From NCBI RefSeq assembly GCF_000010065.1, contig NC_006576.1:2610001-2642000 (forward strand): DNA of 32,000 nucleotides. Reading direction: 5' to 3'. Both the position numbers and the translations under genes were made by a program. Shown here piece by piece: positions 1 to 32,000 of the stretch (position 1 is the stretch's first letter; each line of letters opens with the position of its first letter). This stretch comes from Synechococcus elongatus PCC 6301 (lineage in GTDB: Bacteria; Cyanobacteriota; Cyanobacteriia; Synechococcales; Synechococcaceae). The notes beneath the pieces are model-generated. The model made no database searches, was not told where the DNA came from, and was given only the letters and a program-made list of their open reading frames with translations.

Positions 1-97
1 AAGCAGTCTCAGGGATATCGCCTAACCGAGACTGCTTTGCCGCATCAAGTCACTCAACAAGCTGCGACGCTTGGGGCGATCGCTTGGTGAGTAACCG

Positions 98-364
98 TTA
101 TTCGCCAATCACAGCAAAGCCAGGACGCTTGACCGTGGCACTACCGCCCGACTTCTCGTAGAGCTGGACCGAGGCGATCCCGCTGGTGAGCACTGCCAGC
201 TTCTTCTCAGCCTGGAACTCGCAGTGCAGCTCCAATACGCTTGGCTGGCCGCTGCGCAAGGCCTCAACCACTTGCTGATAGGCCGCCTGTGCAGCTTCTG
301 CTTCTTTGCGCTGCACCGAAACCGGCATGGGCGTGAACTTCAGGGAAATCTCAAGGATGTACAT
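98..364 (-). CDS. Small conserved cyanobacterial protein, UPF0367-like (88 aa)
   Basis: Complete ORF in the track. MYILEISLKFTPMPVSVQRK...VQLYEK...KRPGF resembles the ~85-90 aa cyanobacterial UPF0367 family as I remember it. It is divergent from psbD. The family call is from memory and was not searched. Confidence 0.7.
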   Translation of the reverse strand: MYILEISLKFTPMPVSVQRKEAEAAQAAYQQVVEALRSGQPSVLELHCEFQAEKKLAVLTSGIASVQLYEKSGGSATVKRPGFAVIGE

Positions 365-564
365 GGAAGCCTGCGAGACACAACGGCAGCGATCGCTTCC
401 AGTATCTCAGATCAATATCCCTCCCCGATGGGAGGCAGCCTGCCTATAATGAGACGACAGTAACGAAACGTTAAGCTGCGACCTCGGTTGCCATAATCAT
501 CCATGTTTGTCGCAAACTGCGTTTCTCTGAACTGATATTGCAAATATCTGGAGATTGCTAAGCA

Positions 565-1623
565 ATGACGATTGCAGTAGGGCGAGCGCCAGCGGAGCGG
601 GGATGGTTTGACGTCCTCGACGACTGGCTGAAGCGCGACCGATATGTATTTGTGGGTTGGTCAGGGTTGCTGCTGTTTCCCTGTGCGTATTTAGCACTGG
701 GCGGGTGGTTGACCGGGACCAGCTTTGTGACGTCGTGGTACACCCACGGCATCGCGTCTTCGTACTTAGAAGGCGGCAACTTTTTGACCGTAGCAGTGAG
801 CACCCCAGCGGATGCGTTTGGGCATTCGTTGATGCTGCTGTGGGGCCCCGAGGCACAAGGGAACTTCGTGCGTTGGTGCCAGTTGGGTGGCTTGTGGAAC
901 TTCGTAGCACTGCACGGCGCCTTCGGCCTGATTGGGTTCATGCTGCGTCAATTTGAGATTGCGCGGTTGGTGGGCGTCCGTCCGTACAACGCGATCGCCT
1001 TTTCGGGTCCGATCGCAGTGTTCGTGTCGGTGTTCTTGATGTACCCGTTGGGTCAATCGAGCTGGTTCTTCGCTCCGAGCTTTGGCGTGGCAGCGATTTT
1101 CCGGTTTTTGTTGTTCCTGCAAGGGTTCCACAACTGGACCTTGAACCCATTCCACATGATGGGCGTGGCCGGGATTTTGGGTGGGGCATTGCTGTGCGCC
1201 ATTCACGGTGCGACGGTGGAGAACACCCTGTTCGAGGATTCAGAGCAATCGAACACCTTCCGGGCATTTGAGCCGACGCAGGCCGAAGAGACGTACTCGA
1301 TGGTGACGGCGAACCGTTTTTGGAGCCAGATTTTCGGGATTGCGTTTTCGAACAAGCGGTGGCTGCACTTTTTCATGCTGTTCGTGCCGGTGACGGGCTT
1401 GTGGATGAGCTCGATCGGGATTGTAGGTTTGGCGTTGAACCTGCGGGCGTACGACTTCGTGTCGCAGGAGCTGCGGGCCGCTGAGGATCCGGAATTTGAG
1501 ACGTTCTACACGAAGAACATCTTGTTGAACGAAGGGATTCGGGCCTGGATGGCACCGCAAGACCAACCGCACGAAAAATTCGTCTTCCCCGAAGAGGTTC
1601 TGCCTCGCGGTAACGCTCTCTAG
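565..1623 (+). CDS. psbD: Photosystem II D2 reaction-centre protein; monocistronic copy (psbDII-type, no overlapping psbC downstream)
   Basis: The 352-aa translation is unmistakable D2 ([34 protein letters not shown]...[12 protein letters not shown]). GGAG lies about 10 nt upstream of the ATG. No psbC reading frame overlaps the 3' end, unlike the psbDI-psbC arrangement. Confidence 0.98.
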
Positions 1624-1654
1624 GCATTTTTCTCTAACAGGAAAGATTTTTGCT

Positions 1655-1681
1655 CAACGGCCTCCCCAAAGGAGGTCGTTG
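1655..1681 (+). other. Stem-loop 32 nt after the psbD stop (11 bp including one G-U, 5-nt loop), with no U-tract
   Basis: caacggcctcc-ccaaa-ggaggtcgttg was paired by hand. It is followed by ccgttagg, so it is not a canonical intrinsic terminator. It may be an mRNA-stabilising or processing hairpin. Confidence 0.5.
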
Positions 1682-1899
1682 CCGTTAGGATAGGGGGCGT
1701 AAACCTGTTGTAGTTGCGCGGAGGTGGTGCCCTCATGGTGGAATGTAGTAAAACCTTGGGTCTGATCGTTGGAGAAAGCCGGCTGTGAGCCGGAACCGTC
1801 CTCTGAGCACGATTCCCAGTAATCTTTAAGGTCTGGAACCAGACTTTAGTCGGAGAGTTCTTCCGGCAGCCAGGTTCCGACGTCATAGACCCGACTAGA

Positions 1900-1937
1900 C
1901 CGCTCCTTGTCATCTGATAGGGAGCGGATAGTTTTTT
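1900..1937 (+). terminator. Rho-independent terminator about 310 nt downstream of psbD
   Basis: The 7-bp stem is ccgctcc (1900-1906) / ggagcgg (1921-1927) with a 14-nt loop. It is followed by ata-gTTTTTT (1931-1937). Confidence 0.75.
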
Positions 1938-2035
1938 GAGCAATTATCAACTCATCAATTCCGTAGCAAAAAGCACGAGATTACTCGTCTCAAGTCGCTA
2001 CTTTTAAATGCACCTCGTGTTGACTTCAGATCTGT

Positions 2036-2443
2036 ATGCCAAGACTTCGTTGGACTTCGTACCTCAAAGTGTTGGTGATTAGCCTGATTGCGGGCACCCT
2101 GTCCCCAGTCGTGGCGAGCTTACCTTCGCAAGGGACTCGTCCATCGTTGGCTCGAAGCATGGAGATGAACTCAGTGTTGAGTGCAGCCGAGATTCAGACT
2201 CGCCTATTGCGATTACCGGCTTGGCGTCTAGACGGACAAAGTATCGTCTGCGATCCCCGTTTCGCGGGGTTTCCAGAGGCGATCGCCTTCTTAAATCGCT
2301 TGGTGGAGCCAGCGGAAGCTGCAGGGCACCATCCGGATTTAGAAGTCTCCTACAACCGAGTCATCATCCGTCTAACTACGCACGATGCCGGAGGTTTGAC
2401 CGACCAAGATTTTTCCTTGGCTGAAAAGATCAGCCAACTGTGA
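2036..2443 (+). CDS. Pterin-4a-carbinolamine dehydratase (PCD/DCoH) family protein; start uncertain (2036, 2159 or 2165)
   Basis: The C-terminal ~92 aa (MNSVLSAAEIQTRLLRLPAWRLDG...AAGHHPDLEVSYNRVIIRLTTHDAGGLT) carry the PCD signature HHPD...V...L.TH. The 41-43 aa N-terminal extension from the longest ORF looks like a signal peptide. Confidence 0.8.
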   Translation: MPRLRWTSYLKVLVISLIAGTLSPVVASLPSQGTRPSLARSMEMNSVLSAAEIQTRLLRLPAWRLDGQSIVCDPRFAGFPEAIAFLNRLVEPAEAAGHHPDLEVSYNRVIIRLTTHDAGGLTDQDFSLAEKISQL

Positions 2444-2480
2444 GCAGGGTCAATTCGTGAACTAGCACGGCATCGCCCCC

Positions 2481-2509
2481 TTCCCATGGTTGACTAGGCG
2501 ACATATAAT
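2481..2509 (+). promoter_or_regulatory. Candidate sigma70-type promoter of the first porin gene
   Basis: A perfect TATAAT lies at 2504-2509, with TTCCCA 17 nt upstream (2481-2486). This would give a ~65-nt leader to the ATG at 2581. It is a sequence-only prediction. Confidence 0.4.
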
Positions 2510-2580
2510 GAACCGTGAAGTTCTGCGGCTACCTTGTAAGTAATCCCAAACTTCTAACTCCCGGTGTGAGGATTGAGTTC

Positions 2581-4224
2581 ATGAAAAATCTGTTCAAGGT
2601 CATGTTGGCTGGCCCTCTGGCCGCTAGCGTTGCTTTTGCAGGCGCAGCCCAAGCGGAAAGCCTGAACCGCGACACGATTAATCAGGTCAACGCGATCGCT
2701 AATGAAGAGCTGCCTGCAGCCCAAGTCACTTCGATCACTCAGCTGAGTGATGTCAAACCGACCGACTGGGCTTACCAAGCACTGCAATCGCTGGTTGAGC
2801 GCTATGGCTGTATCGTTGGTTATCCCGATCGTACCTACCGTGGCAGCCGCGCCCTGACTCGCTACGAATTCGCTGCTGGTCTGAACGCTTGTTTGGACAA
2901 AGTCATTGAATTTGCAGCTTCAAAAGAGGATCTCGACACCCTCAAGAAGCTGATGGAAGAGTTCCAAGCTGAACTCGCAACCCTGCGCGGCCGGGTCGAC
3001 AGCCTCGAAGCTCGTGTGACCGAACTGGAAGCAACTCAGTTTTCCACCACCACCAAGCTACAAGGCGAAGTAATCCTGAGCTTGGATCGGGCTTTTGGCC
3101 CCAGCGGTCTCGACACCGGTACCTCCTTCTCGCAACGGGTTAGTCTCAACCTCAATACCAGTTTCACTGGTAAAGATTTGCTGAAAACGCGTCTGCGTTC
3201 CAACAGCATCACCTCTCCTGGCCTACGGGACTTCAATGGTGGCGTGCCTGGCTCAGGCATCATCAGCCCTGCTGCTGCCCTCGATTACGACAACGCCACC
3301 AACGCACCTAACGCTAATTTCTTCCTAGACACGTTGCTCTACACCTTCCCCGTGGGCGATGTGAAATTTACTGTGGGTACTTCTAACCTGCAGGTTGAAG
3401 ACATTCTGTCGACGACTGGCACGTTCTACGCACCCTACATCAGCTACTTCTTCAGTACTCCGATCCCGGGTATCTATGGTGATGCTGATACCACCAACTC
3501 TGCTGGTGCTGGTTTCAACTGGCAACTAAGCAAAAGCTTTAACTTTGGTGCTGCCTACATCAACCAAAATGGTCCGACCACAGGTGGTAACCTCGCCAGT
3601 GACCCGACTTCGGGTGTGTTCGGTGCTGACTCTCAAACTACGGCTCAGTTAGCGTTCAAAAACGACAGTGGTACTTTCATCGGTGCCCTGGCCTACGCTT
3701 ACCGGAAAGGTCCTGACCTTGCAACCGATTTGAGCTTCTTGCCTAGCCAGTTTGGTGGTGTTAACTTCGGTACTCCTCGTGCTTTGGCTGGTCTTGGCTT
3801 AGGTAGCTCCGGCTCAGACATCGTCAGCACCAACAATATTGGTTTGTCCTTGGGCTGGGCAGTGAGCGATGGCTTCACCATCAGCGGTTCCTATGGCATC
3901 AGCTTCGGCAACGGTTTTGGTGCTAACAACACAGTTCAGTCTTGGACGGTAGGCTTCACCTTCCCGAACCTCTTCGCTGATGGCAACGAGTTCGGCTTCG
4001 CAGTGGGTCAAGCACCCTACGTGATCAGTGATAGCCGGGGCGCTGCTTTCCAAGACACCGGTAACTTCGCTTTTGAGGTTTACTACAAGCTGCAAGTGAC
4101 TGACAACATCTCGATCACTCCTGCTCTCTACGCCATCACCAATGCTGGCGGTGGTCTGAGCTTCCCCGATTCGGCTAATGGTGACTTCATCGTCCCCGTG
4201 ATCAAAACCGTGTTTACTTTCTAA
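2581..4224 (+). CDS. Outer-membrane porin with N-terminal SLH domain, coiled coil and OprB-like beta-barrel (SomA/SomB type), 547 aa
   Basis: I chose the ATG at 2581, preceded by GTGAGGA, because it gives a signal peptide MKNLFKVMLAGPLAASVAFAGAAQA. The SLH motif is TDWAYQALQSLVERYGCIVGYPDRTYRG. A heptad-like stretch is followed by a Gly/Asn/Thr-rich alternating barrel that ends in the aromatic residue F (KTVFTF). Confidence 0.9.
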   Translation: MKNLFKVMLAGPLAASVAFAGAAQAESLNRDTINQVNAIANEELPAAQVTSITQLSDVKPTDWAYQALQSLVERYGCIVGYPDRTYRGSRALTRYEFAAGLNACLDKVIEFAASKEDLDTLKKLMEEFQAELATLRGRVDSLEARVTELEATQFSTTTKLQGEVILSLDRAFGPSGLDTGTSFSQRVSLNLNTSFTGKDLLKTRLRSNSITSPGLRDFNGGVPGSGIISPAAALDYDNATNAPNANFFLDTLLYTFPVGDVKFTVGTSNLQVEDILSTTGTFYAPYISYFFSTPIPGIYGDADTTNSAGAGFNWQLSKSFNFGAAYINQNGPTTGGNLASDPTSGVFGADSQTTAQLAFKNDSGTFIGALAYAYRKGPDLATDLSFLPSQFGGVNFGTPRALAGLGLGSSGSDIVSTNNIGLSLGWAVSDGFTISGSYGISFGNGFGANNTVQSWTVGFTFPNLFADGNEFGFAVGQAPYVISDSRGAAFQDTGNFAFEVYYKLQVTDNISITPALYAITNAGGGLSFPDSANGDFIVPVIKTVFTF

Positions 4225-4253
4225 AGCTACGGCACTAGTTAGTTAATCCTTGG

Positions 4254-4292
4254 GAGAGGGTGGGGTCCGCAAGATCTCACCCTCTCTGTTTT
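4254..4292 (+). terminator. Rho-independent terminator after the first porin gene
   Basis: The 9-bp stem is gagagggtg (4254-4262) / caccctctc (4278-4286), followed by tgTTTT (4287-4292). Confidence 0.7.
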
Positions 4293-4460
4293 GAGGGAAA
4301 GCTGGGTTTTGGGTGACCTCCTTGAGAGAAGTGTTGCAAGTTTTGCAAAACGTTCATGCAGGATGTGTTCCAAAAGACTAGTTTTTTGACAAGGGATTTG
4401 TTACCTTACCTTCGTGAGAAGTGATCTAGCCATTTCTCCCTACATGGTGTGAGGTTATCA

Positions 4461-6056
4461 ATGAAACGCCTTTTCTCGGCGCTGCTTCTAGCCCCGGCAA
4501 TTGCTGGTGTGGCTGCGGGCGCAGCAAATGCTAACGGTTTAAGCACCGAACAGCTCCAAAAAATTGACGCTGTAACTCCCAACGGCATCACCTCCGGTCA
4601 GATCACTTCGATCACCGAATTGAGTGATGTCAAGCCGACTGACTGGGCTTATCAAGCATTGCAGTCGCTAGTTGAGCGTTATGGCTGCATCGTCGGCTAC
4701 CCTGATCGGACTTACCGTGGTAGCCGCCCCCTCCCTCGTTATGAGTTTGCAGCAGGCTTGAACGCTTGCTTGGACAAAGTCATTGAATTTGCAGCGTCGA
4801 AAGAGGATCTCGACACCCTCAAGCGACTGACTGAAGAATTCCAAGCTGAGCTGGCGACCCTGCGTGGTCGTGTTGATAGTCTCGAGGCTCATGTTAAAGA
4901 GCTCGAAGCTACCCGTTTCTCCACCACGACTAAGCTACAAGGTGAAGTAATCTTCAGCTTGGACGCTGTTGCTAATACTGCTGGCAACGAACGTAACCAA
5001 GACGGTGCTGTATCGTTCGGCAACCGCGTCAGCTTGAACCTCAACACGAGCTTCACTGGCAAAGACTTGCTATTGACCCGTCTGCGCGCTCGTAACATTG
5101 AGACGATTCAGCAGCGCTTGTCGCCTGGCTTTAATCCCTCGGGCTCGCGGCTCGACTACGACGGTACCGGTTCGCCTGGTGTCCCGAATTCGGCTAATAC
5201 CTTTTTCCTTGACAAATTGCTGTACCGCTTCCCCGTCGGTGATGTCTCCTTCACTGTTGGTACCGCGGGCGTTCAACCTCAAGACTACGGCCTGAGCGAC
5301 GCTACCTTCTTCAGTGGCCCTGCGAACACGAAAGCCTTCAAGTATGTCGGTGCAGGTGTTTACGCTGATACTCGTGATGCTGATACCGCTGGTGTTGGCT
5401 TCAACTGGAAGGCTAGTAAGAATTTCAGCTTCCAGGCTGGCTACATCAACCGCAACTCTGCTGATGTCTCGACTGTCAACAGTGGTGGTGTCTTTGGCTT
5501 CACCCCGACAGGGACTGGTACTAACTCTTGGGATGTGAACGCTCAAGTCAAGTACCAAACTGATAACAACAAGTTCCGAGTTGCTCTGGCCTACGCTCTG
5601 CGAAATGGTCGCTACGCCACTGACTTCGGTACCACCAACGCCTTCCAGCCTTTTGGTGCTACCAACTACAACAGCAACAACCTTGCTCTCTCCTTGGGTT
5701 GGGCAATTTCTGATGCTGTGACCTTGTCAGCCGGCTACGGCATTGGCTTTGTCAATGAGCAAGGTACGAACCAAAACGCGACTGTTCAGAACTACGCAAT
5801 TGGCTTGACCTTCCCTAACCTGTTTGCTGATGGCAACGAGTTTGGTGTTGCAGCAGACCAACAACCTTGGGTCAGCAGCGCTTCTAACCGTTCGTCTGAA
5901 GACACTGGTTCCTTTGGTGTTGAAACCTACTACAAAATCCAAGTGACGGACAATATCTCCATCACTCCTGGTACTTACGTGTTCAACAACACCAATGGCC
6001 AGCAAAACGGTGGAACGACTTACGTTCCCTTCCTGAAAACAGTCTTCCGTTTCTAG
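4461..6056 (+). CDS. Second SLH-domain / OprB-like porin paralog (SomA/SomB type), 531 aa
   Basis: The ATG at 4461 is preceded by GGTGTGAGGTT, the same leader motif as the first porin. The signal peptide is MKRLFSALLLAPAIAGVAAGAANA. The SLH and coiled-coil block is ~92% identical in protein to the upstream paralog. The C-terminus is KTVFRF. Confidence 0.9.
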   Translation: MKRLFSALLLAPAIAGVAAGAANANGLSTEQLQKIDAVTPNGITSGQITSITELSDVKPTDWAYQALQSLVERYGCIVGYPDRTYRGSRPLPRYEFAAGLNACLDKVIEFAASKEDLDTLKRLTEEFQAELATLRGRVDSLEAHVKELEATRFSTTTKLQGEVIFSLDAVANTAGNERNQDGAVSFGNRVSLNLNTSFTGKDLLLTRLRARNIETIQQRLSPGFNPSGSRLDYDGTGSPGVPNSANTFFLDKLLYRFPVGDVSFTVGTAGVQPQDYGLSDATFFSGPANTKAFKYVGAGVYADTRDADTAGVGFNWKASKNFSFQAGYINRNSADVSTVNSGGVFGFTPTGTGTNSWDVNAQVKYQTDNNKFRVALAYALRNGRYATDFGTTNAFQPFGATNYNSNNLALSLGWAISDAVTLSAGYGIGFVNEQGTNQNATVQNYAIGLTFPNLFADGNEFGVAADQQPWVSSASNRSSEDTGSFGVETYYKIQVTDNISITPGTYVFNNTNGQQNGGTTYVPFLKTVFRF

Positions 6057-6070
6057 GAATCAACTGTTTA

Positions 6071-6100
6071 GTTAGGGATGGGCGATCGCCCATCCCTAAC
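6071..6100. repeat. 30-nt perfect palindrome centred on a HIP1 site, 15 nt after the second porin stop
   Basis: gttagggatgggcgatcgcccatccctaac is its own reverse complement, and GCGATCGC sits at 6082-6089. There is no U-tract. Confidence 0.8.
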
Positions 6101-6121
6101 CAACTCTTTCCTCACCACATT

Positions 6122-6147
6122 AGCTCTCGCCTGTCGAGAGCTTTTTT
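6122..6147 (+). terminator. Rho-independent terminator of the porin locus
   Basis: The 8-bp stem is agctctcg (6122-6129) / cgagagct (6135-6142) with a 5-nt loop. TTTTTT at 6142-6147 follows. Confidence 0.8.
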
Positions 6148-6180
6148 ATGCTTTTTAGGAGCTGAAGCTGAAATCCTCAA

Positions 6181-6206
6181 TCTCCAGTGGAGAATGGGTG
6201 TATAAT
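6181..6206 (+). promoter_or_regulatory. Candidate promoter and operator of the Rrf2 gene
   Basis: A perfect TATAAT lies at 6201-6206. A 13-nt inverted repeat tctcca-g-tggaga (6181-6193) covers the -35 position. The implied transcription start near 6213 leaves only a very short leader before GTG 6218 or 6233. Confidence 0.35.
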
Positions 6207-6232
6207 CAGCTACAGCTGTGTGGAACGATCGC

Positions 6233-6673
6233 GTGGAGCTGTCCGGAAAGTGTGAATATGCTCTTCTAGCCTTGATTGAGCTAGCCCGAGGGCACAGCAA
6301 CGGTGAACCACAACAGATCAAACAGCTTGCCGACCGGCAAAATATTCCCGATCGCTACCTTGAACAGTTGCTAGCTACCCTGCGGCGTGGAGGTATTGTT
6401 CGCAGTGTTCGTGGGGCTCGAGGTGGCTATCTTCTCGCCCGAGAACCCTGGCAAATTTCGATGCAGGATGTCGTGCACTGCATTGATGGGACTGAAATGC
6501 AGCGAACTGAGGCGATCGATCAGCAGTCAGTGACGATTGAACGCCAAATTCTTGTTGATATTAATGTTGAGCTTTGCAAGGCTGTAGAGGATGTTTTGGC
6601 TGCCTATAGCTTGCAAGATCTATTAGAAATTCGAGAAAATCGAGCTAGTACAGATTTGATGTATTACATTTGA
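6233..6673 (+). CDS. Rrf2-family transcriptional regulator (146 aa from GTG 6233; the longest ORF starts at GTG 6218)
   Basis: From GTG 6233 the N-terminus reads (M)ELSGKCEYALLALIELA, the typical Rrf2 start. The wHTH region is IPDRYLEQLLATLRRGGIVRSVRGARGGYLLAR. There is no CX5-6CX5-6C Fe-S ligand cluster. Confidence 0.85.
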   Translation: MELSGKCEYALLALIELARGHSNGEPQQIKQLADRQNIPDRYLEQLLATLRRGGIVRSVRGARGGYLLAREPWQISMQDVVHCIDGTEMQRTEAIDQQSVTIERQILVDINVELCKAVEDVLAAYSLQDLLEIRENRASTDLMYYI

Positions 6674-6929
6674 TTTTTCAGATTTACTGGGAACTATCTA
6701 TTTGTCAATTTAGGCTTCCTCTGATCTTGAGCTGATCGTGATTGTTGAGTACTTAGACTTGCTCCACACTAGGAATGCTGAGCCTAAATGGCAATCTGCC
6801 GGCTAAAAGGCTGTTGCGCTCGTTTGAGTATCGACCCTTAGCTTTACAGAATTGGCGATTTGCTACCTACAGCTAGGGTTGTAGGCCATGATTATAAGGA
6901 CGCCGTCTTCACCCGCTAACCGCTCAGTC

Positions 6930-7892
6930 ATGCGAATCGCTCAGAACATCACGGAACTCATTGGCCGGACTCCTCTGGTGCAGCTCAATCGCATCCCCGT
7001 CGCAGATGGCTGCTTGGCCAGAATTGTGGTAAAGCTGGAAAGCTTTAATCCTTCAGCGTCGGTCAAAGACCGGATCGGCATCAGCATGATTCTAGAGGCT
7101 GAGCGCAAAGGCCTCATTGCTCCTGATCGCACAACACTGGTAGAGCCGACCTCTGGCAACACAGGGATTGCCTTAGCGATGGCTGCTGCAGCAAGAGGCT
7201 ACCGGCTGATTTTGACCATGCCAGACACGATGAGTTCAGAGCGTCGGGCGATGCTGCGGGCCTATGGGGCCACACTGGAATTGACGCCCGGGATTGAAGG
7301 GATGGCTGGTTGCATTCAGCGGGCACAGGAAATTGTTGCCTCGCATCCTGAAGCCTATATGCTGCAACAGTTCAAGAATCCCGCGAATCCCAAAATTCAC
7401 CGAGAAACTACAGCAGAAGAGATTTGGGCGGACACCGATGGCACCGTCGATATTTTGATTTCAGGGGTTGGCACAGGGGGAACAATCACCGGGGTAGCGG
7501 AGGTTTTGAAGGAACGCAAACCGTCCTTCCAAGCGTTCGCAGTTGAGCCAGCTAATAGTCCGGTGCTATCGGGAGGGCGGCCTGGTCCCCACAAGATTCA
7601 AGGCATTGGGGCAGGTTTTGTGCCAGAAGTGCTGGCGACTCAACTGATCGATGAGGTTGTGACGGTAAGCGATGACGAAGCGATCGCCTACGGCCGTCGC
7701 TTAGCTCGCGAGGAAGGGTTGCTGTCGGGGATTTCCAGTGGCGCTGCAGTCGCTGCCGCCGTCCAAGTTGCTCGCCGGCCTGAAAATACCGACAAACTGA
7801 TCGTGGTCATCTTGCCCAGTTTTGGCGAGCGCTATCTCAGCACACCTTTGTTCCAAGAGCCGGAACTGGTTTCAGTTAGCAGCAACGGTTAG
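6930..7892 (+). CDS. cysK: Cysteine synthase A / O-acetylserine sulfhydrylase (320 aa; alternative start 6888)
   Basis: [23 protein letters not shown] is the usual CysK N-terminus. The PLP-lysine motif is NPSASVKDR, with TSGNTG and the glycine loop [10 protein letters not shown]. Confidence 0.93.
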
Positions 7893-7897
7893 GTCTT

Positions 7898-8587
7898 TTG
7901 GCGGATCACTATCAGACGCTGGGTGTTTCCCCCAGTGCCAGCCAGCAGGAGATCAAGCTGGCCTATCGACAACTGGCAATGCAGTATCATCCCGATCGCA
8001 ATGCCAAAGCCGGACATGATCGTATCGTGGCTATTAATGCCGCCTACGAAATCCTAGGGAACTTGGAAGAGCGGCGGCGCTATGATGCACTGCGAGGTGG
8101 CAGCCAGAGCGATGCAACCGATCGTACTGTGGCTGCTCAGGATCATTACCGTCAGCAACGTCGTCGCCAAAGCGATCGGGATGAAGCCGTTGAGCAGTGG
8201 CTGAAACGGGTTTACGAACCTGCTCAGACTGCCATTGGCAAAATTCTGCGGCCGTTTCGGGCGGAGCTAACTGCCCTTGCCGCTGATCCCTACGATGACG
8301 AATTGATGGCGGCTTTTGAAGCCTATATTGCGCGATCGCGGCAATTGCAGGCACAGGCAGAACGGTACCTGCAGTCCGAACCAGCACCCGCTATGGCCGG
8401 GGCGATCGCACGGTTGCTGTTTCAATGTCTGAATCAGGCTAGTGATGCTTTGGATGAATTGGAGCGCTACTGTTTGGGCTATAACGATGATTGCTTGCGG
8501 GATGGTCGAGAAATGATGCGTATTGCCCAACGTCTTCGCCAAGAAATGCAAGCGATCGTTCGGCAACAACCTGCTCGGAGCCGTTGA
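7898..8587 (+). CDS. J-domain (DnaJ-like) protein, 229 aa, TTG start 5 nt after the cysK stop
   Basis: The J domain begins at residue 4 (DHYQTLGVSPSASQQEIKLAYRQLAMQYHPDRN, with HPD present). The only in-frame start ahead of it is TTG 7898. The C-terminal ~150 aa have no Gly/Phe or zinc-finger region. Confidence 0.8.
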   Translation: MADHYQTLGVSPSASQQEIKLAYRQLAMQYHPDRNAKAGHDRIVAINAAYEILGNLEERRRYDALRGGSQSDATDRTVAAQDHYRQQRRRQSDRDEAVEQWLKRVYEPAQTAIGKILRPFRAELTALAADPYDDELMAAFEAYIARSRQLQAQAERYLQSEPAPAMAGAIARLLFQCLNQASDALDELERYCLGYNDDCLRDGREMMRIAQRLRQEMQAIVRQQPARSR

Positions 8588-8705
8588 GAAGCTTCAGTAG
8601 ACCATGGCCGACTACTTTCGTGACCTAGAGCAAACTACAGTGAGTGCCTAAACCCACAAGAAAATTTTAACTAAAAGGAGCGTGTTGTCTGGACAGAGAG
8701 CAGGC

Positions 8706-9365
8706 TCAAAGTAGACCCCGATAGCGAATAAAACTGAGGACAGCTGCCCAAGCACCAAGCGCCACTTTAATCGCTACGAGGATATTCAAAATAGGGATGA
8801 TCCCGCCGCTAAGGGGTGCTCCCAATTGACCTTGGGGAAGTTCAATTCCCGAGAGTGTCAAGACTGACAACACAATAAAAATTAGGACTGTAACTTTCTC
8901 CCAAGTTTCAGCATGCCAACGGTGATAAATGCTTTGCATCGCCTCTGGTGATGAAGTCATAGCAATCAAACCAATCGCTGTTCCACCTGCGACACCAGCT
9001 GCAAATCCGCCTCCTGGGCTGAGATGACCACGAATGGCTAGCTCGATACCGACGATTGCAGCGATCGTTGCGCCAAGCTGGGCAAGTAGTCGTGAGGGAG
9101 GGTCACTGAATTGATCAATTTTTGTTGATAGAGGTTCGTTCGCTAAAAGATAGCGAACGCCCATAATTGCGATTGTAAAGACAACGACCTCAAAAACAGT
9201 GTCGTAGAGTCGATTGCGAAAAATAACGCCTGAGACGGCGTTGATCACCCCAGTATCTTGAACGATTAATTCAACAATCGGAAAAGACTGCTGAGAGGTT
9301 GGGTTCGGCAATAGAATAATTTTGAAAAAGAAGAGCAGACCAGCAGCAAGGTAAATCCACTTCAT
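8706..9365 (-). CDS. mrpB: Mrp/Mnh cation:proton antiporter subunit B-like (219 aa)
   Basis: The MnhB-domain motif is NAVSGVIFRNRLYDTVFEVVVFTIAIMGV, in a polytopic membrane protein. It is the last gene of the operon and has a 4-nt ATGA overlap with the upstream gene. Confidence 0.8.
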   Translation of the reverse strand: MKWIYLAAGLLFFFKIILLPNPTSQQSFPIVELIVQDTGVINAVSGVIFRNRLYDTVFEVVVFTIAIMGVRYLLANEPLSTKIDQFSDPPSRLLAQLGATIAAIVGIELAIRGHLSPGGGFAAGVAGGTAIGLIAMTSSPEAMQSIYHRWHAETWEKVTVLIFIVLSVLTLSGIELPQGQLGAPLSGGIIPILNILVAIKVALGAWAAVLSFIRYRGLL

Positions 9366-9943
9366 GAGAAAAGACCTTTTTTTGTTGATAATTCTTCGTA
9401 AATAACGTCAGTAAGAGATGAAACTGGTTGCATGGTCATAATCTCATAGACTCGCTGGAGTCTGGTTACTGTTTGATAGGCTGGGGAGGAATTTTCCTCC
9501 TCGAGCGCTTCAGAGCCTGACTGTAAACAGATCGCATGAATCTCCCTCTCGTGGAGTGCCTTGGCAAGGTTTTCACGATTGGAATAAGAAACAAGCTCTA
9601 CTTTCATTTGATACTGTTTAAAGATAGTACGGAAGTAATCCATCAGCTGGCTGAAATGGTTGGAGGGACTCGTTTCGAGAGTAGTAATTTCATCCTCGAG
9701 AACCCCTAAACGTAAAACCAACGAAGATCGCACTGCGATCGCATAAAGCATGACTACCAGTAATGTGCCGACTAAAGCTTCTGTTGGGGCAACATCAGCT
9801 GCTCCTAGTACTGTGTAAGCCAGTGTTGCGATGGCTCCGAAGATACCTCGAATAACTAATGCCCTATAAGGATTAATCTGGCAGATTAACAGTATTGAAG
9901 TGAGGGGAAGTAGCGCCATAATGAAGTAAAGATAGCTATCCAT
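9362..9943 (-). CDS. Short MrpA-like subunit (DUF4040/MbhD-like membrane domain plus a hydrophilic C-terminal half), 193 aa; the longest ORF starts at 9988
   Basis: From ATG 9943: MDSYLYFIMALLPLTSILLICQINPYRALVIRGIFGAIATLAYTVLGAADVAPTEALVG resembles the MrpA C-terminal/MbhD domain. The gene occupies the 'A' slot of the cyanobacterial CDEFGAB order. The C-terminal ~110 aa are hydrophilic and I do not recognise them. Confidence 0.65.
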   Translation of the reverse strand: MDSYLYFIMALLPLTSILLICQINPYRALVIRGIFGAIATLAYTVLGAADVAPTEALVGTLLVVMLYAIAVRSSLVLRLGVLEDEITTLETSPSNHFSQLMDYFRTIFKQYQMKVELVSYSNRENLAKALHEREIHAICLQSGSEALEEENSSPAYQTVTRLQRVYEIMTMQPVSSLTDVIYEELSTKKGLFS

Positions 9944-10229
9944 GGGTGGTTCTCTGACTCGTTGGACGATCGCTAGAGCAATAGGCAAGAACGTAGCTCA
10001 GCATAGTATTCCAAAGTGCTAAAGATAAAATGGCAAGGATAAGTAACGGGAGTTCTCTGGGTCTTTTTAAGAGTAGTCCCAAAATGATACTGATTGAACC
10101 TAAGGTGTCGGCAACTGAGAGGTTGTGAAGCTTGAACAGGAGCGATCGCCGGCTGAGGAGAACGGGTGTACCCCAAAGCCAGAAAAAAACGCCGAGGATA
10201 ATCAAGCAATAGCTTAGAAAATTAATCAT
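9936..10229 (-). CDS. mrpG: Mrp/Mnh antiporter subunit G (97 aa)
   Basis: It is a small three-TM protein with the MnhG-like motif KLHNLSVADTLGS. It has a 4-nt overlap with mrpF. Confidence 0.8.
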   Translation of the reverse strand: MINFLSYCLIILGVFFWLWGTPVLLSRRSLLFKLHNLSVADTLGSISIILGLLLKRPRELPLLILAILSLALWNTMLSYVLAYCSSDRPTSQRTTHG

Positions 10230-10483
10230 GAGTCGCTAAGTCGCTTCAATAGGTGGGCAATCAACATGAATCCAGAGTTGCCAACACTGAGAATAATCAC
10301 GCCAACCACGCCAATCATCCAGTCGTCTCGCAAAACAGAAACCAGGAGAATAATGACTGCTGTCTTTGTAGAAACACTGGAAAAGGCAAGCATTGTCTGC
10401 CAAATATCATCTCCTTTTAGCGATGTATAAAGAGGGACAAGTAAGGTCGCTATCATGATCATCAAGACAATATTTAAAGTCAT
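10226..10483 (-). CDS. mrpF: Mrp/Mnh antiporter subunit F (85 aa)
   Basis: It is an 85-aa three-TM protein in the F position, with ATGA overlaps on both sides. The assignment rests mainly on size, position and hydrophobicity. Confidence 0.7.
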   Translation of the reverse strand: MTLNIVLMIMIATLLVPLYTSLKGDDIWQTMLAFSSVSTKTAVIILLVSVLRDDWMIGVVGVIILSVGNSGFMLIAHLLKRLSDS

Positions 10484-10866
10484 AAACGCTTCCTCCGCAT
10501 GCGGTGTACCTCATACCAGCCACTGTCGTTGTATTTAAGAACAATGCTCTTAGGAGTCAGTGTGATCAGAAAAATATCTCGAAACATTAACCGTGGCGAT
10601 CGCTCAGACTTTATACGTTCAATCACAATCTCTTCTTGGAGATGGGGGTAAAAGATAATTTCAAAAGCTTCCCAATAAGCTTGGATAAATGCTATTAGAA
10701 CTTTCCAGATTCCAACAAGGATCTCCTTGATTTGTCGGAGTGATATTGATGTAGAGCTATAGGGTAAGAGTAGTGCAATGCTAATACCAATCACGATGTT
10801 GATAGGGCTGAAATTGGCTGTTAGCAAAAACCAAATTGTCAGTCTCAGAATGAGGTTTGTAATCAT
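10480..10866 (-). CDS. mrpE: Mrp/Mnh antiporter subunit E (128 aa)
   Basis: It has an N-terminal pair of TM segments and the MnhE-like motif FLITLTPKSIVL. It overlaps both mrpD and mrpF. Confidence 0.75.
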   Translation of the reverse strand: MITNLILRLTIWFLLTANFSPINIVIGISIALLLPYSSTSISLRQIKEILVGIWKVLIAFIQAYWEAFEIIFYPHLQEEIVIERIKSERSPRLMFRDIFLITLTPKSIVLKYNDSGWYEVHRMRRKRL

Positions 10867-12305
10867 ACTGCCACTATGCCAAAAATTACAACTAGACTAA
10901 TAATCATCACTCCAATCAGATTCTCGAACTGTTCAATCGCTCTGGGCAACTTAATCACCAATCGCCGAAAGATGACTAAATAAGCGATCCATCCGATTAC
11001 AATCGTCGCCAAAGGTTTCAGGATATTCTCGAGTGTATAAGCTTCATAATAGACAATATTAGCAACTAAGAGCCCCCCTAGTAGAAGTGTCATCGCGATC
11101 CAAAATCCTTGTTTCTGAGATAATCGCTCAGTTGAACTCTCTTGCTGATGGGGTAGAAAAATAAACTTAGCAAAGGAGATCGCAGTTCCTACTGCTGCAA
11201 GATTCATTCCGATGACTTGCCAAGGCAGTAAATTTTTCATGGTCAGAACCTTAGCCCCAAATCCTGAAAGGAGTGGAAATCCTGAAATTGAGAAGCTGGC
11301 AATCACTAAAACAATCCAGATTGAGTTTGGAATCGGTTGTAGTTGAAGCTCTTTGATATTTCGACTGGGCAAAATTCCTGCAATTAAAAAGAGTGCAGCC
11401 TTGACTAAACCATGGGAAAGTGCGTAGAGGCCTCCCACTTCAGGGGCTGCCAAAATAAAACCAACCTGAGAAATAGTATGAAAGGCCAAGATCCGTTTGG
11501 CATCTTTCTCTAGAACTGCATAGAATACGCCGAGCAAGGCTGTGGCTACTCCAAAGATCCGAATGATTTGATCAACTGCTTCGAACAATAGAGCGCAGCG
11601 GACGAGTGGCAGTATCCCTGCTTTAACAACAACACCAGACATTAGGGCTGAAACAGGGGCTTCTGATTCTGAATGAGTGAGCGGTAGCCAGAAGCCTGAG
11701 ACAAAAATTCCGCCCTTAACGAGCAGGGCCATAAAAATTAAAGCGATCGCTTCTAAAGGAGCATTTTGTAACCCTTGAAAAGCGAAGGAATGATTAGCCT
11801 GATAAACCAAGATTGTGCCAACTAGATAAAACAGCATGGCAACATTGCTAACAAAGAGATATCGCAGACCAATCCAGATTGAGCGATCGTTTCGAGGATA
11901 TGAAATTAATAGAAAGGTCGCAATACTGAGAACTTCCAAAGCCACGTAGAGACTCATAAAGTCTGCACAGGCAAATGCCGCATTGACGCTGCCGTGCAAA
12001 ATCAAAAGCTGAGTGTAGAAAAAAGCGGTTTTATTGCTTTTCCAGCAGTAGCAAACGACTGCTGTGGTAACCAGGGCATTCGTGAGAATAAAAAATGCAG
12101 CTAGAGGATCAAGAATAAGATCAATACCAAATTGATCTAGAAACCTGAAGTCTACCGCTGTTCCTCCAAGAAAGAGCTTTCCTGCATAGGCTGCTGAAGC
12201 GATCGCAGCCAATAGGGCTAGTAATCGACTGGTGTTGGGAAGAATATAGGCTAAGAAGCCCAGCAAAAAGGGCGAAAAAATCCAAATCAGCGTTAGCTCT
12301 TTCAT
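10863..12305 (-). CDS. mrpD: Mrp/Mnh antiporter subunit D (NuoN/NdhD-type antiporter-like subunit), 480 aa
   Basis: It is a 480-aa polytopic protein with proton-conducting-transporter features (WLPLTHSESEAPVSALMSGVVVKAG, HTISQVGF). It is the only subunit of this size class in the operon. Confidence 0.9.
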   Translation of the reverse strand: MKELTLIWIFSPFLLGFLAYILPNTSRLLALLAAIASAAYAGKLFLGGTAVDFRFLDQFGIDLILDPLAAFFILTNALVTTAVVCYCWKSNKTAFFYTQLLILHGSVNAAFACADFMSLYVALEVLSIATFLLISYPRNDRSIWIGLRYLFVSNVAMLFYLVGTILVYQANHSFAFQGLQNAPLEAIALIFMALLVKGGIFVSGFWLPLTHSESEAPVSALMSGVVVKAGILPLVRCALLFEAVDQIIRIFGVATALLGVFYAVLEKDAKRILAFHTISQVGFILAAPEVGGLYALSHGLVKAALFLIAGILPSRNIKELQLQPIPNSIWIVLVIASFSISGFPLLSGFGAKVLTMKNLLPWQVIGMNLAAVGTAISFAKFIFLPHQQESSTERLSQKQGFWIAMTLLLGGLLVANIVYYEAYTLENILKPLATIVIGWIAYLVIFRRLVIKLPRAIEQFENLIGVMIISLVVIFGIVAV

Positions 12306-12637
12306 TGCGTATTGCTGCGCTCAACTTCACTGATTTCTAAGGTGGGATTATTCCTCGATAGCTTCATGATCCCAACTAAAATCAGTGCTTGAACTGAAAA
12401 GCCAATCACGATTGCTGTTAGGATGACTGCCTGGGGAACGGGATCGGCATAGGCTTGATTCTGATCGGTGATCAAAATTGGTGTGAAGAGCCCTTCCCTG
12501 GCTGCAACAACGACGTAATACGTGATTACACCAGTACTCATCACATCCATTGCAATGACTTTCATGATCAGATTTTTCTTGAATAGAGTCCCAAAAAATC
12601 CAATCAGTAGTGTTGCTAGAATCAAGCCCTCTATCAC
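12302..12637 (-). CDS. mrpC: Mrp/Mnh antiporter subunit C (NuoK-like), 111 aa from GTG 12637; the longest ORF starts at TTG 12661
   Basis: ADPVPQAVILTAIVIGFSVQA is the MnhC/NuoK signature. GTG 12637 has GGAGA 7 nt upstream and gives an N-terminus (M)IEGLILATLLIGFFG like other MrpC proteins. Confidence 0.8.
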   Translation of the reverse strand: MIEGLILATLLIGFFGTLFKKNLIMKVIAMDVMSTGVITYYVVVAAREGLFTPILITDQNQAYADPVPQAVILTAIVIGFSVQALILVGIMKLSRNNPTLEISEVERSNTQ

Positions 12638-13056
12638 CAGCAAATCTCCGTGGCAATGCAACTAAATATTAATCAAAATAATAACTTGTTTTTTGGTTAA
12701 ATGAAAAACATTGAAGTATCTATCAAGATATCAATACTCTCTATAAAATCTTTTAAAGAATCAGTCTTCGCTCTTTCAGAATTGCTTTTTAGTTTAGTTG
12801 CTTTTAATGAGTATATTAGACTTTGTCAATGAGTTAAAATAATAACAGCAACAAGTTTGTTTTTAAGCATTTAAGCGTTAAAACTCCTATCTGCTTGAGG
12901 ATGACTTCCCCAAAAAGTACTGTTGTCCTCTCAAAAACAATGGGCTGAAATCAAATAACTTATTAGTCGAAAAATTGCTGCTGAAGGTTCCTTCAACCCT
13001 GGTAATAGCTAAGGTCTGCCGCGCCCAGAGCACAGCAGACCTTACCTGTTGAGCGA

Positions 13057-14178
13057 TTAGCCGCCAATGGTTTGGGCAAGGCCAAGGAACAGCGGAATGG
13101 CAATCCCGATTGCCACAGGAGTTCCGATCGCGGTGGAAGCCCCGATGTAGGCAGAGGGGTTGGCAGAAGGAATGCCAGCGCGCAGCGTCGGGGGACCGGA
13201 AATGTCGGAACTAGAGGCAGCGATGACTGCCAGAACCACAACGCCGCCCATGCTAAAACCAGTTGCGTAGTGCGCAATCATGCCAAGGCCGAAGGCAATG
13301 AACCCATGGGCTAGCGGCGCCACGATACTGTAGACGACGTACCACTGAGCTACTTTACGCAGCTCACTAATTCTCGACCATGCTTCCATGCCCATGACCA
13401 GCATCAGGATGGAAAGCAGCCCCCGGAAGAGAGGATCGTAGAAACCTTCGTAGACACTTTCTGGACGGGCAAACAGACCCAGAGCAACGCCAAGCAACAT
13501 TGCTGATAGGGCTGGACCTTGCAGGCTTTCTTCTACAATCGGCCAGATTTTGACCCGATGATCCCCAGACTCTTGCTGAGCATATTCGCGCCGGCTGCTG
13601 GGATAGTCCGACGAGCTGGAATAGTCGCCAGCGGCAACGGGCTGCTTGCTGTAAGCCCCCTGGGCTGACGCGAAAGCTGCTTCTTTCCGCTTCTTCTTAT
13701 TGAGATAGATGTTGGCGACGACGATCGCAGTCACCAAGGCCGGAATATCCATGAAGGGATAAAGCGCACCGGCCCAAGCTTCGTAGGGAATTTTTTGCTC
13801 TTCAAGGAGGGTTAGAGCTGCGGCCATCGTCGAGCCACTCACAGCACCAAAGAGCCCTCCCGTTGCGATCGCATCCACTGTTTTAACCTTTGGCATTCTC
13901 GCCAAGGTGTAGCGGGCGATGAAGACGATCAGAATGCCAATCGCTACTGAAAAGAGCGCGGGTAGGACCATCTCCGTCAAATTCGAGTTGCGGATCGCCA
14001 TACCGCCGGTCAGACCAATCTTGGTCAGCAGCATGAAAACGATGATCTTACAAATCGACTCTGGGATTTGCAGCTGACTACCACAGGCAGCAATAACCAT
14101 GCCGCCAATCAGAAAGCTGAGTGTTGGAGACTGCAGCTGCTTAACGAAGTCCATTAAGAAATTGGACAAGAAATCCAC
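13057..14178 (-). CDS. sbtA: Sodium-dependent bicarbonate transporter SbtA (373 aa, GTG start)
   Basis: From GTG 14178 the protein reads (M)DFLSNFLMDFVKQLQSPTLSFLIGGMVIAACGSQL. This aligns with the Synechocystis SbtA N-terminus as I recall it. A strong AGGAGGAG lies 5-6 nt upstream. Two 5-TM repeats flank a charged central loop (NKKKRKEAAF...). Confidence 0.93.
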   Translation of the reverse strand: MDFLSNFLMDFVKQLQSPTLSFLIGGMVIAACGSQLQIPESICKIIVFMLLTKIGLTGGMAIRNSNLTEMVLPALFSVAIGILIVFIARYTLARMPKVKTVDAIATGGLFGAVSGSTMAAALTLLEEQKIPYEAWAGALYPFMDIPALVTAIVVANIYLNKKKRKEAAFASAQGAYSKQPVAAGDYSSSSDYPSSRREYAQQESGDHRVKIWPIVEESLQGPALSAMLLGVALGLFARPESVYEGFYDPLFRGLLSILMLVMGMEAWSRISELRKVAQWYVVYSIVAPLAHGFIAFGLGMIAHYATGFSMGGVVVLAVIAASSSDISGPPTLRAGIPSANPSAYIGASTAIGTPVAIGIAIPLFLGLAQTIGG

Positions 14179-14369
14179 GGGTATCTCCTCCTGTCTCCTC
14201 GAATGAAGAGCAACGATTGTGAACAGCAAGCTTTTGAAAAGCAGCTGAAAATAAGGGTGAATTGCTTCGCCCTAACAACACAGGTGTTGTCTAAAAATTG
14301 ATTGACAGGATAGGCAGAGAGAATTTTCTCTTCAGGAGAACAGAGGTGATTGCAAAACTGCATCACTCC

Positions 14370-14385
14370 ATAGATTCCTGTCTAT
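14370..14385. promoter_or_regulatory. Perfect ATAG-N8-CTAT palindromic LysR-type box (NdhR/CcmR-like) upstream of sbtA
   Basis: ATAGattcctgtCTAT was read directly, 192-207 nt upstream of the sbtA GTG. It matches the consensus form reported for Synechocystis NdhR. Binding is untested. Confidence 0.45.
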
Positions 14386-14857
14386 TCAGATCCGTATCCC
14401 TGTGTGGCTAAGTCTATCTTGAGGAGGACAGTTTTGTTTGCTTCACACCCTAAATTTGTAGCGCAATGTCAAATCTATTCCATAAGTTTTCCTTTATCCC
14501 GCGATCGCTAATCGCAGGTTCGTCTAATACAAATCATGATCGCAGAGTTTTATCAATGATTAATGATTGCTTTGGGAAAACGATTGATTAGAGCCAAGGT
14601 CTAAGACGATTCGGCGCTGATCAATGCCACTGATTGAGGCCATTGCCTACATTGTCTAAAGGGATGCATCAGTAAAACTTTGAATTGATTCCGGCAAGGC
14701 AACGGTTTGCGCTTGCTAGCAATGCCTCAGGATTAATAAGGCACAGCAATGCAGTCGGGCAAGCAGGCTCGCGGAAGGCGCAATTGTCTACCTGTCAATG
14801 CTCATCATTCGCAACAATCTATTCCCCGCAAGAGTAGTAGCCTCCTAGAGTTTTGGC

Positions 14858-14905
14858 ATAGACTCAACAATATGGCTCAAAACTAAACCATAGACTTCTG
14901 TCTTG
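14858..14905. promoter_or_regulatory. Two degenerate ATAG-N8 boxes 32 bp apart just upstream of sbtB
   Basis: The boxes are ATAGactcaacaATAT (14858-14873) and ATAGacttctgtCTTG (14890-14905). The second shares ccatagaYtYctgtct with the sbtA-proximal box and overlaps a weak -35/-10 pair (TAGACT 14891-14896, TAGTAA 14914-14919). Confidence 0.3.
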
Positions 14906-14928
14906 GATCATCCTAGTAAACTGCCTGA

Positions 14929-15255
<327 letters not shown>

Positions 15256-15365
15256 TCTGACCTCGATGAGCTGAAGGGTCTCTGCCGTCTCGATTGAGCG
15301 TCAGTCCCTTCCGCTAAAAGTCGAGGAAGTTAACTCAGGTGTTAGTCGAGCGATCGCGTCAGGAT

Positions 15366-17561
15366 TTACCCTCGCGATCGCCGTAAATCTGCTGTCTCGG
15401 GAAACTCTTTGGAGCTGGGGAGGATCGGCCAGCGTTGCCAAGCGATCGCGGCCATCGGTTGAAAGCGATCGCGACAGCGTTGGGCTGCTTCGGCTGTAGA
15501 AGTTGGTAGCTGTTCATAAAAACCACCATCGGGGGCTTCAGGCCAATAGCAACAGCCCCCGAGTCCTTGTTGCCCTTCAAACAACTGAATTTCTAAGGGA
15601 ATTTGTGGTGCGATCGTGGCTAGGGGTAAAGTGCCCGGCCGTTGGCGTGCTTGGAAGCGGACGATCGCGATCGCTTGATCCAGGCCGGCGGGTTGCCAAG
15701 CAATCTGCCACCCATTACAGATGATCCGCAGCGATCGTAGGCGATCGGCTGGGCCTTGCACCCGAATTTGCAGACGTTCCAAGGAGGCATCGACGCCGCG
15801 ACTGGTGCCGCCCTGATTGACGTCCTCCGCTAGAACCGGCCAGGGTTCCAGGCTGTGCCGGAGTTCCAGCGACCAATCGGAGGCGATGGAACAGCATCCA
15901 AGCGTCGGAAAGCGATCGGCAAAGTGACTGGCAAACCAAGCGGGATTAAAGACAAATCCGGCGCGATTAAGGTCAGCCAATACACTCTGAAAATCAGCTT
16001 GAATGGCGGCTGGGCTGAGGAAGCGATCGTGCAGCTCAGTTCCCCAGCGGCGCAGGGGTGCCTGAAAAGGCGATCGCCAGAACCAAGCGACCAAAGCACG
16101 CACCAATAGCAGTTGCAGCAATCGTTCTGCCGCATCGGGGGGCATGGCAAATGCCCGCAGTTCCAACACGCCCCACTGCTGAGTGGGAATGCGACTCGGC
16201 CAGAGTTTATCGAGGCAAAATTCAGCGCGGTGGGTGTTACCACTGACATCAGCGAGCAAATGCCCTAAGAGAGCATCGATCGCTGCCGGATTGAGATCCG
16301 CTCGTAGCTGCTCAAAGGCCAGCTCCAGCTCGTAGAGAATTTCCGGCCGTCCTTCATCGACGCGAGGGGCTTGGCAGGTTGGGCCAATGAACCAGCCGGC
16401 AAAGCCGTAGGACAGGCTGGGGTGATGCTGCCAGTAGCTGATCAGGCTCTGTAGTAAATCCGGTCGTCGCAAGAGTGGACTGGTCTGGGGCGACCGCCCG
16501 CCCAGGGTAATGTGAGCCCCACCACCCGTATCCGTCAGAAGCCCATTGAACTGAAAGCGCTGTGCGGTCAACCCTAGGGACTGCGCCTCTTGATAGAGAC
16601 ACTGGGTTTGGGCAACCAGCGATCGCCAATCGCCAACCGGATGAATGTTGACCTCTAGTACCCCCGGATCCGGCGTCACTTGCAGACCCAGCAATTCAGG
16701 ATGACGGGACGGTGGATAGCCCTCTAGGCGAATCGGCTGCTGCAGGATGTCACTGGTTTTGGCGATCGCCTGCACGAGCTGGAGATGAGCCGGGACAGAA
16801 ATCAAGGGTGGCAAAAAGACGCGCAACTGCTGCTCAACTTGTCGCACCACCAAGGCAAGCTTGAGGCTGTTCGGCGGCGCGAGGATCGCAGGTCCAGGCT
16901 GCCATGAGTCTAAATCGGTGCTGTCATCGGGCTCGTAGGGTAGGTCGATATCGCCCAACTGCTGCAGAGGGAGACGCAAACCTAGGGGTGTCTCGCCTTC
17001 TAGGGGCACTAAGTTTGCAGACTCGGGCGCGATCCAAGCACAGGTTGCCCAAGCCGGTTGATCTGCCCTACGAATCGGGAGCAGTGGCAAAACCACCGCG
17101 CTTTCGGCTGGAACAATCCAAGGCTCCACAACCGGTAATTGCAGGACTTGCTGCAGCGTTTGGACGAATTGTTGGGCGGCATCAGTCGCAATCGCAGCTG
17201 TCGTTGCGGTAGAAACAGTCAGCGGTTCGCCACGCCAAAGTGGTTGTCCATCTCGCCGCCAGTAGGCACCTAAAGCCCAGCGCGGTGCCAGTTCACCCGG
17301 GTACCACTTGCCGGTTCCCTCCAGCAGGAGCGGCTGGGGCAGTTGAAAAGCGGTGACCAAGCGATCGAGCAGGCTTAGTCCCAGCTGATATTTCTCAGCC
17401 CCGAGGGCCGCCGTTCGCCATTGCAGATCCTCAAGCTGGTTGGCGGCGACAAACGTCGGTTCACCCCCCATCCACAGCTCTACACCGCTTGCTTGTAGGG
17501 CCGCTTCTACCCGATCGCCCAGCGCTGCGATCGCTGTCCAATGTTTTGCCGCTGACCCCAT
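15366..17561 (-). CDS. DUF2126-type putative amidoligase (transglutaminase-associated family), standalone, 731 aa
   Basis: It is a long high-GC ORF with good coding character. ELWMGGEPTFVAANQ lies near the N-terminus and DTGGGAHITLGG is internal, both as in DUF2126 proteins I remember. The family call is from memory. Confidence 0.65.
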   Translation of the reverse strand: MGSAAKHWTAIAALGDRVEAALQASGVELWMGGEPTFVAANQLEDLQWRTAALGAEKYQLGLSLLDRLVTAFQLPQPLLLEGTGKWYPGELAPRWALGAYWRRDGQPLWRGEPLTVSTATTAAIATDAAQQFVQTLQQVLQLPVVEPWIVPAESAVVLPLLPIRRADQPAWATCAWIAPESANLVPLEGETPLGLRLPLQQLGDIDLPYEPDDSTDLDSWQPGPAILAPPNSLKLALVVRQVEQQLRVFLPPLISVPAHLQLVQAIAKTSDILQQPIRLEGYPPSRHPELLGLQVTPDPGVLEVNIHPVGDWRSLVAQTQCLYQEAQSLGLTAQRFQFNGLLTDTGGGAHITLGGRSPQTSPLLRRPDLLQSLISYWQHHPSLSYGFAGWFIGPTCQAPRVDEGRPEILYELELAFEQLRADLNPAAIDALLGHLLADVSGNTHRAEFCLDKLWPSRIPTQQWGVLELRAFAMPPDAAERLLQLLLVRALVAWFWRSPFQAPLRRWGTELHDRFLSPAAIQADFQSVLADLNRAGFVFNPAWFASHFADRFPTLGCCSIASDWSLELRHSLEPWPVLAEDVNQGGTSRGVDASLERLQIRVQGPADRLRSLRIICNGWQIAWQPAGLDQAIAIVRFQARQRPGTLPLATIAPQIPLEIQLFEGQQGLGGCCYWPEAPDGGFYEQLPTSTAEAAQRCRDRFQPMAAIAWQRWPILPSSKEFPETADLRRSRG

Positions 17562-17638
17562 CGCTTGCCCCGTGACGGTGCTCCCTAGAAAGCCATGTCC
17601 GCGTTTGGGCTGCAGTGTCAGATGTTACGAGAAGGGGG

Positions 17639-18076
17639 CTACAGGGTTTCAAGGTAGCGCAAGAGGTCGGCCATGGTTTCTGGACTGGGCTGAAACTTAG
17701 GCATGGGAGGCGTTTCGCCAGTCGTTACCTGCCGGATCAAATCTTTGCGGGACTTGCGATTGGAGACATTAGCCAGGTCCGGTCCAACCAAACCCCGTCC
17801 TTCAGGCCCATGGCAGCCGGCACAGTTGATTTGAAAGATTGCCTGGCCGCGCTCAGCATTGCCCGGCAGGTTTAGCACCGTGCTGACGTAGGGATCGGCA
17901 GGACGAATAAGCGTGACCACTAGGCCGATCGCAACCATGACAGCAGTTGCCAGGAGCCAGCCCAAGGTCTGAGCGGCGCGAGATTCAATCGATTTGGAAA
18001 GAGATTGTTCCACAGCGCTCGCGATCGCGGGACTGAGACTGTCAGTCGTTTGCAGGACGTGTCTCAGAAGGATCAT
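17639..18076 (-). CDS. cytM: Membrane-anchored c-type cytochrome, CytM-like (145 aa)
   Basis: It has a single heme motif CAGCH, an N-terminal TM helix (LGWLLATAVMVAIGLVVTLI) and a Met-ligand region TGETPPMPKF. The layout and the sequence PYVSTVLNLPGNAERGQAIFQINCAGCHG resemble cytochrome cM. Confidence 0.7.
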   Translation of the reverse strand: MILLRHVLQTTDSLSPAIASAVEQSLSKSIESRAAQTLGWLLATAVMVAIGLVVTLIRPADPYVSTVLNLPGNAERGQAIFQINCAGCHGPEGRGLVGPDLANVSNRKSRKDLIRQVTTGETPPMPKFQPSPETMADLLRYLETL

Positions 18077-18193
18077 ACACCTTTACAATTAGAGGGGTAG
18101 CAGCAGCAATCGCCCCTTGCCTTGGGCTTTTCGGGGAGCTAGCTCAATCGCTACACTGCTTAAGCACCCTGTATTTCCAAGAGGCAGCCAATC

Positions 18194-18308
18194 ATGATCG
18201 AGCCCTTGCTCTGCGGTATCGTTCTTGGGCCTAATCCCGATTACCTCGGCGGGCTTGTTTATGGCAGCCTACCTGCAATATCGTCGCGGCAACCAACTCG
18301 GCGCCTAA
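18194..18308 (+). pseudogene. petG: Cytochrome b6f subunit PetG, with the reading frame interrupted by one extra nucleotide (115 nt from ATG to stop)
   Basis: Frame 1 (18194-18229) gives [12 protein letters not shown]. The +1 frame (18231-18308) gives [25 protein letters not shown] followed by a stop. Joined together they make a canonical 37-aa PetG (compare plant [35 protein letters not shown]). The extra base is one C of GGGCC at 18230/18231. Confidence 0.75.
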
Positions 18309-18337
18309 TCAGCCGCAGTTGTTGCTCTCAATCACTC

Positions 18338-18377
18338 AACCGCAGTCAGCCGATTGGTTTGCTGCGGTTCTGTTTTT
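18338..18377 (+). terminator. Rho-independent terminator after petG
   Basis: The 8-bp stem is aaccgcag (18338-18345) / ctgcggtt (18362-18369), followed by ctgTTTTT (18370-18377). Confidence 0.7.
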
Positions 18378-18418
18378 CTAGACCATTGACAATCGGCCTG
18401 ATTGACCGATGGAAAGTT

Positions 18419-18973
18419 TTAGTCCTTCTGGGGAACAGCCCAAGTGATCAGGCTGACTGCCGTACTGCCGTAGCGACGGCATTGCTTGAGTTCAAAATTG
18501 GGAGGAAGGGCGATCGCCCGATCGGGACGATGCTCAACAGCAATCTCTCCCTGCTCGTGCAAGAGCGATCGCTCCGCTAAGAGAGCCAGGACGGGTTCGT
18601 ACAGATCACCGTCGTAGGGCGGGTCGAAGTAAATCAAGTCAAAGGCTGGGGCATCCAGACTAGCCAGCAGGCGACAGATCTCCCCTTTTAACAGCCGTAC
18701 TTCTTGATCAGGCGCCTGTAATTTCTGCCAGTTCTGGGCGATCGCCCGACAGGCCTGGGCAGACTGCTCAATGCCCCACACCACGCTGGCCCCTCGGAGG
18801 AGTGCCTCGCCACCCATAGCGCCGCTGCCGGCACAGAGATCGAGCCAACGGCAGTCAGGAACTGCAAATTGCCAGACGTTGAAGATAGCGTTGCGTACCC
18901 GGGAAGGGGTCGGTCGGGTTCCCAAACCTGCAGGGGTTTGCAGCGATCGCCGGCCCGAAAGACGGATGCTCAT
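18419..18973 (-). CDS. rsmD: 16S rRNA (guanine966-N2)-methyltransferase RsmD (184 aa)
   Basis: TRPTPSRVRNAIFNVW, the SAM-binding LDLCAGSGAMGGEALLRGA and the catalytic FDPPYD are all present. It has a 4-nt overlap with hisH. Confidence 0.85.
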   Translation of the reverse strand: MSIRLSGRRSLQTPAGLGTRPTPSRVRNAIFNVWQFAVPDCRWLDLCAGSGAMGGEALLRGASVVWGIEQSAQACRAIAQNWQKLQAPDQEVRLLKGEICRLLASLDAPAFDLIYFDPPYDGDLYEPVLALLAERSLLHEQGEIAVEHRPDRAIALPPNFELKQCRRYGSTAVSLITWAVPQKD

Positions 18974-19638
18974 GCCACTGTTTGAAGCTGAGCCGCTGCA
19001 ACTTGGGTGACAAAATTAGCCAGCAGTTGCAAGCCAGCCTTCGCTGATTTTTCGGGGTGGAATTGCACAGCCCAGAGGCGATCGCGGGCGATCGCGGCGG
19101 TGACTGGTTGTGAACCATGCTGAACTGTCGCGGCTGTCAGGGTCGGTTCACTCGGGACTACGTAGTAGGTATGGACGAAGTAGAACCAAGGATCAGCGCC
19201 AAGATTTTGCCACAGGGGGCAATCGGGCTGCTGCAGTTGGAGTTGATTCCAGCCCATATGAGGAATGACTAGCCCAGGCTCACTGCGAAAGCGTTGAACC
19301 CGACCGGGCAAGATCCCTAGTCCGGCCGACTGTCCTTCTTCACTGGCTTCAAACAACAGTTGCAGACCCAAACAGATTCCCAAAAAAGGCTTGCCACTGG
19401 TTGCAGCCTGGTGCAGCGGTTCAATCAACTGGCGATCGCGCAGGTGGTCCATGGCTGGATCAAAAGCGCCAACCCCTGGCAGTAAGACACCATCCGCCGC
19501 CAGAATTGTGGCCGGATCAGCCGTCACGATCGGATTGGCCCCAGCAGCTTCTAGGCCCTTGCAGGCGGAGTGCAGGTTGCCCATGTCATAGTCAACCACG
19601 GCAATTTGAGGGGTGGAGGCCATGACGCTGAAGCTCAA
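18970..19638 (-). CDS. hisH: Imidazole glycerol phosphate synthase, glutamine amidotransferase subunit HisH (222 aa)
   Basis: IAVVDYDMGNLHS, the nucleophile-elbow motif GICLGLQLL and the FHPEKS catalytic His/Glu region are present. Confidence 0.93.
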   Translation of the reverse strand: MSFSVMASTPQIAVVDYDMGNLHSACKGLEAAGANPIVTADPATILAADGVLLPGVGAFDPAMDHLRDRQLIEPLHQAATSGKPFLGICLGLQLLFEASEEGQSAGLGILPGRVQRFRSEPGLVIPHMGWNQLQLQQPDCPLWQNLGADPWFYFVHTYYVVPSEPTLTAATVQHGSQPVTAAIARDRLWAVQFHPEKSAKAGLQLLANFVTQVAAAQLQTVA

Positions 19639-19829
19639 AGGAAACGGAACTACTTTTTATCTTAAGAGTCAGCGCGAGCCAGCCGCATTGAGGCTTGCTC
19701 CCCGGACGGTAATCGCCTAGAGTTTTAGCTTTGGTGGCAATTTCTGCTGTTTACGCATCGCTCACCGCTGGTTAGAGCCTCTGTTGTACCGCCGCCTCCG
19801 ACCTGCGTAGTCCGCAGTTTTTCGCCTTT

Positions 19830-21395
19830 ATGCTGCTGCCGTTTCTCCCTGTGCCACCGGCGTTCGTCCTTCCCGCTTCAATCGAAGGGCTGACAGAACG
19901 CTATTCCAGTCAAGTGCCTGCACCAGGGTCGGCAGCAGAACCGCTGCCCGGCTTCACGCCCAACCCACTGACATCCCCCCCGCGGCCGCGATCGCTCCGA
20001 CCGTTACGCCCCACTCTCAGCCCTAGCTTGCCGCCGGCGCTGGAGCCGGAAATCAGCCAGTCTCAAGATATTCGCCCCCTACCGGGCCGCCTTGATTCGA
20101 TTCCTGTTTTTAACAGCAATAATCCCGAAATTGTCTCAGGCGAAGGTATTTTGCTGTCGACCCTGCCGCCCGAGGGGATGGCCAATGCAAGCGCCCACTT
20201 AGGCTATGCCTTCGAGGGTCGTTTTGATATTTTCACACACCACATTTCCCGAGCGGCAACCCCCGAACAGGTGCGGACCATGTTTCAGGGTGTGGTGCTC
20301 TATAACCCCAGCGATCGCCCAGTGACGGTGCAGGTGCTGAATGGTGCCACCTACCTCACCCGCCCCGACGCCCTGTTTCTGCCCCTCAATTCCTACTTAG
20401 AAGACGCTCGCGGCAGTGTGTTTTCGGGGCCGGGTAGTCGCGTCGTTAATGATGTGCTGCGGGGCAATCGCCAAGGCGTGTTGCCAGAGTCGATCGTCAT
20501 TCCCCCGCGATCGCCCCAACTGCTGGTCAATCTGCCGATTCCGGTTGGGCCGCTGACCCCTTCATCCAATACGCGATCGCTCCTGATGCGCTTACAGAGT
20601 GATGGCAAGGTCTATGTCGCCAATGTGGCGTTATACGCGCCCCGCGATGAGCAAGGCAATGAGCGTGCGCCTAGTTTGGAAAATTTCTGGTCGACGCTAC
20701 AGACTGGCTCGTTGGTCAAACCCAATGATGCTATCCCGACACCGCCGCGATCGGTGTTCTTTGTCAGTCGCCTGATCTACGGGCGGGTGGCGGGGGTCAC
20801 CGAGGGTTCGGTATGGCGCTCGACCGTTACAGATCCTGGCAGCGATAAGCTCACGATTGCAGCCCCCGGCCAAGCGATCGCCTATCCGATCAGCACCCTA
20901 CCCCGAGGCACGCTAGGCACTTCCCAAGTGCAAAGTGCACCGATGCTGGCTCGCTATCCCTTCTCAGCCTATCTGTCCCACGGCAACTACGGCGTTGAGT
21001 ATGACCTGACCTTCCCGCTGTTCAACGGCAGCGATCGCAGTAAAGCCGTCGCAGTGGTTTTTCATACGCCGGTCAAAACTGATGAGGGCAGCGAGCTGCG
21101 CTTCCTGCGAGAACCACCCGATCGCGTTTTTTATCGCGGCACCCTGCGCCTGCAGTTCGAGAATGATCGCGGTCGTGAAGAGACACGCTTCGTCCATGTC
21201 GTGCAAAAGCGGGGGCAGCTTGGTGAACCGCTAATTATTTTGAATTTAAAACCGGGGGAGCTGCGCAAGGTGCGAGCTAGCCTGATTTACCCCGCAGATG
21301 CAACGCCGCCCCAGGTCTTTTCGATCTACACCCTTGATCCAGTCTCTGCTGGTCAACTGCAACCAGTCCTGCAGGATCTGCGCCTGCGGTTTTAA
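19830..21395 (+). CDS. Conserved hypothetical protein (possibly DUF3370-like), 521 aa, with a proline-rich N-terminal ~80 aa
   Basis: It is the only long ORF here, and ATG 19830 is the first in-frame start after a stop at 19773. IRPLPGRLDSIPVFNSNNPEIVSGEGILLST resembles a cyanobacteria-restricted family as I recall it. I assign no function. Confidence 0.6.
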   Translation: MLLPFLPVPPAFVLPASIEGLTERYSSQVPAPGSAAEPLPGFTPNPLTSPPRPRSLRPLRPTLSPSLPPALEPEISQSQDIRPLPGRLDSIPVFNSNNPEIVSGEGILLSTLPPEGMANASAHLGYAFEGRFDIFTHHISRAATPEQVRTMFQGVVLYNPSDRPVTVQVLNGATYLTRPDALFLPLNSYLEDARGSVFSGPGSRVVNDVLRGNRQGVLPESIVIPPRSPQLLVNLPIPVGPLTPSSNTRSLLMRLQSDGKVYVANVALYAPRDEQGNERAPSLENFWSTLQTGSLVKPNDAIPTPPRSVFFVSRLIYGRVAGVTEGSVWRSTVTDPGSDKLTIAAPGQAIAYPISTLPRGTLGTSQVQSAPMLARYPFSAYLSHGNYGVEYDLTFPLFNGSDRSKAVAVVFHTPVKTDEGSELRFLREPPDRVFYRGTLRLQFENDRGREETRFVHVVQKRGQLGEPLIILNLKPGELRKVRASLIYPADATPPQVFSIYTLDPVSAGQLQPVLQDLRLRF

Positions 21396-21673
21396 GGCAA
21401 CCTCAGCTCTAGTGCCCTAGCGATCGCGTCAGCAGGAATCTGGTGTTGCTGCGTGGGGCAATCGTGTATGGAGCAGAGAGATGAGAACAATTGAATTCGA
21501 TCTGATCAGCTGCAAACCCGTTGCCGTCACTGGCTAGTTTGACCCGTAGCGCTCATGATTTAGCCGATCAGTCTCACCCAAAATCTTGTTGCGGGGGGCT
21601 AGGGGAGTCGACTCCCCCATGGTGTGTGCGCTGGGGGTGCGCAATCACTCCTACGGACAGAGGCTGTTGACTC

Positions 21674-22102
21674 TCAACCAATTTCTTTATCAGATAGTCC
21701 TAACCCAATTGCAGACTGCGATGACCAGTAGGCGGCGTGTTCGGGCAAGACCCAGCGAATGCCCCCACGAGGATCGGGGCGATCGCCGCTGTAACGGGGA
21801 ATCAGGTGGATGTGGGCTTGGTCGATCGTTTGACCAGCAGCCAGACCGTCATTGAGGCCCACATTGAAACCAGCGGGTTGATATTGCTGTTGGAGTAGCG
21901 ATCGCACGATCGCAACGAGTTCCCAACTAGCCTGAAATTCCGCAGTGGGTAACTCAAACAGCGATCCAACGGCTCGTTTCGGAACCACCAGACTATGACC
22001 TGGCGAGACGGGATAGCGATCGCGGAAGGCGACCGCCCAGTCATTTTCGGCGAGTAGCTCTAAGGCGGCCCGTCCGCCGAAGGCAGCCAGTCCATTACTC
22101 AT
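21674..22102 (-). CDS. HIT-family (histidine triad) nucleotide hydrolase/transferase (142 aa)
   Basis: The histidine triad is QAHIHLIPR, with upstream YPVSPGHSLVVPKR. It has a 4-nt overlap with murE. Confidence 0.85.
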   Translation of the reverse strand: MSNGLAAFGGRAALELLAENDWAVAFRDRYPVSPGHSLVVPKRAVGSLFELPTAEFQASWELVAIVRSLLQQQYQPAGFNVGLNDGLAAGQTIDQAHIHLIPRYSGDRPDPRGGIRWVLPEHAAYWSSQSAIGLGLSDKEIG

Positions 22103-23592
22103 GCAGACTGACGCTCGGCCAAGGCCAACCGCGCCTGCTCGCGATCGTCGAAGTGAATTTTGGTCGTGCCAAGAATCTGATAGTCTTCGTGGCCTTTGCC
22201 CGCCAAGAGCACCCCATCACCGGGCTGAGCTGAGAGAATCGCCTGACGAATCGCTGCTGCGCGATCGGCTTCAACCACCACCGGACTGGCAGCCGGAATG
22301 CCCGCCACAATATCCGCCAAAATCTGGCGCGGATCTTCGGTGCGCGGGTTGTCGGAAGTAATAATGACGCGATCGGCCAGTCGTGCCGCAATTTCTCCCA
22401 TCAGAGGACGTTTGGTGCGATCGCGATCGCCGCCACAGCCAAACACACAGATCAGCTCACCTTGAATGAATGGACGAGCCGCTTTTAGGAGATTTTCGAG
22501 ACTGTCGGGCGTGTGGGCATAGTCGACGATCACCGTCGGATCGCTGTCTTGACCCACGACCCGTTCCATCCGACCGGGTACGCCAACAAAGTCAGGGACG
22601 ACGGCCAGCATTGTCTCGATCGGCAGGCCCAAGGTCCAACCCGCAGCGATCGCCCCTAACAGGTTCGCGAGATTGAACTGACCGACCAGAGGCGATCGGA
22701 AGGGAAAAGCACCATCTGGCGTCTTAATCGTGCCTTCAACTCCGGTAGGCCCGTACTGCAAATCAGTCGTGCAAAAGTCCGCTGTTCCCACAACGCTGTA
22801 AGTCAGACATTGCCCGGGTGGTGTCATCGTAATCAAGCGCTGACCGTAGGCATCGTCGGCGTTGATCACTGCTTTGCCGCGCAGATAGGGCGGCGCAAAC
22901 AATCTGGCTTTGGCCGCAAAGTAGGCCTCCATCGTCCCGTGATAATCCAAGTGATCTTGGGTCAGGTTCGTGAAGACGGCAACATCAAAGCCGCAACCGT
23001 TGACCCGACCTTGATCGAGTGCGTGGGAACTAACTTCCATGACAGCAGCTTGGCAACCTGCGTCTACTGCCGTCGCCAGTTGAGCCTGCAAATCCGTGGC
23101 AAAAGGCGTTGTATGTTGCGCCACTTCGGAATAGCCGGGCCAGCGGTTATAAAGCGTGCCTAGGAGGGCGGTTTTCGTGTCGGCAGCGTTGAGAAAATGC
23201 TCAACTAGATGGGTGGTTGTCGTTTTGCCATTCGTGCCGGTCACTCCGATTAACTTGAGGGTCTGCGCCGGTTGGTTGTAGAAGGCTGCCGCGATCGCCC
23301 CAGCCGTCACCGGCATTTGATCGCTCAAGATTAGGCAGGCCTCTGGGTTGGCCGAGAGTGGCCGTTGGGCTAGCGCCGTAGGTGTCACGATCACAGCCAC
23401 TGCCCCCGCCGCGATTGCTTCGGGCCAAAATTGACCGCCATCGACTTGGGTGCCCGGCATTCCCAGAAACAGATCGCCGGGTTGACAGCGACGGGAGTCA
23501 GTTTGGAGGCCGGTAATGGCTAAATCTAAGGCGGCATGTTGCGGTTGGAGGACCTGGGTCGGGGTTGAAGCGAGCAGCGATCGCAGGTTCAT
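22099..23592 (-). CDS. murE: UDP-N-acetylmuramoyl-L-alanyl-D-glutamate--2,6-diaminopimelate ligase MurE (497 aa; alternative start 23607)
   Basis: It has the Mur ligase P-loop GVTGTNGKTTT and the meso-DAP specificity motif SDNPRTEDP. ATG 23592 has GGAGGG 5 nt upstream. Confidence 0.93.
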   Translation of the reverse strand: MNLRSLLASTPTQVLQPQHAALDLAITGLQTDSRRCQPGDLFLGMPGTQVDGGQFWPEAIAAGAVAVIVTPTALAQRPLSANPEACLILSDQMPVTAGAIAAAFYNQPAQTLKLIGVTGTNGKTTTTHLVEHFLNAADTKTALLGTLYNRWPGYSEVAQHTTPFATDLQAQLATAVDAGCQAAVMEVSSHALDQGRVNGCGFDVAVFTNLTQDHLDYHGTMEAYFAAKARLFAPPYLRGKAVINADDAYGQRLITMTPPGQCLTYSVVGTADFCTTDLQYGPTGVEGTIKTPDGAFPFRSPLVGQFNLANLLGAIAAGWTLGLPIETMLAVVPDFVGVPGRMERVVGQDSDPTVIVDYAHTPDSLENLLKAARPFIQGELICVFGCGGDRDRTKRPLMGEIAARLADRVIITSDNPRTEDPRQILADIVAGIPAASPVVVEADRAAAIRQAILSAQPGDGVLLAGKGHEDYQILGTTKIHFDDREQARLALAERQSA

Positions 23593-23631
23593 GGATTCCC
23601 TCCGCATTGGGCGTTAGCGTGTTTTAGCAGA

Positions 23632-23898
23632 TCAGGCGCGATCGTTGAAGCGTTCTAGCAAGCTTTCAACTTGGCTAAGGCTGGCGCGGGGGGCTAAGCG
23701 CGGCAAGGGCGTTTCTCGGCCATCACCATCGAGCCGACAAAGCACCGGCACCTCAAATTGATAGGCGGCAAACCATTGGGGATTCAAGCTGATATCGCGG
23801 ATTTCCAACTCGATCGGTAGCGATCGCACCTGCTGGAGCTTTTCCGCCAGCCCCTCACAGAGATGACAGCCTTCTTTGCTGTAGAGCACTAATCGCAT
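23632..23898 (-). CDS. Glutaredoxin-like thioredoxin-fold protein (88 aa)
   Basis: [17 protein letters not shown] contains a CxxC at the expected beta1-alpha1 position, followed by VPVL. The size is typical of the small glutaredoxin-2-like family. Confidence 0.75.
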
Positions 23899-24137
23899 GG
23901 GGACTTTCCGCAGGAACAGGAGGGCAGCGGCGGAACCGGGTCATAGCCGCCGGGATGAAAGGGATGGCAGCGCAAGATGCGGCAAAGTGTCAGCCAACTC
24001 CCCTTGAGGGGGCCAAAGCGATCAATCGCCTCTAGACCGTACTGGGAGCAGGTGGGATAGAAGCGACAACTGGCGGGAGTCAGCGGCGAAATCCAGCGTC
24101 GATAGAACTGGATCAGGGCCAGGAGCAGCAATTTCAT
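23889..24137 (-). CDS. yidD: Membrane protein insertion efficiency factor YidD (82 aa)
   Basis: [62 protein letters not shown] is the YidD signature. I chose ATG 24137 because the 128-codon ORF extension runs across the rpsD start region. It has a 10-nt overlap with the downstream gene. Confidence 0.85.
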
Positions 24138-24210
24138 TAGCCTATCCGGCGAGGGTTGCGCGATCGCGGTATGATGTGAGTTTTGGACAAATCCTTCAGA
24201 GGACTGCCCG

Positions 24211-24819
24211 ATGTCTCGATATAGAGGCCCACGCCTCAGAATTGTACGGCGCTTGGGGGACCTACCTGGTCTCACCCGTAAGGCTGCTCGTCGGTCTTAC
24301 CCCCCTGGTCAGCACGGCCAAGCCCGGCGCAAGCGCTCCGAGTACGCGATTCGTCTTGAAGAAAAGCAAAAGCTTCGCTTCAATTACGGCTTGTCGGAAC
24401 GACAACTGGTTCGCTACGTCAAGAAGGCGCGCCGGATGCAAGGGTCCACTGGGACCAACTTGCTGCAGCTGCTCGAAATGCGCCTGGACAACTTGGTCTT
24501 CCGCCTTGGCTTTGCACCCACCATCCCCGGTGCTCGTCAGCTGGTTAACCACGGTCACGTGACGGTCAATGGCCGCGTGGTGGATATCGCCAGCTATAAC
24601 TGCCGCCCCGGTGAAGTGATCGGGGTTCGTCAGCGCGAAGCGTCTCGCAAGTTGGTCACTGCCAACTTGGAATACCCTGGCCTCGCCAACGTGCCGGTTC
24701 ACCTCGACTTCGATAAGAACAAACTCGAAGCCAAGGTCACGGGAGCCTGCGAGCGCGAATGGGTTGCGCTGCAAATCAATGAACTACTGGTGGTCGAGTA
24801 CTACTCGCGCAAAGTGTAG
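24211..24819 (+). CDS. rpsD: 30S ribosomal protein S4 (202 aa)
   Basis: [22 protein letters not shown]... is present, and the S4 RNA-binding domain is [33 protein letters not shown]. Confidence 0.97.
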
Positions 24820-24844
24820 ACTCTCCACTCTGCTTACAAGACTG

Positions 24845-24882
24845 CAACAGCTCCTGCCTCTGGGTGGGGGCTGTTGTTGTTT
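24845..24882 (+). terminator. Probable terminator of rpsD
   Basis: The 10-bp stem is caacagctcc (24845-24854) / ggggctgttg (24867-24876) with one G-U, followed by TTGTTT. Confidence 0.6.
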
Positions 24883-25433
24883 GGCGCAAGGATGCATTTG
24901 GTCATGGCAAGGCAGAGCCCTGTGCTGACTCTCCATCATTTCTCCTAGGGCAACCCTCCAAGCGGTCTGCCGACAGTCCTTTCTAGTTGCTTCAGACGCT
25001 GTAGATCAATCGTTGGGATTGCGTTCATCCTCGGTGGCCAGAATGGCTGTCATCTTTCTGCTGCAAGTGTTGATCTTCTGGCTGATGTCTCGCAGTGGAA
25101 TCTTGAGCAATAAGGGGTGGAAACTGATCGCCCTTGGATGGCTTCGACAGTGGGCGATCGCCTAACGATTGAGAATCAACATTGAAAGGATTGCGATCGC
25201 GTGAGCATCAACCTTCAGAAGCGACTCTCTGGGTCAGGAGCGATCGCTCTGTGCATAATTTTTGGGTTTGCGTTGGTTTTAAAGATTTACAACAATTGAA
25301 AAAGACTAATCCTTAGATTGTTATTGACAATGATCAAGTCAGAGTCAGAGTTTTGCCTAAAATCAAGGGCCAAAATGACTTGTAATCGATTGAGTAAGAC
25401 CAGCGATCAAGATTGAAAAAGGCTTCTCAATAA

Positions 25434-25446
25434 TTACATCTACTAA
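25434..25446. promoter_or_regulatory. TTA-N7-TAA box (CmpR-type LysR motif) in the cmp upstream region
   Basis: TTAcatctacTAA was read directly, 324-336 nt upstream of the cmpA ATG. TTA-N7/8-TAA is the form reported for CmpR sites in S. elongatus, recalled from the literature. Occupancy of this particular site is unverified. Confidence 0.3.
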
Positions 25447-25769
25447 ATCGTTTTGAATGCTGAACTTATCGAGCAGAAAAACTTATCAGATTAATTGAAA
25501 AAACAAGGGAACTTTTTGCGTTTAGCTATTGCGCGATTCCCGTGAGAGACCGTAAATGTTTCTACATGCAAAACGCAAAGTCTATTGACTTAGCTCTATG
25601 GGTTTCTCCACAGAGTCTTAACTGCAGATGGTTATCAGCCTTATCGGTCTGGAATAACCAGTTGGCCTAAAGTCATGCAGACAGAGCGTTTCTGCGCCTC
25701 TCGTGAAGCAATTCGCACAACTTGTCCATCTTTAGAGGCATCTCCTGTTGTGGGATGTAGGGGAGACGT

Positions 25770-27122
25770 ATGAACGAATTTCAACCAGTCAATCGTCGTC
25801 AGTTTCTGTTCACGCTCGGAGCAACCGCTGCTAGCGCTATTTTGCTGAAGGGTTGCGGTAATCCTCCTTCCAGTAGCGGCGGCGGGACTTCTAGTACAAC
25901 TCAGCCAACTGCTGCAGGGGCGAGTGATCTGGAAGTCAAGACAATCAAATTGGGCTACATCCCCATCTTTGAAGCGGCTCCACTGATCATTGGCCGCGAA
26001 AAAGGCTTTTTTGCCAAATATGGCTTGGATGTTGAAGTCTCGAAACAAGCCAGCTGGGCAGCTGCTCGCGATAACGTCATTCTCGGTTCTGCTGGTGGCG
26101 GCATCGATGGCGGTCAGTGGCAAATGCCGATGCCTGCCTTGCTAACGGAAGGTGCGATCAGCAACGGTCAAAAAGTTCCCATGTATGTCTTGGCTTGCTT
26201 GAGCACCCAAGGCAATGGCATCGCTGTTTCCAATCAGCTCAAGGCCCAAAATCTGGGCTTGAAGCTAGCGCCCAACCGCGACTTTATCCTCAACTACCCG
26301 CAAACTAGCGGCCGGAAGTTCAAAGCATCCTACACCTTCCCGAACGCCAACCAAGACTTCTGGATTCGCTATTGGTTTGCAGCTGGCGGTATCGATCCTG
26401 ATAAAGACATTGAACTCTTGACCGTTCCCAGCGCAGAAACTCTACAAAATATGCGCAATGGCACGATCGATTGCTTCAGTACCGGCGATCCCTGGCCGTC
26501 GCGGATTGCCAAAGATGACGTCGGCTATCAAGCTGCGCTGACAGGTCAAATGTGGCCTTACCACCCCGAGGAATTCTTGGCGCTGCGAGCAGACTGGGTA
26601 GACAAACATCCGAAAGCTACGCTCGCCTTGCTGATGGGCTTGATGGAAGCGCAGCAATGGTGCGATCAGAAAGCAAATCGGGCAGAGATGGCCAAGATCC
26701 TCTCCGGTCGCAACTTCTTTAACGTGCCGGTTTCGATCCTGCAGCCGATTCTGGAAGGTCAAATCAAAGTTGGAGCAGACGGAAAAGATCTCAACAACTT
26801 TGATGCCGGCCCGCTCTTCTGGAAGAGTCCGCGCGGCAGTGTCTCCTATCCCTACAAAGGGCTCACCCTCTGGTTCTTGGTGGAGTCGATCCGCTGGGGC
26901 TTCAACAAGCAAGTGCTACCTGACATTGCAGCCGCCCAGAAACTCAACGATCGCGTGACTCGTGAAGACCTCTGGCAAGAGGCAGCCAAGAAATTAGGGG
27001 TGCCCGCTGCGGATATCCCAACCGGATCGACTCGCGGTACCGAGACCTTCTTTGATGGCATCACCTACAACCCAGACAGTCCGCAAGCTTATCTCCAAAG
27101 CTTGAAGATTAAACGGGCATAA
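25770..27122 (+). CDS. cmpA: Bicarbonate-binding lipoprotein CmpA of the BCT1 ABC transporter (450 aa)
   Basis: It has a twin-arginine signal plus lipobox ([22 protein letters not shown]) and an NrtA/CmpA-family binding domain ([28 protein letters not shown]). There is no nirA upstream and no narB downstream, so I call this operon cmp rather than nrt. Confidence 0.9.
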
Positions 27123-27177
27123 GTAGGGGCTTCAATCATCAACCTTAGTTCAGTCACTATCAGGAGATAGACAGACC

Positions 27178-28014
27178 ATGGTTACTGCACGGGAAACAAG
27201 ACGAAACGGAAGTCGTCCTTCTGGCTTAAAAAAATGGCGTCAGAAACTCGATGGCATCTTGCTACCGCTAGCAGGAATTTTGGGTTTCCTCATCATTTGG
27301 CAGATCTTTTCTAGCAGCGGGGCAACCCGCTTGCCCGGCCCGCTCAGTCTCTTCACAGAAGAGAGAACACGCGAGTTGCTGCTCTATCCCTTCTTGGATC
27401 GCGGCGGGCTGGATAAAGGTCTGTTCTGGCAGACGATCGCTAGTTTGACGCGGGTGGCCCAGGGCTTTTCGATCGCAGCCATCATCGGCATTTCCGTTGG
27501 AATTCTAGTTGGCCTCAACCGCCAACTCAACGCGATGCTAGACCCACTGTTTCAGTTCCTGCGCATGATTGCACCGCTGGCTTGGGTACCGATCGCTTTG
27601 GTCGCCTTCCAGCAAAATCAACCTGCAGCAATCTTCGTAATTTTCATTACCGCCGTTTGGCCAATTCTAATTAATACGGCGGAAGGGGTACGCCAAATTC
27701 CCCAGGACTATAACAACGTAGCTCGCGTGCTACGGATGTCGAAAAGCAAGTACCTAATGAAGGTGGTCTTGCCGGCAGCCCTGCCCTATATCTTTACCGG
27801 CCTTCGCATTGCGATCGGCTTATCTTGGCTAGCGATTATCGCTGCAGAAATTGTGATGTCTGGCATTGTCGGCATTGGCTTCTTTATCTGGGATGCCTAT
27901 CAGCAAAACTACGTTAGTGACATCATCTTGGCAGTGATTTATATCGGTGCTGTTGGCTTGTTGCTAGACCGCTTTGTGGCTTGGCTGCAACGCTGGATTC
28001 TACGCAATATGTAA
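27178..28014 (+). CDS. cmpB: Bicarbonate ABC transporter permease CmpB (278 aa)
   Basis: It is a six-TM ABC permease with an EAA-like loop (NTAEGVRQIPQDYNNVARVLRMSK). It is the second gene of the operon. Confidence 0.9.
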   Translation: MVTARETRRNGSRPSGLKKWRQKLDGILLPLAGILGFLIIWQIFSSSGATRLPGPLSLFTEERTRELLLYPFLDRGGLDKGLFWQTIASLTRVAQGFSIAAIIGISVGILVGLNRQLNAMLDPLFQFLRMIAPLAWVPIALVAFQQNQPAAIFVIFITAVWPILINTAEGVRQIPQDYNNVARVLRMSKSKYLMKVVLPAALPYIFTGLRIAIGLSWLAIIAAEIVMSGIVGIGFFIWDAYQQNYVSDIILAVIYIGAVGLLLDRFVAWLQRWILRNM

Positions 28015-28042
28015 GGTTTGCCAAACACTCGGAGGATTGATC

Positions 28043-30034
28043 ATGAGTTTATTTGTTGCTGTTGAAAACATTGAAAAATCATTCCCTCTGAGTGGTGGGA
28101 ATGAATACCTTGCCCTTAAGGGTATCGATCTTGAAATCAAGCAAGGTGAATTCATCTCGCTGATTGGTCACTCCGGTTGTGGGAAGTCCACCCTGCTCAA
28201 CCTGATTGCTGGTCTAGAGTTGCCAACCGATGGCGCGGTCAGTCTCGAAGGTCAGCAGATCACCGCACCAGGGCCAGACCGGATGGTGGTCTTCCAGAAC
28301 TACTCGCTTTTCCCTTGGCTGACGGTGCGCGAAAACATCGCGCTTGCGGTCGACGAAGTGCTGCGCGATCTGCCCAAAGAAGAGCGGCAGGCGATCGTGG
28401 AAGAACATATCCAACTGGTGGGCTTGGGTCATGCAGCGGATAAGCCACCCGCTCAACTTTCTGGCGGAATGAAACAACGGGTGGCGATCGCACGGGGCTT
28501 GGCGACTCGTCCGAAGTTGCTGCTTCTCGATGAACCCTTTGGGGCGCTGGATGCACTAACGCGCGGCAATCTGCAAGAGAAGCTGATGCAGATTTGCGAA
28601 GAGAATCACGTCACGGCCGTTATGGTCACTCATGACGTTGATGAAGCGGTCTTACTTTCCGATCGCATTGTGATGCTAACCAATGGGCCCGGCTCGAAGA
28701 TCGGTGGCATCCTGGAGGTCGATATTCCTCGCCCGCGCAAACGCATGGATGTGGTGCATCACCCCAGCTACTACAGCCTGCGATCGGAAATCATCTACTT
28801 CCTCAACCAGCAAAAACGGGTCAAGAAACTCAATGCCCGCAAGGTGACTACCGTGGCGCGGCACGGTCTGGAAAAGGTCAATCTGGAAATCGGCTATGTG
28901 CCCCTAATGGCCTGTGCACCGCTGGTGGTGGCCCAAGAAAAAGCCTTCTTTGCCAAACACGGCCTCGATGAAGTCAGCTTGGTGCGAGAGACCAGTTGGC
29001 GTGGCATTGTCGATGGGTTGACTGAAAACTACCTCGATGCAGCCCAGATGCCAGCCGGCATGCCGGTCTGGATGTCTGTGGGTGGCCAAGGTGGCAGTCC
29101 TCTACCGATCGTTTCGTCCTTGACAATGAGCCGCAACGGTAACGGCATTACCCTCTCCAAAGCCCTGTATGACGAGGGTATTCAGACGGTCGATGACTTC
29201 CGTAACTTGCTGCGCAGCACGGCTGACAAGCAGCACATCATGGGCATTGTCCATCCAGCTTCGATGCACAACTTGCTGTTGCGCTACTGGCTGGCAGCGA
29301 ATCAGATCGACCCCGATCGCGATGTGCAATTGCGCACGATCCCTCCGGCGCAGATGGTGGCCGACCTCAAGGACGGCACGATCGATGGCTACTGTATCGG
29401 TGAGCCTTGGAATGCGTGGGCAGCCCAAAAAGAAATTGGCTTCACAATCGCCAGCGATCTGGAAATTTGGAATGGTCACCCCGGCAAAGTACTCGGTGTC
29501 CGTGAAGACTGGGCTAATCGCTATCCCAACAGCCATGTGGCCTTGGTCAAAGCGCTGCTAGAAGCCTGCCAGTACTGCGAAGATCCTGCGAACTGGGATG
29601 AACTGCGCGAACTGTTAAGCGATCGCCGCTACCTGAGCTGTCCGAAGGAGTACATCCAGTTCAGCCAAAGCACTGCCGACGACTTGGCGGTGCCTCACCA
29701 TCGCTTTGCTGGAGCGGGCGTTAACCGTCCCAGTCGGACAGAGCATCTCTGGATGATGACCCAGTTGGCTCGCTGGGGTGATGTGCCCTTCCCCCGCAAC
29801 TGGGTTGAAATCTTGGAGCGGGTTTGCCGGGTTGGGGTGTTTAGCACCGCCGCCCGCGAACTGGGGCTCTCGGAGGTCGTCAACTATCAGCGCAGCACGC
29901 CGGTTGAACTGTTTGACGGCGTCCCCTTCAACGCTGAAGACCCGATCGCTTACCTCAATTCCCTGCCCATCCACCGCGACTTCAGCGTGGCAGAAATTGC
30001 ACTCGATCAGCCCCGCCCGATCGCAGCTGCCTAG
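28043..30034 (+). CDS. cmpC: Bicarbonate ABC transporter ATPase CmpC with a C-terminal CmpA-like solute-binding domain (663 aa)
   Basis: ATG 28043 has GGAGGA 7 nt upstream. Walker A is GHSGCGKST, the signature is LSGGMKQRV and Walker B is LLLLDEPFGALD. The C-terminal ~380 aa parallel CmpA (EIGYVPLMACAPLVVAQEKAFFAKHGL). Confidence 0.92.
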   Translation: MSLFVAVENIEKSFPLSGGNEYLALKGIDLEIKQGEFISLIGHSGCGKSTLLNLIAGLELPTDGAVSLEGQQITAPGPDRMVVFQNYSLFPWLTVRENIALAVDEVLRDLPKEERQAIVEEHIQLVGLGHAADKPPAQLSGGMKQRVAIARGLATRPKLLLLDEPFGALDALTRGNLQEKLMQICEENHVTAVMVTHDVDEAVLLSDRIVMLTNGPGSKIGGILEVDIPRPRKRMDVVHHPSYYSLRSEIIYFLNQQKRVKKLNARKVTTVARHGLEKVNLEIGYVPLMACAPLVVAQEKAFFAKHGLDEVSLVRETSWRGIVDGLTENYLDAAQMPAGMPVWMSVGGQGGSPLPIVSSLTMSRNGNGITLSKALYDEGIQTVDDFRNLLRSTADKQHIMGIVHPASMHNLLLRYWLAANQIDPDRDVQLRTIPPAQMVADLKDGTIDGYCIGEPWNAWAAQKEIGFTIASDLEIWNGHPGKVLGVREDWANRYPNSHVALVKALLEACQYCEDPANWDELRELLSDRRYLSCPKEYIQFSQSTADDLAVPHHRFAGAGVNRPSRTEHLWMMTQLARWGDVPFPRNWVEILERVCRVGVFSTAARELGLSEVVNYQRSTPVELFDGVPFNAEDPIAYLNSLPIHRDFSVAEIALDQPRPIAAA

Positions 30035-30058
30035 CATTCCCTCCAGAGGACTTGTGTC

Positions 30059-30895
30059 ATGCAAACCCTTCGTCAACAGCAGCCGATAGTTCCTTCCTCG
30101 CCTGGGCATGATCCCTTTTTGATTGTGGAGAATGTCTCCAAAATCTACGAGACGCCCAAAGGCCCCTACACCGTTTTGGATGGAGTCAATCTTACAGTTC
30201 AGGAAGGCGAATTTATCTGCGTGATCGGCCACTCCGGCTGTGGCAAATCGACTCTTCTGAATATGGTTTCGGGCTTCAATCAACCCTCCCACGGCTCCGT
30301 GCGGTTGAAGGGTAAAGAGATCGACCGGCCCGGCCCCGATCGCATGGTGGTCTTCCAAAACTATGCGCTTTTGCCCTGGATGACCGCTTACGAAAATGTC
30401 TACCTCGCGGTGGACTGCGTGAACCCCCAAATGCGGGAAGGCGAAAAGCGGGAAATTGTCCGCGAGCATCTGGCAATGGTTGGTCTAACCGAAGCCGCCG
30501 AGAAAAAAATCACCCAGATCTCGGGGGGGATGAAACAGCGGGTGGCGATCGCTCGGGCGCTCTCGATTCGGCCTGAAGTGCTGATTTTGGACGAGCCGTT
30601 TGGCGCACTCGATGCAATCACCAAAGAGGAATTGCAGGAAGAGCTACTCAAAATCTGGAACGATCATCGTTGCACCGTACTGATGATCACCCACGACATT
30701 GATGAAGCGTTGTTCCTCGCCGATCGCTTGGTGATGATGACCAATGGGCCGGCGGCGAATATCGGTGAAATCATGACCATTCCCTTCCCTCGTCCGCGCG
30801 ATCGCGAGCGGATTATGGAAGACCCGCAGTACTACGACCTGCGTAACTACGCGCTGGATTTCCTCTACAACCGATTTGCTCACGACGACGAGTAA
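30059..30895 (+). CDS. cmpD: Bicarbonate ABC transporter ATPase CmpD (278 aa)
   Basis: Walker A is GHSGCGKST, the signature is ISGGMKQRV and Walker B is VLILDEPFGALD. It is the fourth gene of the operon. Confidence 0.92.
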   Translation: MQTLRQQQPIVPSSPGHDPFLIVENVSKIYETPKGPYTVLDGVNLTVQEGEFICVIGHSGCGKSTLLNMVSGFNQPSHGSVRLKGKEIDRPGPDRMVVFQNYALLPWMTAYENVYLAVDCVNPQMREGEKREIVREHLAMVGLTEAAEKKITQISGGMKQRVAIARALSIRPEVLILDEPFGALDAITKEELQEELLKIWNDHRCTVLMITHDIDEALFLADRLVMMTNGPAANIGEIMTIPFPRPRDRERIMEDPQYYDLRNYALDFLYNRFAHDDE

Positions 30896-30929
30896 ATCAG
30901 TACTCAACTCCGAACTTAGCCTCAGAGAT

Positions 30930-30960
30930 TCCCTCTGCTCCCATGGGCGAGGGATTTTTT
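30930..30960 (+). terminator. Rho-independent terminator of the cmp operon
   Basis: The stem is tccctc (30930-30935) / gaggga (30949-30954), with an inner ccc-at-ggg helix. TTTTTT at 30955-30960 follows. Confidence 0.65.
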
Positions 30961-31147
30961 ACTGGGAGACAAGCCGGAATTCAAGCGAGGATCCCTCTGG
31001 GGGCCGCTGGACAAGACTTAGCAGTTGGCAGTTGAGCTGTCTTGGCAGAACGAAACTCTTACAGGACAAGTTTGTATTCCACACGGTCAGCGGGAGAGCA
31101 AAACCCTTGCCAGATGCGCGGAAATTGTGATGTGATGCGAGCGTCTA

Positions 31148-31732
31148 TTGCGAGTTTGCTTCGTGCCCTCTGGACGCACTCACGATCGCCTGACCCTGTG
31201 GCTGTTGCCCGCTGTTGCGGCAGGCAGCTGGCTGATCAGCCGTCAGAGTGACCTTAGTTTGGTGCTGAGTGGCAGTTATCTATTTGCAGGGCTGATGTTT
31301 GGCCCTGACTTGGATGTGCGATCGCGGCAGTCGCAACGCTGGGGGCCACTGCGGTGGATCTGGACTCCCTATCAACGCTGCCTACGGCATCGCTCGTGGT
31401 TTTCCCACGGGCCCCTTTTGGGGACAATCGGCCGGGTTCTGTACCTCGGGGCTTGGCTACTGTTGTTGGTGCTAGTGATTGAAACAGCGATCGCGATCGG
31501 ACAGGGTGGCAACTGGGCAGGCTTGGGCGATCGCCTCAGTCAGCATCAGCAATGGATTGGGACAGAGCTGAGTCGTCGGCCAGCACTCGTTCTAGCGACC
31601 TTAGTTGGCTTAGAGCTCGGAGCCATGAGCCATAGCTTCAGCGATTGGGTAGGCTCAGCTTGGAAACGCTGGCGTCGGCCTCGTAAGACCACTCGCCGGC
31701 GTCCTGCAGCCTCCCGTTCTTCTCGGACTTAA
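31148..31732 (+). CDS. Small integral membrane protein, possibly a DUF2227-type putative metal-binding protein (194 aa; TTG 31148 or GVG-less GTG 31163 start)
   Basis: PSGRTHDRLTLWLLP near the N-terminus resembles the SGR.HD motif of that family as I recall it. There are 3-4 TM segments and a basic C-terminal tail (RRPRKTTRRRPAASRSSRT). Both the start codon and the family are uncertain. Confidence 0.5.
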   Translation: MRVCFVPSGRTHDRLTLWLLPAVAAGSWLISRQSDLSLVLSGSYLFAGLMFGPDLDVRSRQSQRWGPLRWIWTPYQRCLRHRSWFSHGPLLGTIGRVLYLGAWLLLLVLVIETAIAIGQGGNWAGLGDRLSQHQQWIGTELSRRPALVLATLVGLELGAMSHSFSDWVGSAWKRWRRPRKTTRRRPAASRSSRT

Positions 31733-31738
31733 ATCCCC

Positions 31739-32000
31739 ATGGGTGTTGATTTTTTTGAGTCGGTGCCAGCACCGAACCAAGATGCGATCGCGACAGCACT
31801 CCTGCAACTGGTTGCTGTGGTGGCGCAGCTCCGCGATCCAGAACAAGGCTGCCCCTGGGACCGCGAACAAACGCCGACCAGCCTGATTCCCTACGTGCTG
31901 GAAGAGGCCTACGAAGTCGTTCACGCCTTGCGCCAGGGCAATCCCAACGCGATCGCAGAGGAATTGGGAGACCTGCTGCTGCAAGTGGTGCTGCAAGCCC
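31739..32000 (+). CDS. mazG: Nucleoside triphosphate pyrophosphohydrolase MazG, 5' fragment (runs off the window)
   Basis: It is not in the ORF track because no stop codon is reached. Translation from ATG 31739 gives MGVDFFESVPAPNQDAIATALLQLVAVVAQLRDPEQGCPWDREQTPTSLIPYVLEEAYEVVHAL...ELGDLLLQVVLQA, the MazG N-terminal domain signature. Confidence 0.85.
   Translation, partial: MGVDFFESVPAPNQDAIATALLQLVAVVAQLRDPEQGCPWDREQTPTSLIPYVLEEAYEVVHALRQGNPNAIAEELGDLLLQVVLQA

Follow-up and report, generated by a model that had tools for sequence, protein, structure and literature searches.

The sequence of Synechococcus elongatus PCC 6301 deposited in the Sanger era is known to contain many errors. Adomako et al. 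2022 (mBio, PMC9239245) resequenced the strain and report more than 1,000 spurious SNPs and indels in the old sequence. Many of these were frameshift or nonsense changes in genes that are essential in PCC 7942; none of the essential-gene changes was real in resequenced PCC 6301, and the majority of the differences are ascribed in the same text to 'unfortunate sequencing errors'. Published estimates of the number of spurious differences in this record range from 1,000 to 1,600 per 2.7 Mb (PMC9239245; PMC5389031). The petG gene of PCC 7942 (Synpcc7942_1479) is scored as 'essential' (PMC5464585, supplementary file 9), and in Synechocystis, too, the protein is essential (Schneider et al. 2007, as cited in PMC5126843).

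We analysed a stretch of 32,000 nucleotides of the old PCC 6301 record, below called the window. Its petG gene is interrupted by a frameshift. No other record shares the frameshift: petG is in frame in every other assembly compared.

The petG locus as written

The petG gene starts with the ATG codon at 18194-18196 on the plus strand. Translation in frame 0 yields 12 PetG residues (codons 1-12, 18194..18229), corresponding to positions 1-12 of the Pfam PetG profile, then continues with the unrelated sequence PNPDYLGG... and terminates at the stop codon 18578-18580. Codons 13-37 and the stop codon of petG are found in the +1 frame at 18231..18308. The stop codon is at 18306-18308, so that the distance from the ATG through the stop is 115 nt. 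The 128-aa open reading frame 18194..18580 (plus strand) is a spurious read-through product made by the extra base; it extends antisense into rsmD, and beyond residues 1-12 it has no match to any Pfam family. The initial annotation had described this division of petG between two frames, the 115-nt distance and the 128-codon ORF antisense to rsmD. All three observations were reproduced by translation, and the division was further confirmed by the Pfam match of the joined reading.

The PetG family profile (PF02529) has 36 positions and a gathering cut-off of 23.7 bits. Only the joined 37-aa reading matches it from end to end (83.1 bits, positions 1-36 of 36). The 128-aa ORF as written scores 21.6 bits, under the cut-off, with a match to positions 1-12 only, and the ORF starting with TTG in the +1 frame (18225-18308) scores 52.4 bits, with a match to positions 11-36. 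The joined reading is thus a full-length member of the family, and the DNA as written has an ORF of 128 aa in place of the single uninterrupted ORF of approximately 37 codons. The genomic position is the one occupied by petG in conspecific genomes: the gene lies between cytM and rsmD, as it does in loci L063-L066, each with a called gene for a 37-aa protein of PF02529. It had been proposed that dropping one base restores a 37-aa PetG. This holds for the length of the protein and for its profile match, but the restored protein retains an aberrant serine at residue 18. Exact look-up in a collection of 15 billion proteins retrieved neither the 128-aa ORF, nor the 27-aa ORF of the +1 frame, nor the 'restored' PetG with Ser18, with the reservation that the gene calls of the PCC 6301 record itself may differ from these three. 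The absence of these proteins fits the status of an artefact.

The signals flanking the gene are intact. The Shine-Dalgarno-like motif AAGAGG (18179..18184, plus strand) is situated 9 nt 5' of the ATG and is the same in all five aligned assemblies; judging by its sequence and position, it may act as the ribosome-binding site of petG. Downstream of the gene there is a hairpin (18338-18369) with a stem of 9+4 bp, immediately followed by the U-rich tail CUGUUUUUCU at 18370-18379. The minimum free energy of a 77-nt stretch with this hairpin is -23.2 kcal/mol (z = -2.8), and the entire structure (18338..18379, plus strand) is the same in all assemblies aligned. The hairpin and the tail are a probable intrinsic terminator separating the convergent genes petG and rsmD. 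This agrees with the initial annotation, which had noted a good intrinsic terminator at 18338-18377. A simple consensus scan for terminators made no call on this hairpin; given the folding results, this is explained by the loop and bulge rules of the scan and not by the lack of a hairpin.

The divergent upstream neighbour (17639..18076, minus strand) is cytM, encoding a c-type cytochrome with matches to the Pfam families Cytochrome_CBB3 and Cytochrom_C and 100% identical to BAD80654.1 of PCC 6301. The convergent downstream neighbour (18419..18973, minus strand) is rsmD, encoding a 16S rRNA methyltransferase (Pfam Cons_hypoth95) whose protein sequence is identical across strains.

Comparison with other assemblies and species

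Four independent S. elongatus assemblies, retrieved by means of proteins that the window encodes, were aligned to the window locus: two Logan assemblies of read sets (SRR32807033 and SRR12829283), the NCBI draft of a FACHB strain (GCA_014698905.1), and the wild isolate UTEX 3055 (CP033061.1). In both pairwise and multiple alignments the window has CTTGGGCCTA where all four other assemblies have CTTGGCCTA, and the gene for the 37-aa PetG is called in all four. It follows that the surplus base, which causes the frameshift, is a G of the GGG run at 18227..18229 (plus strand; GG in all other assemblies). The initial annotation had assigned it to the C residues of GGGCC; the alignment does not agree with this, although removing either base restores the same protein.

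Over 13 kb, about 1.1% of sites separate UTEX 3055 from the legacy strains, yet there is no difference between them in the petG coding sequence. An intact 37-aa PetG is encoded on 219 contigs, including those of PCC 7942 (ABB57509.1), UTEX 2973 (AJD57857.1) and two FACHB assemblies. UTEX 2973 was recovered from the stock of UTEX 625, which is the same strain as PCC 6301, and its petG is intact. Sister genomes shorter by one base had been named in advance as the sign of a sequence artefact, and this is what is seen in the four assemblies and on the 219 contigs.

At larger evolutionary distances, genome contigs were scanned with a degenerate petG pattern that accepts either allele, and 61 other cyanobacterial species representatives were matched. 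The extra base was observed in none of them: every match is 50 nt long, and there are no matches of 51 nt. The length of the petG ORF in these 61 species varies from 32 to 39 aa and is 37-39 aa in 59 of them. Residue 18 of PetG is leucine in 58 species and isoleucine in the remaining three, and no species has serine.

Private differences around petG and across the window

The extra G is accompanied by other differences that are private to the window record. Two of them are in petG itself. At 18205 (plus strand) there is C for T, a synonymous change in the codon of Pro4 (CCC vs CCT), and at 18247 (plus strand) there is again C for T, replacing Leu18 of PetG by Ser. One more private substitution, at 18070, falls in codon 3 of cytM (minus strand), 124 nt upstream of the petG ATG, and replaces Ile3 by Leu. 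The Leu3 form of CytM is found on one contig only (BAD80654.1, PCC 6301), and the Ile3 form on 202 contigs, including those of PCC 7942 and UTEX 2973. Taken together, four record-private differences (18070, 18205, the extra G at 18227, and 18247) are located within 178 bp. The statement of the initial annotation that the locus is otherwise intact is refuted by the three substitutions.

When the porin genes are set aside, 11 private differences are left in approximately 26 kb of the window, or 0.42 per kb, which equals the published density of 1,000-1,600 per 2.7 Mb. Four of the 11 would come together within 178 bp by chance with a probability of about 4e-4. Besides the petG cluster, private differences were observed at seven sites. 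They are L53P in MbhD (9786; BAD80646.1 of PCC 6301), F293L and T269A in MnhD (11429 and 11501; BAD80649.1 of PCC 6301), Y259H in the DUF2126 protein (16787; BAD80653.1 of PCC 6301), a synonymous change in rsmD (18632), I251V in CmpA (26520; BAD80664.1 of PCC 6301), and a change in the second position of codon 6 of a MazG-like gene (31755). The window forms of MbhD, MnhD, the DUF2126 protein and CmpA are found on one contig each, and the consensus forms on 150-320 contigs. These seven sites probably represent the same class of sequence error.

Among the ten private substitutions, eight are non-synonymous, including L18S in PetG, and two are synonymous; thus there is no sign of purifying selection. 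In eight of the ten, A/T is replaced by G/C, through a transition in seven cases and a transversion in one. Such a direction is the opposite of the usual mutation bias in bacteria and resembles the error spectra of PCR or cloning. The lean towards G/C is only a hint at errors of the PCR or cloning type, as ten sites are too few.

Two other regions of the window differ from other assemblies. At site 13628 in sbtA (13057-14178, minus strand) the window coincides with PCC 7942, UTEX 2973 and UTEX 3055, and the SRR32807033 assembly has G184D in SbtA. The G184D form occurs on 85 Logan contigs, and thus the difference reflects true polymorphism in a laboratory sub-line that has been widely sequenced, and not an error of the window.

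The second region is at the left end of the window. When window positions 1-2811 are compared with L067, another S. elongatus assembly, gene-order homology begins only at 2683, within the ORF of an OprB/SLH porin (2515-4224), and there are 25 differences at 2688-2811, mostly in third codon positions. Upstream of 2683 the window contains a psbA-like gene (565-1623) and a pterin-4a dehydratase gene (2036-2443), and L067 has Peptidase_M75, DHOR and Ycf34 genes instead. A 188.6-kb inversion flanked by porin-like sequences distinguishes PCC 6301 and UTEX 2973 from PCC 7942 (Yu et al. 2015, PMC5389031), and the break in 1-2811 looks like one end of it. Two tandem porin genes (3536-5974) contain eleven more differences from L067, about 4.5 per kb, with mixed directions. 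Possible sources are errors of the record, exchange between the paralogues, and their misassembly from short reads.

Origin of the extra base

With a probability of about 0.93, the petG frameshift is an error of the old (2004/2007) Sanger-era reference of PCC 6301 and not a biological feature. The error seems to have entered at the stage of sequencing or cloning and not to have been present in the sequenced culture. The real petG of PCC 6301 would then be an ordinary intact gene of 37 codons with its own ribosome-binding site and terminator, whose product is PetG, a single-helix subunit of the cytochrome b6f complex. The extra G at 18227-18229 and the three adjoining private substitutions would all be errors of the record. 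The likely cause would be a read of poor local quality or a mutation in the sequencing template, and no biological mechanism would need to be invoked. An assembly or base-calling error was the option listed first in the initial annotation, and the other assemblies, the private cluster and the resequencing paper all speak for it.

It is quite unlikely that the frameshift was a genuine lesion of the PCC 6301 clone or subculture sequenced in 2004, possibly present on only part of the several chromosome copies of this oligoploid cyanobacterium or picked up with one cloned fragment. The extra base does stand in the deposited record, and laboratory lines of S. elongatus do accumulate private mutations, such as RpaA-Q121 in the sequenced clone of PCC 7942 (PMC9239245). 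Moreover, a mutation confined to the 2004 subclone would give the same outcome in all comparisons made here. However, petG is essential in PCC 7942, and UTEX 2973, derived from the same stock, has an intact petG. The three additional private substitutions within 178 bp, and the density of approximately 0.4 private differences per kb throughout the window, none of them recurring in 150-320 other contigs, fit a problem of sequence quality and not a viable lineage. Resequenced PCC 6301 had no such changes in essential genes (PMC9239245). In a very unlikely version, the extra G was real in the 2004 subculture and the resulting null allele of petG either resided on some of the chromosome copies or was rescued by low-level +1 slippage at CUU-GGG-C. 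If this were true, nature would offer an example of an essential gene of photosynthesis kept in a broken state. Incipient pseudogenisation, in which PCC 6301 would be losing petG by decay and its b6f complex would manage without PetG or with a substitute, is scarcely credible. A frameshift and a non-conservative L18S replacement in a gene of 37 codons do resemble decay. On the other hand, PetG is essential both in Synechocystis and in PCC 7942, PCC 6301 grows photoautotrophically, and similar private damage is seen in unrelated neighbouring genes. The published resequencing calls such changes errors. We rejected pseudogenisation as being in conflict with the essentiality of petG and with the resequencing.

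Programmed recoding, that is, a +1 shift of the ribosome at CUU-GGG-C or slippage of RNA polymerase on the G run yielding full-length PetG, is extremely improbable. Both halves of petG are perfectly kept, the ribosome-binding site and the terminator are intact, and a tRNA-Gly paired with GGG could in principle re-pair with GGC. The preservation of both halves, however, is expected anyway if the base is a plain error. None of the other S. elongatus assemblies compared and none of the 61 other species has the extra base, and thus there is no conserved recoding site. Frame 0 remains open for 116 further codons, so that the shift site has no stop codon and no obviously slow codon, and no Shine-Dalgarno-like stimulator was found in the 15 nt upstream of it. 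Transcriptional slippage would need a run much longer than three G. Recoding therefore fails every available test and is effectively refuted by the comparison, in line with the initial annotation, where it was considered the least likely option; the shift site is not conserved and has neither a stop nor a stimulator.

For users of the old PCC 6301 record, an error of this kind means that petG is missing or labelled as a pseudogene. In the 32 kb considered here the old record has at least seven altered proteins: CytM, MbhD, MnhD, the DUF2126 protein, CmpA, the MazG-like protein, and PetG with L18S. At least one large collection of genomes seems to use the old record for this species. The authors of the corrected record, CP085785-7, recommend that it should be used instead (Adomako et al. 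2022, PMC9239245). The value of the present observation is that of housekeeping; it adds nothing new on cytochrome b6f or on recoding.

Compared with +1 frameshifting of the prfB (RF2) type, petG would likewise need a +1 shift after a CUU codon, and CUU is the shift codon of prfB. Unlike the sites of that type, the petG site lacks an in-frame stop and a Shine-Dalgarno stimulator upstream, and it is not conserved in relatives. Compared with petG of PCC 7942 (Synpcc7942_1479, ABB57509.1), the window has the same cytM-rsmD locus, ribosome-binding site and terminator, and there are three differences in the 115-nt gene, namely the extra G, the synonymous C at 18205, and Ser for Leu18. Among the known errors of the PCC 6301 record, petG is not named individually in the main text of Adomako et al. 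2022 (PMC9239245), and thus the link of this site to the resequencing is through the general statement of the paper and the essentiality of petG. The petG frameshift is similar to these errors in three respects: only the old record has it, and no other S. elongatus assembly compared does; the gene that it disrupts is essential in PCC 7942; and the local density of private differences equals the genome-wide figure reported for the record. We infer that it belongs to the documented class of PCC 6301 errors, and it is almost certainly an artefact of this already published kind.
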